Shown here one piece after another: positions 1-64,000 of a DNA stretch of 64,000 nucleotides. Source of the stretch: an uncultured Thiotrichales bacterium. GTDB taxonomy: Bacteria > Pseudomonadota > Gammaproteobacteria > UWMA-0217. The translations under genes and the position numbers were made by a program. Position 1 is the first letter of the stretch; each line of letters starts with the position of its first letter. Location: positions 6,310-70,309 of the forward strand of contig CAYTPO010000142.1 of NCBI GenBank assembly GCA_964439815.1, given 5' to 3'. The notes beneath the pieces were generated by a model. The model saw only the letters and a program-made list of their open reading frames with translations. It did not search any database and was not told the DNA's origin.

Positions 1-677
1 TGCAAGTTTGCGGATCTTGCGATACTGCGGCTGGCAGCAGGCCAGCGTGCCTCGATTTGCGGCAAAATGATCTTGCGCAAATAGTTACGATCGAAGCGAA
101 TATCGCTGTTCGAAGGATCTTCGATCCACGGCACCTCCCTGGCAAGCAGAAAGTCCACCAACGCTTGTCGCCTGAATGCCAGCAGGGGGCGGAGCAGAAA
201 ACCGCTGGAAAACTCGCGCAGTCGAGGCATTGCAGCCAGTCCATCGGTGCCAGCCCCCTTGATCAGGTGCAGCAGCAGGGTTTCGGCCTGATCATCCAGG
301 TGGTGCGCCGTCACCAGCGCCTCACCGCTTTCGAGACGCTTGGCAATGGCGTTATAACGCAGGCGCCGGGCTGCGGCTTCCAGACTCTCCCGCTGCTGGC
401 GAACTACCGAGATGTCGAGAATATCGAGCGCGATGTCGTGTTGTTCGCACAGGCGTTTGCAAAAGTCGGCCCACGCATCAGCCTCATTCTGCAGGCCATG
501 ATGCACATGCACGGCACGCACCGGTCGCCGCAGCGCTGGCCGCAGTTCGGCCATGGCGACCAGCAGTGCCACGGAATCGGCACCACCGCTCAGGGCGATG
601 CGATATCCGGTTACAGGGGGTATCGATCGAAAAACTTCCAGAATGGAAGCTGGATGAAAACAAGTCGCCGGATTCAC
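1..677 (-). CDS. tilS: tRNA(Ile)-lysidine synthetase, 5' part of the gene truncated by the window edge. Translating the minus strand gives the PP-loop motif ALSGGADSVALL and other TilS-like segments. The start is probably GTG at 677.
   Basis: Manual minus-strand translation of 1-677 shows SGGxDS and HHLDDQAETLLL TilS motifs. accA-tilS adjacency as in E. coli. Runs off the window edge, so it is absent from the ORF track. Confidence 0.7.
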   Translation of the reverse strand, partial: MNPATCFHPASILEVFRSIPPVTGYRIALSGGADSVALLVAMAELRPALRRPVRAVHVHHGLQNEADAWADFCKRLCEQHDIALDILDISVVRQQRESLEAAARRLRYNAIAKRLESGEALVTAHHLDDQAETLLLHLIKGAGTDGLAAMPRLREFSSGFLLRPLLAFRRQALVDFLLAREVPWIEDPSNSDIRFDRNYLRKIILPQIEARWPAASRSIARSANL

Positions 678-834
678 GGCAATGGGTGGCTATTCAGCAC
701 TTTTGGATTTTGCTTCAGACCAAGGCGTTTTCGTGCACAGTGAAGAAGCATACACGCAGTATCTGAGCGAGCGAGCACGAAAATACCACCGATACCAAAA
801 GACAAATGCACCGAGAAGTGACAACAATGGCAGC

Positions 835-1827
835 CTAACCCGTAAACTGCCCATAGGACATCAGCCGCTCGTAACGACGTTCCACCAACTCATCCCTGCT
901 ATAGCTCTTGAGCTGTTGCAGGGCGGCATCAATGGCAGTTGCTATCGCACTGCTGACGGCATCGAGGTCGCGATGCGCACCACCCAGCGGCTCGGGAATG
1001 ATCTCGTCGATCAGCTTCAGCTCCTTGAGCTTTTCCGCCGTGATCCCCAACGCCTCGGCAGCATCAGAGGCCTTGTCGGCACTTTTCCAGAGAATCGATG
1101 CGCACCCTTCCGGCGAGATGACGGAGTAGGTGCTGTACTGCAGCATCATGACATGATCACCGACGCCAATAGCCAGTGCGCCACCTGATCCGCCTTCACC
1201 GATCACCGTGCAGATGATCGGTACCGTCAGCTCCGACATCTCCATCAGGTTGCGAGCGATCGCCTCGCTCTGTCCGCGCTCTTCGGCGCCAACACCCGGA
1301 TAGGCACCGGGAGTATCGATCAACGTAATGATCGGCACACGAAAGCGCTCGGCCAGACGCATCAACCTGAGTGCCTTGCGATAGCCTTCCGGTCTTGGCA
1401 TCCCGAAATTGCGCTTGAGTTTTTCCTTGGTATCACGACCTTTCTGATGACCGATGACCATCACGGTCTGGTCATTGAATCGCGCCAGGCCACCGACAAT
1501 GGCAGGATCGTCCTTGAAGGCGCGATCCCCATGCAGCTCACGAAATTCGGAGAAGAGGGATTTTGTATAGTCGAGGGTATAGGGACGCAGCGGATGGCGC
1601 GCCAGCTGGGACACCTGCCAGGCATTGAGTTTGGAGAAGATCGAGGCCGTCAGACTGCGGCCCTTCTCCTCCAGCTTGGCAATCTCATCCCCCAGATTGA
1701 CCCCGCTACCATCGCCGACATAGCGCAGCTCGTTGATCTTTGCTTCCAGTTCGGCAATCGGTTGTTCAAAATCGAGATAATCCGGGTTCATGTCGTACCG
1801 TTTTCTGGGGAAAATTAGGTTTTGCAA
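835..1827 (-). CDS. accA: Acetyl-CoA carboxylase carboxyltransferase alpha subunit
   Basis: 330-aa ORF, colinear with AccA along its full length ([31 protein letters not shown]..., [13 protein letters not shown]). Confidence 0.95.
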
Positions 1828-2049
1828 CTACTCAGCAAGTAGTCCATATATGCAGTAGCTGCTCAGACTGCCTCTGAAATCCGCCAGATCAAGGTAAAAA
1901 AAACGGGAGCTTGCAAGCGTTGAGTAACCACTTGGCAGTTACCTCTGTGCTTTGCTAAAACGACCATTCTTGACGCAATGACGACAGATTCCAGTATTGA
2001 GCTGAATCATCAATATATTTTATCGAATTAATCAGCTGATGTAACTATT

Positions 2050-2106
2050 CACCTGAATCCTGGTACTCCACCCAACCTGATTTGATGGGGTACCAGGATT
2101 CAGGTG
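2050..2106. repeat. REP-like palindromic element with a perfect 17-bp inverted repeat (cacctgaatcctggtac / gtaccaggattcaggtg) and a 23-nt loop. It sits immediately 3' of the ribBA stop, has no U-tract, and is probably an RNA hairpin or terminator.
   Basis: Inverted repeat read directly at 2050-2066 and 2090-2106. Shares the core CCTGAATCC / GGATTCAGGTG with elements at 27817-27842, 42131-42170 and 25601-25618. Confidence 0.7.
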
Positions 2107-2107
2107 C

Positions 2108-3238
2108 TCAGCTCTTTTCCCAAATATAATCCACAACTTCGAGATCGAAACCTCCGAGGGCATGAAACTTCTTCGGGGCACTGAGCAGGCGCATCTTGCG
2201 GATACCCAGATCAAGCAGAATCTGGGCGCCGACACCAAAGGTTCGCAGATCCTCTGGCGCATTGGCGGCCTTCTTCTCTTCAGATTCGGACGGCTGACCC
2301 AGTTGGCGGATTCGTTGCACCAGATGCTGGCTCGACTCCGGCTGACGCAGGATCACCACCGCACCACACCCATCATCGGCAATACGCCGCATCGCATCAT
2401 GCAACGGCCAGCCGAATCCCTCTCCCGTTATGGCCAACTGATCCGCCAGGGAATCCTGCAGATGCACCCGTACCATGGCCGGCTGCTCACCCGCCACATC
2501 CCCCTTGACCAGCGCAAAATGGATATGCCCGGAGATATGATTCTCGTAGGTAATCAACTCGAATTCGCCAAACTCGGTTGTGATGTGCGTCTGCGCCACA
2601 CGTTCGACCGACTTTTCATTCTCGACCCGATAGTGAATCAGATCCTCGATGGTGCCGATCTTGAGATCATGCTCCGCAGCAAATTTCTCCAGATCGGGCC
2701 GCCGCGCCATCGAACCATCCTCATTGAGGATTTCAACGATGACTGCTGCAGGCTCCAACCCCGCAAGCCGTGCCAGATCACAACCGGCCTCGGTATGGCC
2801 GGCGCGGGTCAATACGCCCCCGGCCTTTGCCATCAGCGGGAAGACATGCCCGGGCTGAACGATATCTTCGGGCCGGGCATTGGGTGCAATGGCCTGGCGC
2901 ACCGTATGCGCCCGATCGTAGGCAGATATTCCGGTAGTGACCCCCTCGGCCGCCTCGATCGATACCGTAAAGTTGGTGCCATGCTCATCAGTCGCAGTCT
3001 CCACCATCAATGGCAGCGCCAACTGCTTGCAGCGCTCACGCGTCAGCGTCAGGCAGATCAGGCCCCGACCATACTGCGCCATGAAATTGATGTCTTCCGG
3101 CCGGACCATCGAGGCCGCCATCAGCAGATCACCTTCGTTCTCACGATCTTCGTCATCGACGATAATGACCATTTTCCCAGCGCGAATATCGTCCAGGATA
3201 TCTTCTACGGTATTGAATGCCATGTATTTTCCAGTCAA
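2108..3238 (-). CDS. ribBA: Bifunctional 3,4-dihydroxy-2-butanone-4-phosphate synthase / GTP cyclohydrolase II-like protein (RibBA)
   Basis: 376 aa. N-terminal DHBP synthase signature ([18 protein letters not shown]) followed by a GTP cyclohydrolase II-like C-terminal domain. Confidence 0.9.
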
Positions 3239-3918
3239 CTCATCTTGCTGCCGGTCATGAAACCGGCGGAAGCCAGCAGGGTTCGGGAAACGCCGTCATC
3301 CCCGCCGCTGTTGTCCACTTCCGCAGGCCCACCAAGCAGCAGGCGCTCCAGATATCGCGCGATGATATCGACTTCCAGATTCACCCGCGTTCCAACCGTA
3401 GCGGTATTAAGGTTGGTCTCTTCCAGCGTATGCGGGACGATATTGAGCCCAAACACATCACCATCGATACCATTCACCGTCAGGCTGATACCCTGAACGC
3501 AGATCGAACCCTTGGCGGCAATGTAACGCAACAGCGATTCGGGAGCACGAATATCCAGGCGGATGGAGCGGCCATCATCCTTTATGGAGACAATCTCCCC
3601 GACACCATCGACGTGGCCGCTGACCAGATGACCACCAAGCCGTGTCGTTGGCGTCAACGCCTTTTCCAGGTTGACTGGCGAACCACTCTCAAGAGCGCCT
3701 AGTGTCGTGCAGGCCAGCGTTTCATTGGAGACATCGGCCATGAAATGATCGGTGCCGAACTCGATCACCGTCAGGCAGACACCATTGACAGCGATACTGT
3801 CTCCCAGCGCGACGTCGCTCATATCCAGCTTGTTGACGCCAATATCGAAGCGCCTGTCACCACCCTGGGGTGATGAGCCACGCAGCTCGCCAACGGATTC
3901 GATGATTCCAGTAAACAT
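3235..3918 (-). CDS. ribE: Riboflavin synthase alpha subunit
   Basis: 227 aa. The [12 protein letters not shown]... N-terminus and two lumazine-binding repeats align with E. coli riboflavin synthase. Confidence 0.9.
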
Positions 3919-4511
3919 CAGGTCAGTACCATTTCAGGGTTATGTTGATCCAGCGTCACACAATAGCAACTCAGCGGCAAGGCCGTGGTGGTGCTGAATT
4001 CAGCGCTGGCGGTGATCGCAGCCCGGGCGATCGCTTGCGCATCATCCAGGCGATCATAGAGGGCATGCATCGCGCCCAGGGCAAACTCCGATCCCGAGCC
4101 GATGGCCCAGAAACGGGTGTATTCAAACACTTCGCGCAGGGAAAAAACCCCGAAAATGCCTTTTCTGTTGATCAGCAGCGCATCGATATGCGTCGACTCA
4201 TAGGCATCATCCTCATCCTCCTTGGGATTGAGGAAGTATTGCTCCTTCAATACCGGGTGGAGCTTGCGGAAACTGTCAAAGATCTTGCGCCGCCCGAGAA
4301 ATTCCAGATCATCGAGGCTTTCACAGGCACTTTCCAGCACCATCTGGTGTGCCGCGCTGCCAACGATACCGATATGGCTCTCGTGAGTATGAAAGACCTT
4401 GTCACTGGCCGCATCAAGCTTTGCACTCTGGCGGGTATCGCCAAAGGTGGTCAGACTGTCAGCGGCAATACAGGCCTTGTCGTTCTTGCGTACCACGACT
4501 ATGGTTGACAT
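3918..4511 (-). CDS. HslV/proteasome-beta-like Ntn-hydrolase homologue, translationally coupled between ribD and ribE
   Basis: The 197-aa ORF aligns with HslV along its whole length ([10 protein letters not shown]...[12 protein letters not shown] vs [41 protein letters not shown] vs AIGSGGPYAQAAARAL). It overlaps the ribD stop (4499-4511) and abuts the ribE start at 3918. Confidence 0.6.
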   Translation of the reverse strand: [197 protein letters not shown]

Positions 4512-5626
4512 GCGGGCCTCGCGGTAATGCGCCAGTCTTGTCCAACCGGCATGATTTCCCGGATCTGTAGTGCGATTCTTTCATTCATGGTCGAGATACC
4601 GGGAAGCGTAGCCAGCCCCCTGCCCTGATCGCCCATCAGGTGCGGCGCCATATAGACGATCAATTCATCAACCAGTGACTGCTCCAGCAACGCTCCGGCA
4701 AGTGTGGCCCCTGCCTCGACATGACATTCATTGACCTCGTGTTCGGCCAGCACCTTCAGCACCAACGGCAAATCCAGCCGATCATGCTCATGCTGCCGGG
4801 GTATCCGTACCAGCGCTGCGCCTCGCGCGATCAGCGTCTGCTGACGCCGTGCATCATCACAATCATGAATGATCAATACCCGCCCCTCGACACGCAGAAT
4901 ATTGGCATCGGGCGGGGTCCGCAAATCGCTGTCCAGAATGACACGCAGCGGTTGAGAAGGTGGTAGGGCACTACCCAGTACGGCGGGTGAAATCCGGAGG
5001 TTCATCGAAGGATTGTCCGCCAGTACGGTACCAATGCCCGTCATGATCGCGCCACTGCGGGCGCGCAACCGCTGCACATCCTCACGCGCGGCAGGGCCGG
5101 TGATCCACATGCTCTCGCCCGATGCCATCGCGGTGCGCCCATCCAGACTCATCGCCATCTTGACCCGGACCCAGGGCCGCCCGACCGTCATGCGCTTGAT
5201 GAAACCGGGATTGAGCGCCCTCGCCTCGGCTTCCAGCAAACCGCAGTCCACCGCAATCCCCTGATCGCGCAACTGGCGAATACCTCTGCCGGATACCAGC
5301 GGGTTGGGGTCTTCCATCGCAACCACAACGCGCGCGACGCGCGCTTGAATGAGTGACCGGGTACAGGGGCCTGTCTTGCCGGTGTGACTGCAGGGTTCCA
5401 GCGTGACATAGGCGGTGGCACCGCGGGCGGCATCCCCGGCAGCAACCAGGGCATTGATTTCCGCATGAGGCCCACCCGCATACTGATGATGGCCCTCACC
5501 AACGATTACCCCCTCCCGAACCAGCACGCAACCGACCCGAGGGTTGGGCTGCGTCGTATAGAGCCCACGCTTTGCCAATCGCAGCGCACGGGCCATCATG
5601 GCATGATCGGTTGCAGTAAACGGCAC
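4499..5626 (-). CDS. ribD: Bifunctional diaminohydroxyphosphoribosylaminopyrimidine deaminase / 5-amino-6-(5-phosphoribosylamino)uracil reductase
   Basis: 375 aa. CMP/dCMP deaminase zinc motif (HAEINAL...LEPCSHTGKTGPC) plus a C-terminal reductase domain. Confidence 0.9.
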   Translation of the reverse strand: MPFTATDHAMMARALRLAKRGLYTTQPNPRVGCVLVREGVIVGEGHHQYAGGPHAEINALVAAGDAARGATAYVTLEPCSHTGKTGPCTRSLIQARVARVVVAMEDPNPLVSGRGIRQLRDQGIAVDCGLLEAEARALNPGFIKRMTVGRPWVRVKMAMSLDGRTAMASGESMWITGPAAREDVQRLRARSGAIMTGIGTVLADNPSMNLRISPAVLGSALPPSQPLRVILDSDLRTPPDANILRVEGRVLIIHDCDDARRQQTLIARGAALVRIPRQHEHDRLDLPLVLKVLAEHEVNECHVEAGATLAGALLEQSLVDELIVYMAPHLMGDQGRGLATLPGISTMNERIALQIREIMPVGQDWRITARPACQP

Positions 5627-5628
5627 CG

Positions 5629-6129
5629 CTATTCGGCATCCAGAAAGGACGTCTGATGCTTGCGCATTTCCGGCGACAGATCCTTTTCGAGGCGCTCGAT
5701 GGTTTCACGAAAGGCATCCATGTCATCAAAACTGAGATACACCGAAGCAAAGCGGATATAGGCAACCTGATCCAGATTGCGCAGCTCTTCCATGACCCAT
5801 TCACCAACCCTGGCAGCAGGAATTTCGCGTATGCCGCTACTCAGCAGCTTGTACTTTATCCTGCTGACGGCGGCATCGACATCCTCGGTCCTGACCGGCC
5901 GTTTTTCCAGAGAGCGCTCGATACCACTGAGCAATTTCTGCTCATCGAATGCCTCACGTCTGCCATCGCGCTTGACCAGGCGCGGCAGATTCAGTTCGGC
6001 TGTCTCGTAGGTCGTAAAACGTTCGGAACACTCCAGGCACTGGCGACGGCGTCGCACCTGCGAACCCTCATTCGCCAATCTGGAGTCGATGACCTTGGTT
6101 TCAGTCGCCTTGCAGAATGGACAGCGCAT
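5629..6129 (-). CDS. nrdR: Transcriptional repressor NrdR
   Basis: 166 aa. [18 protein letters not shown] zinc-ribbon N-terminus plus an ATP-cone, colinear with NrdR. Confidence 0.95.
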
Positions 6130-6135
6130 GGCAGA

Positions 6136-7398
6136 TCAATCGGCCTTCTGATAGACGGGCAACCGCCCACAGATAGCCAGCACCTTCTCCCGGACCTCTG
6201 CAATTACCGTCTCGTTGTCGATATCATCAAGCACATCGCAGATCCAGCCAGCCAACTCGCGCGAGTCGGCTTCGCTGAAACCCCGTGTGGTGATGGCGGG
6301 AGAGCCAATACGGATGCCACTGGTCACGAAAGGCGACTCGGGATCATTGGGCACCGAATTCTTGTTAACGGTGATATTGGCGCTGCCCAGTGCAGCATCC
6401 GCCTGCTTGCCTGTCATGGGCTTGTCGATCAAATCCACCAGGAACAGGTGGTTGTCGGTACCGCCGGAAACGATGTTGTAACCGCGCGTCATCATAGTAT
6501 CGGCCATGGCCCGCGCATTGGTGACAACCTGCTGCTGATAGGTCTTGAAATCAGGCTCCAGCGCCTCCTTGAAGGCCACCGCCTTGGCTGCAATCACATG
6601 CATCAGCGGGCCACCTTGGGTACCGGGAAAGACCAGCGAATTGAGCTTCTTCTCGATCTCAGGATTGGATTTGGCCAGAATGATACCGCCACGTGGTCCG
6701 CGCAGCGTCTTGTGGGTCGTCGACGTAGTGACATCGGCAATCGCGACCGGGCTGGGGTAGACACCCGCCGCCACCAGTCCGGCGACGTGCGCCATGTCGA
6801 CAAACAGATAGGCGCCAACCGCATCGGCAATCTCGCGGAACCTCTGCCAGTCCACGACGCGCGAGTAGGCGGAAAACCCCGCCACGACCATTTTCGGCTT
6901 GTGCTCCCGTGCCAGCCGCTCGACCTCATCGTAATCGATCTCGCCGGTTTCGGCATTCAGACCGTACTGCACCGCATTGAACAACTTGCCGGAAAAATTG
7001 ACTTTCGCACCATGCGTCAGATGTCCACCGTGCGCCAGGCTCATGCCCAGAATGGTGTCGCCGGCATTGAGCAGCGCCAGATAGACCGCCGCGTTGGCCT
7101 GGGAGCCGGAATGTGGCTGGACGTTGGCATAATCGGCGTCGAATAGCGTCTTGACACGATCGATGGCCAGCTGTTCGGCGATATCGACATACTCGCAGCC
7201 CCCGTAGTAACGCTTGTGGGGATAACCTTCCGCATATTTGTTGGTCAACACCGAGCCCTGTGCCTCCATGACCCGGGGGCTGGTGTAATTCTCGGAGGCA
7301 ATCAGTTCTATATGCTCTTCCTGGCGGCGCTCCTCATTGGTCATCGCAGCCCACAGTTCATCATCGTAACCGGCAATCGTCATATCAGCTGAAAACAT
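6136..7398 (-). CDS. glyA: Serine hydroxymethyltransferase. The ORF-track entry is extended upstream; the real start is at [13 protein letters not shown] (ATG at 7398), preceded by GGAGG.
   Basis: Colinear with GlyA ([30 protein letters not shown]..., [11 protein letters not shown]). A ribosome-binding site precedes the internal ATG. Confidence 0.9.
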
Positions 7399-7654
7399 GG
7401 ATGCCTCCGGAGGCAATTTGAATTGGAGCGCGATTATACAATTTTTTGCGGTCTGAGGAAGGCCTGCATACCGTATATAGTGGATCACAACCCCCTCGTG
7501 CACTTCACGTAAAAAACCCACCGGGGAACTAATCCCCTGCCTCCGACTCTTAAGCTGGAAACACACCCTGCCATCGCCACGTGACCCTCGGGATTCGGGC
7601 CACACCGGTATCGGTGTTTCACACTTAAACCAGATATAAAGTGAATAATAAGGA

Positions 7655-8464
7655 ATGTCCAGAATCTTATTGATTACCATGGAATTATTGGTAGTCTCGC
7701 TGATCAGTTGGTACTGCGTCACACGGGAAGCAAGTGACATTGAAGCCGACCTCTCGATGCGTACGATGGCTGCGTTGAACTATATCGGCCTGAGTTCACC
7801 ACAGATTCTCATGTCCGGACAGACCGTTACGCTACGCGGAGCCATCGCATCCGCAGACGACCGTGAACAGGCGGAAAACGCGGCAGCCAACGTCTGGGGT
7901 GTCAGTCGGGTCGTCAATGAATTGCAGATACCCACGGCAACACAACAACCACCCCAACCACCCGTCATCAGGGATACCAACGAAGCCGACCTCTCCCGGA
8001 TCACCGCATCCAGCCCCGCACAAGACCACTCCAACGCGGACATTTCTCCGGGAGACCCTACCGACCAGTGCAACCGACAATTGGCAGATATCGTCAATAA
8101 ACGGAAAGTGGCTTTCTCGCTGGGCAGCCATGAGCTGAACGACGCTTCACTGCCCCTGCTGGATGCAGTAGCCAATCTGCTGTCCCGCTGCCCGAACCGG
8201 ACGCTCAGAATAGAAGGTCACACCGATGGTGAGGGGGACGAGGCAGACAATCTGGCACTGAGCGAAGCACGGGCCCGCAGCGTCGCCAACTATCTGCAGT
8301 CACATGGCATCTCCAGCACGCGCATCAGCATCCATGGCATGGGGGAGTCCAGGCCAATTGCAAGCAATACGACAGTGGCAGGTCGGGAGAAAAATCGTCG
8401 CATCGAGTTCATCCTCCTTCCCGCCAATCCCTCCACCAACAATCACATCGACAGGAAACCGTAA
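7655..8464 (+). CDS. Membrane-anchored BON-domain / OmpA-like peptidoglycan-binding protein
   Basis: N-terminal TM segment, then a BON-like segment ([37 protein letters not shown]), a Q/P-rich linker and a C-terminal OmpA_C motif ([33 protein letters not shown]). Confidence 0.7.
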
Positions 8465-8467
8465 GGC

Positions 8468-9223
8468 ATGACTTACCTCATTACCAAAATGCTCTTGTGC
8501 CTGCTGTTCACCCTGCTGCTGGGGCTGCTGATTGGTTGGCAATTGCGTGGATTCACCTACCGGCACCGCGACACGGTTCTGTCCGAGGAGCTGCAGGAGG
8601 CCAACGACCACCTGCTGCAAACCGAAAAGGAGCGGGATGCACTGTTCCTGAAACTGGAGCGGATGGAACAGGATAATCTGGACCTCAACACCCGTCTGAT
8701 GAACATCTCGATACCATCGGACGATCCGTCGACTGTGGAGCTGGAGAATATTGCCCGACGCCTGCAGAAGCTGGAAGAGGCCAATCTGGCTCTCAAATCG
8801 CGGGTGGATGGCATCGACAGCCAGAGCGGCAACTATCCCCTGGCTGAAATCGAGCGCCTGACAGCCGAAGAGGTGGCCCTGTTCGAGCGTGTTGGCATCG
8901 ACAACACCCAGGCGCTGCTGGAGGAAGGGGCAACCCCGGAAGGGCGCCAGGACATTGCTGCCCGTACGGGTATCGACGAGGCAGAGATTCGCCATCTGAC
9001 CACCATTGCAGACCTGCTAAGGGTTCCCGGCATCACCGGCTCCTTCGCCAACCTGATTGCCGCAACCGGCATCGAGTCCGTTTCCCACCTGAGTGAACAG
9101 AAACCCTACCAGTTTGCCCTCAAGCTCAAGGAAATCAACACGGAGCTGCAGCTCCTCCCCACCTGCCCCGGAGCCACAACCGTCAGCCAATGGGTCGACG
9201 AAGCCGCACAACTGCAAGCTTAA
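8468..9223 (+). CDS. Membrane-anchored coiled-coil protein with a C-terminal DUF4332-like helix-hairpin-helix region. Its start lies 4 nt after the previous stop.
   Basis: N-terminal TM helix (LLCLLFTLLLGLLIGW), a heptad-rich middle, and C-terminal GIDEAEIRHL...VPGITGSFANLIAATGIES. The assignment is by memory of the DUF4332 pattern only. Confidence 0.45.
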   Translation: MTYLITKMLLCLLFTLLLGLLIGWQLRGFTYRHRDTVLSEELQEANDHLLQTEKERDALFLKLERMEQDNLDLNTRLMNISIPSDDPSTVELENIARRLQKLEEANLALKSRVDGIDSQSGNYPLAEIERLTAEEVALFERVGIDNTQALLEEGATPEGRQDIAARTGIDEAEIRHLTTIADLLRVPGITGSFANLIAATGIESVSHLSEQKPYQFALKLKEINTELQLLPTCPGATTVSQWVDEAAQLQA

Positions 9224-9330
9224 GTCAGGTTCGATGGAGTAGTAGATGTCGGGGGAAACCCACCCGTCACTTGTCCCTGACAACTCAATACTGAATAATC
9301 ACGGTTCCTTTCAAAAACTTACCGTGCAGT

Positions 9331-10998
<1,668 letters not shown>

Positions 10999-12288
10999 AT
11001 GAGCGACACCACCAGCGAACACTTTCTTCCGGTCAGCCGCTTTGCACTGCTGGCGAAGCTGCGCGAAGCAGGCCAGTGGGACGAGGATGAGCAGGCGTCC
11101 TGCGAGCAGCTTTACCAGTATCTGTCACTGTGGAAACACCAGACCTTTCGCCGCGAGCTGCAACTGCTGAAACGCAGCTTTCTGCCTTTCAGCCCCGACC
11201 GCGATACCCATGCCATTCTCGACTACTCTGCGGAGGAGTCGGCGACGTTGCAACAAACCCTGCTGTCGCACCTCCGAGGCTTGCTGCAACAGGCCAATTA
11301 CACTGCCATCACACTGGACGACCTGCAACAAATCTTCAACGTCGACTCGCCTTACGGACTGCAGCTGAAGGTGGATCTGAGTGAATTCGACGAAGTGCTG
11401 CTGTACGCCCGCGGCTCCCAACAGGTCACCAAGAGCATCCGCCACTGGAAAAGCCTGTTTCTGAAGAAGGTACCAATTGAAGTACCGGTATATCAGCGCC
11501 TATTCCTGCTGCTCAAGCTCAAGCCTGCGGAGACGCGCATCAGCGAGATCATGCGCAATGAAGCGGTCGGTGAGAAAAAGGCCAGGAAGAAACTGCGGCG
11601 CTACCGGGAAAACCTGCCGGACAATATCTCCGGTGATCACATCATCATCAAGCTCTTCAAGAACATCCCCCGGGCCGATCTGGAAATGCTGTTTCCCAAT
11701 ACCCAGGTCAAGCTGAAGACGTTCGACAAACTCAAGCTGGGTATCACCGCCGGTGGCGGTACCATCGGTAGCGTCACGGCCACCGCAACCAAACTGGCTG
11801 CAGCAGCCAACCCGACCACGGCAGCGGCCGCGCTGGCCGGTCTGGTGGGTGTGGTATTTCGCCAGGTCATGAAATTCTTTGGCCAGCGCACCAAATACAT
11901 GATGGTGTTGGCACAGAATCTCTATTTTCACAATCTGGCCAATAATCGTGCCGCGCTCACCCTGCTGACCGATCGCGCTGAAGAGGAGGCCTTCAAGAAC
12001 ACGCTACTGGCCTACTTCATTCTGCATCAGCAAGGGGCCGCCGCAGACAAGGCCGAGTTGCAGCAGCGCACCGAGAATTTCATTCGTGATGCCTTTGCAG
12101 TCAGCATACGATTCGATGTCGATTCAGCCATCACCAGCCTGCGGGATGACAAGCTGATCACCAATGACAAAAAACTGCAGGCCATCCCCCCCGCAGCCGC
12201 TTGTCAGCAGCTGGAAATGCACTGGCAGAACCATATCAAGACACTCATCCAGCCGGACAACAACGACGAAGATGCTCTGGAAGCATAA
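10999..12288 (+). CDS. Hypothetical membrane protein, possibly TMEM143/DUF3754-like. Its ATG immediately follows the ettA TAG.
   Basis: 429-aa ORF with a central hydrophobic Ala/Gly/Thr-rich segment (LGITAGGGTIGSVTATATKLAAAANPTTAAAALAGLVGVVF). The family assignment is tentative. Confidence 0.45.
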   Translation: MSDTTSEHFLPVSRFALLAKLREAGQWDEDEQASCEQLYQYLSLWKHQTFRRELQLLKRSFLPFSPDRDTHAILDYSAEESATLQQTLLSHLRGLLQQANYTAITLDDLQQIFNVDSPYGLQLKVDLSEFDEVLLYARGSQQVTKSIRHWKSLFLKKVPIEVPVYQRLFLLLKLKPAETRISEIMRNEAVGEKKARKKLRRYRENLPDNISGDHIIIKLFKNIPRADLEMLFPNTQVKLKTFDKLKLGITAGGGTIGSVTATATKLAAAANPTTAAAALAGLVGVVFRQVMKFFGQRTKYMMVLAQNLYFHNLANNRAALTLLTDRAEEEAFKNTLLAYFILHQQGAAADKAELQQRTENFIRDAFAVSIRFDVDSAITSLRDDKLITNDKKLQAIPPAAACQQLEMHWQNHIKTLIQPDNNDEDALEA

Positions 12289-12330
12289 CGCAGCAGCCGC
12301 CACCCACGAATAACCCAGAAGGAGACTCCC

Positions 12331-13800
12331 ATGGAAAACCGGATACTCATTGGCAAAGGCAACAAGAAGGTCTATCTGAATCCCCGTTACGCCAACCGGC
12401 ATGGGCTGATCGCCGGTGCCACCGGTACCGGCAAGACTGTCTCCCTGCAGGTATTGGCCGAGGGGTTTTCACGCATGGGTGTGCCGGTATTTCTCTCCGA
12501 CATCAAGGGCGACCTCACCGGCATCAGCCAGCCAGGCAGAGATCATCCCAAGATCACCGAGCGCATTGAAAAGATCGGCATCGATGATTTTGCGTTCGAG
12601 GGTTTCCCCACCATCCTCTGGGATCTGCTGGGAGAACAGGGCCACCCGGTTCGTACCACCATCTCGGACATGGGGCCGCTGCTACTGACCCGCCTGCTGG
12701 ATCTCAACGACACCCAGGAAGGCGTGCTGAATATTGCCTTCCGTCTCGCTGACGATGAGGGCCTGCTACTGCTGGATCTCGATGATCTGCGCACCACGCT
12801 GAGATACATTGGCGACAACCGCAAGGATTTCCAGAATGCCTACGGCAATATCAGCAGCGCCTCCATCGGTGCCATCCAGCGGCGCTTGCTGGTACTTGAG
12901 GAACAGGGGGCCGATCTCTTCTTCGGCGAACCGGCTCTGGATCTGTGGGACTTCATGCGCACTGGCGCCAGGGGTTATGGGAATATCAATATTCTGACTG
13001 CCGATAAACTGATGCTGTCTCCCCGGCTCTACGCCACCTTCCTGCTCTGGTTGTTATCGGAGCTGTTCGAAACATTGCCGGAAGTGGGCGACCTCGACAA
13101 GCCACGACTGGTGTTCTTTTTCGACGAGGCCCATCTGCTGTTCGATGATGCACCCGATGCCCTGATCGAAAAGATCGAGCAGGTAGTCAAGCTGATTCGC
13201 TCCAAGGGCGTCGGTATCTACTTTGTCACCCAGAACCCGCTGGATATCCCCGACTCGGTACTCGGCCAGCTTGGCAATCGCATCCAGCACGCATTGCGCG
13301 CCTTCACCCCCCGAGATCAGAAGGCGGTGCGCGCCGCAGCGCAGACCTTTCGCATCAATCCCGACCTGGATATCGAAGCCACCATCACACAGATGGGCGT
13401 CGGAGAAGCACTGGTCTCTATGCTGGAAGACAAGGGTACGCCGGGTATTGTCGAACGCACCCTGATTCGCCCCCCCTGCTCCCGCATCGGTCCGGCCAGC
13501 GAGAGCGAACGTGCCGAATTGCTGCGCAAGAGCCCGTTTGCCGGTCGCTACGATGAGGCAATCGACCGCATTTCCGCACATGAGAAGCTCACGGAGCGGG
13601 CAGAGATAGCAGCAAGAGAAGCCGAGGAAGCTGCACGTGCCATGGAAGAAGCCAAGAAAGAGGCACGTCTGGGCCGGCAGTCCAACCGCCGGCAAAGCGT
13701 GGGCGAAGCACTGGTCAAGAGCGTTGCACGTTCGATAGGCAGCCAGGTAGGACGAACCCTGATCCGTGGTATTCTCGGATCACTGTTCAAGGGACGTTGA
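12331..13800 (+). CDS. DUF853 (HerA-like C-terminal) P-loop NTPase, YjgR-like
   Basis: 489 aa. ANRHGLIAGATGTGKTVSLQVLAEGFSRMGVPVFLSDIKGDLTGISQPG aligns with the E. coli YjgR N-terminus. Confidence 0.75.
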   Translation: MENRILIGKGNKKVYLNPRYANRHGLIAGATGTGKTVSLQVLAEGFSRMGVPVFLSDIKGDLTGISQPGRDHPKITERIEKIGIDDFAFEGFPTILWDLLGEQGHPVRTTISDMGPLLLTRLLDLNDTQEGVLNIAFRLADDEGLLLLDLDDLRTTLRYIGDNRKDFQNAYGNISSASIGAIQRRLLVLEEQGADLFFGEPALDLWDFMRTGARGYGNINILTADKLMLSPRLYATFLLWLLSELFETLPEVGDLDKPRLVFFFDEAHLLFDDAPDALIEKIEQVVKLIRSKGVGIYFVTQNPLDIPDSVLGQLGNRIQHALRAFTPRDQKAVRAAAQTFRINPDLDIEATITQMGVGEALVSMLEDKGTPGIVERTLIRPPCSRIGPASESERAELLRKSPFAGRYDEAIDRISAHEKLTERAEIAAREAEEAARAMEEAKKEARLGRQSNRRQSVGEALVKSVARSIGSQVGRTLIRGILGSLFKGR

Positions 13801-14711
13801 ACACCTTCAGCACACTCCATCCGACAAGGAACCACTCCATGCTCGAAATTCCCCGCAAGAAGTTCCGCGTACCCTTCGATGGCCACTTTTCCATCGCGGA
13901 TACATCGACATCGCCTCCGGCCGACAAGGCAGATGAAGCCTCACTGAAAAAGAAGCTGCTGAAAATCAACAGAAACCTGTATGACTTGCAGCGCGTTCTC
14001 TACGCGCATAACAAATACTCCCTGCTGCTGGTCTTTCAGGCAATGGACGCCGCAGGCAAGGACAGTACCATCCGCATGGTCATGCGCGGTGTCAATCCGG
14101 CGGGTTGCCATGTCACCTCATTCAAGCAGCCATCAAGCGAAGAACTCGACCACGATTTTCTGTGGCGCTGCAACAAGGCACTGCCGGAGCGCGGCCGTAT
14201 CGGCATCTTCAACCGCAGCTACTATGAGGAGACGCTGGTGGTGCGTGTGCATCCCGAATATCTGGTCCGTCAGAATCTGCCCTTTGCCATCAACACCGAG
14301 GATTTCTGGGAAAAACGCTTCGAGGCCATCCGCAATTACGAAAAGTATCTGGCCGACAACGGCACCGTTATTCTGAAATTCTGGTTGAATGTCTCCCGGG
14401 AGGAACAGAAGAACCGCTTTATTGCCCGTCTTCGGGAACCGAGAAAGCAGTGGAAATTTTCACCCCATGACATCATCGAGCGCGGGTTCTGGGCGCAATA
14501 CATGGATTGCTACGAACAAGCGTTGAATGCAACTTCCAGACCCTGGGCACCCTGGTACGCAATTCCTGCCGACAACAAGCCCTACATGCGCGTTCAGGTC
14601 GGCAAGACGATCCGCGACACGTTGCGGGCCATGGGACTGCATTATCCCGCCGTGGAAAAGGATGTGGCAGACAATGTCGAAGCGCTGATCAGGCAACTGG
14701 AAGAGAGTTAG
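13797..14711 (+). CDS. ppk2: Polyphosphate kinase 2 family protein (polyphosphate:nucleotide phosphotransferase). The start is either TTG at 13797, overlapping the previous stop, or ATG at 13839.
   Basis: PPK2 Walker A motif FQAMDAAGKDSTI and conserved LWRCNKALPERGRIGIFNRSYYEE. Confidence 0.8.
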   Translation: MNTFSTLHPTRNHSMLEIPRKKFRVPFDGHFSIADTSTSPPADKADEASLKKKLLKINRNLYDLQRVLYAHNKYSLLLVFQAMDAAGKDSTIRMVMRGVNPAGCHVTSFKQPSSEELDHDFLWRCNKALPERGRIGIFNRSYYEETLVVRVHPEYLVRQNLPFAINTEDFWEKRFEAIRNYEKYLADNGTVILKFWLNVSREEQKNRFIARLREPRKQWKFSPHDIIERGFWAQYMDCYEQALNATSRPWAPWYAIPADNKPYMRVQVGKTIRDTLRAMGLHYPAVEKDVADNVEALIRQLEES

Positions 14712-15496
14712 CGAACGATTCCTCGTTCACTGTTCTCGATAAAGTCGACAAAGGTCTTCACCTCAGGGAACTGCTCGGCCAGTTCCGCCACCGCCTGCAT
14801 GGCAGCGGTTCGATCCTTACCCTTGACCAGCAACTTGAAAGCCTGTGACAGGGCGCGGATGGTTTCAGGTGTAAAACCACGGCGCTTCAACCCCTCCTTG
14901 TTGATACCCACTGCATGAGCATAGTTTCCCGATGCGATGGTGAAGGGGGGAAGATCGCGGTTCAGCGCGGTTCCCATACCGGTAAAGGAGTGTGCCCCCA
15001 GCTGACTGAACTGGTGGACGAGGGTAAACCCGCCAAGAATGGCATGGTCGCCTATCGTCACGTGACCCGCCAATGATGCGCCATTGGAAAACACGGTGTG
15101 GTCGCCAACGACACAATCATGCGCCACATGGACATAGGCCATGATGAGATTGTCGCTGCCGATCACCGTCTCACCATGGCCGGTTACCGTGCCGCGATTG
15201 ATCGTGCAGTATTCACGGAAGGTGTTCCTGTCGCCGATCGTCAGACGGGTCGGCTCACCATTGTACTTGAGATCCTGCGGTGCCTCGCCAATCGAGCAGA
15301 ACTGGAAAATCTGGTTGTCCCTGCCTATCGTGGTTGGCCCGTTGATGACCACATGCGGCCCGATCCAGCAACCGGATCGAATCTCCACGCCCGGTCCGAT
15401 GACCGCAAAAGGGCCGATACGGACACCATCGGCAATGACGGCGTCCGTATCGATCACTGCACGTGGATCAATCAACAGGCTTCTCCTTCTTGGCAC
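14708..15496 (-). CDS. lpxA: UDP-N-acetylglucosamine O-acyltransferase
   Basis: Left-handed beta-helix hexapeptide repeats, colinear with LpxA (IDPRAVIDTDAVIADGVRIGPFAVIG...). The start may be a few codons inside the listed ORF. Confidence 0.9.
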   Translation of the reverse strand: MPRRRSLLIDPRAVIDTDAVIADGVRIGPFAVIGPGVEIRSGCWIGPHVVINGPTTIGRDNQIFQFCSIGEAPQDLKYNGEPTRLTIGDRNTFREYCTINRGTVTGHGETVIGSDNLIMAYVHVAHDCVVGDHTVFSNGASLAGHVTIGDHAILGGFTLVHQFSQLGAHSFTGMGTALNRDLPPFTIASGNYAHAVGINKEGLKRRGFTPETIRALSQAFKLLVKGKDRTAAMQAVAELAEQFPEVKTFVDFIENSERGIVR

Positions 15497-15944
15497 ACAT
15501 CAGTTCAGCCGATGCAACGGTGACACCATCGACAATCGCCTGTGCGGCAACCTTGATCATGTTGCGCTTTTTCGAAATCAGCTTGATGGAGAGCATCAGC
15601 TGATCTCCCGGCACTACCTGTTGGCGAAAACGCACCTTGTCGACGGATACCAGCAGAAAGATGAAATCAGTCGATTCATTGGCTGCTGCCCGACAAGCGT
15701 AATCATAGATACCGCAGGCCTGGGCCAGCGCCTCGATGATCAGCACACCCGGCATGATCGGTTCCTCGGGAAAATGCCCCTGAAAATAGGGTTCATTGAA
15801 GGAGACATTCTTCAGGGCGGTAATTGATTCTCCGGGGATGAATTCCACGACCCGATCCACCAACAGCATCGGAAAGCGATGGGGCAGAAATTCCATGATC
15901 TGCTGGATGTTCATTCCAGTGTATTCTTCAAGGCTCTTTGTCAT
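15468..15944 (-). CDS. fabZ: 3-hydroxyacyl-ACP dehydratase FabZ
   Basis: 158 aa. LPHRFPMLLVDRVVEF...FNEPYFQGHFP hotdog-fold signature. Confidence 0.95.
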   Translation of the reverse strand: MTKSLEEYTGMNIQQIMEFLPHRFPMLLVDRVVEFIPGESITALKNVSFNEPYFQGHFPEEPIMPGVLIIEALAQACGIYDYACRAAANESTDFIFLLVSVDKVRFRQQVVPGDQLMLSIKLISKKRNMIKVAAQAIVDGVTVASAELMCAKKEKPVD

Positions 15945-17007
15945 CAGTTATGAATATTGTTTTTTCAAGTTTCTTGATACGACGCGCAATCTCGTCGAGC
16001 TGTCTGAAACGCAGATAGTTCCTGCGCCACTTGCTGACCGGCTCCATCGGTACACCCGATGAATAGGTGCCACGGTCGGTAATGCTCTGCGCCACGAAAG
16101 TCTGGCCGGTAATGACAACATCGTCCGCTATCTGCAGGTGCCCCACAATACCAACGCCACCGCCTATCGCACAGCGCTCACCTATTGTGGTGCTCCCGGC
16201 AATTCCGGTACAACCGGCAATGGCCGTATGCTGGCCGATCTCCACGTTATGGGCTACCTGGATCAGGTTATCGAGTTTAACACCATCGGCAATGACAGTA
16301 TCCCCGATCGCACCCCGATCGATGGTCGTATTGGCACCAATCTCCACATCGTCACCAATCAGGACCCGACCAATCTGGGGAATCTTGATCCATGAGCCCT
16401 GCTCATTGGCAAAGCCGAAACCATCAGCACCAATCACCGCACCAGGGTGGATCAGGCAACGCGCGCCCACTACCACTTGCGACATCAGTGTGACATGGGG
16501 CTCTAGCACCGTATCGGCTCCAATCGAGACACCTTCCTCGATAATACAGCCGGCGCCTATGGAAACACCCCGCGCCAACACGGCGCCAGCACCAATAAAG
16601 CTGTTGGCAGCAACATGTACCGTGGCATCGATGCTGGCCGTTTCATGCACCTCGGCTCGCGGATGAATACCTGCGGGGTGGCGGCGTGGCGGGTGCAGTA
16701 TCTGCGCTGCCCTGGCATAGCTGAGGTAGGGATTCTGCGATATCAGCGCTGTTACGCCTGCCGGACAGAACGCCAGATCTTCCCGCTTGAGAATAACCGC
16801 CGCTGCCCGGGTCTGCTGCAGATAGGGCCGAAAATTCGCTGAGGCAAGGAAGCTCAGATCACCTTCCCCGGCCTTTTTCAGATCGTTGATTCTGCTCAGG
16901 ACAACCTCTGGTTTACCCTGAAGCTCCAGGCCGATCCGATCGGCTAGTTGCTTGGCAGTCAGCTCCACGAAGATCCTATTTTCCCGAGTGCGCTTGCAGG
17001 CGGGCAA
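15928..17007 (-). CDS. lpxD: UDP-3-O-acylglucosamine N-acyltransferase
   Basis: Colinear with E. coli LpxD (PYLSYARAAQIL, hexapeptide repeats, GSWIKIPQIGRVLIGDDVEIGANTTIDRGA). The exact start is uncertain because the ORF overlaps the skp 3' end. Confidence 0.9.
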   Translation of the reverse strand: MPACKRTRENRIFVELTAKQLADRIGLELQGKPEVVLSRINDLKKAGEGDLSFLASANFRPYLQQTRAAAVILKREDLAFCPAGVTALISQNPYLSYARAAQILHPPRRHPAGIHPRAEVHETASIDATVHVAANSFIGAGAVLARGVSIGAGCIIEEGVSIGADTVLEPHVTLMSQVVVGARCLIHPGAVIGADGFGFANEQGSWIKIPQIGRVLIGDDVEIGANTTIDRGAIGDTVIADGVKLDNLIQVAHNVEIGQHTAIAGCTGIAGSTTIGERCAIGGGVGIVGHLQIADDVVITGQTFVAQSITDRGTYSSGVPMEPVSKWRRNYLRFRQLDEIARRIKKLEKTIFITDDKEP

Positions 17008-17527
17008 TCACCTTGTCGGTGATATCGATCTTCTTGCTCGCATACAACACGCTCTCACTGACAACCAGATCGTAGTTCTCCTTTTCTGCAATCTCCACAA
17101 TGGCCTTGAAGATATCACTTTGCAGGCTGTTGAGTGCCTGATTACGTGCTTCGCTGAAATCGGCAGCAAACGCATCGGATTTGCGTTTGAATTCCCGAAC
17201 CTTCTCTCTCAGTGTGTTTTCCAGCTTCTGTCTTTCCGCAGCCGAGACCACATCCTTGTCACGGCGATACTGCTCTTCGAGTTTCCTGATCGCCGCCTGC
17301 TCTTCCACCAGCTTCTTTTCACGATCGGCAAACTGTGCCTTGATCCTGTCACTGGCAGTTTTGGCCTGCGGAGCATTTTCCATCAATCTGGAAACATTGA
17401 CTGCCGCTATCCTCGTATCTGCCTGGACAGTTGCCAGAGACATCAGAACAAGCAATACGGCAAGAAGCACCCTGCTGAATATCTTTGTCGTCATTACACT
17501 CTCCTTCGTTATTACCCAGTCAGTCAA
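16976..17527 (-). CDS. skp: Periplasmic chaperone Skp (OmpH). The probable start is the internal Met (MTTKIF...) at about 17494.
   Basis: Signal peptide followed by a Lys/Glu-rich coiled coil typical of Skp. Conserved position between bamA and lpxD. Confidence 0.85.
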   Translation of the reverse strand: MTDWVITKESVMTTKIFSRVLLAVLLVLMSLATVQADTRIAAVNVSRLMENAPQAKTASDRIKAQFADREKKLVEEQAAIRKLEEQYRRDKDVVSAAERQKLENTLREKVREFKRKSDAFAADFSEARNQALNSLQSDIFKAIVEIAEKENYDLVVSESVLYASKKIDITDKVIARLQAHSGK

Positions 17528-19821
17528 AAGGATGCACCGATACTGAACTGGAATTGTTGTGTGGAATCACCCTCTTTGTCATTCAGGGCATCCGCCAGAC
17601 TGAATACCAACGGGCCTACCGGCGAGAGCCATTCGAACGACAATCCAGCCGACATCCTGATTTCATTGTCATCAAAGTCATCGATATCCTTGAAGACATT
17701 TCCGGCATCGATGAAAGCCCCCATCCGCACCGAGCGATTCTCAAGTGCAAATGGCGCCGGAAAGAACAGCTCCAGATTCGCCAGTGTCCTGAAGTTCCCG
17801 CCAAAAGGATCATCGGTGGAAACGGACAGCGGTCCCAGGCTGTTGGAGCGATACCCTCTGACCGAGCGAATCCCCCCAGCATAATACTTCTCGAAAAACG
17901 GCAGGTCACTGGTTTTATTGTAACTTTCACCATAGGCCACATCTGCCATCCCCTGCAGCGTAAACCGCTTGCCAAACGGGAAGAGCAGAACGTTCCTGTA
18001 GCTGAGCTTGTAGTAATCCAGATCGGAGCCAGGTGCCGCCACTTCCAGACGCAAGCGTTGCAGGTTACCTTCGGACGCAAACACAGTGCGATCACGTGTA
18101 TCGTGAGTGAACGTGGAATTGACAGTGAACTCGTCATATTCATCGCCGTTTGCATTCACAAAATCCTTGATCTCGGTCGGCGAATTCTCGCTTGTCTTGA
18201 TCTTGATCTTTTCGTAATTGAGACTGAGCCGCAGGCCATCGTACTCGGTCAATGGAATACCATAGCTGACACCGACTCCGTATCGATCCGCGATGTAGTC
18301 GACCACATCCAGCTCACCGGCATCTGTCTTCCGGTAAAACGCGCTGAAACCCCGTGACACACCATTGATGGTGTAATAGGGATTGGTATACGAAACGCTG
18401 TAGATGGTGTTGGATGAACTGTTGTTGAAGTTGACCGAAAGACGCTTGCCGGAGCCAAACGCGTTTTCCTGGTTGAATGCCAGATTGATCAGCAGACCTT
18501 CCGATTGGGAGTAACCCATACCGGCTGAAAAGCTGCCGGCCAGTCTCTCGGTGACCGTCACCTCCAGATCGACCAGGTCATCACGTCCCGGCACTCGCTT
18601 GCGCTCGATATTGACCGTCTCGACAAAAGGCAGTCGCTGAATACGTACCTTGGAACGCTTGATCTTCGACGCGGAATACCAACTGCCTTCCAGCTGCCGC
18701 ATCTCGCGACGAAATACCTCATCCCGAGTTTTCGAATTGCCGAAAAACGAAATATGCCGGATATAGACCCGCTTGCCGGGATCGACGACAAAGCCCAACC
18801 CCACGGTATTGCTCGCTTCGTCGACCTCCGGAATCACATTGATATCGGCAAAGGCAAACCCCTTGCCGCCAAGCTCATCCTTCATCTTGCGAACCGAGTC
18901 GGCAACCTTGGCGCGTGAAAAGGTCTCCCCTTTCTCCACCTCGATCTTTTCCTTCAGGGCATCTTCATACAGGTCCAGCTTGCCATCCACCGCAATATCA
19001 CTCACCTTGTATTTCTCGCCTTCGGTGATGTTGATGGTGATGTAGAGATCCTTCTTGTCCGGCGTCAACGTCACCTGAGTGGAGTCGATATTGAAGTTGA
19101 GATAGCCACGATCCAGATAAAAGGCCCGCAGGATTTCCAGATCGGCCTCCAGCTTCTGCTTGGCGTATTCATCCCTGGAACTAAGGAATGCCCACCAGGA
19201 GGGGATGCCAGAATTGAAGTTTTTCATCAACTCCTCATCCGTAAAATGCTTGTTACCGAGAATCTCGACGCGACGAATCTTGGTGACGACGCCTTCGGAA
19301 ATCTTGATCGCAATATCCACCCGGTTGCCATCAAGCGTCTTCACTTCCGAATTGATCTTTACATTGTATTTTCCCTGCGAGAAATACTGCTGCCGCAATT
19401 CCCGCTCGATACTGTCCAGAACCGATCGGTTGAACACCCTGCCCTTTTCGATGCCGGCGCTGCTCAATGCCTGCTTCAGGGTATCGGTGTCGATATTCTT
19501 GTTACCCTCGATCTTGATGTCGGCAATGGCAGGACGCTCCTTTACCTTGATGACCAGCACGTCACCATCGAAGCCCAGCTGAACATCATCGAAGAACTCG
19601 CTCTCGTACAGAGACTTGATGACCGCTGCGGATTGCGCACCCGGAGCCAGCGTATCGCCGATATCCACCGGCAGGTGGGCAAACACGGCGCCGCGAGAGA
19701 CCCTTTCCAGTCCCAGTACGCGGATATCCTGAATCTTCCTCGCTTCAGCCGCAACCAGATGGCCAGCCTGAAAAACCACCAGAAACAACAGCAAAACACT
19801 TGCTACACGACTGCTCATCAA
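17524..19821 (-). CDS. bamA: Outer membrane protein assembly factor BamA
   Basis: 765 aa. Signal peptide, POTRA repeats and a C-terminal beta-barrel ending in the aromatic residue F. Conserved rseP-bamA-skp synteny. Confidence 0.95.
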   Translation of the reverse strand: MMSSRVASVLLLFLVVFQAGHLVAAEARKIQDIRVLGLERVSRGAVFAHLPVDIGDTLAPGAQSAAVIKSLYESEFFDDVQLGFDGDVLVIKVKERPAIADIKIEGNKNIDTDTLKQALSSAGIEKGRVFNRSVLDSIERELRQQYFSQGKYNVKINSEVKTLDGNRVDIAIKISEGVVTKIRRVEILGNKHFTDEELMKNFNSGIPSWWAFLSSRDEYAKQKLEADLEILRAFYLDRGYLNFNIDSTQVTLTPDKKDLYITINITEGEKYKVSDIAVDGKLDLYEDALKEKIEVEKGETFSRAKVADSVRKMKDELGGKGFAFADINVIPEVDEASNTVGLGFVVDPGKRVYIRHISFFGNSKTRDEVFRREMRQLEGSWYSASKIKRSKVRIQRLPFVETVNIERKRVPGRDDLVDLEVTVTERLAGSFSAGMGYSQSEGLLINLAFNQENAFGSGKRLSVNFNNSSSNTIYSVSYTNPYYTINGVSRGFSAFYRKTDAGELDVVDYIADRYGVGVSYGIPLTEYDGLRLSLNYEKIKIKTSENSPTEIKDFVNANGDEYDEFTVNSTFTHDTRDRTVFASEGNLQRLRLEVAAPGSDLDYYKLSYRNVLLFPFGKRFTLQGMADVAYGESYNKTSDLPFFEKYYAGGIRSVRGYRSNSLGPLSVSTDDPFGGNFRTLANLELFFPAPFALENRSVRMGAFIDAGNVFKDIDDFDDNEIRMSAGLSFEWLSPVGPLVFSLADALNDKEGDSTQQFQFSIGASF

Positions 19822-21179
19822 CCAAACAACCTATTGATATCATTAAAAAATGCCAAACCCATCAGCATGGCCAGCAACCCCAGCCCAATGCGTTGACCCA
19901 GCATTTCCGTGGTTTCGGATACCGGAGAACCCTTGATCAATTCGATGAAATAGAACAGCAGGTGTCCACCATCGAGTACCGGAACCGGTAACAGATTGAG
20001 CACGCCCAAACTGACACTGACAATACCGAGAAAGCCCAGAAACGCCGAGACGCCGATCAATGCCGACACGCCGGCATACTGGGCAATCGTGATCGGCCCA
20101 CTGACATTGTCCAGAGACGCCTGCCCTGTCACCATCTTGCCCATGAATCGCAGCGTCAGAACGGACATGTCCCAGGTGCGCTTGACACCCTGAAAAAAGG
20201 CATCGATGGGGCCGAATCGTACCTTGACCCGATGTTCGGCCAGCAACTCTGGATCGACCCAGGGTGCCGCTCCAACACGTCCGACCGCCACGCCGTTGTC
20301 GTCGACCGAATCCAGGCGAATGCGATAGGCAAGTTCCTTGTCACCACGCAGTACGACAAACTCGACCTCCTTGCCAGGTCTGGCCCGTACCGCATCGACC
20401 AGATCACTCCAGCGCGCGATGGGCAAGCGGTCGATCTCGATCACCCGATCATCCAGCTGCAAGCCCCCTCTGGCCCCGGGTCCGCCTTCCACGAGTCTGC
20501 CAAGCACTGCCGGCACCACCGGACGCCACGGCATGATGCCGATATTGTCGAGGATCTTCCCCTCGGCAAACATCTGCTTGCTGTCTGACAGATCAAGGTG
20601 ACGTGTGCTGGCCACGCCGGATTCATCAGCCAGTTCGAGTTCGACGCTGCCGTTGTCCATCGCCTGGTTGATGATCGCCAAGGCGGCATTTTCCCAGGTC
20701 GGTGTCGGAGTATCATTGACGGTAACAATACTGGAACCTGCGACAATCCCGGCGAGTTCCGCCGGCGAACCGGCAACAACCTCACCAATAACCGGTTTCA
20801 TGCCATTGACTCCCACCATGTACATCAGCGCATAGACGACAATGGCAAAGAGAAAATTGAATATGGGACCCGCCGCGACGATGGCAATACGGGTGGTCAC
20901 GGGCTTGCGATTGAAGGCACGGTCCAGTTCCTGCTCCGGTACCTCGGCCTCACGCTCATCGAGCATCTTCACGTAACCCCCCAGCGGGATTGCGCCGATG
21001 ACATATTCGGTATCATCCGGACCCGAGGTGCGCTTCCAGATGGGTTTGCCAAATCCGATGGCAAAGCGCAATACCTTCACCCCCAGTTTCCGGGCCACCC
21101 AGTAGTGGCCGAATTCGTGGATGGCCACCAGAATCGCAATGGCAACGATAAAGGCCAGCAAGCTGGTCAGAAAGCCCAT
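19818..21179 (-). CDS. rseP: Regulator of sigma-E protease RseP (site-2 zinc metalloprotease). The real start is at MGFLTSLL.
   Basis: HEFGHYWVARKLGVKV zinc-binding HExxH motif at the N-terminus, PDZ domains and multiple TM segments. Confidence 0.9.
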   Translation of the reverse strand: MGFLTSLLAFIVAIAILVAIHEFGHYWVARKLGVKVLRFAIGFGKPIWKRTSGPDDTEYVIGAIPLGGYVKMLDEREAEVPEQELDRAFNRKPVTTRIAIVAAGPIFNFLFAIVVYALMYMVGVNGMKPVIGEVVAGSPAELAGIVAGSSIVTVNDTPTPTWENAALAIINQAMDNGSVELELADESGVASTRHLDLSDSKQMFAEGKILDNIGIMPWRPVVPAVLGRLVEGGPGARGGLQLDDRVIEIDRLPIARWSDLVDAVRARPGKEVEFVVLRGDKELAYRIRLDSVDDNGVAVGRVGAAPWVDPELLAEHRVKVRFGPIDAFFQGVKRTWDMSVLTLRFMGKMVTGQASLDNVSGPITIAQYAGVSALIGVSAFLGFLGIVSVSLGVLNLLPVPVLDGGHLLFYFIELIKGSPVSETTEMLGQRIGLGLLAMLMGLAFFNDINRLFG

Positions 21180-21180
21180 G

Positions 21181-22359
21181 TCACACTCCGCCGTAGTGTC
21201 GGGAGATATAGCGGTTGGCATGCTCCCGGGTTAGTTGATCGGTTGAATAAATCACGTCGAGGGTATCTGCAGGTTGTGCGTCGATACCATCAAGGCTCGC
21301 CGCGATGACATCGGCAATGGCCGTGAACGGCAGACGCTTGTCCAGAAAGGCCTCCACGGCAATTTCATTGGCGGCATTGAGGACGGTGGTCGCCGTACCA
21401 CCCGCCCGGCAGGCATCCCTGGCAAGCTGCAGGCACGGGAAACGCTGCATGTCGGGTGGCTCGAAATCCAGGTGGGCAACGGCAAAGAGGTCCAGTGGCT
21501 TGACTCCGGATTCGATACGCTCGGGCCATGCCATGGCATGGGCAATCGGTGTTCGCATGTCCGGGTTGCCCATTTGCGCCAGAACGGAACCATCCGTATA
21601 GGCCACCATGGAATGGATAATGCTCTGGGGATGAATCACGACCTCGATGTTATCGACATCGGTGTTGAACAGCCAGCAGGCTTCTATGATCTCCAACCCC
21701 TTGTTCATCATGGACGCCGAATCGACAGAAATCTTACGTCCCATCACCCAATTGGGATGCGCGCAGGCCTGCTCTGGTGTGACGGCGGCCAGGGTCTCCG
21801 GATCAGCCTTCCTGAAGGGGCCACCCGATGCAGTAAGCAGTATCCGTGTGACACCCACCTTGCCGGGACCGGCAAAATAATCTTCGGGCATGCATTGAAA
21901 AACGGCATTGTGCTCGCTGTCGATCGGCAGGAGCACGGCCCCGTGCGCCTGCACCGCATCCATGAACAACGCACCGGACATGACCAGGGCTTCCTTGTTG
22001 GCCAGCAACACATGCTTGCCTGCCCGGGCGGCTGCCAGTGTGGGAGGCAATCCGGCCGCCCCCACGATGCCCGCCATGACCAGCGCGGTTTCCTCCAGTT
22101 GACAAACCTCAGCCAGCCCCTCATCACCCGCCAGTACCGTGGTTTCCAGACCGGAGGCAGTGACGGCGCTGGCAAAATCCTCGGCCAGCGTTTCATCAGC
22201 CACTACCGCATAGGCTGGCTGCCATTTCAGGCACTGCTCCAGCAGGCGCTCGGTATTGCGGTTTGCAGTCAATGCCACCACATGAAAACGATTCGGGTGC
22301 CGTCCGACCACATCCAGCGTATTGACACCGATTGTGCCGGTTGACCCCAGTATGGTGAC
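21181..22359 (-). CDS. dxr: 1-deoxy-D-xylulose 5-phosphate reductoisomerase. The probable start is GTG at [11 protein letters not shown].
   Basis: ILGSTGSIG NADPH-binding N-terminus, colinear with Dxr. The upstream extension in the ORF track overlaps cdsA. Confidence 0.9.
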
Positions 22360-22451
22360 GCCCCGGCTCACGGCACGCCCCCGATGCCGGGCGTAGATGT
22401 TCGTGAGCAGATGGCAACTATGCAGAGGTTCATTAACATGATCAAAGACCC

Positions 22452-23264
22452 CTAGTTGAGAATCCATTGCAGGCCGAGGAAGAACAGCGGCGATGCAGCA
22501 ATATGACTGTCGAAACGATCCAGGATACCGCCGTGACCGGGAAGAATGCGGCCACTGTCCTTCTGCCCGGCTTCACGCTTGATCAGACTCTCGAACAAAT
22601 CACCTTCAATGGAGATCAACCCCACCACAAGGCTCAGTGCAACCAGCGCCGCCAGTTGCGTCGATGAAAACCCCTGCCAGAAAATCCCGACCAGCAGCGC
22701 AAATACCAGCACGCTGGAGATGCCCCCAATTGCACCCTCGATGGTTTTTCCGGGGCTGAGCTGAGGTGCCAGTTTGTGTTTGCCAAACAGCTTGCCCGCC
22801 AGAAAGGCAAACGAATCGGCCAGTCCGCAAAGCATCAGAATATACAGCACCCAGCCAAGGTGAATCTTCTGCAGCTCGATAAAGGCAACCCAGGCTGCGG
22901 GCAGAACCAGCAGGCCCACGATCGACAAGCGTCGCTGCCAGCGTCGGGCCGGATTGTCTCGACGATGATAACGATGCAATATGAATATGACACCCAGCCA
23001 GAATGCGGCAGCGACCAGCAGCCAGGTATTGGCCAGTGCCTTGTCCCTGCCCCACCACAGCAACGCCACAATCAGGACAAAGGCCAGCAGATACAACACC
23101 TTGTACAGTACGCTGTCTCCCAGCGTCAGCCGGGCCCACTCCCAGGCGCCCAGCGCAAACAGCACGGCAAAGGCCCCGGCAAACAGCGGTTGCGGCGCAA
23201 AGATCACGATGCTCAGCAGCACCGCTCCGAGTAATCCGCCCGAAATCAATCTCTGTTTAAGCAT
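22452..23264 (-). CDS. cdsA: Phosphatidate cytidylyltransferase. The real start is the internal Met ([10 protein letters not shown]).
   Basis: Multi-TM protein with the C-terminal CdsA signature ([13 protein letters not shown]...[29 protein letters not shown]). Confidence 0.85.
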
Positions 23265-23982
23265 CCCTGACCTGTTCACTGGTTTTGCCAAAGCGGCGTT
23301 CCCTGTTGGCAAAGGCCTGAAACGCCTCATCCAGACATTTGGCATCGAAATCCGGCCACAGGGCTGGAGAAAAGTACAACTCCGAATAGGCAATCTGCCA
23401 CAACAGGAAATTACTGATTCGCTGCTCCCCACCCGTGCGAATGAACAGGTCTGGATCAGGAAGGCCTGCGGTAGACACCCTGGCCGAAATGGCCGCCTCA
23501 TCGATATCGTCCGGGCTGAGTACACCGGATGCGACATCACTGGCAATCTGCCGAGCGGCAAAGACCAGATCCGCACGGCCACCATAATTGGCAGCAATCT
23601 GGAACAGCATGCCATCGCAATGCGCCGTGACCTCTTCGGTTCTGGCCATCTCCTGCTGCAAGCGGGCAGGAAAGCGGGAGCGATCCCCTATGATTCGCAT
23701 GCGGATATTGTTGCTGGCCATGCGCTTTGCCTCGCGGCGCAACGAGGCAAAGAAGAGTTCCATCAGCGTGGAAACTTCACCCTCCGGCCGCATCCAGTTC
23801 TCGCTGCTGAAGGCAAAGACGGTCAGGACTTCGACTCCCGCATCGGAGCAGTATTCCACCGTCCTGCGCGTTGCATCGACGCCTTTCTTGTGGCCGGCCG
23901 TACGCGGCAGCTGGCGCGCTCGCGCCCACCGTCCGTTTCCATCCATGATGATGGCGACATGCCTGGGAACTCTTGACTGCAA
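23257..23982 (-). CDS. uppS: Undecaprenyl pyrophosphate synthase
   Basis: 241 aa. HVAIIMDGNGRWA and FSSENW cis-prenyltransferase motifs. Confidence 0.95.
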   Translation of the reverse strand: MQSRVPRHVAIIMDGNGRWARARQLPRTAGHKKGVDATRRTVEYCSDAGVEVLTVFAFSSENWMRPEGEVSTLMELFFASLRREAKRMASNNIRMRIIGDRSRFPARLQQEMARTEEVTAHCDGMLFQIAANYGGRADLVFAARQIASDVASGVLSPDDIDEAAISARVSTAGLPDPDLFIRTGGEQRISNFLLWQIAYSELYFSPALWPDFDAKCLDEAFQAFANRERRFGKTSEQVRDA

Positions 23983-24003
23983 AATCTCTACTCGTGATGG
24001 AGA

Positions 24004-24561
24004 TCAGATCTCCATCAACTCCTTTTCCTTGACCGCCAGCAATGCTTCCATCTCCTTGATGGCCTTGTCGGTCAACTTCTGCACCCGATCCTGGGCACGC
24101 CTTTCATCGTCTTCCGAAATTTCCTTTTCCTTCTCAAGCTCCTTGAGATCACTGTTGGCATCGCGCCGAATATTGCGCACAGCCACCTTGCCATTCTCCA
24201 GTTCATGTCGAACGACCTTGACGAGATCGCGGCGACGCTCTTCAGTCAGTGCGGGCATGGGTACTCTGATTACGGAGCCGGCGGTCACTGGATTGAGGCC
24301 CAGATCCGAGGTCATGATGGCCTTTTCCACCTTACCCACCATGTCCTTTTCCCAGGGCGTTACAGCCAGTGTACGTGGATCATCGACATTGACATTGGCC
24401 ACCTGGCTGATTGGAACCTCGGAGCCATAATAATCGACCGTTACATGATCCAGCAGACTGGGATGTGCGCGGCCGGTACGAATCTTCGCCAGCTCGGAAC
24501 TCAGCGCAGCGATGCTCTTGTTCATGCGCTCTTCCGCATCTTTGAGAATATCGTCAATCAT
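24004..24561 (-). CDS. frr: Ribosome recycling factor
   Basis: 185 aa, colinear with Frr. Confidence 0.95.
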
Positions 24562-24566
24562 TTTTG

Positions 24567-25295
24567 TTACCCGTTATATACAAAAGTGCCTATTTCATCG
24601 CCCTGCGCAACTCTGACAAGGTTGTTCGGCTCGTAGATATTGAAAATGCGCAACGGCAGACCATTGTCCCGGCACATGACGATGGCCGTGGCATCCATGA
24701 CACCCAGCTTCTGCTCCAGTGCCTCATCAAAGGTTACCTTGTCGTAGCGAACTGCATCCGGCACCTTGACCGGATCCGCATTATATACGCCATCGACCTT
24801 GGTTGCCTTAAGCAGGATATCCGCCTGGATTTCGATTCCCCGCAGGCTGGCCGCCGAATCGGTCGTAAAGTAGGGATTGCCGGTCCCCGCTGCAAAAACC
24901 ACCACTCGCCCCTTTTCCAGATGGCGAATCGCTCGGCGGCGGATATAGTCCTCACACACCTGATGCACCGTTAGCGCCGACATGACGCGAGTCTGGCAGC
25001 CCTGCTGTTCGATCGCATCCTGCAGCGCCAGTGCATTGATCACCGTTGCCAGCATTCCCATATGGTCACCGGTTACACGATCCGTGCCACCCTGAGCCAA
25101 CCCGGCGCCACGAAAGATATTGCCACCCCCAACGACCAGGGCCACCTGCACCCCCGAGTTCGCCAGTTCGGCGATCTCCTTCGCTACGCGCGCGATCATC
25201 GCCGGCTCGATACCGTAGTCCGAGTCCCCCATCAGGGCTTCACCGCTGAGCTTGAGCAAGATTCGTTTATAGGGCAGATTTGCGGGATCAGTCAT
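24567..25295 (-). CDS. pyrH: UMP kinase
   Basis: 242 aa. [10 protein letters not shown] and GGGNIFRG motifs. Confidence 0.95.
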
Positions 25296-25561
25296 AGGTT
25301 GGGCATTCCTCGTCAGATTGAATTGGTGGGAGTCACTGTACCCGCTTCAGGTGCGGTGACCTTGATTCTGCGCATAAAAAAGGGACATTTTCATGCCCCT
25401 TCTTCTGCCTGAACAGTCTACCAAATTGATCCGCGATCATCAGCCTGAATCCGAGAATCAAGCGAGGATGGTTGATGCAGGATACCGGTTTCGCATTGGC
25501 TCCAGCAAACCCTGGCTTCACCCTTTGGATGAAGCGGGTATTTTCCGAGCCGCTGTGGAAT

Positions 25562-25620
25562 CAGGAGCTTGTGCCAGACACCTTGGTTAAGCTGCGGATT
25601 CAGGTACACTATTTCCAGAC
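25562..25620. repeat. Copy 1 of a roughly 54-nt repeated intergenic element (ccgctgtggaatcaggagcttgtgccagacacc...cggattcagg), located 3' of tsf
   Basis: Aligns at about 75-80% identity with 26749-26802 and 45177-45230, in the same orientation. All three copies sit just downstream of a gene's stop codon. Confidence 0.7.
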
Positions 25621-25652
25621 GAACCAATTGAATTGTCCAGGCAGTTGCCGTC

Positions 25653-26534
25653 CTAGCTTGACTTGACCTGAGCCATGACTTCTGCGGCAAAGTCTTCCTG
25701 CTTTTTCTCGACACCTTCACCCACCTCGACACGAGAAAACTGCATGACTTTCGCATCGGCATCCTTGAGCAACGCCTCGATGGTCTGATCGGGGTTCTTG
25801 ACGAACGGTTGCCCCAGCAAGGTGACTTCCTTGAGGTATTTCTTCATCCGGCCAGTCACCATCTTCTCGACGATATTATCCGGCTTGCCACTTTCGCGCG
25901 CCTGGGCGGAAAAGATTTCGCGCTCCTTTTCCAGCAACTCTGCCGGCACACCCGACTCGTCGATGCAGACAGGTCGACTCGCAGCAATATGCATAGCGAT
26001 ATCACGCGCCAGTGTTGCGTCACCACCTGCCAGCTCGACTACGACGCCAATACGAACACCGTGGCGATAGAAGCCGATTTCGCCTTCAGAGGCAGTAATT
26101 TTCTCGACGCGACGAACCTGAATGTTCTCACCGATCTTGGAGACCAGCTCCTGACGCGCTTCCTCGACACTCTTGCCATCGGACATGGTCTTGCCGGACA
26201 GGGATTCGGCATCCTCGGCACCTTCAGCCAGTGCGATGGCGCCTGTCTCCTCGGCAAAGCGAATGAAATTTTCATCCTTACCAACAAAATCCGTCTCGCA
26301 GTTGACCTCGACGATCGAAGCCTGTTTGCGATCATCGGCAACCGTGATGATGACCTGGCCTTCTGCTGCGACTCGTCCGGCCTTCTTGACGGCCTTGGCA
26401 GCACCTGATTTGCGCATTGCTTCGATGGCGGCTTCGATATCTCCACCAGCATCAGTCAATGCCCGTTTACATTCCATCATGCCTGCGCCTGTACGCTCGC
26501 GCAGATCCTTAACCATTGCGGCTGTTATGCTCAC
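25653..26534 (-). CDS. tsf: Elongation factor Ts
   Basis: 293 aa. MSITAAMVKDLRERTGAGMMECKRAL N-terminus. Confidence 0.95.
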   Translation of the reverse strand: MSITAAMVKDLRERTGAGMMECKRALTDAGGDIEAAIEAMRKSGAAKAVKKAGRVAAEGQVIITVADDRKQASIVEVNCETDFVGKDENFIRFAEETGAIALAEGAEDAESLSGKTMSDGKSVEEARQELVSKIGENIQVRRVEKITASEGEIGFYRHGVRIGVVVELAGGDATLARDIAMHIAASRPVCIDESGVPAELLEKEREIFSAQARESGKPDNIVEKMVTGRMKKYLKEVTLLGQPFVKNPDQTIEALLKDADAKVMQFSRVEVGEGVEKKQEDFAAEVMAQVKSS

Positions 26535-26748
26535 TTTTGTATAACTCCAGATTGGGTAACTCTATCCTTGCGGGCGCTCTCCCATCCCATCGTTTCTACA
26601 CGACCGGGATCAGACACCGCACCAAGGAAAACCTGTTAATAATGTCCTGAACCCGAGGTTTCAACGGGGATGCATGGTACAAGATACTGGTTTCAAGGTG
26701 GTTTCAGAAAACCCCTGCCACCCATAAGGTCAAGCGGATATTCTAGAA

Positions 26749-26802
26749 CCGCTGCGAAATCAGGAAATCGTGCCAGGCACCTCGTTCAAGCCCCGAATTC
26801 GG
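26749..26802. repeat. Copy 2 of the roughly 54-nt repeated element, in the rpsB-tsf intergenic region
   Basis: ccgctgcgaaatcaggaaatcgtgccaggcacctcgttcaagccccgaattcgg aligns with the copies at 25562 and 45177. Confidence 0.7.
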
Positions 26803-26851
26803 AAATGTGGCAACTGCTCAATGCGCAGCTGCCAGAATGCCGATGAAAGAA

Positions 26852-27679
26852 TCAGGCGTCAGATGATGCTTCCCCAGCGGCTGCAGCCGGTGCAGCTTCG
26901 GCCTGGGCAGGAGCCGGTTCAGCAGCGGCTTTTGCTTCTGCCTCGGCCGCTGCAGCCTCTTCCTGCGCGGCCAGCTGGGCAGCGGCAGCATTGGCGCTGG
27001 CTGCCTTGCCTTCGTTGATCGCATCGGCAATCGCAGTGACATACAGCTGGATGGCGCGAATGGCATCATCGTTGCCGGGAATGACATAATCGATGCCTTC
27101 AGGCGAGTTGTTGGTATCGACGACTGCAACGATGGGGATACCGAGCTTTTTGGCTTCATTGATGGCAATACGTTCGTAGCCAACATCCAGTACGAACATG
27201 GCGTCGGGAATGGTGCGCATGTCCTTGATGCCACCCAACGTCTTGTCGAGCTTCGCCAATTCACGGCGACGCATGAGAACCTCTTTCTTGCCCAGGCGCT
27301 CGAATGTGCCGTCCGTCTCCATGCTTTCCAGCTCCTTGAGACGATTGATCGACTGCTTGACGGTCTTGAAGTTGGTGAGCATGCCGCCCAACCAGCGCTG
27401 ATCGACGAAAGGCATGCCGCAGCGTTGCGCTTCCGAGCGAATGGCATCACGTGCTGAACGCTTGGTGCCAACGATCATGATGGTGCCGCCCTTGGAGGCC
27501 AGCTTGCCGAGATAGTTCATGGCATCATCAAACATCGGCAAGGTCTTTTCGAGGTTGATGATATGAATCTTGTTGCGGGCACCAAAGATATAAGGTGCCA
27601 TCTTGGGACACCAGTAGCGGGTCTGGTGACCAAAGTGAACGCCAGCTTCCAGCATCTGACGCATTGTAACTTTTACCAT
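26852..27679 (-). CDS. rpsB: 30S ribosomal protein S2. The real start is at [19 protein letters not shown].
   Basis: Colinear with ribosomal protein S2. The ORF-track entry carries 8 spurious upstream codons. Confidence 0.95.
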
Positions 27680-27910
27680 TTTCAATACTCCATAGCGAAA
27701 CATTGCGCAGACAACTCAAGAGGTCGCAACAGTGCTTCAGGGGTTAGAACCTCCACATACCCCGACTGACAACCATCATTATTGCGACGGCACCCAGCCA
27801 GCCGTGTCGGTATGTGTGTGAATTTACCTGCCACCTTCAGGTGCAGGCGCGCGCTTTATACCACAAAGAAACAGCTACTCCAACAAAAAAACGGAGCCAG
27901 ACGAGTCCAC

Positions 27911-28615
27911 TTATTTGATATCAATCATGTTGGGGACTTCACGAACAAACTCCCTGGAGCCTTTTTCCAGCTCGTCAGCCGAATCGACCGGATTGGGCAT
28001 GCTGACGGATGGGAACTCCCACCCTCCGGGCATGGTTCCCATCTCACTGGGCGCATCGATCATGTCATCCCACATGTTGGCAAATCCCTCCTTGGGTCCA
28101 CCTCTGCCACCAAACCAGCTACTGGGGCCATTACCCCTCCCAAACCAATTTCGTGGACCATTGCCCCCAAACCAGTTACCCCGATTGAATGAACCACTGT
28201 TCCAGGGGCCACTCGACCAGGGGCTTCGGCTTCCCATGCGTGGCATGGAGAATCCCATCGGGCCGTTGGAATAGCCGTTCGAGTATCCGTAAGGGCGCCT
28301 GTATCCATAACCGGGACGGCCTCCACCATAGGGATAATAACCTCGCTGGGCGGGATACCCACGGTTGCCATAATAGTAACCCTGCTGTTGCGGCGCCGCA
28401 GCAGGTTGCCGGACGGCCGCCCGGGGGGCCGCCGCAGGTACCGACGGCGCAACCGCCGCCGATGGCGCAGGCGCTGCAGCAGGTGGCATGGCGGATGGCA
28501 CCTCATCCGGCTCCAGTGGCGGGAATTCCAGCTTCTGCTCGGCAGTGGTGTCTGCCGCCGCCAGCATTGGATAGAACATGGCCGTCAACACCAGCGCAAT
28601 ACTTTTCGATTTCAT
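27911..28615 (-). CDS. Secreted low-complexity Gly/Tyr/Trp/Pro-rich protein, candidate sulfur-globule-envelope-like structural protein
   Basis: Signal peptide MKSKSIALVLTAMFYPMLAAA. A Pro/Ala-rich linker is followed by GYYYGNRGY...GYGYRRPYGYSNGYSNG and NWFGGNGPRNWFGRGNGPSSWFGGRGG repeats. Its composition recalls the Sgp proteins of purple sulfur bacteria, and aprBA is present in the same window. Confidence 0.5.
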   Translation of the reverse strand: MKSKSIALVLTAMFYPMLAAADTTAEQKLEFPPLEPDEVPSAMPPAAAPAPSAAVAPSVPAAAPRAAVRQPAAAPQQQGYYYGNRGYPAQRGYYPYGGGRPGYGYRRPYGYSNGYSNGPMGFSMPRMGSRSPWSSGPWNSGSFNRGNWFGGNGPRNWFGRGNGPSSWFGGRGGPKEGFANMWDDMIDAPSEMGTMPGGWEFPSVSMPNPVDSADELEKGSREFVREVPNMIDIK

Positions 28616-28779
28616 GTGAGCCCACCTGTGGCTTTCTCGTTGCAATGGCTCATTGAATCACTTTTCGGACTATCACGCTATAAAGTCAATAAGTTAGAAT
28701 ATTACGCTTTACTGAATCGACGTTTCTCTATCAACTTCCTGCAAGCTATACTGCATCGATACACCCTTTCACTCAGGTC

Positions 28780-29430
28780 ATGAACTCCTCCGTACCCGAT
28801 AACGAACTGCCTGTCACCGCTGCCAGCAATCTGATTGCCTGTCGCGACTGCGATCTGCTGCAAACACTGCCGACACTCAAGCACTCTGCGAGAATCTGCT
28901 GCGTCCGTTGCGGTGCCACGCTATACCAATTCAAGAAAAACAGCATCGAACGCAGCCTCGCTCTGGCCAGTACAGGCCTGATCCTGTTTCTGGTCAGCAA
29001 CATGCTGCCGTTTCTGGCCCTCAATGCCCAGGGCCGGGTTCAGGAAGCCAGCCTGCTCTCCAGCAGTCTGACCCTGTACCAGCAGGGCCGCCCCTTTCTC
29101 GGGATTCTGGTCTTTGCCACCACCTTCATGTTTCCACTGTTCAATCTGCTGGCCATCCTCTACCTGCTCATCCCACTGAAATTGGGGAAGACGCTGAACT
29201 ACAGCAGGCGTGTTTTCCGCTTTTTGCAGAGCACCGAGCCATGGGGCATGCTGGAGGTCTTCATGCTGGCAACCCTCGTGGCTGTCGTCAAACTGGGGGA
29301 TCTGGCAACCGTTATTCCGGGCCCCTCTCTCTATGCCTTCAGCCTGCTCATTTTCGTACTTGCCGCATTGAACAGCTCTCTCGATCCGCATCTGATCTGG
29401 CATAAACTGGACTCGAAATGTCAGCACTGA
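28780..29430 (+). CDS. pqiA: Paraquat-inducible protein A-like membrane protein, first of two half-size pqiA genes
   Basis: Cys pairs CRDCDL...CVRCG followed by 4 TM helices, like one PqiA repeat unit. Confidence 0.8.
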   Translation: MNSSVPDNELPVTAASNLIACRDCDLLQTLPTLKHSARICCVRCGATLYQFKKNSIERSLALASTGLILFLVSNMLPFLALNAQGRVQEASLLSSSLTLYQQGRPFLGILVFATTFMFPLFNLLAILYLLIPLKLGKTLNYSRRVFRFLQSTEPWGMLEVFMLATLVAVVKLGDLATVIPGPSLYAFSLLIFVLAALNSSLDPHLIWHKLDSKCQH

Positions 29431-30038
29431 CCGCTGCCTCCGCCGGACTTGTTTCCTGCCATGTCTGTGATGCACTGTCGCAGCAACCCCAGGGCCGATC
29501 TACCCGGATCGCCTGCCCACGCTGTGGCGCGCGCGTCCATTCACGCCTGCCGCGCAGCATCCATCGTACCTGGGCCCTGCTGCTGGCTTCGATGCTTCTC
29601 TATGTCCCCGCCAATCTGTTCCCCATCATGAGCGTGGTCTGGCTGGGACAGGGGGAACCCGCCACGATTATCGAAGGGGTGCAGCAACTGATTGCCGAAG
29701 GGATGTGGCCTCTGGCCCTGATCGTCTTTGTCGCCAGTGTCTTCATTCCACTGTTGAAAATGCTGGTACTGGCGCTGTTGCTGATGTCGGTGCAGCTGGG
29801 TTCGACCTGGCGGATGCGTGACAGAACACGGCTCTATCGGATCACTGAATTTGTTGGTCGCTGGTCCATGGTCGACATCTTCGTCATTGGCATTCTGGCC
29901 GCGCTGGTACAATTTGGCACCCTTGCCACCATCGAACCCGGCATTGGCTCCCTCTCGTTTGCCGCCGTCGTCGTCCTGACAATGTTTGCCGCACACAGTT
30001 TCGACCCACGCCTGATCTGGGATGCACTCAATGACTGA
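29418..30038 (+). CDS. pqiA: Paraquat-inducible protein A-like membrane protein, second half-size pqiA gene, overlapping the first by 13 nt
   Basis: CHVCDAL...CPRCG followed by TM helices; paralogous to the preceding ORF. Confidence 0.8.
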   Translation: MSALTAASAGLVSCHVCDALSQQPQGRSTRIACPRCGARVHSRLPRSIHRTWALLLASMLLYVPANLFPIMSVVWLGQGEPATIIEGVQQLIAEGMWPLALIVFVASVFIPLLKMLVLALLLMSVQLGSTWRMRDRTRLYRITEFVGRWSMVDIFVIGILAALVQFGTLATIEPGIGSLSFAAVVVLTMFAAHSFDPRLIWDALND

Positions 30039-31686
30039 CCCATCACTCGACCAACTCCCCGAGGCCATTACCGAGGAAGGCAGCCGCTTTTCCCTGGTCT
30101 GGCTGATTCCGATTCTGGCGCTGGTGATTGGTGGCTGGCTGGTCTACAAGTCCTATAGTGAAAAGGGACCAACCATCACCATCAGCTTTAGCGAAGCCGA
30201 GGGTCTGGAACCGGGCAAGACACGCGTGCGCTACAAGAACGTGGATGTCGGCAAGGTCAAGCGTATCGAGCTGAATGAAGACCTGTCCCATGTGGAAGTA
30301 ACCGTGGAACTGAAGAAATCCATTGGCAGTCATCTCAATGAAAACACCCAGTTCTGGATCGTCAGCCCACGCATCAACCCCAGGGGAATCTCCGGCCTCA
30401 ACACACTGATTTCCGGTATCTATATCGGCATGGATCCGGGAGAAGGTGGCGCTGCCCTGAGCCATTACAACGGACGCACCGAGCCATTGCCCATCAAGTC
30501 GGACGCAGCCGGCAAGCCGTATGTATTGACAGCAGACAGTCTGGGCTCGCTGGATATCGGCTCCGGCATCTACTATCGCCAGATCCAGGTTGGGGAAGTT
30601 ACCGGCTATCATCTTGACAGCAACGGGCGCTCCGTTGTCATCAATATCTTCATTAATGCCCCCTACGATCAGCTGATTCACGAAAACAGCCGCTTCTGGA
30701 ACGCCAGTGGCTTTGATCTGCGCCTGACATCAGAAGGCGTCAGCGCCAGGCTCGAATCGTTATCGGCATTACTGACCGGCGGAATTGGCGTAGATACACC
30801 ACACAACCTGGAGGCCGGCGCACTTACCGTGGGTGGAGAACGTTTTGCGCTACTGCCCGACCACGCCAGCATCGAAAACAAACCCTACTCACTGACCGAG
30901 TATTACGTGCTCTATTTCGACAGTTCGATACGCGGCTTGCATATCGGAGCAACCGTCGAGTTCAGGGGGATTCAAGTCGGCGAGGTCATCGATATCGACG
31001 TACAGATGGATCATCGTACGCTGGAGGTCAGGATTCCGGTACTGATCGCACTGCACCCGGATCTGATCACCGTCAGCGGTGACATTGGCAGCCCCGAATC
31101 CGTGCTGGAAACTCTGGTAACCCGCGGTCTGCGTGCACAGCTGGCATCAGGCAATCTGCTGACCGGGCAACTGTTTGTCGATCTCGACTTTCTCGAAGAG
31201 GTACCGGACGCCCAGATCACTCAGTCAGGTCCCTTCCGCGTATTCCCCACCGTGCCAGGCGCCATGGAAAAGCTCACCCGCAACGCCACCGAGCTGCTGA
31301 ACAAGATCGGCAATGTCCCACTGGTGGAAATCACCAATGATCTGCGCGATACCATCAAGGCACTGCGGGGAATGATCGAGTCTCCTGCCTCGAAAAATGC
31401 CGTCACACATCTTGCCACCCTGCTGGACAACACCAGTTCGCTGGCGAAAAAGCTCGACCGTGCGGTCCCCACACTGGCAAAACGAATCGAGTCATCATTG
31501 ACGCAAGCGGAAAAGACACTCGCCACAGCGGATGCAACACTGTCGGAGGATTCCCCATTGATCTACGACATTCGTCTCCTCATCGACCAGCTCTCTTCAG
31601 CCATCAACTCCTTCGAGGCATTAACCGACTACCTCGAACGACACCCCAATGCGCTGCTCTACGGTAAAACCATCGATACCCCATGA
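30022..31686 (+). CDS. pqiB: MCE-domain protein PqiB (intermembrane transport protein)
   Basis: 554 aa. N-terminal TM segment, three MCE-like domains and a C-terminal helical region. Operon position after pqiA. Confidence 0.85.
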   Translation: MHSMTDPSLDQLPEAITEEGSRFSLVWLIPILALVIGGWLVYKSYSEKGPTITISFSEAEGLEPGKTRVRYKNVDVGKVKRIELNEDLSHVEVTVELKKSIGSHLNENTQFWIVSPRINPRGISGLNTLISGIYIGMDPGEGGAALSHYNGRTEPLPIKSDAAGKPYVLTADSLGSLDIGSGIYYRQIQVGEVTGYHLDSNGRSVVINIFINAPYDQLIHENSRFWNASGFDLRLTSEGVSARLESLSALLTGGIGVDTPHNLEAGALTVGGERFALLPDHASIENKPYSLTEYYVLYFDSSIRGLHIGATVEFRGIQVGEVIDIDVQMDHRTLEVRIPVLIALHPDLITVSGDIGSPESVLETLVTRGLRAQLASGNLLTGQLFVDLDFLEEVPDAQITQSGPFRVFPTVPGAMEKLTRNATELLNKIGNVPLVEITNDLRDTIKALRGMIESPASKNAVTHLATLLDNTSSLAKKLDRAVPTLAKRIESSLTQAEKTLATADATLSEDSPLIYDIRLLIDQLSSAINSFEALTDYLERHPNALLYGKTIDTP

Positions 31687-32285
31687 AACCAAATCTGCAA
31701 CGCCTTCTGCTACCGGGATTCCTGCTCACGCTGCTAGGCAGCTGCGCCGTGCATGAAGCACCAACCCATTTCTACTCACTCAATGCCACTGTTCAACCAG
31801 CGCAGCAGACAATGCGACGACCGATAAAAATCGGCGTGGGTCCTCTCAATTTTCCCAAGGTGCTGCAACGCCCTCAGGTCGTTACCCGCAAGGGGGACAA
31901 TCAGATCAATGTTGCGGACTTTCACCAGTGGGGTGGCAGGCTGGATGAAGAGTTTCTGCGGATTCTCGGGGACAATCTGGTTACCTTGCTCGGCAGCAGC
32001 GAGGTCTATACCTACCCATGGGAGAGCAGGCTCAGGCCCGACTACCAGATCAGGATCAGCGTATCGAGATTTGATGGCCGACTCAACGATGCCATCACGC
32101 TGCGTGCCCGCTGGCAGCTACTGAGCCGCAAGGGACGCAGGGAACTCGTATCGGTACAGTCCAATATCGTTGAACCGGTTCATGGCAAGGCGTATGCCGA
32201 CTATGTTGCCGCCCAGAGCCGGGCGCTGGAAAAGCTTTCACGGGAGATCGCGGCAAAGATTGCCGTATTCGCCGATTCAAGGTAA
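31683..32285 (+). CDS. pqiC: PqiC/YmbA-like lipoprotein (ABC-type transport auxiliary component)
   Basis: Lipobox LLTLLGSC, about 200 aa, overlaps the pqiB stop. Gene order is conserved. Confidence 0.75.
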   Translation: MKPNLQRLLLPGFLLTLLGSCAVHEAPTHFYSLNATVQPAQQTMRRPIKIGVGPLNFPKVLQRPQVVTRKGDNQINVADFHQWGGRLDEEFLRILGDNLVTLLGSSEVYTYPWESRLRPDYQIRISVSRFDGRLNDAITLRARWQLLSRKGRRELVSVQSNIVEPVHGKAYADYVAAQSRALEKLSREIAAKIAVFADSR

Positions 32286-32371
32286 TGCTCGGGCGCCGGT
32301 CAGACGGCCACCGGAACACGTCTCTCGTCTATGACTTGCACCCGAGGCTTGAACGCGGATTCCCGCAAGGC

Positions 32372-33142
32372 TCAGTTGAACCAGTTGATCTCCAGTGCAG
32401 TCCGACTGCCAATGACGGCATCATCGAGGGAATTGGGTATATAGGCCAGCTCGCTATCGACCGGAATTCTCCCCCCCATGATTTCAGCCATTTTCTGTGG
32501 GTAACGATGCGTTACATAGGGATTCGCATAACCAACCGGGTAAAGCGGCATATTGGTGACAGGATCATATTTATCGGTCGCCCCCAGGGTATGCAGCATC
32601 TCATGGGCAATAACGAAGTTGTTCGTACCCCCGTAACCCGAGTCCGCATACGCATATACCAGCCCGATCAAACCTTTTGGCAAAGCCAGGGAATCGGGAA
32701 TGACATCGTTCCCTTCGGGTGCAAAATAGACCACGAACATTCGTATATCACCGGCATTCCAGCCATTATCATGAAAAGCGGCCCACCAGCGCATCTTCAG
32801 ACTGAACCAAACCGTATCGAGGACACTGGCCTCTTTCCCCTGTACCTGTCGTGGTGGCATGGCATCGACAACATCCGCGACCCGAACCTTGACCGGATTG
32901 CGCGAACCGATTTCATAGTACGCTCCCTGTCGCCGCATGAAGCGGGCAATATTGCTGAAATCGCTGTCCTGCAATTGCCTGATGTAACGTTCCGTCACCT
33001 CACTGCCGTCACCGTTGATGGGGTAGACAACGACATCGAGCGTCTCGATCCAGTCCGTGGCATCACGCTGCTCGATATAGGTATTGCCGGCTACCATCGT
33101 CAGGATACCCAGTAGAATGCTGATTCTTATTTTTCTCCACAT
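32372..33142 (-). CDS. Secreted putative zinc metallopeptidase with an HExxH motif
   Basis: Signal peptide followed by VIAHEMLHTLGATDKYD (HExxHxxGxxD, a zincin-like motif with a possible Asp third ligand). Confidence 0.5.
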   Translation of the reverse strand: MWRKIRISILLGILTMVAGNTYIEQRDATDWIETLDVVVYPINGDGSEVTERYIRQLQDSDFSNIARFMRRQGAYYEIGSRNPVKVRVADVVDAMPPRQVQGKEASVLDTVWFSLKMRWWAAFHDNGWNAGDIRMFVVYFAPEGNDVIPDSLALPKGLIGLVYAYADSGYGGTNNFVIAHEMLHTLGATDKYDPVTNMPLYPVGYANPYVTHRYPQKMAEIMGGRIPVDSELAYIPNSLDDAVIGSRTALEINWFN

Positions 33143-33286
33143 GCCACGATTCCCGATAAACGTTGCTGTTTGGCCGATAGTAGTATGCTTATAGTGGGAA
33201 TGTGGGTGAGCACTTCACAAAAACATGTGATCCCGATCAGAGTTTTATTTACAATTGCCCGACAAGCGGCGGATTTTCCGGAATAA

Positions 33287-34060
33287 ATGACGACAAGCAC
33301 TCATACAGTTAAGATCTATTCCACGCCCCCTCACCAATGCAGCTACCTGCAGGGAATGCATGCCTCCAATGCTTTTGTGGACCCCGCCTTCATTCCCGCA
33401 GCCGAGTCCTACCAGGCGCTGATCGATCAGGGCTACCGCCGTAGCGGTGACCACCTCTACAAGCCGGTCTGCTTGTCGTGCAATGCCTGCATTCCCTGCA
33501 GGGTGGATACATCCCGCTTTTCTCTGAGCCGCAGCCAGAAGCGCTGCTGGAAACGCAATGCCGATCTGCAGGTCGAACTGCAACCCGCCAGCTTTTCCGA
33601 CGAGCGTTTTGCACTCTATCGCAAGTATCTGAATTCACGTCACGCCGATGGTGATATGGCCAACCCCGACAAAGAGAGTTTCCGCAACTTTCTCTTTGCC
33701 AAGTGGAGCAATACGCTGTTCGTCGAATTTCGCCTGCACGGCAAACTGGTCAGCGTTGCCGTCGTCGATGTCCTGCCACGAGGATACTCGGCGGTTTACA
33801 CCTTCTTTGATCCGCAGTACAGCCGCAGAAGCCCGGGAACCTACGCTGTACTCTGGGAAATCGAGCATGCCCGGATGCAGGGGTTGCCCTATGTCTATCT
33901 GGGCTACTGGATCGAGGAGAGCCCCAAGATGAACTATAAATCCCATTTTCAACCACTGGAGATACTTCAGGATGGACACTGGCAAGCGTTTGCCGAAGAC
34001 ACCCCATCCGACACACCGAAACCCCATGAAAATATATCTGGAACAATAGGTTATGAATAA
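33287..34060 (+). CDS. bpt: Aspartate/glutamate leucyltransferase Bpt (arginyl-tRNA-protein transferase family)
   Basis: 257 aa. N-terminal Cys cluster (CSYLQG...CLSCNACIPCR) and C-terminal ATE domain, colinear with bacterial Bpt. Confidence 0.8.
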   Translation: MTTSTHTVKIYSTPPHQCSYLQGMHASNAFVDPAFIPAAESYQALIDQGYRRSGDHLYKPVCLSCNACIPCRVDTSRFSLSRSQKRCWKRNADLQVELQPASFSDERFALYRKYLNSRHADGDMANPDKESFRNFLFAKWSNTLFVEFRLHGKLVSVAVVDVLPRGYSAVYTFFDPQYSRRSPGTYAVLWEIEHARMQGLPYVYLGYWIEESPKMNYKSHFQPLEILQDGHWQAFAEDTPSDTPKPHENISGTIGYE

Positions 34061-34661
34061 TACTTCATGCAGTTTACTAATATCTGCCCTGATCGCCCTG
34101 GGCGCTCCGGTCACCTCGCATGCTGCAGAGTGCAGTCGTGCTGATATCAACCATTACCTGGACAAGGGGTTTTCGCTGGCACAGATCACCAAACTATGCG
34201 GTGAGGAAAGCGACACTGCTGCGCCCAAAACAGCAGCTACCGTCAAAACCGACACGACACTATCCAACATCAGTGTCTTTCTACAAACAGCCATCGATGC
34301 CGAACAGGTAGACATCACACCAGATGCCGTAATCCTTACCCAGGACCGCTGCTTCCCCTATGGCGAGGAGGGTTACAGCGGTATCAGACCCTCGGCATGC
34401 GTGGTAAAAAAAGTGCGAATAGCACGCAAGGGCCTGACGATCGGAGATGTCATCGAAGAACGCTTCATCATCCGCGAAGGCAAACTCATCGTCCAGGGGG
34501 ATATCCGGCAAACCTTTGAGCGAACCGGCAAGTTGAGGAAACGGGAACTGAAAGGCCTGCAGGCGCAGTATCCTGCCCATTTGTCGGAATACAATCTTCC
34601 TGTCAAGAAGAGCATGAAGCGCAAGAAAATTGCCGAAGCGCTGAAGAAACTCGCGAAATGA
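34053..34661 (+). CDS. Secreted Cys-containing, Lys-rich hypothetical protein, translationally coupled to bpt (its ATG overlaps the bpt stop in ATGAATAA)
   Basis: Signal peptide MNNTSCSLLISALIALGAPVTSHA. No family recognised. Confidence 0.5.
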   Translation: MNNTSCSLLISALIALGAPVTSHAAECSRADINHYLDKGFSLAQITKLCGEESDTAAPKTAATVKTDTTLSNISVFLQTAIDAEQVDITPDAVILTQDRCFPYGEEGYSGIRPSACVVKKVRIARKGLTIGDVIEERFIIREGKLIVQGDIRQTFERTGKLRKRELKGLQAQYPAHLSEYNLPVKKSMKRKKIAEALKKLAK

Positions 34662-34663
34662 AC

Positions 34664-34700
34664 CCATAAAAAAAAGCCCCGTTTCAGCGGGGCTTTTTCT
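34664..34700. terminator. Bidirectional rho-independent terminator (A8-agccccg-tttcag-cggggct-T5) between convergent genes
   Basis: Perfect 7-bp GC-rich stem at 34675-34681 / 34688-34694, flanked by an A-run and a T-run. Confidence 0.85.
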
Positions 34701-34728
34701 CTGCGTCGTGACTATGCCGCCGCCGCGA

Positions 34729-36135
34729 TCAGATCTCGATATTCAACGCCTTGAGCGTATCCATCGTCAATCCTCCACGTGCCAGGCCATTCTTGCGCTG
34801 GAAGTTGCTGATGGCGCGCTGTGTCTGAGATCCCAGATGACCGTCAACCGATACGGCAAACCCGGCTTCCTTCAATGCAGCTTGTACCTTCTTGACCAAA
34901 TCAGGAGTCGTATTGGTCTCGCAGAGGATCTGGCGCCACTCCAGACGTTCGTCACTGACCTTGACCTTCTTCGTCAGCTTCTGGGTCTTGGCGGGGATAG
35001 GAATACGCTTTTCGGCAGCCGGAGAAACCAGCTTGCGAACCCGGATGGTTTCAGTCACCGCAGGAATCTCGATACGCTTGGTCGTCGCTGGTGTCTTGAG
35101 AACTCGCTTGGTTACCGTCTTGTACACCGCAGGATTCTCACGCAGACACAGCTTGTTGCCAGTAGGTTTGCTACCTTCAGGTGCAGGCTCGGTAGAAAGC
35201 ACCCAAGATACGGACTCGTCCGATACCTTGACCCGTTTGGTGATCTCCGTGTACTGAGCCGGAATGGTTTCATGCTTCTCTTCCGCTGGCGTCACCAGCT
35301 TTCTCATCTTGACCGTCTTGTACTCGGCCGGGATTTCGATGGTCTTGGTCGTTGCCGGTGTCTTGACCACACGACGCGTTACCGTCTTGTACTTGGCAGG
35401 AATCTCCACCAGACACATGATCTCACCGGTTGCATTGTCCAGCCGTTCCTTGGATCCACGTCCCTTCTTCCATTTTGTGGTGGCCGGTGCAACCAGTACC
35501 TTTTCGGTCTCGGTACCATAGACGGCAGGTACATTGACTACCTTGGTCGAGGCTTCCTTGACCAGCACCTTCTCTTCCACCCACTCATACTTGGGTGGCA
35601 CAACCGTTATCTTTTCAGAGGCCTCCTTGGCAACCACCTTCTCGGTTTCGGTACGATAGACCGCAGGCTTGTAGTACTCCAGATAACACTGGCCCGGCTG
35701 TGCGGAATCCGCCGGCAATCCCGCCCCCTTGGCGTAGGCGACCAGCGAGGCGCCCGCTGTCTTGACCTGCTTCTTAGGCGTCGTCAACATCCATTGAGTC
35801 GAAGCCGGCTTGACTTCAATACGCTCGGTGACCGATTCATAAACAGCCGGAACGGGAACCAGCTTGAAAGAGGCATCCTTGATCTGAACCTTATCCTCCA
35901 CCCATTCGTACTTGGCGGGAATGACTTCGATACGTTCGGAGGCTTCGCTGACAACGACTTCCTCAGTGCGCTCCTCGTATTTGGCGGGAATGATGACTTT
36001 GGCGTAGCACTCACCGGGTTTGGCATCGGGAAGCGTGCTCGTGGCATCGGTCTGCGCATACCCCACACTGGAAACTGCCAGCGCAGCGGCAATAAAAAGG
36101 TTTAAGGAATTTCTATTCATAAGGATGGATCTCAT
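34729..36135 (-). CDS. Periplasmic tandem-repeat protein with about 12 copies of a roughly 23-aa (I/V)PAxY(E/K)xV unit and a C-terminal peptidoglycan-binding (PG_binding_1-like) domain
   Basis: Signal peptide. Repeats IPAKYEERTEEVVV / IPAKYEWVEDKVQIK / VPAVYESVTERIEV / PAVYRTETEKVVAKEASEKITVV / IPAEYKTVKMRKLV and others. C-terminal DLVKKVQAALKEAGFAVSVDGHLGSQTQRAISNFQRKNGL. Confidence 0.6.
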   Translation of the reverse strand: MRSILMNRNSLNLFIAAALAVSSVGYAQTDATSTLPDAKPGECYAKVIIPAKYEERTEEVVVSEASERIEVIPAKYEWVEDKVQIKDASFKLVPVPAVYESVTERIEVKPASTQWMLTTPKKQVKTAGASLVAYAKGAGLPADSAQPGQCYLEYYKPAVYRTETEKVVAKEASEKITVVPPKYEWVEEKVLVKEASTKVVNVPAVYGTETEKVLVAPATTKWKKGRGSKERLDNATGEIMCLVEIPAKYKTVTRRVVKTPATTKTIEIPAEYKTVKMRKLVTPAEEKHETIPAQYTEITKRVKVSDESVSWVLSTEPAPEGSKPTGNKLCLRENPAVYKTVTKRVLKTPATTKRIEIPAVTETIRVRKLVSPAAEKRIPIPAKTQKLTKKVKVSDERLEWRQILCETNTTPDLVKKVQAALKEAGFAVSVDGHLGSQTQRAISNFQRKNGLARGGLTMDTLKALNIEI

Positions 36136-36392
36136 TAAATTTTATACTAAATGTCCAACATCAGATACTAGCCCAAAATGTGAGAAAGTCCACACTTTAG
36201 CGTGAACAAAAGTATCAAAGGTCCGCCTGCAAGGTCATCGGCAACAGGCATTGAAAACACCGATCAGGCAGCGATAATATACTCCAAGTATATATCACAT
36301 CACATTGATTTCATGAATTATATTTTTCAGATATATGAGGCGTTGCTAACCGCCTTTGCCAAGATCAGTCTGTTTCCCCACCCACTACCCTG

Positions 36393-36962
36393 TCACGATG
36401 ATGCCACATCGAGCAGGCCACGCAGAAATTCCCAGTCGAACGCAGGCCCGGGATCGGTTTTTCTTCCGGGAGCAATATCACAGTGGCCAACAATCCGCCC
36501 GGTGGAAATTCCGGGATAGGCTTCGCTCAATGCAAGAATAACGTTAGCCAGGGTCGTGTACTGCCTGCTGGTGTAGTTTTCGGTGTCAGTGCCTTCCAGC
36601 TCGATACCGATCGAATAATCATTACAGGAAGCACGCCCCTGGTAGCTGGAAACACCTGCATGCCAGGCACGTTTATGGAAGGGTACGTACTGCACCCGCT
36701 CGCCTTCCCGGCGCAGCAGCAGGTGCGAGGAGACCCTAAGCGTGCAGATATCCTTGAAATAGGGATCTGCCGCCGGATCCAGTCTGTTGCAGAAAAGATC
36801 ATCGATGAAACCGAGGCCAAACCGACCGGGTGGCAGGCTGATATTGTGAATGACCAGCAAATCTGGCTCGACTCCATCCGGACGATCGTCAAAATTGGGG
36901 GATGGCACTTGACGTGCATCCAGCAGCTTTCCTGTTTCTCTATCGATTCTCATCAGATTCAC
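36393..36962 (-). CDS. ampD: 1,6-anhydro-N-acetylmuramyl-L-alanine amidase AmpD
   Basis: 189 aa. Amidase_2 motifs (VIHNISLPPG, HAGVS...WHAG, GHCDIAPGRKTDPGPAF). Confidence 0.85.
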   Translation of the reverse strand: MNLMRIDRETGKLLDARQVPSPNFDDRPDGVEPDLLVIHNISLPPGRFGLGFIDDLFCNRLDPAADPYFKDICTLRVSSHLLLRREGERVQYVPFHKRAWHAGVSSYQGRASCNDYSIGIELEGTDTENYTSRQYTTLANVILALSEAYPGISTGRIVGHCDIAPGRKTDPGPAFDWEFLRGLLDVASS

Positions 36963-37191
36963 TCAACGCATTCAACCTGCCACCATCCGGAAATCAGAAC
37001 TTGCAGACCATGACGAAAACGATAGAATCCGCCGCTCGCCATTGCAAGCCATCTTGCCCGATCCCTGAATCCGAATCCTGAATCCCAGGAATTCAGGCTA
37101 TCTGTCTGTTCACTCAATATCGGGAACCAATGGCGCCCAACCTGTATGCTGGCCCGACAAACTGGAGAGGACAACCGAGATTCCCAACCCG

Positions 37192-39189
37192 ATGGATACA
37201 CTGAACCCCCAACAACGCGCCGCCGTCGAGCATGTAGGTACGCCACTTCTGGTACTGGCTGGCGCCGGCAGCGGCAAGACCCGGGTCATTACCGAAAAGA
37301 TCGCCTTTCTGATTCGCGAGCACGGTATTGATGCACGCCATATCGCCGCCATCACCTTCACCAACAAGGCTGCAAAGGAGCTGCAGACACGAATTGGCAA
37401 ACTGCTGACAACCAGCGCCGCCAAGGGTCTGCAAGCATCAACTTTTCACACCCTCGGGCTGCGAATCATTCGTCAGGAACTCAAGACGCTGGGTTACAAG
37501 GCCGGCTTTTCCATCTTCGACGCCCAAGACAGCGGTCAGCTGCTGAAAGAGCTGGCGCGCAAGGAGAATATCGAGTCGGCAGACAGTATTCAGTGGCGCA
37601 TTTCCGGCTGGAAGAACGATTTCATCAGCCCTGACCAGGCCTTCAGTACCGCAGAGGACAGCGAAGCGGCCTTTCATGCCCAGCTCTATGAACGCTACCA
37701 ACGCCAGCTCAAGGCCTACAATGCCGTCGATTTCGACGATCTGATCGTCCTGCCAGTCAAGCTGTTCCAGTCCAACCACGAGATCCGCGAGAAATGGCAA
37801 AACCGGCTGCGCTACCTGCTGGTGGACGAGTATCAGGATACCAATGCCTGTCAGTACCAGCTGGTAAAGCTGCTGGCCGGGGTCGAGGGGCGACTGACTG
37901 CGGTTGGCGACGATGACCAGTCAATCTACGCCTGGCGGGGGGCGCGCCCTGAAAACCTAAATCTTCTGAAACAGGACTTCCCCACGCTGGAGGTCATCAT
38001 GCTGGAGCAGAATTACCGCTCCACCAGCCGGATCCTGCAAAGTGCGAACACACTGATCGCCAACAACCCCCATGTGTTCGAAAAGCAGCTGTGGAGTACA
38101 CTGGGTGAAGGTGACCCACTACGGGTCATTCCCTGCAACGGCGCCGAACACGAAGCCGAGCGGATCGTCTCCGAGATCATGAACATCAAGTTCAGAAGGA
38201 AAATCGACTACAACCAGTTCGCCATCCTCTACCGTGGCAACTTCCAGTCACGGCTGTTTGAACGCAAGCTGCGGGAACACGATATCCCCTATTTCGTCAG
38301 TGGCGGCACCTCCTTTTTCGAACGTGCAGAAATCAAGGACATCATCGCCTATCTCCGCCTGATCACCAATCCGGATGACGACGCCGCCTTCCTGCGCACG
38401 GTCAACACCCCGAGACGCGAAATCGGGGCCTCCACGCTGGAAAAACTGGGCCAGTACGCCACCGAGCGAGATACCAGCCTGCTGGCTGCCAGCAGCGAAA
38501 TGGGGTTGGTGCAACGACTGAGCGAACGGGCAGTACTCCGTTTGCAACGCTTCACGGATCAGATCAGCGAATTGGCCTATCGTGCCGAAGAGGCACCCGC
38601 GCTGGTACTGGTCAAATCCCTGTTGAATGAAATCGCCTATGAAGACTGGCTGCGTGAAATCAGCAGCAATGACAGGATTGCCGACAAGCGCATCGAGAAC
38701 GTCAGTGAACTGGTCGACTGGATTAATCGTCTGAGCGCCAAGAAACAGGGTGACACATCACTCAGGGATATTGTCAACCGCATGCAGCTGATGGATATCC
38801 TGGAGCGCAACAACGACTCCGAACACGACAAAGGTGTGCAATTGATGACGCTGCATGCCGCCAAGGGGCTGGAGTTCCCCCATGTCTTTATTGCCGGCAT
38901 GGAAGAGGAGTTGATCCCCCACAAGACCAGCATCGAAGAGGACAATCTGGAAGAGGAGCGCAGACTGGCTTATGTGGGCATTACCCGTGCCCGTCAGTCC
39001 CTGACCATGACCTATGCAAAAAAACGGCAGAAATTCGGCGAGGAAATCGACTGTGAACCTAGCCGCTTTCTGGATGAACTACCTGCCGAACACCTCGAAT
39101 GGGATGATCCCGCCAACGTCAACGAAGCGCGTGCACGGGAAACGGGCCGCAGTCATCTGAAACACCTGAAGGCATTGCTGGGTGACTGA
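37192..39189 (+). CDS. rep: ATP-dependent DNA helicase Rep (UvrD/Rep superfamily 1)
   Basis: 665 aa. LNPQQRAAVEHVGTPLLVLAGAGSGKTRVIT Walker A and DEYQDTN motifs. The size matches Rep. Confidence 0.85.
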   Translation: MDTLNPQQRAAVEHVGTPLLVLAGAGSGKTRVITEKIAFLIREHGIDARHIAAITFTNKAAKELQTRIGKLLTTSAAKGLQASTFHTLGLRIIRQELKTLGYKAGFSIFDAQDSGQLLKELARKENIESADSIQWRISGWKNDFISPDQAFSTAEDSEAAFHAQLYERYQRQLKAYNAVDFDDLIVLPVKLFQSNHEIREKWQNRLRYLLVDEYQDTNACQYQLVKLLAGVEGRLTAVGDDDQSIYAWRGARPENLNLLKQDFPTLEVIMLEQNYRSTSRILQSANTLIANNPHVFEKQLWSTLGEGDPLRVIPCNGAEHEAERIVSEIMNIKFRRKIDYNQFAILYRGNFQSRLFERKLREHDIPYFVSGGTSFFERAEIKDIIAYLRLITNPDDDAAFLRTVNTPRREIGASTLEKLGQYATERDTSLLAASSEMGLVQRLSERAVLRLQRFTDQISELAYRAEEAPALVLVKSLLNEIAYEDWLREISSNDRIADKRIENVSELVDWINRLSAKKQGDTSLRDIVNRMQLMDILERNNDSEHDKGVQLMTLHAAKGLEFPHVFIAGMEEELIPHKTSIEEDNLEEERRLAYVGITRARQSLTMTYAKKRQKFGEEIDCEPSRFLDELPAEHLEWDDPANVNEARARETGRSHLKHLKALLGD

Positions 39190-39370
39190 TCGCTTCAGCC
39201 CCGGCACTGCAGCAGGAATGCAATGTTGCGGTTGATCAATTACCGTCACGGATTCCATGCGGTATAAAGCTGGTATTGGTCTATAGTCTTATGTGACCAA
39301 GTTACTGAACCCGCTGGTCACTTGAAAGAGAATGACAAGCCTTATCACATATTGAACTGGAGTAATCACA

Positions 39371-39553
39371 ATGCCAAAAAATGTCGGCGGTATCGACCGC
39401 ATCCTCAGAATCGTTGTTGGCGCCCTGCTGATCGTTTGGGCACTGTTCCTCGGCGGCCCTGCCTGGGCTTGGATCGGAGTAGTCCCATTGGCAACAGGTT
39501 TATTGAATTTCTGCCCTGCCTACAGCATTCTCGGATTGAACACCAACAAGTAA
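39371..39553 (+). CDS. Small two-TM membrane protein, DUF2892 (YgaP C-terminal-like)
   Basis: 60 aa. RILRIVVGALLIVWALFLG...GVVPLATGLLNFCPAYSILGLNT matches the DUF2892 pattern. Confidence 0.6.
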   Translation: MPKNVGGIDRILRIVVGALLIVWALFLGGPAWAWIGVVPLATGLLNFCPAYSILGLNTNK

Positions 39554-39567
39554 ACGTTCTACGGTGT

Positions 39568-39602
39568 CAGCACGCCATCAAATCAGGTTTGATGGCGTGC
39601 TG
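39568..39602. terminator. Strong hairpin with a 15-bp perfect stem (cagcacgccatcaaa / tttgatggcgtgctg) between convergent genes; there is no clear U-tract
   Basis: Inverted repeat read directly, with loop tcagg. Confidence 0.55.
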
Positions 39603-39686
39603 GGCAGGCAATCCTGTACAAAACAGTGGATTACCTGTCTGGTGCCACCTCATGCCCCTTGGCTCGACCCCCTGAGCAGTAATGCA

Positions 39687-40343
39687 TCACGCCACGGGCA
39701 ATAGCCGGGAAAAATCCCCTACCGCAATAAAATCACCCTCCGGCCTCGGTGCCTGTTGTGAATCAGGCTGCTGTATCGAGCGCAGATGGCGTATGCCTGC
39801 AATTCTTGCCGACTCGAGTACAGTGTGGCTGTCATCGATCAACAAGGTGCTGTCGACGTCGAAAGGCTCCACAGCCTTCACCTTTTCCCAGAAGGCGGGG
39901 TCTTCCTTTGGCAGCCCCAGATCATGGGAACAGATCATGGCATCAAAATAGGTCTCCAGGCCTGTCTGTGCCATTTTCAGGGAAAGGCTCTTCTGGTGTG
40001 CGTTGGTTACCAGCACAACCCGCTTGTCTGATGACCTGAGTGCCTTCAGAAAACCGCTTGCTCCTGGCCTGATTGCAATCAGGTGTTCGATATCACGCTT
40101 GAGCGCAGCAATATCCAACTCCAGCGCATCACTCCAGTAATCGATGCAATACCAGTTCAACGTCCCGGTAATGGCCTGGTATTTTTCTTCGAGCACACGT
40201 CGTGCCTCATCCAGAGCCATGCCGTGCTGGCCGGCATACTTTTGTGGCACATGTTCAAGCCAGAAGTGGTTGTCGAAATGGAGGTCCAGCAGGGTTCCGT
40301 CCATATCGAGAAACACAGTTCTGATTGCTTTCCAATCGATCAT
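39687..40343 (-). CDS. yrfG: HAD-superfamily hydrolase, YrfG-like GMP/IMP nucleotidase. The real start is MIDWKAIRTVFLDMDGTLLD.
   Basis: FLDMDGTLLD motif I and VTNAHQ/IDDS motifs. The ORF-track entry is extended upstream into the preceding gene. Confidence 0.7.
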   Translation of the reverse strand: MIDWKAIRTVFLDMDGTLLDLHFDNHFWLEHVPQKYAGQHGMALDEARRVLEEKYQAITGTLNWYCIDYWSDALELDIAALKRDIEHLIAIRPGASGFLKALRSSDKRVVLVTNAHQKSLSLKMAQTGLETYFDAMICSHDLGLPKEDPAFWEKVKAVEPFDVDSTLLIDDSHTVLESARIAGIRHLRSIQQPDSQQAPRPEGDFIAVGDFSRLLPVA

Positions 40344-40345
40344 TT

Positions 40346-40918
40346 TCAGGCTGCCTGGCCATCCTGTTCCGCAAACTGGATCAGCTCCACATCCCAATCG
40401 ATATTGGTCAATGTCAGCACCACACAAGCCGGGCCACCATGATTACGGACATAACCCGCTGCGCCCGGATTCAATACCCAGGTGTCCCCATCAGCATCCC
40501 AGACCTGACGATGGGTGTGACCATAGATCACCATTCTCGCCTCGGGATGAGCCGCACGCAGTTCACCATGATCCGGGTTATTGCCGAAGCGATGACCATG
40601 TTCGACCATGATGAGACCCCCGGGCACGGAAATATGCGCAATTGCCGGCAGGTTGTTTACCACAGCCGAATCATCGATTGGCCACAGCGCCGCATGATCG
40701 TTGTTTCCGGCAATCGCAACCACATGATCATTCACCTGCTTGAGTTCATCGAGTACCGATGCCGCGCAGATATCACCAGCGTGTATGACCGCATCGCAGC
40801 CAGCCGCTACCTCTGCAACACGCTGGTCCAGATTTGCGTGTGTATCGGAGACCACCGCCACACGCAGCGACTGCTTGCCATCCCCAAGTTCAAAATATTC
40901 CATAGCCCGCTCTGTCAA
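40346..40918 (-). CDS. Metallophosphoesterase (YfcE/MJ0936-like phosphodiesterase)
   Basis: VVSDTHANLD, HAGDI, GNNDH and GHTH calcineurin-like phosphoesterase motifs. Confidence 0.7.
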   Translation of the reverse strand: MTERAMEYFELGDGKQSLRVAVVSDTHANLDQRVAEVAAGCDAVIHAGDICAASVLDELKQVNDHVVAIAGNNDHAALWPIDDSAVVNNLPAIAHISVPGGLIMVEHGHRFGNNPDHGELRAAHPEARMVIYGHTHRQVWDADGDTWVLNPGAAGYVRNHGGPACVVLTLTNIDWDVELIQFAEQDGQAA

Positions 40919-40941
40919 ATAGATTCATGATAAAAAAGTTG

Positions 40942-41017
40942 GGTAACTACTCAGCTACTGCTTGTCCGAACTACTCGCCGAGCAACTACAAAGCTGGTAA
41001 CTACTCAGTGAGTAGCC
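40942..41017. promoter_or_regulatory. Cluster of short direct repeats immediately upstream of the metallophosphoesterase gene. GGTAACTACTCAG occurs exactly twice (40942-40954 and 40996-41008), with degenerate AACTAC copies and inverted GAGTAGCC copies nearby.
   Basis: Read directly. Related AACTACTCAG motifs occur at 1824-1845 upstream of accA and at 42188-42201. Confidence 0.5.
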
Positions 41018-41064
41018 GGTATTTGCCGTAGCTGCCCGGACTTCAGGAGCAAGCCGAGTAGCCA

Positions 41065-41104
41065 TAAAAAATCAAAAGGCTACAACCCTGAACAGGTTGT
41101 AGCC
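41065..41104 (-). terminator. Rho-independent terminator for the 41127-42089 gene (stem ggctacaacc / ggttgtagcc, then a T-run on the minus strand)
   Basis: 10-bp perfect stem at 41078-41087 / 41095-41104. The A-rich run at 41065-41076 on the plus strand is a T-run on the minus strand. Confidence 0.8.
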
Positions 41105-41126
41105 TTTCACGTTACAGGTTTCGCTA

Positions 41127-42089
41127 TCAGATAACGGTCAGACTGCCATCATCATCGTCATTTCCGTCCTTCTCCACCGATGCAAACTGCGCTGCCTCTT
41201 CCACCCTGGCCTGCTCCAACACGTCACGCTGACGCTGTATCTCCTCTTCACGACGCCTCTTCCACTCCTCCTTGCGCACGGCAACCCGCTGTTCACGGGC
41301 ACCCTCTTTCACCCGGATACGCATCTCGCCAAACAATACCTGCTTCAGGAAACGCATGCTGAAGACCAGCAAGTTTTCGTCTGAAGAGAGAACCGTGGTC
41401 ATCTCGTCGGGCGGAACATCAAAAATATTCTGAAATCCGGGAGTCTGCACAAACTTTCTGAAGCTATCCATATCATAACTACACATATCGAACAGCTGCA
41501 GGCTACGAGCTGAAGGCGAACCGACAGTAGGCCCCGAGGTGCGTTTCTTGATGACCACATCCATCCATTCCCGATTGGCTTCCTGGTAGTCGGGGATACC
41601 CTGCTTGTCGAGATAGTCGCGCACCGTCTGCCTTACCGGTTCTTCATGGCCTTTGCAGTGATCTTCCCTGACGACAAAGAAAACCTCTTCAACCCTGGGC
41701 TCATCAATCTTCCGCATGGCCATGTTACCCAACGCGTAATAACGACAGGCCACGGGTCGATCTTCATAGACGCGACAGCCATCGTCCGACAGAAAGGTAC
41801 AGCAAGATGATTTACCCGCCGTGGCCAGTCTCAGACCCGGCATGCCATGCTGATCCATCTCGAAAGGGACGGTGTAGCGTGCAACAAACTCGGCGGAGGT
41901 CATCTTCAACCGCCTTTTCAATCTTATGACGTCATAGGGGGTAAGTTGAATGTCACTCTGCTTGCAGCATGCGTTGAAACACGACACCCCTGGATGACAG
42001 TCAAACTGGAATTCCGCATCCAGAGACAGCTCCCGTGGCTGCACAGGACTCTGGTTTGGAATGCTATCCCTGATGTCATCAAAATCCAC
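41127..42089 (-). CDS. YkgJ-family putative Fe-S/zinc-binding protein (CxxCxxCC domain) with a highly charged C-terminal tail
   Basis: CHPGVSCFNACCK motif (the putative zinc- or iron-chelating domain pattern CxxxxxCxxxCC), additional Cys residues, and a C-terminus rich in K/R/E ending in DDDDGSLTVI. Confidence 0.55.
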   Translation of the reverse strand: MDFDDIRDSIPNQSPVQPRELSLDAEFQFDCHPGVSCFNACCKQSDIQLTPYDVIRLKRRLKMTSAEFVARYTVPFEMDQHGMPGLRLATAGKSSCCTFLSDDGCRVYEDRPVACRYYALGNMAMRKIDEPRVEEVFFVVREDHCKGHEEPVRQTVRDYLDKQGIPDYQEANREWMDVVIKKRTSGPTVGSPSARSLQLFDMCSYDMDSFRKFVQTPGFQNIFDVPPDEMTTVLSSDENLLVFSMRFLKQVLFGEMRIRVKEGAREQRVAVRKEEWKRRREEEIQRQRDVLEQARVEEAAQFASVEKDGNDDDDGSLTVI

Positions 42090-42130
42090 TCATACTCCCT
42101 TCATCATGAGATACCGAGATCGAAACTTTT

Positions 42131-42175
42131 TACCTGAATCCGAGAATTAACCTTGGCTTCAGGTGCTCAGTGAGC
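42131..42175. repeat. REP-like element (tacctgaatcc...ccttggcttcaggtgctcagtgagc) of the CCTGAATCC / TTCAGGTGCTCAG family
   Basis: Shares the 13-mer ttcaggtgctcag with 2094-2110 and the arm cctgaatcc with 2052-2060. Confidence 0.55.
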
Positions 42176-42310
42176 AGGCTTGAGCGGCAGCAACTACGCA
42201 GATAGCTTCTGCCCCCCCCCAGATCAAGCGGTGTATTTCACCCGATCTGCGGGAAAAGTGCAAAGAATTATACAAAAAGCAGGGGAACTGGATTGGGAAC
42301 AGCCATTACC

Positions 42311-42345
42311 AATAAAAAAAGGCCGGACATCCTGGATGTCCGGCC
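42311..42345 (-). terminator. Rho-independent terminator of aprBA (12-bp stem ggccggacatcc / ggatgtccggcc, then a T8 run on the minus strand)
   Basis: Perfect stem at 42321-42332 / 42334-42345. The A8 run at 42313-42320 on the plus strand is a T-run on the minus strand. Confidence 0.85.
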
Positions 42346-42375
42346 TCGGGCATTTCAGGCTCCCAGTACTCCACG

Positions 42376-44349
42376 CTATATGGAATCAGGCCCCATGTGA
42401 CCCATACCTTCCGCCTCGGTCTCGGGGTTATAACTGATCAGGCATTCCCACTTCACCTTCTTCAGGCTCCACATACCGGTTTCCTTGTCGTAGGTGCTGT
42501 TGACGAAGCATTTCCAGTTGTCATCATCCACGGCCAGAAAGTCCGTGCGGTAGAAGTACCCCGGATAACGGGTCTCTTCACGGAACTGGATGTGCTTCAT
42601 GTGCGCCGTGGCGGCCAGGATACGGTGGTGATTCTCCCAGGCACGCAGCAGTTCATGCAGGTCTTTTGCTCGCGTTTTGGTGGCATCTTCACGCAACATT
42701 TCCAGTTTGCGCTCGGCGACTCCCAGCATCACCGCGTTGGTCTGGTACATGGTGGAGACGCCAGCCACATATTCATCCATGATTTTCTGCAGACGGAACT
42801 GCAGCATCCTGGGCGTAATGTAGTTGGGATTGACATCAATGGCTGTGGTGTAGTCCTTGTGCTCCAGAAAGGTTCTTACCGGAGCATAGATTTCTTCCAC
42901 GATCTCATTTACCGGACGATCCAGCTCGCGTTTCACGTCCTTGGTATCGATGACATATTTGACCATCGCCTTGGCGGCAATCCGTCCTTCGGTAAAGGAG
43001 CCCGAGCTGAATTTGTGGCCTGAGGCGCCGACACCATCACCAGCTGTAAACAGACCATTGACCGTAGTCATGCGGTTGTAACCCCAATGGTAATGATCCG
43101 GTGAGCCTGGCAGATCTTCGGGACCCGATACCCAGATCCCAGCGCAGCCTGCGTGGGAACCCAACAGGTACGGTTCGGTAGGCATCAGTTCGGATACGTC
43201 CTTGTCGGGCTCGATATTTTCCCCTGCCCATACACCGCACTGCCCGATGGTCATGTCGAGAAAGTCTTCCCATGCTTCGGCTTCAAGGTGCTTGATCTCC
43301 TTGGGCGTCATGTTCTTCGCCAGGTTGGCCATGGCAGTAGGCGTGTCTATGAAGATCGGGCCACGACCTTCCTTCAATTCCTTCATCACGAGGTGGTTGC
43401 GCAGGCAAGTCCCCATATGGAACCCTTTTGCATACTGCGAGGCATTGACGTTTTCAAGCTCCTTGTAGTTCTTTTCCTGGTAGTCTTCGCCAAAGGCGTT
43501 GGTGGATTTGGCCTTGAACAGAAGAAACCAGGCGCCTACGGGTCCGTAACCATCCTTGAAGCGGGCGGGCACGAAGCGGTTTTCCATCAGGGTCAGTTCT
43601 GCACCAGCTTCTGCGGCCATCGCGTAGGTGGAACCGGCGTTCCAGACGGGGTACCAGGCACGCCCCATACCTTCGCCCACCGAGCGGGGACGGAAGACAT
43701 TCACGGCACCGCCACAGACTAGCAGGCAGGCTTTGAATCTGTAGATGTAGACCTTGTCTTCACGTACCGAGAAGCCGGCGGCTCCAACTACGCGAGTAGG
43801 GTCATTCTTGTCATTGAGCAATTTGACGATAAAGACGCGTTCCTGGATGTTTTCTGCGCCCAGAGCCTTCCTTGCGGCTTCTGCAACGATCCATTTGTAG
43901 GATTCGCCATTGATCATGATCTGCCAGCGACCGGAGTTGACAGGCGTACCGCCCTCTTTCAGGCTCTTGTCTTCTTCGCCTTCCTTCTTCCAGATTGGAA
44001 GCCCCCATTTCTCGAAGTTGTGAACAGAATCATCGACATGACGGCCCACATCGTAAACCAGATCTTCACGCGTCACCCCCATGAGGTCGCCACGGACATA
44101 GCGCACATAATCCGCAGGATCATTCTTGCCCATATAGGTGTTGATGGCTGACAGACCCTGTGCAACTGCACCGGAACGATCCAGGGCAGCCTTGTCGACC
44201 AGTTTCACGCTGATGTCATGGCCGTCAGCCTTGGCGGCGTCTGTCCAGCGTTTGAGTTCGAAGGCACATCCGCAGGCAGCCATGCCGCCTCCAATCAGAA
44301 GGATGTCTACTTCTTCCTCAACAACATCTGGGTTGCCGAATCCGCTCAT
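42376..44349 (-). CDS. aprA: Adenylylsulfate (APS) reductase alpha subunit
   Basis: 657 aa. FAD-binding ILLIGGGMAACG, DRSGAVAQGLSAINTY, GLPIWKKEG, and a C-terminal HMKHIQFREETRYPGYFYRTDF matching AprA. Confidence 0.85.
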   Translation of the reverse strand: MSGFGNPDVVEEEVDILLIGGGMAACGCAFELKRWTDAAKADGHDISVKLVDKAALDRSGAVAQGLSAINTYMGKNDPADYVRYVRGDLMGVTREDLVYDVGRHVDDSVHNFEKWGLPIWKKEGEEDKSLKEGGTPVNSGRWQIMINGESYKWIVAEAARKALGAENIQERVFIVKLLNDKNDPTRVVGAAGFSVREDKVYIYRFKACLLVCGGAVNVFRPRSVGEGMGRAWYPVWNAGSTYAMAAEAGAELTLMENRFVPARFKDGYGPVGAWFLLFKAKSTNAFGEDYQEKNYKELENVNASQYAKGFHMGTCLRNHLVMKELKEGRGPIFIDTPTAMANLAKNMTPKEIKHLEAEAWEDFLDMTIGQCGVWAGENIEPDKDVSELMPTEPYLLGSHAGCAGIWVSGPEDLPGSPDHYHWGYNRMTTVNGLFTAGDGVGASGHKFSSGSFTEGRIAAKAMVKYVIDTKDVKRELDRPVNEIVEEIYAPVRTFLEHKDYTTAIDVNPNYITPRMLQFRLQKIMDEYVAGVSTMYQTNAVMLGVAERKLEMLREDATKTRAKDLHELLRAWENHHRILAATAHMKHIQFREETRYPGYFYRTDFLAVDDDNWKCFVNSTYDKETGMWSLKKVKWECLISYNPETEAEGMGHMGPDSI

Positions 44350-44401
44350 TGTTCTCTCCAGGTAAGGTTGGTTCTTCGATATTTCTTGATCAGATCAGTG
44401 T

Positions 44402-44866
44402 TCAGCCGGCACGAAATTGTGACATGTCACAACTGTGTGTGCCTTTGGTGAACAGGGTCGAGTGGTCAGCGATTTCCTCCAGGACTGCATCGTTCTCGCC
44501 ACCATAGGGATCAGCTGAACCTTCTGGCGTGGTACGAATGGGAAATTTGAATCGCTTCATGTTGCCATTGCGGAATTTAATGGTCCAGATGATGGAGTCT
44601 GTGCCTCGCAGAGGCTGGACACTGCCCCCCATCGGTACCACATCGGCATAGGAGCGACATTCAATGGCATTCTGTGGACAGATCTTGACACAGCTGTAGC
44701 ACTCCCAGCACTGTTCCGGTTCCTGGTTGAACGCTTTCATTGCATGGCCAGTCTCGGAGCCATCCGAATCGAGTTTCATCAGGTCATGCGGGCAGATGTA
44801 CACGCACGCCACTCTATCCTGCCCCTTGCAACCATCACATTTATCGGTACGTACGAACGTAGGCAT
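44402..44866 (-). CDS. aprB: Adenylylsulfate reductase beta subunit (iron-sulfur)
   Basis: 154 aa. Two [4Fe-4S] ferredoxin-like Cys clusters (CDGCKGQDRVACVYICP and CWECYSCVKICP), plus the AprB-specific C-terminal tail. Confidence 0.85.
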   Translation of the reverse strand: MPTFVRTDKCDGCKGQDRVACVYICPHDLMKLDSDGSETGHAMKAFNQEPEQCWECYSCVKICPQNAIECRSYADVVPMGGSVQPLRGTDSIIWTIKFRNGNMKRFKFPIRTTPEGSADPYGGENDAVLEEIADHSTLFTKGTHSCDMSQFRAG

Positions 44867-45176
44867 GGGTTTACACCTCCTGGTTGTCTAAAATCGAGTC
44901 ACCGAGCATCTTTGCAGGCTTCCCTTCCCCGATAGGTTTCCTGCTTGCGCAAGCCGACCAGGCTGCAGGTCTTCCTGCGGGAAAACGCAAGGTTAGTCCC
45001 TTCAATGCCTAACCTCAAATATGTAAGTTTATGCAAGCTATAAACCGAGCTTATGAATCCATTGAAAAGACTCTGAATCCGAAAGTTGGACAAGATTAAA
45101 AGGTGCAAGAGGTTGGTTTCGCGGTAGTTTCAAGGATTTATCACCTCACCTGCAGGCCGAGCGGGTATTTCTTGAT

Positions 45177-45230
45177 CCGCTATGGAATCGAGAGCTTGTG
45201 CCAGTCGCCTCATTCAAACCCCGGACTCAG
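45177..45230. repeat. Copy 3 of the roughly 54-nt repeated element (ccgctatggaatcgagagcttgtgccagtcgcctcattcaaaccccggactcag), upstream of aprB
   Basis: Aligns with 25562-25620 and 26749-26802. Confidence 0.7.
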
Positions 45231-45249
45231 AAAGCACAGAGCAAAAACG

Positions 45250-45278
45250 AAAAAAGGCCAGCAAAGCTGGCCTTTTTT
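45250..45278. terminator. Rho-independent terminator (A6-ggccagc-aaa-gctggcc-T6), 3' of the GlyGly-CTERM protein gene
   Basis: Stem at 45256-45262 / 45266-45272 with flanking A-run and T-run. Confidence 0.8.
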
Positions 45279-45292
45279 CAATCCTCATCAAA

Positions 45293-46807
45293 TCAGTGGC
45301 GTCGACGACGCAATCCGAGGAAGCCGAATCCAGCGAGCATCAGCCCCATGGCACCACCACCGCCACCACCACTGGAAGAAGTATCATCCGTTGTTGGCGT
45401 GGTAGGTGTAGTTGGCGTAGTCGGGGTAGTAGGTGCCGTAGGTGTGGTTGGTGTCGTGGGGGTGGTTGGCGTAGTCGGGGTGGTTGTATCCTTACCGAGA
45501 TCAGCCGGTGCCACACATTTGCGCAAAGCGATACCAGACAGCGCTACAAGATTGTAGTTATCTTCCTTGATGTTGCTGTTTCTGACCTCAAGAGTCGCCT
45601 TGTTGCCGGGCTCGGGATCAACCTGCAGGCTGATCTGATGCCATTGGTCCGTTGTCTTGTCTTCAACCAGAGTAAACACGGGTGACGTGGCAGAGCCGGC
45701 CACCAATGTAATTTCAGCATCATCTCCACCAGTTCCAATAACTTCCGATACCGGAGCAGGATTGGAAACCCACACCTCAAACTGGTATTTGGCTTTGGGA
45801 TCAAGCCCGGAAACCGTTTGCATCCAGATTCCGGGACCACCTGACACACCAGCACCGGATGCCAGGAGGTAGCCCGGCGCCTTGTCCAACGCAGGAATAT
45901 CACCCGCCTTCTTGGCGCCTGGGAACGGATATTGGAAATGAGACAGGTCTGTAATCGTGATATTACTGGCCGGCGCAACACCAGGTGCCGCAGCAATCTC
46001 GGTCACCAGCGCAACCTCCTTGTAATTGGCAAAGGTGTTGTCTCCCACGAATTTGTAGTCACTCTTGAAGGATTTGGCGATGAGGCTATTGGGAGGTAGC
46101 GGGGTAGTCTTGCCATCGGCACCTTTAGGCAGAGCACCATGTGGTGTTGAGAAATCACCATTAACCACCTTATTGGTGGTATCCGGTACTGTCCCTTGAG
46201 GACAAACCGATGCATGGGCAGATGGGGCTGATGGCAATATGAAGGTTGCGGAATCCGTCTTGCCGTTCATGTCTGCAGTCGAGGTAAAGGGCCCCTTGTT
46301 TGCAGTACCCACATCAACGGTGACGTCATAACGAACAATAATGGAAGAATAGGGAGACAGCTTCTCCTTGTCTGCGAAAATCTTGTCGCCCTTGTCAGCT
46401 CCGGTTGCTACCCCGGCAAAACCAGGATTCAACGTCAGGGTTGCATTCTGAAAATTGGCCTTGGGTTTTTTTGTGCTGTTCTCATCCTGTACCACCTCAT
46501 CCAGAATGGTCAGATTCTCGACCTTTACCGAATTGCGGATCGCTGCAGGAAAACTGTTCTTGATGGCGTCTGTAATCTGTACTTCCACAGCTGCAGGAGG
46601 CGTTCCCGTCGCGGGAATGGTGTCGTCATTAATGATGCGTTGCTGTATAGAGAAAGTATATTTCGTTCCGACGGCTGTAATTGGTCCCTTCACCTCACGC
46701 AGAAACTGCAAGGCAGCATCGACATCCATACTGAATGTAAGGCTGGAAACAGCCAGAACACCTGCTGCCAATGGAGTGAGTGAGAAAAACTTGCGACTTT
46801 TCGACAT
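45293..46807 (-). CDS. Secreted protein with a Thr-Pro repeat linker and a C-terminal GlyGly-CTERM-like sorting signal (candidate rhombosortase substrate). The real start is MSKSRKFF.
   Basis: Signal peptide. C-terminus reads (TTP)n...SSSGGGGGGAMGLMLAGFGFLGLRRRRH, a Gly run followed by a hydrophobic helix and an Arg cluster. Confidence 0.6.
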   Translation of the reverse strand: MSKSRKFFSLTPLAAGVLAVSSLTFSMDVDAALQFLREVKGPITAVGTKYTFSIQQRIINDDTIPATGTPPAAVEVQITDAIKNSFPAAIRNSVKVENLTILDEVVQDENSTKKPKANFQNATLTLNPGFAGVATGADKGDKIFADKEKLSPYSSIIVRYDVTVDVGTANKGPFTSTADMNGKTDSATFILPSAPSAHASVCPQGTVPDTTNKVVNGDFSTPHGALPKGADGKTTPLPPNSLIAKSFKSDYKFVGDNTFANYKEVALVTEIAAAPGVAPASNITITDLSHFQYPFPGAKKAGDIPALDKAPGYLLASGAGVSGGPGIWMQTVSGLDPKAKYQFEVWVSNPAPVSEVIGTGGDDAEITLVAGSATSPVFTLVEDKTTDQWHQISLQVDPEPGNKATLEVRNSNIKEDNYNLVALSGIALRKCVAPADLGKDTTTPTTPTTPTTPTTPTAPTTPTTPTTPTTPTTDDTSSSGGGGGGAMGLMLAGFGFLGLRRRRH

Positions 46808-47172
46808 GGAATTACCTTTAGTACAGAAATGTTTATAGTGTGGTATCAATCTGGAGAATCCGTGGCAGCGTACCCAATATAAAGCCACCTTCAGACCACG
46901 GGTTCATGGCGCGACCGGGTTTTGAACTCCAGATCCAGCAAGCCCTGCTGAATTCTTCATGCTGCCCTGATATATCGGGCATTTCCCTGATCGTAGCACG
47001 GTGCGACAACCCAAAACTGTGACGCAGTTGCAAGCACACCTGACTATGGCGTCTGCGACAGAAAAAAAGAGAAGCTTTACTTCAATCCAATTGATTATAG
47101 TGCAAACCGCCCACTGTCGTAACTTCACATAGGAAGACAGAGCTACCATACATAACATTCATTTCCCAGTAC

Positions 47173-48162
47173 TCATGCAAGCAACTCCCTGACGATCCCG
47201 GGCCCCCGATAGACAAAACCGGAATACACCTGCACCAGGTCCGCACCACTTTCGAGCTTCAACTGCATATCCTGTGAAGAGAATACACCTCCAGCCGCAA
47301 TCAATGCAGTCTCCCCTCTCAGATGCTGTCGAAACATGGACAGCACCTGCGTCGACTTGTCCAGAAGCGGTTTCCCGCTAAGCCCACCAGCCTCTTCCCC
47401 ATGCACCATTCCCTGCACACCGTCGCGAGTTGCAGTTGTATTGGTCGCGATAACGCCGTCGATGTCCAGTTGGTTGAAGGTGTCGGTCATAACCTCGATT
47501 TCACCTTCATCGAGATCGGGCGCTACCTTGACGACCAGGGGAACATACCTGGATGTTTCCTCGTGCAACTGCATTTGCCGTGCCTTCAATGGCTCCAGTA
47601 AAGCACGCAACATTTCGCTTTTCTGCAGGTCTCGCAAACCGGGGGTATTGGGGGAAGAGATGTTGACAGTGATGTAGTCGGCCAACGGGTAGGACTTGTT
47701 CAAGCCAATGAGGTAGTCATCAACGGCCCTTTCGACAGGCGTATCGAAATTCTTGCCAATATTGATACCCAGAATCCCTTGGTAGCGACGCCTGGCAGCA
47801 TTCTCGAGGAGGTGCTCGATCCCCTTGTTATTGAATCCCATGCGGTTGATGATCGCTTGTGCCTCAGGCAATCGAAACAACCGCGGCCGGGGATTACCGG
47901 GCTGAGGACGCGGCGTAACCGTCCCTATTTCGACGAAACCGAAACCCAATCCACCCAACGCATCGATGTAGTCACCATTCTTGTCCAGCCCCGCAGCCAG
48001 ACCGAGAGGATTGGCAAACTCCAACCCCATCACTCTCCTCGGGCCGCCATGCCAGGCCAGCGGTTTCTTGCGCAATGGAGACAATTTGAGTGCGGCGAGC
48101 GCCACGTGATGTGCCGTCTCTGGAGGTAACGCGAATAACAGGGAACGAATCAGGGCATACAT
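47173..48162 (-). CDS. pyrD: Dihydroorotate dehydrogenase (quinone), class 2
   Basis: 329 aa. N-terminal membrane-association helix and GFNNKG / IGKN motifs. Confidence 0.9.
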   Translation of the reverse strand: MYALIRSLLFALPPETAHHVALAALKLSPLRKKPLAWHGGPRRVMGLEFANPLGLAAGLDKNGDYIDALGGLGFGFVEIGTVTPRPQPGNPRPRLFRLPEAQAIINRMGFNNKGIEHLLENAARRRYQGILGINIGKNFDTPVERAVDDYLIGLNKSYPLADYITVNISSPNTPGLRDLQKSEMLRALLEPLKARQMQLHEETSRYVPLVVKVAPDLDEGEIEVMTDTFNQLDIDGVIATNTTATRDGVQGMVHGEEAGGLSGKPLLDKSTQVLSMFRQHLRGETALIAAGGVFSSQDMQLKLESGADLVQVYSGFVYRGPGIVRELLA

Positions 48163-48225
48163 GGACCACGCCCCCCGCTGCAGACGCGCAGTACCTGCCA
48201 GTCTCTGGATCCGGAGCTGGCGCGG

Positions 48226-48645
48226 CTACTTGACAATTCGCAGAGCCGGTCTTCCGCCATCCTTGCTCTCGCCTGTCGAATCCGGAGAGCTGTCGGGGTC
48301 GGTTGGTGTATCACCATCTTCAGGTGAGAAAACCATTCCCTTGCCATTCTCGCGGGCATAGATTGCCACTGCACAATTGACTGGCACAACGATATCCATC
48401 GGCTTGCCGCCAAAGCGACCGGAGAAAGTGATCTCTTCATTGCCAATGGTCAGCCCCCGCACAGCGGTAGGATTGACATTCAGGACGATCTTGCCGTCAT
48501 CGACATATTCCCTGGGTACGATGACACCCTCTTCGTCGGCAAATACCAGCATATGTGGCGTCAATCCATTATCAACGATCCACTCGTACATCGCCCGTAA
48601 CAGGTACGGACGACTACTGGTCATTTTGGTTTCCTTGTCAGACAA
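48226..48645 (-). CDS. sspB: Stringent starvation protein B (ClpXP specificity-enhancing adaptor)
   Basis: RPYLLRAMYEWIVDNGLTPHM N-terminus and a C-terminal GGRPALRIVK ClpX-binding tail. Confidence 0.85.
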   Translation of the reverse strand: MSDKETKMTSSRPYLLRAMYEWIVDNGLTPHMLVFADEEGVIVPREYVDDGKIVLNVNPTAVRGLTIGNEEITFSGRFGGKPMDIVVPVNCAVAIYARENGKGMVFSPEDGDTPTDPDSSPDSTGESKDGGRPALRIVK

Positions 48646-48657
48646 ATCGAACGTCGC

Positions 48658-49305
48658 CTAGTAACCAGGCTTGCCTACGCCGGGGCGCATCTCGGCCTCA
48701 ACCTGGGTCAAGCTGGCAATGAAACTCTCGCGCTGAAAGATCCGGTCCATATAGTCGATGACTGACTGCGCAGATGCTGGCAGTTCGATGCCCAGATACT
48801 TCAGCCGCCACAAAATGGGAGCAATGGTGCAATCGACCAGGCTGAACTCGTCACTGAGAAAGAAAGGCCTTGCCGCAAAGACTTCTGCCGATGCAATCAG
48901 CATTTCCTTCAACGCCTTGCGCGCTCTGGCCTGCTTCTTTTCGCCACCATACTGCATGTCATCCAACAAGCAGTACCAGTCTCTTTCAACACGATACAGC
49001 GCCAGTCGCGAGCGGGCCCGGGAAACCGGGTCAACCGGCATCAGCGGCGGATGGGGGAATCGCTCGTCAAGATACTCCATGATGATCCGTGGTTCGTACA
49101 ACACCAGATCACGTTCAACCAGTGTAGGTACGGTGTTGTAGGGATTCAGATCAACCAGATCATCCGGCTTGTTATCAGGATCGATATCAATGATATCCAC
49201 CGTGATGTCTTTCTCCGCCAGCACAATGCGGGCGCGATGACACTGCGCACAATTCTGTGCCGAAAACAGCGTCATGACGGAGCGTCGGTTGGCAGCTAAT
49301 GCCAT
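48658..49305 (-). CDS. sspA: Stringent starvation protein A (GST-like)
   Basis: MALAANRRSVMTLFS closely matches the E. coli SspA N-terminus MAVAANKRSVMTLFSG. GST fold. Confidence 0.9.
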   Translation of the reverse strand: MALAANRRSVMTLFSAQNCAQCHRARIVLAEKDITVDIIDIDPDNKPDDLVDLNPYNTVPTLVERDLVLYEPRIIMEYLDERFPHPPLMPVDPVSRARSRLALYRVERDWYCLLDDMQYGGEKKQARARKALKEMLIASAEVFAARPFFLSDEFSLVDCTIAPILWRLKYLGIELPASAQSVIDYMDRIFQRESFIASLTQVEAEMRPGVGKPGY

Positions 49306-49399
49306 ATTTTCTTCCTCTAATCAGCCAACGGGATACAATCGTGTATACATTCGACAGCAAAGCTTGCCTGCCGATTCGCATCTTGTTCCATGATATGTA

Positions 49400-50134
49400 T
49401 CAGTGAACGTCTTTCCAATATTCTTTCTTGAGGAAATAGGCCGAGACGAAAAACACGAACAGAAACAGCATCACGAAAATCCCGATCTTCTGCCGGCTAT
49501 CCCTGGCGGGCTCAGCCATATAGGTCAGGAAATTGGTGATATCGCGAACGATCTGATCATATTGAACGGGCGGCACGGAACCCGGGGAAACCATTGACAG
49601 CTCGGCAGCGCCATGCTCGTCGCTCTCCTTCTTTACCTGCCATCCCTGCAGCTGCCATAGTACATGGGGCATGCCGACGTTGGGGAAAACGACATTGTTT
49701 ACACCCAGCGGACGCGACGGATCCAGATAGAAGCTGCGCAGATAGGTGTAAATCCAATCGGCACCACGCGAACGCGCGACGACCGACAAATCGGGCGGAG
49801 CCTTGCCGAAAGCTTCGCTGGCATCGATCTCCTTCATCGCCGCCTTCATGTAGACACCGACTTTGTCAGGCTCACCGCGCTCATCACGCGAAAAGATCAC
49901 TTCGGATTTCAGGACATCGTCAGGTATGCCCAGGTCTGCACCCACCCGGCTGTAGCGGCTCAAGGCCGTCGAGTGACAACCGGAACAGTAGTTGTTGAAA
50001 TACTTGAAGCCCCGTTGCAGGGAAGCCTTGTTGGACAGATCCACGTCGGCCTTTTCCAGATGAGCGCCCCCTGATGCCAACACGGAAACAGGCGAGGCCA
50101 GTAGCAGAAAACTTAAAATGATTAGCCTTTTCAT
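49400..50134 (-). CDS. petC: Cytochrome c1 of the ubiquinol-cytochrome c reductase complex
   Basis: Signal peptide, CSGCHS heme-binding motif and a C-terminal TM anchor. Confidence 0.9.
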   Translation of the reverse strand: MKRLIILSFLLLASPVSVLASGGAHLEKADVDLSNKASLQRGFKYFNNYCSGCHSTALSRYSRVGADLGIPDDVLKSEVIFSRDERGEPDKVGVYMKAAMKEIDASEAFGKAPPDLSVVARSRGADWIYTYLRSFYLDPSRPLGVNNVVFPNVGMPHVLWQLQGWQVKKESDEHGAAELSMVSPGSVPPVQYDQIVRDITNFLTYMAEPARDSRQKIGIFVMLFLFVFFVSAYFLKKEYWKDVH

Positions 50135-51513
50135 TATCCAGTCACCCTTTGAGGAACCTCTTTCTCGGCATCCCAGTTAGTAAAAATCGGAAACAGCAGC
50201 GTGACAACCAGATAGATGCCTGGAATAGCCAACGCAGGCCAGACCATGGAAGGATTCAGCGTATCCACCCTGATCAGGTCATAGGCAACGATCAGTCCCA
50301 TCACGACCGCGAAGGTCAACAGGCTGGTCAGTGCCGAACGTTTCTTGCTGCTGTACCACATCACGATGAAGAACGAGAAGTAGACCTCGGTCAGCCTGAC
50401 ACCCATTTCGGAGTTGAACTCGGTGACCGGCTCGATTCCCAGATACCCCAACCAAACAAAGGCGGCCACGAAGTAGAGAATGCTGAACGTATGGAGCTTG
50501 CTGCGATACCGCCAGGACTTGATCGGATTGCGATCGATCCACGGCAGGAAGAACAGGATCACGACCGCAGCCCCCATGGCCAGCACACCCAGAAAAGGAT
50601 CGGGTACGGCACGAAGCACGGTATAGAAAGGCGTGAAGTACCATACCGGCGCGATATGCTCTGGTGTCTGCATGGGATTGGCGGGAACGAAGTTGGCATG
50701 TTCCAGGAAGTAGCCTCCGCCTTCCGGCACAAAAAACAGTACCGCAAAGAAGAAGATCAGGAACACGGCCACACCCAGAATATCCTTGACCGTGTAATAG
50801 GGATGAAAAGCAATACCGTCGAGTGGCACACCGTTTTCATCCTTCGTCTTCTTGATCTCGACTCCATCCGGGTTGTTGGAACCCACCTGATGCAGCGCCA
50901 GAATGTGTAGCACGATCAAACCGACCAGCGCCAATGGAACCGCAATGACGTGCAGCGCAAAAAAGCGATTCAATGTTGCATCCGAGACGACGAAGTCACC
51001 CCGCAGCCATACCGCCAGATCGGGACCAATGCCGGGAATGGCACCAAACAGATTGACGATGACCTGCGCACCCCAATAGGACATCTGTCCCCAGGGCAAC
51101 AGGTAACCCATGAACGCTTCAGCCATCAGCGCCAGATAGATGAACATGCCGAAGATCCAGATCAGCTCCCGCGGGGTCTTGTAGGAGCCGTATATCAGGC
51201 CGCGAAACATGTGCAGATAGACAACGACAAAGAATGCCGAGGCACCGGTCGAATGCATGTAGCGGATAAACCAGCCACCGGGAACTTCCCGCATGATGTA
51301 TTCGACAGAGGCGAACGCCATCTGTGCATCCGGCTTGTAATGCATGGTCAACAGGATGCCGGAAACGATCTGGATAACCAGCACCAGCATTGCCAGCGAG
51401 CCGAAAAAGTACCAGAAGTTGAAATTCTTTGGTGTGTAGTACTTTGAGAGATGATCCTCGAACGGCTTGATGATGGGTAGCCGTTGATCCACCCAGGTAA
51501 GAACTTTATTCAT
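50134..51513 (-). CDS. petB: Cytochrome b of the bc1 complex. The real start is at MNKVLTWVDQRLP.
   Basis: Colinear with Rhodobacter cytochrome b (GSLAMLVLVIQIVSGILLTMHY, PWGQMSYWGA). Confidence 0.9.
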   Translation of the reverse strand: MNKVLTWVDQRLPIIKPFEDHLSKYYTPKNFNFWYFFGSLAMLVLVIQIVSGILLTMHYKPDAQMAFASVEYIMREVPGGWFIRYMHSTGASAFFVVVYLHMFRGLIYGSYKTPRELIWIFGMFIYLALMAEAFMGYLLPWGQMSYWGAQVIVNLFGAIPGIGPDLAVWLRGDFVVSDATLNRFFALHVIAVPLALVGLIVLHILALHQVGSNNPDGVEIKKTKDENGVPLDGIAFHPYYTVKDILGVAVFLIFFFAVLFFVPEGGGYFLEHANFVPANPMQTPEHIAPVWYFTPFYTVLRAVPDPFLGVLAMGAAVVILFFLPWIDRNPIKSWRYRSKLHTFSILYFVAAFVWLGYLGIEPVTEFNSEMGVRLTEVYFSFFIVMWYSSKKRSALTSLLTFAVVMGLIVAYDLIRVDTLNPSMVWPALAIPGIYLVVTLLFPIFTNWDAEKEVPQRVTG

Positions 51514-51517
51514 TAGG

Positions 51518-52153
51518 TTAGGCCTCTTTTTTATCCTCTCCAATCAGGACTTTTGTTTCACTCAGGTAGTAATGAGGAGGTACAACAAGATTGGTAGGTG
51601 CCGGGACGTTCTGGAACACCCGGCCAGCCAGGTCGAATTTCGAACCGTGGCAGGGGCAATACCAGCCTCCCTTCCAGTTTTCACCCAGGTCAGCGGGTGC
51701 CACTTCGGGGCGATAGGTGGGTGAGCAGCCCAGATGAGTACAGATTCCGACCAGAATCAGGAACTCGGGCTTGATCGAACGATACTTGTTATGGGCATAT
51801 TCAGGTTGCTGGGATTCGACCTGACTGTCGGGATCGCGCAGACGGGCATCATTCTCGGGCAGCGCCTTGAGCATCTCCTCGGTACGGCGTACCAACCACA
51901 CGGGTTTGCCACGCCACTCGACACGCACAAGCTGACCCGGCTGGATCTTGCCCAGCTCAGCCTCCACCGGTGCACCTGCCGCCTTGGCCCGTTCACTTGG
52001 CGCCATTGCACTCAGGAATGGGACAGCAACAGCTGCAGCCCCCGCAGCACCAATCACGCTGGTGGTGGCAACCAGAAACCTGCGCTTTTTCAAATCGACG
52101 CGTTCGGTCGATCCAGCTTGATCTGTCTGTTCAATGTCTGCAGCAGTTGACAT
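51518..52153 (-). CDS. petA: Ubiquinol-cytochrome c reductase Rieske iron-sulfur subunit
   Basis: Tat-like KRRFLV signal anchor and CTHLGC...CPCHGS Rieske boxes. Confidence 0.9.
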   Translation of the reverse strand: MSTAADIEQTDQAGSTERVDLKKRRFLVATTSVIGAAGAAAVAVPFLSAMAPSERAKAAGAPVEAELGKIQPGQLVRVEWRGKPVWLVRRTEEMLKALPENDARLRDPDSQVESQQPEYAHNKYRSIKPEFLILVGICTHLGCSPTYRPEVAPADLGENWKGGWYCPCHGSKFDLAGRVFQNVPAPTNLVVPPHYYLSETKVLIGEDKKEA

Positions 52154-52546
52154 CCAATCTCTCCCAATAACTAATCTATGTGAGCAAATAAGTGTATAAA
52201 TATCGTGACGTTACAATAGTTTCGACGCGTAGGCACCACCCCACGAAACCTGAACTCCCAGGACAGCATCATATTCAAATTCACGACATCGGCGCCGATG
52301 GAAGCAATGTCACATCTCACAGCGGCGCGGAATTGTCTCGCAATCATTTAGTTTCGTCAAACGCAATTCCGGTCAAAAAACAACCAACTATGCCTTTTTA
52401 TTCTTTTTAATCAATAAGATACAACAAAATGACAAAAATCAATCGGGTTTCATTTTAGTCGATTTCAACTTGCCCGATCCCCCTGCCCGATGTTAGCCTC
52501 GACACATACCGTTTATCAGAATATCAATACCGCTCAGGGGGCTACG

Positions 52547-53017
52547 GTGAAAATAATCATAATACTTGTCACAGCGCTGTTTGTTTCGATGACTGCCTCG
52601 GCAGACAACTTCACCACCGCCATACCACTGATCGAAAAGGGTACTTCGACCTTCTATGTCTCTGCCTCCATCGGCAACAGCCAGTTCGATCTGCTGGTCG
52701 ACACCGGCGCAGGCTATACAGCCTTGAACAAATCACTGATTGATGAGCTGAAAGCCAGCGGACACGCCAGGCAAACCGGTATCGTCGAAGGCATCATGGC
52801 TAACGGCGCCATCTATGAGCTGCCCGTATACGAAATAACCACCCTGAATATCGGTGGCTGCATCATCAGGGATTTCGAAGCAGCAGAAATGCCTGCCGGA
52901 ACCCGTAACCTGCTCGGACTGAGCGCCCTCAGACAAACGGCCCCCTTCGCCTTTTCACTGGAACCTGCAGAACTGAGGCTGAGCAACTGTGGCGCCAATC
53001 TTGCCCAGGCCAACTGA
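52547..53017 (+). CDS. Retropepsin-like (clan AA) aspartic protease with a signal peptide. The probable start is GTG at 52547, preceded by GGGGG.
   Basis: LLVDTGAGYTAL active-site DTG motif, about 155 aa mature. Confidence 0.6.
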   Translation: MKIIIILVTALFVSMTASADNFTTAIPLIEKGTSTFYVSASIGNSQFDLLVDTGAGYTALNKSLIDELKASGHARQTGIVEGIMANGAIYELPVYEITTLNIGGCIIRDFEAAEMPAGTRNLLGLSALRQTAPFAFSLEPAELRLSNCGANLAQAN

Positions 53018-53028
53018 CCGACAGGGGA

Positions 53029-53784
53029 TCAGACCGGGTTATCAATATCCACAAACTCATGGCACAGTCCGAATCGCTCCGCAAGATGTTCACCCAATGC
53101 CATGACGCCATAACGCTCGGTGGTATGATGGCCCGCTGCAAAGTAGTGAATCCCCAGCTCACGCGCCAGGTGGACAGTCTGTTCCGAGATTTCCCCACTG
53201 ATATAGGCATCAGCACCTGATGCCGCGGCCTGCTCGATATGGCCTTGCGCCGCACCGGTGCACCACGCAACCCGCTCGACAGGGAAGTCGCCCGCGACAA
53301 TGCTCAGCGGTGCCCTGCCAAGCACCTGTTCCAGACGTCGCGCCAACATGATTGCCGGCATGGCCTCGTCGAGCACACCAACAGAGCCTATCCCCTCACT
53401 GTTCAGCGGTTCGGCCCCACTGATTCGCAACCGACGTCCAAGCACAGCGTTGTTCCCCAGCTCGGCATGAGCGTCCAGCGGCAGATGGTAGGCAACAAGA
53501 CTGATATCGTTTTCCAGCAGGGACTTGATGCGCCGCCGCTTGATCCCCACGATCGGCTGCGTCTCCCCCTTCCAGAAATAGCCATGATGCACCAGCAGCA
53601 CATCAGCCTGCAGCATGACAGCCTGATCGATGAGTGCCTGGCAGGCAGTCACACCGGAAACGATCCTTTGCACCTCACTGCGCCCCTCGACCTGCAGCCC
53701 ATTCGGGCAATAATCGGAGAAGGAAGCACTGCTCAACAGTTGATCGGAGTATTGAATCAAGGACTTTAGCGGGATCATGGGCAT
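53029..53784 (-). CDS. Nif3-family dinuclear metal centre protein (YbgI/YqfO-like)
   Basis: 251 aa. The N-terminus and the VLLVHHGYFW / AYHLPLDAH / VAWCTGAAQG / AYISGEISE segments match the Nif3 family. Confidence 0.8.
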   Translation of the reverse strand: MPMIPLKSLIQYSDQLLSSASFSDYCPNGLQVEGRSEVQRIVSGVTACQALIDQAVMLQADVLLVHHGYFWKGETQPIVGIKRRRIKSLLENDISLVAYHLPLDAHAELGNNAVLGRRLRISGAEPLNSEGIGSVGVLDEAMPAIMLARRLEQVLGRAPLSIVAGDFPVERVAWCTGAAQGHIEQAAASGADAYISGEISEQTVHLARELGIHYFAAGHHTTERYGVMALGEHLAERFGLCHEFVDIDNPV

Positions 53785-53895
53785 AAACTGTCAGGTCGAA
53801 GCGTCAACGATGCCGCAGTGTGTCAGATTCAACCAGACGCAGCCAGTCTGCCGGAGCATGTAACCGTGAAACAACATCACACCTTCGCCTTTCAG

Positions 53896-55005
53896 ATGAT
53901 TGCGCTGGGTCTCGCCCTGGCCCTGCTGGCAGTCTTCATCTTCCCGGAAAGATTCGGCCCCAAGACCCCGAACACAGCCGCAAACACTCACCCTGCACCC
54001 ATGGCAGGCATGGCCTGGTCGTTTGCCAATGCGGTCAACGCCGCTGCACCCGCCATTGTGAACATCCATATCGCCAAACAGGTCTTGCGCGAACAGCACC
54101 CACTCTTCAACGACCCGCTGTTTCAGCCCTTTACCGATGATCCGGTCATCGATCCGGAGATCAAGAACCAGACCAGCCTGGGCTCGGGTGTGGTAATGAG
54201 TTCCCGTGGCTACATTCTGACCAATAATCATGTCATCACCAATGCACAGCAGATCGAGGTATTGCTGGCCGATGGCCGTCAGTTCGAAGCCCGGGTGATC
54301 GGTGCCGATCCGGAAACCGATCTGGCCGTGCTCAAGATCGAGGCGACTGATCTCCCCGGTCTGGTATTTGCCAATTCGGCCACCGTCAGGGTGGGTGATA
54401 TCGTGCTGGCCATTGGCAACCCCTTCGGGATTGGTCAGACCGTGACCCAGGGCATCATCAGCGCCACAGGACGCCACGAGCTGGGGCTGACCACCTTCGA
54501 AAACTATATTCAGACCGATGCGGCCATTAATCCCGGCAGTTCAGGGGGTGCCCTGGTCAACACGCGAGGAGAACTGGTCGGAATCAACACCGCCATCTTC
54601 AGCCAGAGTGGAGGTTCCCAGGGAATCGGGTTTGCCATCCCGGTCAATCTGGCCAGCAATGTGATGAGCCAGATCATCAAACATGGGCAGGTCATCCGTG
54701 GCTGGCTGGGCGTGGAGGCTGCCGGGCTGCCGCTCAGCATGGCAGAGGATTTCAAGATTCAGCCCGGGCAAGGCATCGTGATCACCGCGATCACCGAGGG
54801 CAGCCCCGCGGCTCTGGCCGGCTTCAGGCCAGGCGACGTACTGCTGAAGATCAATGGTCAGACCATCAGGAGTCCGGCCTTTGCACTGACGCTGATTGCC
54901 AACAGCTCCCCCGGTACGCTGCTGACCCTGTCGGGCATGCGCAAGGAAGTCCCCATCAAGGCCACGGCAGAAGTCTCACTACGGCCTATCAAGCCAGTGA
55001 GGTGA
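53896..55005 (+). CDS. degS: Periplasmic serine endoprotease with one PDZ domain, DegS/AlgW-like
   Basis: N-terminal TM anchor, then a trypsin-like catalytic domain (GSGVVMSSRGYILTNNHVI, GNPFGIGQTVTQGIISA, PGSSGGALVN) and a single PDZ domain. Confidence 0.8.
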   Translation: MIALGLALALLAVFIFPERFGPKTPNTAANTHPAPMAGMAWSFANAVNAAAPAIVNIHIAKQVLREQHPLFNDPLFQPFTDDPVIDPEIKNQTSLGSGVVMSSRGYILTNNHVITNAQQIEVLLADGRQFEARVIGADPETDLAVLKIEATDLPGLVFANSATVRVGDIVLAIGNPFGIGQTVTQGIISATGRHELGLTTFENYIQTDAAINPGSSGGALVNTRGELVGINTAIFSQSGGSQGIGFAIPVNLASNVMSQIIKHGQVIRGWLGVEAAGLPLSMAEDFKIQPGQGIVITAITEGSPAALAGFRPGDVLLKINGQTIRSPAFALTLIANSSPGTLLTLSGMRKEVPIKATAEVSLRPIKPVR

Positions 55006-56083
55006 GCGCGGAGAGCAGGCGCGCATTCTCCTCCTCGGTACCCACCGTAAGACGCAGGCAATCTTGCAGCAGCCCCCCTGCTGCGGAGAGATTCTTGATC
55101 AGAATCCCCTGTTCCAGCAAGCCCTGATGAATTCTGCCCGCCTGCCCGGCTTGTGTTCGCACCAGCACGAAGTTGGCTTCGCTGGGAAATACCCGGGTAA
55201 AAGGCAAGGCCCGCAACCCTTCCACCAGTGCCGAGCGGGAGGCCCTGATCTGCGCAGCCTGCTGCTCGAACACTTCGATATGCGACAGTGCAAAATCCGC
55301 TGTCACCTGCGTCAATGTATTGATGTTGTAGGGCAACCTGATCTTGTCAAACTGCACCAGTAGCGCCTCGTCACCACACAGATACCCCAGACGCAAGCCC
55401 GCCAGGCCCAGCTTGGAGAAGGTCCTCATCACCAGCAGGTTGGGATAGCGCCCCAGATCCTGCATGAAGCTGTCAGACGCAAACGGAGAATAGGCCTCAT
55501 CGATGACGACCAACCCTGACGAAGCCTGCACGATGCGCTCGATCTCCTGACGATTCCACAGATTGCCGGTCGGGTTGTTGGGGTATGCCAGAAACACCAG
55601 CGCTGGCTGCCGTGCTTCGATGGCCGACAACATTGCCTCGATATCCAGCGAGAAATCCTCGGCCCGCAACGGCACACCCAGATAATCCATTCCGGTAAAC
55701 CGCGCAATCATCTGGTACATGACGAACCCCGGCTCCGGCGCCATAATGCAGCGGCCCTCTTCCGCCACCGACATCGCCAGCACCTGGATCAGCTCATCAG
55801 AGCCATTGCCCAGCATGATGCCCTGCCCCGCCGGTATCCGCATGACATCGCGAATCCTCGCCACCAGCTCACTACCGGCAGGATCCGGATAGCGGTTGAC
55901 TGCGGTAGTGCGCAGATTGACCAGCCAGGCTTCAATCAGCTCCTCGGGCCAGGTATAGGGGTTCTCCATCGCATCCAACTTGATCAGCCCCGCAGATGGG
56001 GGCACATGGTAGGCCGACAACGCCTGGATTTCCGGCCGTATCCAGCGCGAAATCAATGCCTTGGTCGATTCTACGTCATTCAT
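54989..56083 (-). CDS. hisC: Histidinol-phosphate aminotransferase
   Basis: 364 aa, class II aminotransferase, colinear with HisC. Confidence 0.9.
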   Translation of the reverse strand: MNDVESTKALISRWIRPEIQALSAYHVPPSAGLIKLDAMENPYTWPEELIEAWLVNLRTTAVNRYPDPAGSELVARIRDVMRIPAGQGIMLGNGSDELIQVLAMSVAEEGRCIMAPEPGFVMYQMIARFTGMDYLGVPLRAEDFSLDIEAMLSAIEARQPALVFLAYPNNPTGNLWNRQEIERIVQASSGLVVIDEAYSPFASDSFMQDLGRYPNLLVMRTFSKLGLAGLRLGYLCGDEALLVQFDKIRLPYNINTLTQVTADFALSHIEVFEQQAAQIRASRSALVEGLRALPFTRVFPSEANFVLVRTQAGQAGRIHQGLLEQGILIKNLSAAGGLLQDCLRLTVGTEEENARLLSALTSLA

Positions 56084-56095
56084 GCAATCGCCCCA

Positions 56096-57400
56096 TCAGC
56101 GCCGGATGCGGTTTTCCGCCGAGCGGGCATGGGCAATCAGCCCCTCGCCGCGAGCCAGCGTCGATGCAATCAGCCCAAGCTCCGAGGCTCCCTGTGCCGA
56201 ACAGCCGATCAGACTGGAGCGTTTCTGAAAGTCATACACGCCCAGCGGTGACGAAAACCTTGCCGTGCGCGACGTGGGCAGCACATGGTTGGGGCCGGCA
56301 CAGTAATCACCCACCGCTTCAGCCGTATAACGCCCCATGAAGATGGCGCCCGCATGGCGAATCCTGCCAGCCATGGCCTCGGCATCATCGACCGAGAGTT
56401 CCAGATGCTCGGGCGCAATGAAATTGGCCACCTCTACTGCTTCATCCATGTCACGAACCACAATGGCGATACCACGAGCATTGATCGAGGCTTCGATAAT
56501 CTCCGCGCGTGGCATATCGGCCACCAGACGCTGCATGCTCGCCTTGACCTCATTGATGAACGCCGCATCGGGACTGACCAGGATCGACTGCGCATCCTCA
56601 TCATGCTCGGCCTGTGAAAACAGATCCATCGCAATCCAGTCGGGATCGGTCTTGCCATCACAGACCACCAGGATTTCCGACGGACCAGCAATCATGTCGA
56701 TACCCACCGTTCCGAATACCATACGCTTGGCAGTCGCCACATAGATATTGCCGGGACCAACAATCTTGTCGACGCGGGGCACTGTTGCCGTACCATAGGC
56801 GAGCGCGGCAACCGCCTGCGCACCACCCAGCGTAAAGACACGATCCACACCGGAGACCGCGGCGGCAGCCAGCACCAGCGGGTTCACTTCACCTTTGGGT
56901 GTAGGCACTACCATGACCAGCTCGGCAACACCCGCAACCTTGGCGGGAATCGCATTCATCAGCACCGAAGAGGGATAGGCTGCCTTGCCACCCGGGACAT
57001 ACAGACCGGCACTGTCCAGCGGCGTCACCTGTTGCCCCAGCACTGTGCCATCAGCCTCGGTATATTGCCAGGAGTCCATTTTCTGCCGTTCGGCATAACT
57101 GCGAATGCGTGCAGCCGCCGTCTCCAGGGCTTCACGCTGCGCTTCGGGCAGATCGGCCAGCGCCGCATCGATCCGCTCGCGAGACATCTCCAGCGCGGCC
57201 GGATCATCCAGCGACAAGCCATCAAACCTGGCCGTGTAGTCCAGCAGCGCCGCATCCCCCTCGCGGCGGACACGCCCAATGATCTCCCTGACCACGGCAA
57301 ACACCTGCTCATCAGATACCGAGTCCCATGCCAGCATCGCTTCGAGCTGCGGATAGAAATCCGCCAACTCAGTTGAAAGCGTTTTCATTTCCAGCATCAT
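56096..57400 (-). CDS. hisD: Histidinol dehydrogenase
   Basis: 434 aa, colinear with HisD. Confidence 0.95.
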
Positions 57401-58482
57401 GCAGTACCTCCTGCCCGACGCGTTCTCACTGCATCTGCCAGCGTTTCCAGCACAGGAACGGTGTCATCCCAGCCAATACAGGCGTCGGTGATGCTCTTGC
57501 CGTATTCCAGCGGCTCACCGGGTTTGGCATTCTGCCGGCCGGGCAGCAGATGACTTTCGATCATGACACCAATAATCCGCGTTTCTCCCGCGGCGATCTG
57601 CGCTGCCACATCACCGGCCACTTCGATCTGCCGCTCGTGTTGCTTGCGACTGTTGGCATGACTGCAATCCACCATCAGACGCGGCGCATGGCCGGCCTTC
57701 TCCAGCTGCTCGCTGGCCTGCTGGATATGAGCCGCATCGTAATTGGGTTCACCGTTGCCGCCACGCAGGATGATATGGCAGTCAGGGTTGCCCGTGGTCG
57801 AAAAGATCGCCGAATGCCCCTCCTTGGTCACCGACAGGAAGTGGTGCGGGTGGGAAGCCGAGCCAATAGCATCGATCGCGATCTGCATGTCGCCATCGGT
57901 ACTGTTCTTGAAACCGACCGGACAGGACAGACCCGAAGCGAGTTCACGATGCACCTGGCTTTCCGTGGTTCTTGCACCAATGGCACCCCAGCTGATCAGA
58001 TCGGCCACATACTGCGGGCTGATGAGATCGAGATACTCGGTGGCCGTGGGCATGCCCATGCTGTTGATTTCCTGCAGCAGATTGCGCGCAACACGCAGTC
58101 CCTTGTTGATATGAAAACTGCCATCGAGCCCCGGATCATTGATAAGCCCTTTCCAGCCCACGGTGGTGCGGGGCTTCTCGAAATAGACCCGCATCACGAT
58201 TTCCAGCGCATCCTTCAGCGCCTCACGCTGCTCCATCAGCCGGCGTGCGTATTCGATCCCAGCTTTCGGATCATGAATCGAACAGGGGCCAACAACCACC
58301 AGCAGGCGATCATCATCACCTTGAAGAATGTTGTGAATCGCACGTCGCGATGAGACCACGGTCTCCGCAGCGGCGGCACTGATCGGAAACTCGGAGCGCA
58401 CGATATCGGGTGAGCTTACCTCTTTGATCCCCTGGATCCGCAGATCGTCCGTCTGCACCGGAGCTTGCTGTTGCGCTGCCAT
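57397..58482 (-). CDS. aroG: 3-deoxy-7-phosphoheptulonate (DAHP) synthase, class I (AroG-type), located between hisG and hisD
   Basis: [10 protein letters not shown]...[19 protein letters not shown]...[29 protein letters not shown] is almost identical to E. coli AroG motifs. It overlaps the hisD start by 4 nt. Confidence 0.9.
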
Positions 58483-59126
58483 TATGTCTGCCTCTCTTCT
58501 ACTACTGCCTTGATTTCGTTCAGCAATCTGCTGACTCGTTCATGCTTCAATTTCATCGACGCCTTGTTGACGACCAGGCGCGAACTGATGTCCGCAATAT
58601 GCTCCAGCGGCTCCAGACCGTTGGCCTTCAGTGTATTGCCGGTATCGACCACATCGACAATGCAGTCGGCCAGGCCCACCAGCGGCGCCAGCTCCATCGA
58701 GCCGTACAGCTTGATGATTTCCACCTGCTGCCCCTTGCCGGCAAAATATTCCCGCGACGAGCGTACAAACTTGGTCGCCACGCGCAACCGGCTGACCCCG
58801 GATAGATCGGCACCCACCTTGCCAGCGACCATCAGTCGGCATTTGGCAATATCCAGATCCACCATCTCATAGAGGCCATCACCACCATGCTCCAGCAACA
58901 CATCCTTGCCGGTCACACCAAGATCGGCAGCACCGTATTGCACATAGGTCGGCACATCGGTAGCACGCAGGATCAGTAGTTTCACATCCTCCCGATTGGT
59001 GTCGAGAATCAGCTTGCGGCTCTTGTCCGGATCATCGACCGGGACGATACCGGCAGCCTCCAGAAACGGCTGCGTCTCCTTGTAGATGCGCCCTTTCGAC
59101 AGCGCAATTATCAGATTGTTTTGCAT
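58482..59126 (-). CDS. hisG: ATP phosphoribosyltransferase, short form. The real start is at [13 protein letters not shown].
   Basis: About 214 aa, colinear with short-form HisG. Confidence 0.9.
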
Positions 59127-59175
59127 GATGGATTCTTTTCTTACGGTTTTGTGTTCGTTGCCCGGTGGGCATCTC

Positions 59176-60465
<1,290 letters not shown>

Positions 60466-60624
60466 TCACTCGCTGGATTCGACAACCACAGGCCCGATGG
60501 CGCTGCGGATCAGGGTCATGCAACCAGCAAACGGTTCAATCCGACCGATAAAAAGGAGCAAACTATACCGGATAGGCATAGAGGGGTATATATCACTGCC
60601 GGAAGCGCCAGCGGAATGCACGGC

Positions 60625-60924
60625 TCAGTGATTGGATTCAGTGAGAAGATCACCCAGATCGTAGAGATCGATCAGCGACAACAACTGGTGAGAAAACCCC
60701 GAGAATGTCAGCTCGTGGCCCGCCGCCACTGCCTGGCGCAACCATTTGAGCAATAGCGCCAACACACTGCTGTCGGCACGTTCCAACCCATCCAGCGCCA
60801 CATGGCAGCTCCGGCTATTGGCTTGCAGACGTTGATCGGCCAGACGCGCCACCGAAAGAAAGGTAACATCCCCTTCCAGCCGGTAGCGGCCTTTGCCCGA
60901 TTTGACCAGCGTGGGTTGTGTCAT
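60625..60924 (-). CDS. mlaB: STAS-domain protein MlaB. The real start is the internal MTQPTLVKSG; the ORF-track entry is extended into mlaC.
   Basis: About 99 aa, anti-sigma-antagonist-like fold, operon position after mlaC. Confidence 0.7.
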   Translation of the reverse strand: MTQPTLVKSGKGRYRLEGDVTFLSVARLADQRLQANSRSCHVALDGLERADSSVLALLLKWLRQAVAAGHELTFSGFSHQLLSLIDLYDLGDLLTESNH

Positions 60925-61565
60925 TACTGGATCTCGGCTTCCTTGCGCCGTTCGGCCTGCTCTTTTTCGAGTCGTGCGATCAACGCATCCAGGCCATTGG
61001 CATTGATCTCGCTGTTGAAATCGGTGCGGAAGTTCTTGACCACGCTGAGCCCCTCGATTTCCAGATTGTAGGCCTTCCACACACCGCTCTTGTCCCGACG
61101 CAGCTTGTAGATCACCGGGACGTTACGCTGCCCATTACCGGGCACGAACTCGGAATAGACCGTGGCATATTTATCCTTGATCTTGGTGCGGCTGGGAAAG
61201 AACTTGATGTTCTGGTTCGCATACTGTTTCAGCGACTTGGTGTAGGTGTTGACCAGCAGATTGCGAAACGCCGCAATGAACGCACTACGCTGATCGGCAG
61301 TGGCCTTCTTCCAGTGCTTGCCCAGAATCAGCTTGCTCATGGATTTGAAATCCACCAGTGGCAGAATCTCCCTCTCCACCAGATCGTACAATTTGTTGAT
61401 GTCATTGCGAATGGCGCCGCCATTGCGATTCAACTCCGCCATGACCCGCTCTGCATGCTGCTGCAGCACGGCATCGGGTGCCACATCGGTATTGGCCAGT
61501 ACGGCACTACCCGGCAACACCAGCGCCAGAAAAAACGTGACAATCAATCTGTTGAACCACTTCAT
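60924..61565 (-). CDS. mlaC: Phospholipid-binding periplasmic protein MlaC (Ttg2D)
   Basis: Signal peptide and Tol-tolerance family pattern. Confidence 0.85.
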   Translation of the reverse strand: MKWFNRLIVTFFLALVLPGSAVLANTDVAPDAVLQQHAERVMAELNRNGGAIRNDINKLYDLVEREILPLVDFKSMSKLILGKHWKKATADQRSAFIAAFRNLLVNTYTKSLKQYANQNIKFFPSRTKIKDKYATVYSEFVPGNGQRNVPVIYKLRRDKSGVWKAYNLEIEGLSVVKNFRTDFNSEINANGLDALIARLEKEQAERRKEAEIQ

Positions 61566-61580
61566 CTTTGAATGCTCCTG

Positions 61581-62042
61581 TTATTTGGACGTCATCTTGA
61601 CCAGAAACTGTCCGATCAGCTCTTCCAGTACCATCGCAGACTGCGAATGCATGATGTCATCACCATCCTTCAGTGTCTCGTCTTCGGCTCCGGGCTCCAG
61701 CGCGATATACTGCTCACCCAGCAAACCCGCGGTGTAGATGCTCGCCGCGGTATCGACCGAAAGGAAATCGTATTGCTCGTCAATGCCCAGAACGACTCTG
61801 GCCTGCAGGTTGTCGGGGTCATAACCGATATTGCTGACCCGCCCGACCGTCACACCGGAGAGTGTCACCGGAGAGCGCACCTTGAGCCCGCCAATATTGT
61901 CGAAGTAGACATTCACGTGATATTGCCCGCTGCTGCTGTAGCTACTGTAGTTGCTGACTCGCAGAGCCAACACGAACAGCGCACCGATGCCCAGCGCAAC
62001 AAAAATCCCTACCCATATTTCCTGTGTACGTGTCGTACCCAT
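61581..62042 (-). CDS. mlaD: MCE-domain protein MlaD
   Basis: 153 aa. N-terminal TM segment plus one MCE domain. Confidence 0.85.
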   Translation of the reverse strand: MGTTRTQEIWVGIFVALGIGALFVLALRVSNYSSYSSSGQYHVNVYFDNIGGLKVRSPVTLSGVTVGRVSNIGYDPDNLQARVVLGIDEQYDFLSVDTAASIYTAGLLGEQYIALEPGAEDETLKDGDDIMHSQSAMVLEELIGQFLVKMTSK

Positions 62043-62128
62043 AAAATCGACCCAAATAGTAACAGTGGTTTCTTAACAAACACTGAACGCCTGCCATCCA
62101 CATGGTTGACAGCATTCAATTCAATGAC

Positions 62129-62905
62129 TTACGTAAACATCAAGCCCGTCAGTACAAAATCGAGCCCCAGCACCGCCAGCGCTGAATGTACCACGGTCCG
62201 GGTCGTCGCCTGGCTGACACCCTCGGAAGTCGGCATTGCATCGTAACCTTCGAATACTGCAATCCAGGTCACCACGAAACCGAACACCACACTCTTGATG
62301 ACGCCATTCATGATGTCGATATGCCAGTCCACACCCGCCTGCATCTGCGACATGAAGGAGCCGGCATCGACCCCCAGCAGGCCGACACCCACCAGATAGC
62401 CACCCAGAATACCGATGGCGCTGAACAACGCGGCCAGCACCGGCAAGGCGATGAATCCCGCTGCCAGTCGCGGCGCTATCACGCGATGAATGGGGTCGAC
62501 GGCCATCATTTCCATCCCGGAGAGCTGTTCCGTGCTCTTCATCAAGCCAATCTCCGCCGTCAATGCAGAACCTGCACGCCCCGCAAACAGCAGCGCTGCA
62601 ACCACCGGCCCCAGCTCACGCACCAGCGACAGCGCAACCATCACGCCAAGCGACTCCTCGGCACCAAATTTCGACAATGTGACATAGCCCTGCAGCCCCA
62701 GCACCATGCCCACAAACAAGCCGGAGACCAGAATAATCAGCAGCGACAGGACACCGGTGTTGTGCAGCTCCTTGATCAGCAGACCCGGTCGCAACAGCAA
62801 CCCGGGAATACCCACCAGCGTCCGCAACAGGAAGATAAAGGCACGTCCGGTGCGCTGCAATGCGCCCAGCGTAGCGGCTCCGAGCCCGGCCAGCAGATCA
62901 AGCAC
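62129..62905 (-). CDS. mlaE: ABC transporter permease MlaE. The probable GTG start is at 62905, overlapping the mlaF stop by 8 nt.
   Basis: Colinear with E. coli MlaE ([28 protein letters not shown]). Confidence 0.85.
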
Positions 62906-63704
62906 GGACTTCTCCCAGAAACTGTGATGAAAGATCGGGGGCTGGATAGTGGAAAGGTACCGGCCCATCGGGCAATCCCTGGATGAACTGCTGTACCCAG
63001 TCCGAGGAAGAAGCTCGCAGTGCGTCGGGGGAGCCCGCTTCGACCACCTTGCCATCGGAAATCAGAATGACGTGATCGGCAATCGACATGGTCTCCTCGA
63101 CATCATGGGAAACCAGCAGGCTGGTGATCTCCAGCGCCTGGTTGAGCCGCTTGATCAACGTAACGATGGTGCCCATCGTGATGGGATCCAGCCCGGTAAA
63201 CGGTTCGTCATACATGATCATTTCGGGATCGAGAATAATGGATCGCGCCAGCGCCACGCGCCTTGCCATGCCACCCGACAATTCACTGGGCATCAGCTCG
63301 GTTGCACCCCGCAAACCCACCGCCTGCAGCTTCATCAGCACCAGATCATGAATCATGTCCTCGGGCATCCGGGTATGTTCGCGCAGCGGGAACGCCACGT
63401 TCTCGAACACTGTCAGATCCGTCAGCAGTGCGCCGCTCTGAAACAGCATGCCCATCTTCTTGCGCAGCTCGTACAACTTGCGTCGCGACAAGCTGGGAAC
63501 GTTCTCACCATTGACCAGCACCTTGCCGGAATCCGGTTTCAGCTGCCCGCCGATCAGCCGCAGCAACGTGGTCTTGCCAGTGCCACTGGGTCCCATGATT
63601 GCAGTGATCCTGCCACGGGGAATCGACATCGAGATGCCGTCGAAGATGCGGCGGCTACCCCGTGTAAAGCTGAGATTGTCGAGCTGTATATGCGCTGATT
63701 CCAT
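62898..63704 (-). CDS. mlaF: ABC transporter ATP-binding protein MlaF. The real start is [11 protein letters not shown].
   Basis: Walker [10 protein letters not shown], signature [14 protein letters not shown], and C-terminal [10 protein letters not shown] as in MlaF. Confidence 0.9.
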
Positions 63705-63763
63705 GGCCGCATAGACTGCCATAGTTACTCTGCTTCAACCAGTTGGAATTGTAACCAAGGGTA

Positions 63764-63997
63764 TTAGCGCTGCATCAACTGCAATAATATCCCGACCTGT
63801 GCCAGATAATCCGGCGCAGCTTCGATCACCAGTATGACCTGCGACGATGGAAACCGCGCAGCGATGCCTTCAACCTCTCTGCGCATATCCCGCAGCGTAT
63901 GCCCGTCTTCAGGTACCAGATGGATCACCACCAGCGTCTGGTTGCAAAATATCCAGCGGCACAGACTGTCCTCACTGCCATCACAGGGTTGTTTCAT
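63764..63997 (-). CDS. Small ORF of unknown function upstream of mlaF, possibly spurious
   Basis: From the ORF track only. No motif recognised. Confidence 0.2.
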   Translation of the reverse strand: MKQPCDGSEDSLCRWIFCNQTLVVIHLVPEDGHTLRDMRREVEGIAARFPSSQVILVIEAAPDYLAQVGILLQLMQR

Positions 63998-64000
63998 CTT

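Follow-up and report, generated by a model that had tools for sequence, protein, structure and literature searches.

Bacterial proteasome homologues (BPHs) have been known from solved structures since 2017, yet they are still without a known substrate, partner or phenotype; HslV is their probable evolutionary ancestor. Anbu is likewise an ATPase-independent bacterial proteasome homologue, whose operon partners are COG2307, COG2308 and a transglutaminase, and CodW, the HslV orthologue of Bacillus subtilis, requires the CodX ATPase and is encoded beside it. This latter protein has been reported as a proteasome-family peptidase with an N-terminal Ser nucleophile (cited in PMC5777263). As a hallmark, BPHs have a pore loop that is long, acidic and disordered (Fuchs et al. 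2018, PMC5777263). Neither casein nor any of the peptides tested was cleaved by the solved BPHs, and no proteolytic activity of BPHs on any substrate has so far been recorded in vitro; residue 1 reacts with epoxomicin and MG132 as in classical proteasomes, and pull-downs found no ATPase partner (PMC5777263). Three contexts prevail among the published BPH loci, namely arginine biosynthesis (argG/argF), the pyruvate dehydrogenase complex (PDC) and hsp33 (PMC3235984, PMC5777263), and both Valas & Bourne 2008 (PMC3235984) and Fuchs et al. 2018 (PMC5777263) read them as stress-linked, constitutively expressed operons.

Here, we describe a gene of this kind, termed bph below, in a 64-kb stretch of DNA from an uncultured Thiotrichales bacterium (henceforth, the window). 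From the sequence of the window, an original prediction had proposed an HslV/proteasome-beta-like Ntn hydrolase embedded in a riboflavin operon. As far as we checked, the conserved context—a slot between ribD and ribE—is new, while the BPH family and its Ser1 variant were already known.

Results

Gene and operon

The ATG-initiated bph gene (positions 3918..4511, minus strand) encodes a Ser1-type BPH of 197 amino acids. It lies between ribD (4499..5626, minus strand, GTG start), which specifies the bifunctional deaminase/reductase with its deaminase and RibD_C domains, and ribE, also named ribC (3235..3918, minus strand), for riboflavin synthase (Lum_binding). Further genes on the minus strand complete the block at either end: nrdR (5629..6129) is located 2 nt upstream of ribD, and glyA (6136..7398), encoding serine hydroxymethyltransferase, lies 6 nt upstream of nrdR as the first gene, whereas ribBA (2108..3223), for DHBP synthase and GTP cyclohydrolase II, follows ribE after 11 nt and closes the tight cluster, with a gap of 316 nt separating it from accA. 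Pfam matches identified NrdR, RibD, the Lum_binding riboflavin synthase and the DHBP synthase/GTP cyclohydrolase II, so that the operon neighbours are those originally named.

Junctions across glyA-nrdR-ribD-bph-ribE-ribBA range from -13 to +11 nt. At the upstream boundary of bph, the last 13 nt of ribD cover the start of the gene, whose opening codons ATG-TCA-ACC (protein N-terminus M-S-T-I-V-V-V-R-K) are preceded by a Shine-Dalgarno-like GAGG ~7 nt upstream of the ATG. At the downstream boundary, the bph TGA and the ribE ATG have one base in common (TGATG) at position 3918. The 13-nt overlap and the shared base bear out the proposed location of the ORF and its translational coupling on both sides. 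A public metagenome assembly with the same contig carries identical gene calls, and the GC content of bph (0.55–0.57) equals that of the neighbouring genes.

A simple scan of the minus strand from glyA to ribBA found no convincing internal promoter or terminator, and an Rfam search returned no elements, FMN riboswitch included, near the operon. On the other strand, an ORF of 188 aa (3942-4508) was rejected as a shadow of bph. The remaining window is ordinary core chromosome—with rpsB-tsf-pyrH, cdsA-dxr-rseP-bamA-lpxD, hisC/hisD, pyrD and a cytochrome b gene—and also encodes a murA-like gene of the EPSP-synthase family.

Family assignment and predicted structure

To which branch of the proteasome family does the protein belong? 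Profile searches placed their top matches within this family and in no unrelated one. The sole Pfam match was PF00227 (Proteasome), weak at 28.7 bits, and the NCBIfam matches comprised proteasome and HslV models only: the HslV models NF003964 and TIGR03692 each scored 34.1 bits (cut-offs, 137 and 157.75, respectively), and the 20S beta models TIGR03690 and TIGR03634 scored 22.8 and 21.8 bits (cut-offs, 191.9 and 224). No homology to enzymes of the riboflavin pathway (RibA/B/D/E/H, HAD-type ARPP phosphatase) was present among the Pfam and NCBIfam matches. As to features of the 20S proteasome, bph has no propeptide, and the 64-kb window contains no second proteasome-like ORF.

In a phmmer search against the PDB, the protein matched 5ovu, the BPH of Cupriavidus metallidurans (Cm-BPH), with an E-value of 1.3e-49 and 5ovs/5ovt, the BPH of Thiobacillus denitrificans (Td-BPH), with 2.7e-38. 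The best HslV match had an E-value of 2.7e-3, the CodW structure 2z3a was marginal (E 0.26), 20S beta subunits stayed at E >0.2, and no Anbu chain was found among the sequence matches up to E 10. Homologues of bph form 4722 clusters at 90% identity (E ≤1e-3), the best of which are 79–80% identical to it, and the family at 50% identity comprises 207 clusters with E ≤1e-30. In a neighbour-joining tree, the window protein was placed among the BPHs, and HslV formed a long branch.

An AlphaFold2 monomer model built from 62 homologues (pLDDT 85, pTM 0.83) pointed in the same direction. Its six best Foldseek matches in the PDB are all BPH (TM 0.82–0.92; target-normalised, 0.87–0.92), HslV chains rank after them (TM 0.56–0.81; target-normalised, 0.63–0.81), and the top 50 matches include no Anbu chain. 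Structure prediction, suggested earlier as a check, hence returned an Ntn fold whose nearest counterparts are the solved BPH protomers. The sole internal segment of low confidence is an acidic stretch (residues 96–106), which falls on the acidic pore loop at about residues 95–105 in mature numbering. In the alignment, this loop is an insertion relative to HslV, and its pattern, PK[DE]4-5xYE, is kept in all members of the synteny class to which the window belongs (the rib class, see below). The low pLDDT of the modelled loop is consistent with the disordered pore loop in BPH crystal structures (PMC5777263).

Together, these data identify the 197-aa ORF as a BPH proper, neither Anbu nor HslV. 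Sequence, fold and synteny agree on a proteasome-beta/HslV-like Ntn hydrolase, as had been proposed, but two of the finer claims needed correction or sharpening. The end-to-end alignment with HslV is weak as far as the sequence is concerned; with family scores this far below the NCBIfam cut-offs (34 bits versus 137 and 158) and a best PDB match to HslV at E 2.7e-3, orthology to HslV was rejected. Likewise, the BPH half of the label 'BPH/Anbu-like' was right, and the Anbu half was not: Anbu identity was rejected since Anbu is absent from both the PDB sequence matches (E ≤10) and the top 50 fold matches. The statement that no hslU is nearby was confirmed by tblastn with Escherichia coli HslU, whose best match in the 64-kb window had an E-value of 0.5; the same search with E. 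coli HslV revealed no second hslV in the window, and the flanks of the 29 + 41 related loci introduced below contain no HslU-like gene.

N-terminus and active site

The Met-Ser-Thr start had been regarded as a puzzle, because HslV was taken to begin with a Met-Thr that exposes Thr1, and a different start, Ser1 as nucleophile or autoprocessing of two residues had been listed as ways out. The exchange of Ser for Thr is real; the mismatch in register is not. E. coli HslV begins M-T-T-I-V, that is, Met-Thr-Thr and not Met-Thr-X, the BPH gene product of Ralstonia begins M-T-T-C-V-V-V, and the 5ovu chain begins T-T-C-V-V-V. As both HslV and BPH start with Met-Thr-Thr, Met-Ser-Thr is in register and corresponds to a Thr1-to-Ser change. 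Over the N-terminal 26 residues, the window protein is 50% identical to E. coli HslV.

In mature numbering, the aligned positions are Ser1, Thr2, Asp17, Lys37, GxxG 47–50 and GSG 137–139, with Asp17 and Lys37 corresponding to D18 and K38 of the gene numbering. In this alignment, Ser1 takes the place of Thr1 in exact register, with Thr2, Asp17 and Lys37 kept. This favours, among the options listed, Ser1 as the nucleophile: it is in register with the T-T-C-V-V-V of Cm-BPH, and Asp17 and Lys37 are in place. Autoprocessing drops out, since with Ser1 already aligned to Thr1 of the 5ovu chain, neither processing nor a propeptide is needed. A one-residue N-terminal extension, or Thr at position 3 as the nucleophile, was rejected on the grounds that the 5ovu chain starts T-T-C-V. 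Ser next to the start Met is a good context for methionine aminopeptidase; in proteasomes, Ser1 is the poorer nucleophile.

Ser1 in BPHs outside Betaproteobacteria has already been published (Fuchs et al. 2018, PMC5777263), and Fig. S3 of that paper contains a gammaproteobacterial Ser1 example, Thioploca ingrica (M)STVVVVKKQG. Among the representatives of the best 150 clusters at 50% identity, we counted about 65 starts of the form M-S-x versus about 44 of the form M-T-x.

Conservation of the slot between ribD and ribE

Is the position of bph a peculiarity of a single contig? We scanned GTDB with one genome per species, kept the 80 closest loci and probed them with the window's own neighbours as well as with neighbours from two other loci. 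The 80 loci fell into two clean synteny classes. In 29 of them, the rib class, the gene order is glyA-nrdR-ribD-BPH-ribE-(ribBA)-(ribH-nusB-thiL) and the protein starts with MST or VST; the organisms are labelled Gammaproteobacteria, Thiotrichales, Thiotrichaceae, Ectothiorhodospiraceae, Ca. Oxydemutatoraceae and 'Porisulfidus'. In the other class, gluQ/hsp15 (51/80 loci; labelled Casimicrobiaceae, Burkholderiales and Betaproteobacteria), the order is proS-SLT-gluQ-BPH, then FMN_bind_2-hsp15, and the N-terminus reads MTT. In a neighbour-joining tree, the rib-class sequences form one group, whose sister is the Thr1 gluQ/hsp15 class; Cm-BPH and Td-BPH branch outside both.

Within the rib class, bph and ribE almost always meet at -1 to +16 nt (through TGATG, TAATG and the like), and the junction between ribD and bph ranges from -13 to about +80 nt. 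The 27 distinct rib-class proteins have 42 invariant residues, S2, T3, D18, K38, G48, G138 and G140 (gene numbering) among them, the glycines being those of the oxyanion and GSG motifs, and the subclade of the window protein carries a specific C-terminal tail of 8 residues. Pairwise dN/dS values of 0.02–0.19 place rib-class bph under strong purifying selection. Its many homologues, its invariant residues and the low dN/dS led us to reject the idea of a pseudogene or chance ORF. Gene order is unchanged even where RibD identity is down to 47–50% and BPH identity to 56%, and the insertion must therefore be old; a recent horizontal insertion was rejected, as GC content matches that of the neighbours and the synteny is ancient.

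A second, independent sample came from a metagenome scan started with another BPH representative and comprised 80 loci; its search pattern, MSTIVVV[KR]K, biases it towards Ser1 proteins. The rib context accounted for 41 of these loci, all Ser1. The pyruvate dehydrogenase context (10 loci) and the gluQ context (4 loci) were both Thr1 throughout, and the remaining 25 loci—other contexts, or contigs too short to classify—divided into 19 Ser1 and 6 Thr1 proteins. Across ~70 loci (29 genomes and 41 metagenome loci), the ribD-bph-ribE linkage thus holds with no exception, and all proteins are Ser1. The rib-embedded gene is hence conserved in relatives, a broad range of sulfur-oxidiser-like gammaproteobacteria, and was found in 29/80 of the closest species genomes and 41/80 of the metagenome loci at a dN/dS of 0.02–0.19.

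Other contexts and the literature

At 18 further metagenome loci, from the group of other contexts, Pfam recognised neighbours of three kinds, namely Hsp33, transglutaminase-like and thioesterase(-domain) proteins, and several other neighbours had no Pfam match. Relatives with Thr1 occupy gluQ/hsp15, pyruvate dehydrogenase and hsp33 operons. A plasmid database yielded one BPH match only, in the PDC context of Ralstonia, with the gene order E1 - E2 - BPH - Lpd (pyruvate dehydrogenase). This arrangement indicates that a BPH gene wedged between two housekeeping enzyme genes is the normal style of the family.

Riboflavin is not mentioned in PMC3235984, in PMC5777263 or in a 2021 survey of proteasome homologues (PMC8665760). 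A full-text literature search combining BPH or HslV with riboflavin, whose coverage excludes many subscription papers, retrieved nothing relevant. In the searchable literature, then, we found no paper describing the placement in a riboflavin operon, in agreement with the original prediction.

Discussion

What might a proteasome-like ring do in a riboflavin operon? Our best reading, to which we assign a probability of about 0.8, is that bph encodes a Ser1-type BPH, an ATPase-independent peptidase ring, which resides in a housekeeping operon following a single old insertion. By analogy to the solved BPHs, the start Met would be removed and Ser1 thereby exposed as the nucleophile, with Asp17 and Lys37 assisting. 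The polypeptide, whose proteasome-beta Ntn fold is predicted by homology, would then assemble into a homo-oligomeric double heptameric ring (a 14-mer, as in solved BPHs) that encloses the active sites and whose pore is lined by the acidic loops, and the complex would act without an AAA+ partner. On the genomic side, bph may have been inserted once between ribD and ribE and then kept by strong purifying selection in a wide gammaproteobacterial clade. It is translationally coupled, and predicted to be co-transcribed, with glyA-nrdR-ribD-ribE-ribBA, and given that no FMN riboswitch is detectable in the operon, BPH should be made constitutively beside housekeeping enzymes. We infer that the benefit of this operon position lies in expression, not in a function specific to riboflavin.

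The product would in this case be an ATP-independent, self-compartmentalising Ser1 peptidase of narrow or unusual substrate range that rides in an essential, riboswitch-free operon. As BPHs show no proteolysis in vitro, the putative peptidase activity is one that we infer from the binding of inhibitors to BPHs of the Thr1, not the Ser1, type. What counts against this best reading is the poorer nucleophilicity of Ser1 in proteasomes and the linkage of bph to ribD and ribE, which is perfect and ancient and exceeds what simple hitch-hiking requires.

Taken at face value, such a linkage could mean that the barrel acts on its own pathway, as a dedicated component of flavin metabolism. It might, for instance, serve the turnover or quality of RibD, RibE, RibBA or RibH, or clear proteins damaged by reactive intermediates of the pathway, in which case there would be a functional reason for its stoichiometric co-translation with ribD and ribE. 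Such a role would fit the unvarying position, kept across 29 species genomes and 41 metagenome contigs by junctions that are tight or overlap, and the perfect correlation of Ser1 with the rib context. It would also fit some loose flavin echoes, in that an FMN_bind_2 protein is encoded downstream of BPH in the Thr1 class and the FAD enzyme Lpd directly downstream in the PDC class. However, FMN_bind_2 is ~250 nt away from bph, overlaps hsp15 and probably belongs to a separate transcription unit, and a general flavin link across BPH contexts was rejected in view of the Hsp33, transglutaminase-like and thioesterase neighbours at the 18 further metagenome loci. Besides, an amide hydrolase is required by no known step of riboflavin synthesis. 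Above all, other BPH clades that are 50–62% identical and have the same active site and acidic loop occur in non-flavin operons (gluQ, hsp33, transglutaminase-like, thioesterase and, in the literature, argG), and with sister clades so equipped in unrelated operons, we consider a riboflavin-specific function unlikely. If true, it would explain the coupling at ~70 loci and give the BPHs their first class of physiological substrates; if the slot reflects expression hitch-hiking only, it is a routine addition to the known distribution of BPHs.

Improbable, in our view, is a function other than proteolysis, be it as a connectase-like transpeptidase/ligase or as a purely structural ring protein that has kept its Ntn residues. 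Ser1 is the weaker nucleophile, the solved BPHs are inert on the peptides tested and on casein, and a ligase is found in the proteasome-like family (PMC7980362). On the other hand, the full catalytic set is invariant and under strong purifying selection, the BPH nucleophile reacts classically with epoxomicin and MG132, and the fold and ring-forming helices match BPH rather than the monomeric connectase.

Finally, there is very little chance that bph is the genome's HslV, partnered by an HslU encoded elsewhere: its weak HslV HMM matches, its half-identical 26-residue N-terminus and the 'HslV' labels that JGI pipelines attach to homologues are outweighed by a score of 34 bits versus cut-offs of 137 and 158, PDB searches in which BPH leads HslV by about 47 orders of magnitude, a long acidic insertion in the pore loop that characterises BPH and that HslV lacks, the absence of hslU within 64 kb and BPH pull-downs without HslU association (PMC5777263). 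Such labels are part of a systematic annotation problem, public records naming BPH proteins 'HslV' or even 'MFS transporter'.

Comparison with known systems

How does the protein compare with its described relatives? The operon partners of Anbu (COG2307, COG2308 and transglutaminase) are absent beside bph. CodW and the window protein both carry an N-terminal Ser, with marginal sequence similarity (2z3a, E 0.26). With HslV (ClpQ), the window protein has in common the Ntn beta-sandwich fold, an N-terminal T/S-T-I-V strand, Asp17, the catalytic Lys and the GSG motif; it differs by Ser1, the long acidic pore-loop insertion, the lack of a nearby hslU and scores far below the family cut-offs. In addition, the solved BPH relatives are heptameric, whereas HslV is hexameric.

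The likeness to BPH extends further, with full-length identities of 48% to Cm-BPH (5OVU) and 38% to Td-BPH (5OVS/5OVT). It includes the predicted fold (TM 0.82–0.92), the [T/S]1-T2...D17...K37 register and an acidic pore loop (KEDEDD), the want of both a propeptide and an adjacent ATPase, and the embedding in a housekeeping operon, reminiscent of E2-BPH-E3 in Ralstonia and Cupriavidus. What sets the window protein apart from the solved, Thr1-type BPHs is its Ser1, its gammaproteobacterial host and its 8-residue C-terminal tail. Its context, ribD-bph-ribE, is not among the three published for BPHs (arg, PDC and hsp33). The slot between ribD and ribE is the largest context class here for Ser1 BPHs and spans many gammaproteobacterial lineages; as a genomic association, it is very clean and joins those three in the literature as a fourth.

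Annotation and C-terminal tail of the BPH homologues

How are these proteins named in public databases? Several bacterial proteasome homologues (BPH) related to the protein of window 3918-4511 (among them P0018, P0034, P0051, P0070 and P0114) are recorded at NCBI as 'MFS transporter', and JGI names members of this group 'HslV'. Because NCBIfam lacks any model specific to BPH, the family is systematically mis-annotated.

Rib-class members of 196-198 aa share an 8-residue C-terminal tail ending in (T)P[KE]T[VIM][LMI][VT], encoded at 3918-3945 in the window and found also in P0010, P0018, P0023, P0034, P0046 and P0070; those of 188-191 aa have no such tail. In the predicted model, the tail has low pLDDT.

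Genomic contexts in relatives

At L085, a locus from a relative labelled Thiotrichales/Chromatiales, a gene for a 451-aa S41 peptidase (Ctp/tail-specific-protease-like, with PDZ; 10400-11755) lies between ribBA and ribH, an arrangement seen also at L031 and L086. Since the BPH gene is already present in this operon, the single riboflavin operon of L085 holds two protease genes.

At L082 (6841-7867), the Thr1 BPH of class H follows proS-SLT-gluQ and precedes an FMN_bind_2 gene, with ~45 further loci alike (for example, L012, L014 and L016). The hosts of this gene order are Casimicrobiaceae and other betaproteobacterial MAGs, and it, too, is absent from the contexts given in published BPH papers. 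The FMN_bind_2 gene (PF04299, PaiB-like) lies ~250 nt downstream of BPH and overlaps hsp15 (hslR). An aceE-aceF-BPH-lpd pyruvate dehydrogenase operon is carried on NZ_CP115947.1 (L087; Ralstonia solanacearum MolK2 'plasmid pmega'), a 2.3-Mb record labelled megaplasmid whose PLSDB copy is without annotation.

Other features and likeness to known systems

The 188-aa ORF at 3942-4508 (+) is the exact opposite-strand shadow of the BPH gene and is almost certainly non-coding. Two long ORFs, 42376-44349 (-; 657 aa) and 45293-46888 (-; 531 aa), gave no Pfam match at E<=1e-8. A t44 sRNA (RF00127; 27743-27838, -; 66 bits) sits directly upstream of rpsB-tsf, its usual site in gammaproteobacteria.

Finally, at L165 (3451-4968) a Ser1 BPH gene is preceded, at a distance of 33 nt, by the gene for a transglutaminase-core protein. 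Association with transglutaminases has been described for Anbu rather than for BPH, and this pairing is reminiscent of that of Anbu.

Follow-up and report, generated by a model that had tools for sequence, protein, structure and literature searches.

The window, that is, the whole 64,000-nt stretch of DNA analysed here, comes from an uncultured Thiotrichales bacterium and carries three copies of a repeat (w1, w2 and w3), all of whose flanking genes are on the minus strand. Two of these copies flank tsf (25653-26534, stop codon at 25653): w1 (25444-25604) lies between this gene and pyrH (24567-25295), beyond which is frr (24004-24561), and w2 (26646-26803) lies in the spacer between rpsB (26852-27703) and tsf. 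Directly upstream of rpsB, Rfam recognizes the t44 leader (RF00127; 27743-27838, minus strand; 66.4 bits), consistent with the gammaproteobacterial S2 autoregulatory leader. The third copy, w3 (45072-45230), lies upstream of aprB (44402-44866, start codon at 44866) and aprA (42376-44349), on the other side of which is a gene (45293-46888) for a secreted protein of 531 aa, whose Gly-rich C-terminal anchor ends in RRRRH. Just before the part encoding this anchor, a 9-nt tandem repeat of 10 units (45372-45493) encodes a (T-T-P)n linker.

The copy w1 occupies the tsf 3' UTR, with the tsf stop codon on one side and the intrinsic terminator of tsf (GGGGCATGAAAATGTCCCTTTTTT; 25376-25399, minus strand), which is kept in relatives, on the other; since this terminator is downstream of w1, the copy is co-transcribed with tsf. 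The borders of w3 are the terminator of the secreted-protein gene (45248-45280) and an AT-rich region upstream of aprB.

Extent and architecture of the repeat unit

An earlier note on this DNA had described a 54-nt element in three segments of like orientation, 3' of tsf, of rpsB and of the secreted-protein gene. The positions, orientation and gene contexts of all three segments are confirmed, but alignment of wider stretches around them indicates that the 54-mer is only the right-hand (3') third of a palindromic unit of 158-161 nt, homology extending some 105 nt leftward past it and stopping abruptly at both sides. The segment at 25562-25620 consists of the right arm of w1 and 16 nt of flank. 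The three copies, all in the plus orientation, measure 161 nt (w1; 167.7 bits and E = 5e-41 with a covariance model of the unit), 158 nt (w2; 149.9 bits) and 159 nt (w3, the most decayed; 130.5 bits), and this model, run with filters off, detects three full copies and no more in the 64 kb. Pairwise identity among them is 62-70% over the whole unit and 70.9-74.5% over the right-hand ~55 nt, the latter slightly lower than the 75-80% quoted in the earlier note; it is because of this higher identity that the right-hand part alone was noticed earlier. The unit contains no ORF, reading frames being broken by indels between the copies.

Every unit opens with CCTGAATCCG and closes with CGGATTCAGG. These ends are terminal inverted repeats (TIRs), perfect over 10-13 bp, of the form CCTGAATCCG(TGG)...(CCA)CGGATTCAGG; the pair CCTGAATCCGTGG / CCACGGATTCAGG is perfect over 13 bp in the young copies found in other genomes (see below) and over 10 bp in w1. 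Words resembling GGA(A/T)TC(A)GG had been reported at the two ends of the 54-mer as direct repeats. The words do exist, yet each forms the 3' half of a separate stem, of which one is an inner stem and the other the right TIR; they are not direct repeats of one another.

The two halves of the element are complementary almost end to end, such that one strand is predicted to fold into a long, imperfect single hairpin whose tip is small and branched. The predicted RNA fold of the plus strand reaches -72.2 kcal/mol for w1 (z = -4.9; minus strand, -56.7 kcal/mol, z = -1.7), -66.7 kcal/mol for w2 (z = -5.7; minus strand, -62.4 kcal/mol) and -44.8 kcal/mol for w3 (z = 0; minus strand, -37.0 kcal/mol). 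For the young copies, predicted energies range from -77 to -92 kcal/mol, compared with -45 to -72 kcal/mol for the copies of the window.

Dispersed copies, target duplications and empty sites

One exact-pattern scan of species-representative genomes and one of metagenome contigs, both with the conserved 19-base core as the query, revealed eight further full copies in uncultured Gammaproteobacteria. Five are in MAGs named 'Gammaproteobacteria bacterium' (LH_M37, two copies; GH5, two copies; TamC13-13, one copy) and three on metagenome contigs (one of Ga0209475 and two of Ga0316209). These foreign copies are 160 nt long, 87-99% identical to one another and bounded by 13-bp perfect termini, with sharp boundaries beyond which the flanks are wholly unrelated. 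They are inserted between maf and rng, tmk and holB, and secG and nuoA, and upstream of ppiD, of an mrp/apbC-like gene and of a sigma-54 response regulator, all of which are unrelated housekeeping spacers; no gene was found to be common to the carrier MAG loci and the window. The same scans also matched the window's own species on Ga0256914 contigs (L016, L022; 99.8-99.9% identical), and the remaining matches were chance matches within genes. In blastn searches with the consensus or w1, plasmids, E. coli genomes and phages all proved negative, while in viral contigs the core pattern had no match and the TIR pattern chance matches only.

We note that another contig from the metagenome that holds the window's species, Ga0256914_1071564, carries the right half only of the element (L017, 101-185), 87.5% identical to the right arm of w1 and abutting unrelated sequence; it arose either by truncation or by recombination.

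The sequences immediately outside the units bear the mark of insertion. Over the 11 independent copies, the 5-nt left flank matches the 5-nt right flank at 42 of 55 positions, where 19.1 matches are expected on re-pairing flanks between copies, and none of 36,565 derangements of the flank pairs reached 42. Four of the 11 copies have perfect 5-bp target-site duplications, namely AATGT in w2 (26641-26645 and 26804-26808) and TTGAA, TGTAA and TCTAA in others; two more match at four of the five positions. The targets are AT-rich and conform roughly to T-N-N-A-A.

Sites without the element are found in four relatives with 85-86% identical Tsf (GCA_054018095.1, GCA_054045645.1, GCA_054012415.1 and one ENA contig; L033, L035-L037), which have in common with the window both the tsf terminator and the PqiA/rpsB/tsf/pyrH/frr/uppS/cdsA synteny. 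The element is absent from their rpsB-tsf spacer (83-90 nt) and their tsf-pyrH spacer (208 nt). The nearest named Tsf proteins are those of a Thiotrichales MAG (74%) and Allochromatium (67%). Orthologous aprB loci also lack the element, but their upstream context differs, and they have no bearing on the w3 site.

Taken together, the element shows the features by which MITEs are recognized: a length below 500 bp with neither a transposase gene nor any other ORF, TIRs, a flanking duplication, and 11 dispersed sites along with empty orthologous spacers. The three 54-nt repeats are very probably parts of old, decaying copies of a ~160-nt non-autonomous DNA transposon of this type. The 'mobile miniature element' that the earlier note had offered as one of three possibilities is borne out by the TIRs, the 5-bp duplications, the near-identical copies dispersed elsewhere and the empty orthologous sites. 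A point against the MITE reading is that a high copy number is not demonstrated, because the exact-pattern scan yielded 11 independent copies in all and no more than two per MAG. The family is previously undescribed and is bacterial selfish DNA of an ordinary kind. It testifies to transposons having once been active in a lineage of uncultured, sulfur-oxidising Gammaproteobacteria, where two independent insertions bracket tsf within an operon that ranks among the most conserved and most highly expressed.

By the mechanism that we envisage, a trans-acting DDE-type transposase from an autonomous IS would recognize the termini, insertion would proceed by 5-bp staggered cuts at AT-rich T-N-N-A-A-like targets in intergenic spacers, and repair of the staggered cuts would generate the 5-bp direct repeats. 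A search of the window and 42 loci for a TIR pair 0.7-3 kb apart enclosing a transposase returned only chance 8-mers inside genes and no autonomous partner, for which reason mobilization in trans is a step that we infer. Once inserted, the copies would be transcribed passively along with their neighbours (w1 as part of the tsf 3' UTR, w2 from between rpsB and tsf, w3 in front of aprBA), and the analogy of ERIC and Correia elements suggests that they may incidentally affect the processing or the stability of mRNA.

Strand asymmetry and the weighing of alternatives

The two strands of the element are not equivalent. Mismatches between the arms of the young copies comprise 8-10 G·T and 0-2 A·C (about 9:1), and because of this excess of G·T their plus strand is 22-30 kcal/mol more stable in the predicted fold than their minus strand. 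The orientation of insertion is biased as well: in all seven spacers between co-directional genes (those of w1, w2 and w3, maf-rng, tmk-holB, lon..ppiD and secG-nuoA), the strongly folding plus strand is antisense to the genes (two-sided binomial p = 0.016), while in spacers between divergent genes both orientations are found. Some of the young copies lie very tightly inside operons, one of them 2 nt after the maf stop codon (locus L010, 1797-1956) and another between tmk and holB (locus L002, 1459-1618), 25 nt from the stop codon of the former and 19 nt from the start codon of the latter, and must therefore be transcribed within polycistronic mRNAs. Both the G·T/A·C asymmetry and the uniform orientation count against a purely neutral double-stranded DNA parasite, which would not obviously predict either. 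In the interpretation that we prefer, insertions placing a near-perfect hairpin in a polycistronic mRNA may be counter-selected through polarity or through RNase cleavage of the type known from Correia and ERIC elements (PMC10969869). A connection with the direction of replication, or with an ssDNA step, is a conceivable alternative. The asymmetry and the orientation bias together offer a modest, testable example of how selection on MITEs within operons might depend on their orientation.

The same two observations could instead mean that selection acts on the hairpin in single-stranded form. Either folded ssDNA on one replication strand would be mobilized or recognized by a novel enzyme that still yields 5-bp duplications, or hosts would tolerate or use only the weakly folding orientation as an operon-internal RNA module; we regard this alternative as unlikely.

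It is very unlikely that the element is a selected cis-acting structured RNA, such as a 3' UTR stabilizer or processing site, an attenuator or an sRNA gene, kept to regulate tsf, rpsB and aprB. The strong predicted folds of w1 and w2 would suit such a role, as would the position of both copies inside the transcription unit of rpsB and tsf and ahead of the tsf terminator, the several G·U pairs that are invariant in all 14 sequences compared and the 7/7 orientation bias. Against it, the strongly folding strand is the one antisense to the flanking genes, the fold of w3 is no better than that of shuffled sequence, the closest relatives lack the element in the same spacers, and elsewhere the element adjoins unrelated genes (maf-rng, tmk-holB, ppiD, secG-nuoA). 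The earlier note, which had also proposed a structured 3' UTR/sRNA module or a protein-binding site, suggested searching Rfam and assessing covariation. No Rfam family was matched at the gathering threshold anywhere in the window apart from t44, which lies outside the element, and E-value mode on the window copies and one MAG copy returned only sub-threshold miRNA-hairpin noise. Covariation, for which RNAalifold and a count of pairs could draw on about four independent lineages, lends no positive support: 95% of cells are paired and double changes occur in three of 38 pairs, no more than in shuffles, 235 of 500 column shuffles reaching the observed value. Neither a sigma-70-like promoter nor an intrinsic terminator was found inside the element.

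Polymorphism points the same way. Of the eight SNPs between the window and the same-species metagenome contigs, four lie in the elements, whose share of the compared sequence is ~8-11%. The copies gain SNPs faster than the genes beside them, and this enrichment therefore gives no sign of purifying selection. The difference in conservation between the right and the left arm (60% and 44% invariant columns, respectively) does not reach significance (p = 0.13). Nothing indicates that the copies are selected for a role in mRNA, and neither of the two functional proposals of the earlier note is supported as the primary nature of the element. The conserved intergenic blocks by tsf, rpsB and aprB should accordingly not be annotated as regulatory RNAs.

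A palindromic element moving as folded ssDNA (REP/RAYT-like, IS200/IS605-derived or attC-like), with no part for a DDE transposase, could account for the greater stability of the plus strand and the ~9:1 ratio of G·T to A·C in the young copies, and for an orientation that is uniform relative to co-directional genes, these genes being probably co-oriented with replication. Such ssDNA systems make no target duplications, however, whereas here the 5-bp duplications differ between copies and yet match left to right. The perfect TIRs and the length of 160 nt are moreover unlike those of 20-40-nt REPs, integron context and attC core sites are lacking, and none of the loci showed a Y1/HUH or integrase gene in the vicinity. 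We consider this route highly improbable.

Finally, chance or low complexity as the source of the similarity between w1, w2 and w3, for which only the short length of the originally reported segment could speak, can be dismissed on account of the E-values (1e-40 to 1e-44 with nhmmer; 1e-31 to 1e-41, 130-168 bits, with the covariance model), of a degenerate 20-mer core with exactly three matches where 0.28 are expected even with three mismatches allowed, and of homologues with identical boundaries in other genomes, all of which uphold the earlier claim of similarity above background.

Affinities, decay and relics of the probable MITE family

Like other prokaryotic MITEs, the new MITE is shorter than 500 bp and lacks an ORF, has TIRs and short duplications that erode with age, occupies AT-rich intergenic sites, yields a transcript that would form a stable stem-loop and is polymorphic for presence and absence (PMC10969869). 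It differs from them in that no named family was found that is related to it in sequence, and a literature search for its terminal sequence returned unrelated primers only. Among known systems, ERIC/IRU elements of Enterobacteria and Yersinia are similar in being imperfect palindromes of 130-160 nt that lie in transcribed operon spacers and 3' UTRs and form a long RNA hairpin. ERIC elements duplicate TA, unlike the new MITE with its 5-bp duplication, and there is no sequence similarity between the two: blastn (word size 11) gave no match of the element in 5,426 complete E. coli genomes, which carry copies of ERIC (127-bp consensus). The effect of ERIC on mRNA depends on the strand that is transcribed and involves an RNase E site (PMC10969869).

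The Correia elements of Neisseria (CREE/NEMIS) are likewise MITEs of ~100-160 nt with TIRs, inserted in operons. They are distinguished by a TA duplication, 26-bp TIRs of different sequence and an IHF site, none of which is seen in the new MITE. Correia transcripts undergo RNase III cleavage at their paired TIRs (PMC10969869). A comparable RNase III-type cleavage is plausible, by analogy, as a side effect of the new MITE.

TIMEs, the MITEs derived from Tn3, resemble the element in their 5-bp AT-rich target duplication and their long stem-loop (-70 to -115 kcal/mol). Inverted repeats of the Tn3 family begin with GGGG. Those of TIMEs are conserved over 38 bp, and the elements are ~262 bp long and usually single-copy (PMC4133298). 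Identity with TIMEs was rejected, as the termini described here begin with CCTGAATCC and are perfect over 10-13 bp, the 38-bp Tn3-family repeats are absent and, beyond a general stem-loop shape, only the 5-bp AT-rich duplication is shared. REP/BIME sequences are GC-rich palindromes of 20-40 nt without target duplication and with an associated RAYT gene; they were likewise discarded, the unit being 160 nt with TIRs and 5-bp duplications and no RAYT having been seen in the loci examined.

With respect to a parent element, 5-bp duplications are made by the ISAba11 group of IS701. Members of the IS1380 family (e.g. ISEcp1) have CC ends and make 4-5-bp duplications, often at AT-rich sites. The new MITE begins with CC and makes 5-bp AT-rich duplications, two generic features that it would share with the IS1380 family; it differs in that no transposase or full-length IS with its termini was found. 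An IS1380-type parent would be compatible with these features, with the ISAba11 group as an equal candidate.

The MITE family is no longer active in this genome: in most copies the target duplications are gone and the hairpins have become much less stable. The window copies have diverged by 24-30% from the foreign-copy consensus in a star-like pattern, w1, w2 and w3 being 76, 76 and 70% identical to the MAG consensus, respectively, compared with 62-70% to their siblings. Their substitutions are biased from AT to GC in a host of 55.6% GC, and A·C mismatches between the arms have risen from the 0-2 of young copies to 7-10.

Three further intergenic sites in the window keep collapsed termini only (covariance model E = 0.008-0.1, with ~0.1 such match expected), as interior deletion of a long palindrome would produce. 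Downstream of aprA (42133-42163, plus strand), the left terminus CCTGAATCCGAGAATTAACC is joined to a right terminus ending ...TTGGCTTCAGG and the interior is missing (nhmmer E = 0.007; covariance model 17.8 bits, E = 0.008). In the spacer upstream of a 665-aa ORF (start at 37192), the sequence CCTGAATCCGAAT, a spare left terminus, precedes a mini-hairpin, CCTGAATCC-CAG-GAATTCAGG (37063-37100, plus strand; covariance model E = 0.08). The third site is a 53-nt hairpin (2052-2104, plus strand) with the same termini, CCTGAATCC...GGATTCAGG, and 26-nt arms that are 88% complementary (covariance model E = 0.1); it has the right flank TGCTCAG in common with the relic at 42133 and may be an internally deleted derivative of the MITE.

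A second dispersed repeat family, characterized by GTAACTACTCAG-type words, was encountered in the window (1810-1900 and 40929-41060) and in GCA_054018095.1 (L033, 2313-2475). In the latter genome, the rpsB-tsf spacer holds a ~160-nt insertion of this second family, while the empty spacer of its sister genomes measures 83-90 nt. With the MITE in the window and a second-family element in GCA_054018095.1, this spacer has therefore been struck independently by two small elements in two lineages, and the presence of two different elements there shows that it tolerates 160-nt hairpins.

The same words, TTCAGGTGCTCAG, follow both short hairpins (2052-2104 and 42133-42170), and the sequence past 42163 (GCTCAGTGAGCAG...CAACTAC) resembles the second family; these shared words and this resemblance suggest that the relics at these sites are composites of the two families. 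We also note a small, perfect-looking hairpin at 39572-39598, ACGCCATCAAATCAGGTTTGATGGCGT, whose loop and arm words, CCATCAAATCAGGTTTGATGG, recur in the interior of the hairpin at 2050-2106.

Follow-up and report, generated by a model that had tools for sequence, protein, structure and literature searches.

On the evidence of its sequence, the protein encoded at positions 27,911 to 28,615 belongs to a tight, undescribed and unnamed family that is defined by a conserved module at the C-terminus. The family is restricted to Gammaproteobacteria, mostly sulfur oxidizers. The gene lies within a 64,000-nucleotide stretch of DNA from an uncultured Thiotrichales bacterium, which is referred to below as the window. 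The reading that is tentatively favored is that the family provides a periplasmic scaffold or coat, possibly tied to sulfur globules, and that it arose independently of the known globule proteins SgpA and SgpB.

The gene, its surroundings and its product

The open reading frame is a real gene. Its minus-strand frame is conserved, at 30–65% identity, across 58 species-level genomes and 160 protein clusters, and public collections hold a protein identical to the 234-residue product. Overlapping ORFs of 119–155 aa are present on the plus strand, as might be expected if this were a chance ORF in a composition-biased stretch or the antisense of a real gene, but such a reading is effectively refuted, as the amino-acid conservation is specific to the minus-strand frame in those same genomes and clusters, and the signal peptide, the Shine-Dalgarno sequence and the identical deposited protein all favor a gene. 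A longer version, starting from a TTG at 28,645, is without support from homologues.

The rpsB and tsf genes are immediately downstream on the same strand, while pqiA, pqiB and a PqiC-like gene lie upstream and are divergent (rpsB, tsf, pqiA and pqiB were recognized from ORF translations, the PqiC-like ORF from a match to the Pfam model ABC_trans_aux). This is where the original prediction had placed the gene, between the rpsB region and pqiA. The aprBA genes that it reported in the window were also confirmed, aprB by its match to PF12139 and aprA as the adjoining gene for a 657-aa FAD protein. Its description of the gene as monocistronic is plausible. A full-length t44 RNA, the leader of rpsB (RF00127, 66 bits), lies within the 208-bp spacer ahead of rpsB, which therefore has its own control region. 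Against this, the family gene is co-directional with rpsB-tsf, the hairpin ahead of a T-run after its stop codon is predicted to be no more stable than shuffled sequence (z = 0.14), and a search upstream of the gene for a sigma-70 consensus promoter found none. At the DNA level, no significant tandem repeats were detected in the gene except one of 12 bp in 2.4 copies.

The features of the gene and its product are listed in Table 1. The predicted signal peptide has neither a Cys lipobox nor a twin-arginine motif, and a simple signal-peptide heuristic is passed by 107 of the 145 full-length family members. Within the acidic segment that follows, P32 and P33 are nearly invariant in alignment A1 (20 sequences), and in 83 of 145 family members the motif [FYW]-x0-1-PP is found close to the mature N-terminus, directly beyond the predicted cleavage site. 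The low-complexity region beyond the linker is composed of G (28%), Y (12%), R, P and S (11% each), N (9%), F (6%) and W (5%), with NWFG at residues 147 and 156, SWFG at 166, GYGY at 102, and also YSNGYSNG. The original prediction had described a secreted protein with this order of signal peptide, acidic segment, Pro/Ala-rich linker and repeat domain, including the NWFG and GYGY repeats, all of which were found; what it overlooked is that the last 56 residues are conserved. A C-terminal sorting signal (PEP-CTERM, GlyGly-CTERM and similar) was considered for this end of the protein and rejected, the C-terminus (...EFVREVPNMIDIK) being acidic and amphipathic, with neither a hydrophobic span nor a basic tail.

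Table 1. Features of the family gene, its predicted product and the neighboring genes in the window.
Feature	Residues	Position	Strand	Description or basis
Coding sequence		27911..28615	minus	234 aa plus stop; counted from ATG, stop included
Shine-Dalgarno sequence AGGTGG		28622..28627	minus	6 nt 5' of ATG; read from sequence
Predicted mature protein		within 27911..28615	minus	213 aa, 22.9 kDa, pI 6.6
Sec-type signal peptide	1-21	28553..28615	minus	MKSKSIALVLTAMFYPMLAAA, followed by D; type I AxA site, cleavage between AAA and D; heuristic reading
Acidic mature start	22-42	28490..28552	minus	contains LEFPPLEPDE, a semi-conserved aromatic-Pro-Pro motif
Ala/Pro-rich linker	43-78	28382..28489	minus	15 Ala and 9 Pro in 36 residues; pLDDT <50
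Cationic low-complexity region rich in Gly/Tyr/Arg/Asn/Trp/Phe	79-178	28082..28381	minus	predicted disordered, pLDDT 36-46
Acidic C-terminal module	179-234	27914..28081	minus	alignments A1, A3 and A5, profile search, AlphaFold
t44 RNA, rpsB leader		27743..27838		full length
PqiC-like ORF		31683..32285		
aprB and aprA		42376..44866		

The C-terminal module and the organisms that carry it

The module of about 55 aa, with the motif WDDMxNAPxxMGxMPGGWxxPSxSxPNPVD, is not of low complexity and is the best-conserved part of the protein. Its nearly invariant loop, APxxMGxMPGGWxxPSxSxPNPVD, lies between two predicted amphipathic helices. A search of 5.8 billion proteins returned the identical protein and 19 relatives, none of them named or carrying a Pfam domain. 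Alignment A1 shows free variation in the low-complexity part and strong conservation over the C-terminal ~55 residues, and 18 positions are invariant in all 20 sequences: W182, D184, M185, P189, M192, G193, M195, P196, G197, G198, W199, P202, S205, P207, N208, P209, V210 and D211. When the module was tested for W, P, G, MPGGW, P, S and P.P, these were invariant or nearly so, and the window protein, which heads alignments A1, A3 and A5, shares them, along with the secreted low-complexity region ahead of the module.

A HMMER profile of the module, run exhaustively, gave 160 matches among 1.84 billion cluster representatives, 145 of them at E<=1e-10. The proteins matched in this way are 150–490 aa long and invariably carry the module at the C-terminus. 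No name and no Pfam or NCBIfam model is attached to any of the 160 matching clusters, a Pfam and NCBIfam search with the window protein gave no significant match, and the family accessions appear in none of the papers in the literature searched. The one outlier, P0242, gave 9 matches; it is a multi-cystatin protein of 1337 aa with repeats that start with MPGGW, and was set aside as a chance match.

The region that precedes the module is similarly biased throughout the family. In 138 full-length members it consists of P (16%), G (12%), N (9%), A (9%), Y (8%), Q (7.5%), S (6%) and R (6%), is free of Cys, and contains only about 6% Val, Leu and Ile together. Its median net charge is +6, as against -7 for the module, which in the window protein is 22% Asp+Glu.

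Structure prediction is in keeping with this division. AlphaFold2, run on the full-length protein with the family alignment, gave a mean pLDDT of 50.9 and left residues 20–161 essentially disordered, while helices at 174–187 and 209–226 (pLDDT 60–74) flank the invariant Pro/Gly/Met/Trp loop. The module alone (56 sequences) gave no confident fold (pLDDT 58.2, pTM 0.29), and a search of solved structures in the PDB with the module profile produced no matches. From these models we infer that the module may serve for docking and acquire its fold only when bound.

The distribution of the family was surveyed in one genome per GTDB species using two narrow peptide patterns, so that absences elsewhere in GTDB are uninformative. 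All 58 loci recovered are from Gammaproteobacteria or unclassified Pseudomonadota. Those with informative names are Thiothrix caldifontis DSM 21228, Thiothrix and other Thiotrichaceae MAGs, Sedimenticola MAGs, the gill symbiont of Solemya elarraichensis, and MAGs of Thiotrichales, Chromatiales and Arenicellales. Use of the T. caldifontis member as a query brought in T. subterranea, Ca. T. putei, Ca. T. moscowensis, Thiolinea, MAGs assigned to T. lacustris and T. litoralis, and Cocleimonas flava along with a Cocleimonas MAG. Another relative comes from the genome assembly of a sea spider, on a contig that belongs to an epibiont. Carriers are dominated by sulfur oxidizers, which make up almost all of the named members, in agreement with the presence of aprBA in the window. 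Within their family, Thiothrix, Thiolinea and Thiofilum are the only genera listed as having sulfur inclusions (PMC10532065); Cocleimonas is not among them, which is a caveat for any link to sulfur storage.

Comparison with sulfur-globule proteins

The original prediction took the product to be a structural protein of the Sgp type and suggested comparison with Sgp sequences. The reference set used here consists of three SgpA/B-type sequences from Beggiatoaceae (Beggiatoa and Thioflexithrix), taken from the supplement of PMC7356093. In Beggiatoa leptomitoformis, the sgp gene (ALG67575.1) is disrupted by a transposon in strain D-401, a non-accumulator of sulfur, and its expression is 10-fold higher on thiosulfate (PMC7356093). 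The predicted resemblance holds for composition, as residues 43–178 correlate with the three reference proteins at r = 0.89, the closest of all proteins in the window. It does not hold for homology. The Pfam model PF17228 (SGP) has no match to the window protein at E<=10, and none to the 138 family members at E<=0.1, while the three Beggiatoaceae sequences, as a positive control, score 27.7, 22.7 and 21.4 bits (gathering threshold 26.7). In the comparison with Sgp, BLASTP gave E = 42, and HHalign gave 27% probability across 14 Gly/Tyr columns. Motif scans of the window and all loci found neither the SgpA/B signature GWGDFNMSMGGGGRGYG nor the signature of the mature start, WWG...GPFD.GSGWGDFNMSMGGGGRGYG, and a scan of the same sequences for canonical Sgp ORFs gave none; the single 'WGDF' match, in locus L032, falls inside a family member. 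PF17228, BLASTP and HHalign together rule out an SgpA/B homologue, and the likeness is one of composition only. An unrelated periplasmic family had been named at the outset as an outcome that would count against a globule protein. The family is indeed a separate one, but this leaves its function unsettled because the family is itself uncharacterized.

The window protein and SgpA/SgpB have in common Sec export (by the heuristic, for the window protein), the absence of Cys, and a high content of Gly, Tyr, Pro, Ala and Trp; both are also encoded by stand-alone genes, and both occur in sulfur-oxidizing Gammaproteobacteria. The differences are as numerous. Besides lacking the WWG...GWGDFNMSMGGGGRGYG signature and any sequence or profile similarity, the mature window protein, at 22.9 kDa, is about twice the size of Sgp (~8–15 kDa), and where SgpA and SgpB are described as 'extremely hydrophobic', its repeat region is 11% Arg and its module strongly acidic. 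Conversely, the SgpA/B-type sequences examined have no acidic C-terminal module, and no PDZ domain such as is found in some family members.

Other globule proteins extend the comparison. SgpC and SgpD of Allochromatium vinosum resemble the window protein in having Sec signal peptides and are globule-associated. SgpD is a predicted helical coiled-coil repeat protein, unlike SgpA and SgpB, which resemble each other (PMC10386293); as described there, its coiled-coil repeats also differ from the disordered region and two short helices predicted here. Since the known globule proteins already differ in type, a further independent family is plausible. Paralogous sgp sets have been reported for sulfur-storing bacteria (PMC6509183), and canonical sgp genes in SUP05, Thiodiazotropha, Endoriftia and Thiothrix, so that related lineages already have canonical sgp and there is no obvious gap for the present family to fill.

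Beyond bacteria, similar composition and predicted disorder are seen in the Gly/Tyr-rich keratin-associated proteins and the plant glycine-rich cell-wall proteins to which Sgp have been likened. The window protein also follows a sticker-spacer pattern, in which Gly, Ser, Asn and Pro separate the Tyr, Trp, Phe and Arg residues and aliphatic side chains are scarce. By analogy with physical chemistry, and without homology, its blocks of charge (a cationic repeat region with acidic ends) would favor self-association.

Codon usage was examined as a proxy for expression. The gene is unlike rpsB and tsf, with GGA making up 28% of its Gly codons and with AGG and CGA in use, and no high-expression codon bias was found in it, which is mild evidence that its product is not a structural protein of very high abundance, although codon usage may be atypical in genes rich in repeats.

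Genomic context and possible roles

Each clade has its own arrangement of genes next to the family gene, and the neighbors are mostly housekeeping genes; since they change by clade, a conserved operon or synteny for the family was rejected. In the clade of the window, the neighbors are rpsB and pqiA (with pqiAB and the PqiC-like gene). Another clade has a FolD-like gene, cytochrome b561 and LemA, the Arenicellales have ABC-F, DUF302 and HrpA, and elsewhere a TPMT-like methyltransferase is found. Two adjacencies may be meaningful. The first is in Chromatiales (L014, L017 and probably L053), where the family gene is convergent with an adjoining SoeABC-like trio, comprising a molybdopterin subunit without signal peptide, a 4Fe-4S subunit and a DmsC-type anchor. 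The second was seen across all Thiothrix-type loci examined, where a gene for an MltB-type lytic transglycosylase (SLT_2) follows in the same direction (L055, L057, L059, L060, and L058 by sequence clustering); a YkuD L,D-transpeptidase is encoded upstream in L059 (by Pfam) and L058 (by clustering). Tandem paralogs that lack the module are present in L013 and L049. A scan of the sequence flanking the 58 loci found no signatures of SoxY (GGCGG C-terminus), DsrC (C-x10-C-V) or AprA/AprB, but with flanks of no more than 10 kb this negative result carries no information.

Under the tentatively favored reading, the product would be a self-associating periplasmic scaffold or coat. The disordered block, aromatic and rich in Arg, would adsorb onto material that is hydrophobic or anionic, and copies of it would hold together by aromatic and cation-pi contacts. 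The acidic module, which contains the MPGGW...PNP loop, would bind either a partner that is itself conserved or the cationic block of adjacent molecules. The likeliest setting would be periplasmic sulfur globules, with the protein part of their envelope or matrix or else attaching them to the cell envelope, a role that would parallel those of SgpA, SgpB, SgpC and SgpD with an evolutionary origin independent of SgpA/B. A connection with globules is suggested by the sulfur-oxidizing carriers, aprBA in the window, the SoeABC-like trio, the Sgp-like composition, the export and lack of Cys of the protein, a gene that travels without an operon, and the tandem paralogs. Counting against it are the lack of homology to SgpA/B, the size and charge of the protein, its codon usage, the presence of canonical sgp elsewhere, the PDZ and MltB associations, and the member in Cocleimonas flava.

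A serious rival, possible if somewhat unlikely, is a general scaffold or spacer of the cell envelope that is independent of sulfur. In its detailed form, also a possibility on the unlikely side, the disordered region would span or fill the periplasm, and the module (together with PDZ, where present) would position peptidoglycan-remodeling enzymes. A PDZ domain (PDZ_2) is present at the N-terminus in 13 or more proteins of the Thiothrix-type subfamily, and these domains, together with the MltB and YkuD neighbors in that clade, point to general cell-envelope biology. So, too, do the proximity of the window clade to pqiAB and the PqiC-like gene, which represent an envelope-spanning lipid transport system, the occurrence of a member in C. 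flava and the unremarkable codon bias. However, the proteins have no recognizable peptidoglycan- or membrane-binding domain, and the MltB and pqi adjacencies are each limited to one clade and so may reflect inherited gene order. A general envelope function would also leave unexplained why a family of ~160 clusters is confined to lineages dominated by sulfur oxidizers, and is absent from the well-sampled genomes of enteric bacteria, pseudomonads and vibrios.

A more specific proposal, which must be considered doubtful, is that the module family is a lineage-specific organizer of periplasmic sulfur globules, acting as a self-associating, disordered matrix or coat. Its module (with PDZ in Thiotrichaceae) would tether globules to the cell envelope or recruit enzymes that remodel the envelope, MltB among them.

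It is improbable that the protein is an adhesive, either secreted or at the cell surface, or part of a functional-amyloid matrix, that serves attachment (as in holdfasts, rosettes or on host surfaces) through an Asn/Gln/Tyr-rich, prion-like region. Many members do have N/Q/Y-rich tracts (for example those of L018, L023 and L028), the carriers include attached filaments (Thiothrix, Cocleimonas), symbionts and the sea-spider epibiont contig, and a few members show weak Pfam similarity to Cytadhesin_P30 and Extensin, these being compositional matches. Yet no curli, Fap or type I/II secretion genes adjoin the family gene in any clade, a Sec signal alone predicts a periplasmic location, and many carriers are free-living sediment MAGs.

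Binding of Cu(I) or Ag(I) in the periplasm, through Met and Trp of the module (MxxxM, MGxMPGGW), would be analogous to the Mets motifs and the Met/Met/Trp site of CusF, and the module is 11% Met (M181, M185, M192, M195, M206, M230) with Trp199 beside MGxM, but this very improbable idea was rejected for want of conserved ligands: the Met of MPGGW is the sole one that at least 90% of the family retains, entire clades have L, V, F or A at the remaining Met positions, His and Cys are absent, copper-resistance genes were not found nearby, and the long aromatic disordered region would go unaccounted for.

To our knowledge, few coat proteins of sulfur globules have been described, namely SgpA–D and the Beggiatoa Sgp, several of them from one purple sulfur bacterium. 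The present family combines an Sgp-like disordered region with a putative dedicated docking module. A profile model of the module would allow annotation pipelines to give a name to about 160 clusters of 'hypothetical proteins', and the existence of cultured carriers (Thiothrix caldifontis, with its member at 9479–10195 of L055, T. subterranea, with member P0260, and Cocleimonas flava) makes the family testable. If it is not associated with globules, it is still an unannotated periplasmic family of unusual architecture. Were the organizer proposal true, it would constitute a fifth, evolutionarily independent class of sulfur-globule proteins, as well as an example of a condensate-like scaffold in the bacterial periplasm. 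If associated with globules, the family could offer insight into how these are nucleated, sized or anchored in chemotrophic sulfur oxidizers and symbionts.

Surroundings of the studied gene in the window

The stop codon of the gene for the 234-aa Gly/Tyr/Trp-rich secreted protein is followed by a t44 RNA, the known 5' leader of rpsB, which lies before the rpsB start. The window also carries a pqi-like envelope lipid-transport cluster, in which PqiA occupies two separate ORFs. Elsewhere, aprB and aprA are followed by a gene whose 320-aa product contains a CxxCxxCC domain (PF03692), and a Pfam search with the 531-aa ORF adjoining aprB gave no match.

Coordinates and strands of features in the window and in loci around family genes (L-numbers)
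Feature	Position	Strand	Remarks
t44 RNA (Rfam RF00127)	window 27743-27838	-	full-length match, 66.4 bits, E = 2.5e-14
pqi-like cluster	window 28780-32285	+
PqiA	window 28780-29430, 29418-30038	+
PqiB	window 30022-31686	+
PqiC-like lipoprotein	window 31683-32285	+	ABC_trans_aux
apr region with 320-aa neighbour	window 41127-44866	-
aprA	window 42376-44349	-	657 aa, FAD_binding_2
aprB	window 44402-44866	-	PF12139 plus 4Fe-4S
531-aa ORF	window 45293-46888
SoeABC-like trio	L014 10562-15205	-	likewise in L017 and probably L053
MltB-type (SLT_2) lytic transglycosylase	L055 10267-11418; L057 1085-2668; L059 10389-11663; L060 10398-11574
Tandem paralogs upstream of family gene	L013 7948-9048; L049 5853-7001	+
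Small secreted ORF	L010 9255-9695	-	~146 aa; Gly/Tyr/Asn-rich, several Cys

Neighbours of family genes in other genomes

In Chromatiales MAGs, the family gene, which encodes the conserved C-terminal module, is convergent with a SoeABC-like trio. The molybdopterin oxidoreductase of this trio (967 aa) lacks a signal peptide; the other two components are a 4Fe-4S subunit and a membrane anchor of the DmsC type. In the four Thiothrix-type loci tabulated, the family gene is without exception followed by the MltB-type transglycosylase, which in L060 is divided into two ORFs, probably by a frameshift in the long-read assembly. A PDZ-fused member (P0126, locus L061; NCBI KAG1650298.1, assembly GCA_016618385.1) is assigned by its database entry to the sea spider Nymphon striatum; its contig, 163 kb long, looks bacterial and of Thiotrichaceae type, as if a contaminant or an epibiont had been included in the assembly of a eukaryote genome.

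Additional low-complexity genes

The tandem paralogs of L013 and L049 share with the family gene a common signal peptide, the PPPPPGGWEGV motif and GPSFSGPWDSGRGGSSMPW repeats; they carry long (D/E)xPEPP(E/K)W repeats and are without the conserved C-terminal module. The small secreted ORF of L010 lies directly upstream of the family gene, divergently transcribed, and occupies the same position in five more loci (L007-L009, L011 and L048), in a clade that includes Arenicellales MAGs. It had no match in a Pfam search, and may represent a second periplasmic low-complexity protein.

Follow-up and report, generated by a model that had tools for sequence, protein, structure and literature searches.

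A putative cell-surface protein with a glycine-rich C-terminal tail, most likely of the GlyGly-CTERM class, in an uncultured gammaproteobacterium

The gene described here was found in a 64-kb window (the whole stretch of DNA that was analysed) of a gammaproteobacterium; it is an ordinary but unannotated gene whose product is secreted, probably tethered to the cell surface, and sugar-binding-like. The product begins with a Sec-type signal peptide, which is followed by two beta-rich domains, a linker of the form (TTP)10 and the tail SSSGGGGGG-AMGLMLAGFGFLGL-RRRRH; we take this tail to be, most likely, a Gly-rich version of a sorting signal that is already known, namely that of the GlyGly-CTERM class. 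Reasoning by analogy with characterised substrates, we lean towards a cell-envelope display protein, in which a lectin-like head would be carried on a spacer and a GlyGly-CTERM tail of poly-Gly flavour would be cut by a rhombosortase-class protease and linked to lipid.

Gene, domains and linker

The coordinates of the gene and of the features of its product are listed in Table 1. The ATG start codon is preceded by an RBS-like AAAGG about 7 nt upstream, and the homologues P0002 and P0003 start at the same ATG position (46807); a longer reading from a GTG at 46888 is therefore unlikely. The gene is monocistronic, flanked by pyrD (47173-48162) and aprB (44402-44866), and the terminator-like hairpin begins 13 nt past the stop codon. 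A functional tie to the adjoining aprBA genes was considered and rejected, because a strong terminator lies in between and because relatives keep the pyrD side while the other flank differs. We found no compositional signal of horizontal acquisition, the GC content being 0.50-0.53 as against 0.51-0.58 in the neighbours. Two plus-strand ORFs with VVG repeats (45182-45685 and 45198-45557) are not genes but artefacts that mirror the TTP array.

Table 1. Features of the gene and its product (strand given relative to the window)
Feature	Position	Strand	Residues	Basis and remarks
Complete CDS	45293..46807	(-)	504 aa	ORF list and translation; 1515 nt including the TGA stop
Sec-type signal peptide	46715..46807	(-)	1 to ~31	Read from translation; cleavage site inferred
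N-terminal Ig-like beta-sandwich domain	46223..46714	(-)	~32-195	
CBM-like beta-jelly-roll domain	45515..46204	(-)	202-431	
Thr/Pro linker	45389..45487	(-)	441-473	TRF and codon listing; ten TTP units, one of them TAP
Tripartite C-terminal tail	45296..45379	(-)	477-504	Translation, family conservation and HMM scores
SSS-GGGGGG	45353-45379	(-)	477-479 (SSS), 480-485 (GGGGGG)	
Short Gly-rich hydrophobic segment AMGLMLAGFGFLGL	45311-45352	(-)	486-499	
RRRRH	45296-45310	(-)	500-504	
Intrinsic-terminator-like hairpin	45248..45280	(-)		Terminator scan; 15-pair stem with 7 GC pairs, then a T run

As read from the translation, the signal peptide consists of a basic MSKSRK, the hydrophobic FFSLTPLAAGVLAVSSLTF and SMDVDA followed by A, and has no lipobox Cys; mean pairwise identity over this region is 0.62 across the family. 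No sequence-level Pfam or NCBIfam domain was detected in the passenger, nor any match to a CBM Pfam family. A sequence-only reading of this DNA had stated that the region has no recognised domain, which holds at the level of Pfam and NCBIfam sequence models and fails at the level of fold, where an Ig-like sandwich and a CBM-like jelly roll can be distinguished. The N-terminal domain has the fold of a generic adhesin-type sandwich, of the kind known from adhesin stalks and pilins, and is distantly DUF11-like; there is no direct Pfam match to DUF11 (PF01345) over it, and the link is only transitive, through a family profile that matches repeats in DUF11/DUF7507-rich proteins.

The jelly roll begins with an NGDF motif, and its residues W328, Y341, D387 and W389 are invariant. 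It is bracketed by C202 and C431, the sole cysteines of the protein, and this conserved pair staples the domain. The module is superposable on known CBM folds (CBM4/22-like) at 9-19% identity to the structural matches, and sugar binding is predicted from this fold similarity alone. The surface module that the passenger contains has 193 cluster representatives at E <= 0.001.

The linker reads T(TTP)5 TAP (TTP)4 TT and is followed by DDT at residues 474-476. Tandem Repeats Finder reports the underlying DNA array at 45393-45486 with a period of 9, 10.4 copies, 70% matches and a score of 48, and gives higher scores at periods of 18 (77% matches, score 83) and 36 (74% matches, score 104). Since the codon listing shows the TTP codons to be synonymously scrambled, the array is real yet imperfect. 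Thus the 9-nt array that had been proposed from the sequence does exist, while the accompanying idea of length variation by slippage is weak because the DNA units are just 70-77% alike. Only two further copies were found, L001 and L002, and their DNA is 100% identical; the next-nearest relative is 58% identical. Close relatives have instead linkers rich in Gly, Ser, Asp and Thr, of 46-57 aa.

The C-terminal tail, its conservation and its models

The C-terminus had been described as a Thr-Pro repeat, SSSGGGGGG, a hydrophobic segment and RRRRH, and the translation reads exactly so. The tripartite architecture expected of GlyGly-CTERM proteins occupies the last 28 residues and is kept in all relatives, and the tail signature contains no Cys (none occurs in residues 432-504). 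The ending GGGGG-A-[LMF]-G-hydrophobic-RRR is common to all seven homologues retrieved in a search of 5.8 billion clustered proteins. Conservation is higher in the tail than in the globular domains, with mean pairwise identities of 0.61 and 0.40-0.45, respectively. Across 22 family members (23-57% identity) the pair Gly482-Gly483 never varies, and the G-G-A-x-G motif is also conserved; the conservation of the tail is more than chance. A search with a padded profile of the tail only returned three short fragments and was uninformative, and a metagenome scan with the alignment of close relatives yielded 4 loci and nothing new. No other ORF in the 64-kb window has such a tail, and the extra copies in related loci are tandem paralogues of the same family, so that in the DNA examined the tail was seen on one protein family only.

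Against a cutoff of 15.5 bits, the curated GlyGly-CTERM model TIGR03501, which had been proposed as a check on the class assignment, scores the whole protein at 8.2 bits and the isolated tail at 9.5 bits; in the nine close relatives and paralogues that were scanned it either stays at 12 bits or less or is not reported. The HMM evidence is not specific, because generic tail models score as well as or better than TIGR03501. LPXTG_anchor (TIGR01167) gives 16.5 bits for the whole protein, over its cutoff of 15.9; MYXO-CTERM (TIGR03901) gives 17.3 bits for the whole protein, under its cutoff of 20, and 24.8 bits for the isolated tail; and TIGR03382 gives 20 bits for the isolated tail against a cutoff of 15.85. 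The LPXTG, MYXO-CTERM and PEP-CTERM readings of the tail were all rejected. Despite the score of 16.5 bits, TTDDTSSS stands at the position of the LPXTG motif and there is no LPXTG or LPXTA-like motif; the invariant Cys that defines MYXO-CTERM (PMC3237569, PMC11980579) is missing; and for PEP-CTERM the defining PEP motif is absent and TIGR02595 gives 11.6 bits against a cutoff of 16, in agreement with the original preference for GlyGly-CTERM rather than PEP-CTERM.

More distant homologues of the same passenger bear canonical tails of the SGGGS type. In one of them, P0012 (profile E 1.2e-36), the C-terminus reads SGGGSMGWLLLTGLLLTGRRRRVR; with 18.2 bits for TIGR03501 it is the only more distant homologue to pass; P0019, P0043 and P0022 score 14.7, 13.8 and 13.6 bits, respectively. 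Poly-Gly and SGGGS- or GGG-type tails are found on adjacent tandem paralogues in L012 and in L015/L016/L017, a pairing that concerns two organisms and suggests that one machinery may serve both flavours. Other sorting signals are also present on homologous passengers, as membership of the GlyGly-CTERM class leads one to expect: P0143 passes the PEP-CTERM model (19.9 bits, cutoff 16), and P0030, P0031 and P0052 end, as judged by eye, in LPETG, LPSTG and LPQTG followed by a TM segment and basic residues. Further jelly-roll relatives have ends resembling T9SS C-terminal domains (by eye) or, in P0027, an OmpA domain (Pfam). Such swapping of tails between homologues was described by Haft & Varghese (PMC3237569) as a hallmark of genuine sorting signals. 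The proposed GlyGly-CTERM signal is thus supported in part, by the tripartite tail without Cys and by the canonical tails of distant homologues, and the TIGR03501 score under the cutoff speaks against it; the lack of a match to this model was one half of the refuting condition that the sequence-only reading had set, and formally it holds. We describe the tail as a poly-Gly flavour, GG-A-hydrophobic-G-hydrophobic in place of the typical GG-S-hydrophobic-G-hydrophobic, that lies under the threshold of the curated HMM.

Processing and alternative readings

The steps of processing are drawn by analogy with VesB of Vibrio cholerae (PMC6219818, PMC13393428). After Sec export the inner membrane would retain the protein via its tail, with RRRR on the cytoplasmic side; the Gly run would be cleaved by a rhombosortase-class intramembrane serine protease, and the new C-terminal Gly would be amidated to a glycerophosphoethanolamine-containing lipid. 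The extended TTP spacer may then keep the lectin-like head off the membrane, where the head could bind a glycan, candidates being the cell's own exopolysaccharide or a glycan of a host or substrate.

The processing enzyme was sought by screening the 64-kb window and about 250 kb of related loci for ORFs of 150-330 aa with at least four hydrophobic segments, and by use of precomputed Pfam lists of the contexts; about 20 related loci were covered, which make up some twelve separate contexts. Neither the window nor these loci yielded a rhomboid-like ORF with multiple membrane passes, and PF01694 does not occur in the precomputed gene lists of related contexts. This result counts against the GlyGly-CTERM reading, since Haft & Varghese (PMC3237569) found that a sole target mostly lies next to its protease (16 of 21 genomes). 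The published GlyGly-CTERM definition lists Beggiatoa sp. PS as a carrier of GlyGly-CTERM and Thioalkalivibrio as a carrier of rhombosortase, and therefore the system occurs in sulfur-oxidising Gammaproteobacteria; no relevant work on rhombosortase in sulfur oxidisers came up in a literature search.

It is unlikely, though still worth weighing, that the tail is an unprocessed C-terminal membrane anchor, that is, a stop-transfer helix with a cytoplasmic Arg cluster and with no dedicated protease or surface display, so that the protein would stay in the inner membrane and extend its beta domains into the periplasm via the TTP spacer. The lack of a sorting enzyme near the gene in roughly a dozen distinct contexts and the TIGR03501 score under the cutoff fit this reading, as does the fact that the only models over threshold are generic matches to a TM segment plus RRR. 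A hydrophobic stretch of 14 residues with 4 Gly, placed after 6 Gly, would however make a poor stable helix and rather resemble the substrate of an intramembrane protease, and the invariant Gly-Gly and the G-G-A-x-G motif of the 22 relatives would be superfluous for a plain anchor. Moreover, homologues have at this position genuine signals of the GlyGly-CTERM, PEP-CTERM or LPXTG kind, and domains of the CBM-like and adhesin types belong typically to surface rather than periplasmic proteins.

The constant scores of 8-12 bits that the close clade obtains with TIGR03501, never reaching the cutoff, together with its own conserved core GGGGG-A-[LMF]-G, might also be taken to indicate a separate "poly-Gly-CTERM" signal, handled by a non-rhombosortase enzyme (an intramembrane protease or transpeptidase) of Thiotrichales-like lineages, and new sorting classes with their enzymes are still emerging, as in the case of myxosortase (PMC11980579). 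We regard this as quite improbable: within this one protein family there is a smooth transition from such tails to canonical GlyGly-CTERM, the two flavours are found together on tandem paralogues of one genome, the published definition already takes in runs of at least five glycines, and none of the contexts links the gene to a candidate alternative enzyme. Equally doubtful is the more far-reaching proposal that the GGGGG-A-x-G tail forms its own sorting class with a dedicated intramembrane enzyme and that the jelly roll is a new family of attachment lectins; if it were true, the un-modelled jelly roll would represent new surface lectins with which uncultured sulfur oxidisers attach.

Taking the NCBIfam matches at face value would make the protein a substrate of sortase (LPXTG; TIGR01167 on the whole protein) or of myxosortase (MYXO-CTERM; TIGR03901 and TIGR03382 on the tail), a reading that is already refuted because the defining motif residues are absent, with no LPXTG-like motif ahead of the hydrophobic segment and no Cys in the tail, while the scores stem from the TM-plus-Arg part common to all these models and the host is a gammaproteobacterium.

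Significance and comparison with known systems

The GlyGly-CTERM reading of the tail has a consequence for annotation, in that an entire clade of poly-Gly tails escapes the curated model; since TIGR01167 exceeds its cutoff, PGAP-style annotation could mislabel the protein as an LPXTG anchor. Because the surface module of the passenger is widespread, has no Pfam model and is paired with GlyGly-like, LPXTG-like, PEP-CTERM, T9SS-like and OmpA ends, it is a good candidate for the definition of a new domain family. The gene points to a putative surface protein for glycan binding in an uncultured lineage of sulfur-oxidising Gammaproteobacteria.

Among known systems, archaeal PGF-CTERM S-layer glycoproteins (TIGR04216, NF041431) likewise have a Thr/Pro- or Thr-rich spacer directly before the sorting tail, and their weak matches cover exactly the spacer region; the likeness is one of composition only (9-17 bits, where the cutoffs are 400-600), and the present protein has no PGF motif and a bacterial host. 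From the galactose-binding-like jelly rolls of CBM4, CBM22, CBM61 and CBM16 the module differs in its low identity, in the lack of a Pfam match, in not being joined to a glycoside hydrolase and in having long insertions (residues 271-310 and 353-360) that are modelled with low confidence.

MYXO-CTERM proteins (TIGR03901, TIGR03382) have in common with the present one the tripartite architecture and a Gly-rich motif before the TM segment, and their models give the isolated tail scores over the cutoffs; unlike the substrates of myxosortase, it has no invariant Cys, and its host is not a myxobacterium. With the SVAGG family (NF038115) and the rhombosortase-dependent M36 peptidase (NF038111), the tail aligns to the C-terminal end of the models at 11-23 bits, far under the cutoffs of 150 and 1700; nothing beyond the tail region is common to them, so that the protein belongs to neither family. 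In the relative P0015 the C-terminal region, including the part before the tail, aligns with the last stretch of NF038111, a further link to canonical GlyGly-CTERM proteins.

The closest comparison is with GlyGly-CTERM proteins (TIGR03501/TIGR03902) such as VesB. Both have a signal peptide, a folded passenger and an unstructured linker, followed by a Gly/Ser-rich motif without Cys, a short hydrophobic segment and, at the very end of the chain, an Arg cluster; a proteobacterial host is common to both, and the tails of homologues of the passenger pass or nearly pass TIGR03501. The present tail differs in having six consecutive Gly and then Ala rather than SGGS, in its unusually Gly-rich hydrophobic segment and in its TIGR03501 score, and no rhombosortase or T2SS gene was seen in the DNA examined. 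Its passenger is a non-enzymatic pair of Ig-like and CBM-like domains and not a protease or nuclease. These findings leave current understanding unchallenged.

Gene and tail of the window protein

The listed ORF of the window protein runs further upstream, to a GTG at 46888, but the ATG at 46807 is the better start, because AAAGG lies about 7 nt upstream of it and the homologues P0002 and P0003 begin there. Since a hairpin follows the stop codon, the gene, whose GC content is unremarkable, is its own transcription unit, outside the neighbouring aprBA operon. Two plus-strand ORFs over the tail and linker, 45182-45685 (167 aa) and 45198-45557 (119 aa, containing VVG repeats), are not genes but mirror the coding repeats for TTP and poly-Gly on the opposite strand.

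Coordinates of the window-protein gene, its C-terminal parts and neighbouring features
Feature	Position	Strand	Remarks
Window-protein ORF	45293-46807	-	504 aa
Thr/Pro linker	residues 441-473		T(TTP)5-TAP-(TTP)4-TT
DNA array under linker	45393-45486		Tandem Repeats Finder
Tail after linker	residues 480-485 (Gly run)		DDT, SSS, then GGGGGG
Hydrophobic segment	residues 486-499		AMGLMLAGFGFLGL
Basic end	residues 500-504		RRRRH
Terminator hairpin	45248-45280		15-bp stem; begins 13 nt past stop codon
aprB	44402-44866	-	adenylylsulfate reductase; directly downstream of window-protein gene, terminator between
aprA	42376-44349	-	adenylylsulfate reductase; then CxxCxxCC-family gene
Cellulose-synthase neighbourhood of P0022	L015 10001-21641; L016 5891-17531		

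The C-terminal layout given by the sequence-only reading (Thr-Pro repeat, SSSGGGGGG, hydrophobic stretch and RRRRH) matches the translation exactly. Only seven homologues were found among 5.8 billion clustered proteins, and all seven end in GGGGG-A-[LMF]-G-hydrophobic-RRR despite wholly different linker composition. The tail has a mean pairwise identity of 0.61, higher than that of either globular domain (0.40 and 0.45). When 22 family members with 23-57% identity to the window protein are aligned, Gly482 and Gly483 do not vary. Judged from these comparisons, the tail pattern is more than chance.

A pure Thr/Pro linker is found in the window protein only, whereas those of close relatives are Gly/Ser/Asp/Thr-rich and 46-57 aa long. 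The 9-nt array thought able to slip is real, and Tandem Repeats Finder reports it with periods of 9 (10.4 copies, 70% matches, score 48), 18 (77% matches, score 83) and 36 (74% matches, score 104). Since matches are 70-77% and synonymous codons are scrambled between units, the array is imperfect and gives the idea of slippage little support. Two database contigs encoding an identical protein (L001 and L002) are 100% identical to the window in DNA.

Probable sorting signals across the family

Scores of the window protein on curated models are not specific to one class of tail. The GlyGly-CTERM model TIGR03501 does not match it (8.2 bits for the whole protein and 9.5 bits for the tail alone; cutoff 15.5), so that it falls outside formal membership, and nine close relatives and paralogues reach at most 12 bits or are unreported. 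PEP-CTERM (TIGR02595) gives 11.6 bits (cutoff 16), MYXO-CTERM (TIGR03901) 17.3 bits for the whole protein and 24.8 bits for the tail alone (cutoff 20), and the LPXTG anchor (TIGR01167) 16.5 bits for the whole protein (cutoff 15.9). The above-cutoff scores are due to the hydrophobic-plus-Arg part common to the models.

In the wider family, the tail end of P0012, SGGGSMGWLLLTGLLLTGRRRRVR, passes TIGR03501 with 18.2 bits, and the tails of P0019 (GGSGGGSIGFGF...), P0043 and P0022 obtain 14.7, 13.8 and 13.6 bits, respectively. A G-G-(S/A)-hydrophobic-G-hydrophobic core is common to these four and the window protein (G-G-A-M-G-L).

Tandem paralogues, each with its own Gly-rich tail, are present at L003 10001-13044 (= L008 9500-12543) and L012 4704-9202, and tandem paralogues also at L015. 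A poly-Gly-tailed paralogue adjoins SGGGS-tailed P0019 in L012, and a paralogue with a GGGGGAVG tail adjoins P0022, with tail GGGTLHW, in L015-L017; thus both flavours occur in one genome, on sister genes. Distant jelly-roll carriers have LPXTG-like ends read by eye (P0030, P0031, P0052), a PEP-CTERM end (P0143, 19.9 bits; cutoff 16), a terminal OmpA domain by Pfam (P0027), or ends resembling T9SS C-terminal domains. Haft and Varghese took such tail swapping as an argument that tails are sorting signals (PMC3237569).

Passenger domains and gene neighbourhood

Pfam and NCBIfam have no match over the first 440 residues, in agreement with the earlier statement that the N-terminal region lacks a recognised domain. 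An AlphaFold2 model from an eight-sequence alignment, of moderate quality (mean pLDDT 65; domain-core blocks mostly 74-93), has two beta domains, an Ig-like sandwich and a CBM-like jelly roll. The sole cysteines, C202 and C431, bracket the jelly roll, and a disulfide stapling this domain of the exported protein is a reasonable inference; both are invariant in the 22-member alignment, together with N216, F219, W328, Y341, D387 and W389. When the globular-part profile was searched against 1.84 billion representatives, 193 proteins matched at E ≤ 0.001. In this profile, positions about 84-198 align with stretches that recur within giant DUF11/DUF7507 proteins, and positions about 200-428 with a module that lacks a Pfam model and is part of many multidomain surface proteins. 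This jelly-roll module occurs in about 190 cluster representatives, with GlyGly-like, LPXTG-like, PEP-CTERM, T9SS-like or OmpA ends; a subset of P0020-P0154 has the conserved motif ...NFGFIRFRVRI[DN] at the C-terminus.

Relatives of the window protein come from MAGs of uncultured Thiotrichales and Gammaproteobacteria. The order petABC-sspA-sspB-pyrD-[window-protein gene] is kept in L004/L005 and L010/L011, and window 47173-53300 has about 76-79% DNA identity to L010/L011 3500-9630 (Rieske/cytochrome b/cytochrome c1, sspA, sspB, pyrD). On the opposite side each lineage has genes of its own, namely aprBA (window), dctPQM (L004), or an EndoU-like gene and greB (L010); the gene therefore lies at a synteny breakpoint and has no functional link to APS reductase. 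The aprBA pair marks the organism as of sulfur oxidiser or sulfate reducer type. The distant members P0022 and its tandem paralogue have as neighbours a cellulose synthase fusion of the BcsA/BcsB type (1486 aa), a GH8 enzyme and a TPR protein, which gives a weak hint of a polysaccharide ligand; CBM-like surface proteins may interact with self-made exopolysaccharide. The sole Rfam match in the window is a full-length t44 sRNA (RF00127) at 27743-27838 on the minus strand (66.4 bits; gathering score 44), and the 64 kb contain no tRNA genes.

Proposed processing and surface display

We regard assignment of the tail to the GlyGly-CTERM class, with processing by rhombosortase, as somewhat probable. 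No rhomboid-like gene was found in the 64-kb window, where the multi-pass membrane ORFs resemble, by eye, RseP, CdsA, a PqiA pair, cytochrome b and MlaE, or by ORF screen and Pfam lists in the related loci examined. The protease is adjacent in 16 of 21 genomes with sole-target systems (PMC3237569); the absence of such a neighbour here fits a multi-target genome and is equally expected of a genome without rhombosortase. Tandem paralogues occur in L003, L012 and L015. That the window protein is an unprocessed inner-membrane anchor seems unlikely to us. A distinct poly-Gly sorting class handled by another enzyme is less likely still. Despite the model scores, a MYXO-CTERM or LPXTG identity was rejected, and a sortase or myxosortase substrate is highly improbable, since the protein has neither the Cys that defines MYXO-CTERM tails nor an LPXTG motif; the TIGR01167 pass could nevertheless mislead automatic annotation.

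What the sequence-only reading observed is confirmed, and its interpretation is partly supported. We take the window protein for a GlyGly-CTERM-type surface protein that has diverged below the model threshold and whose CBM-like passenger lacks annotation. Such a protein is unlikely to surprise a specialist and is useful for better HMM coverage and domain catalogues. With VesB as the model (PMC6219818, PMC13393428), the window protein would be exported by Sec and anchored transiently in the inner membrane by its tail; rhombosortase would cut at the Gly run, and the new C-terminal Gly would be amidated to a glycerophosphoethanolamine lipid. After movement to the cell surface, the TTP spacer would project the Ig-like stalk and lectin-like head. 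Among known systems, Beggiatoa sp. PS carries GlyGly-CTERM and Thioalkalivibrio carries rhombosortase (PMC3237569).
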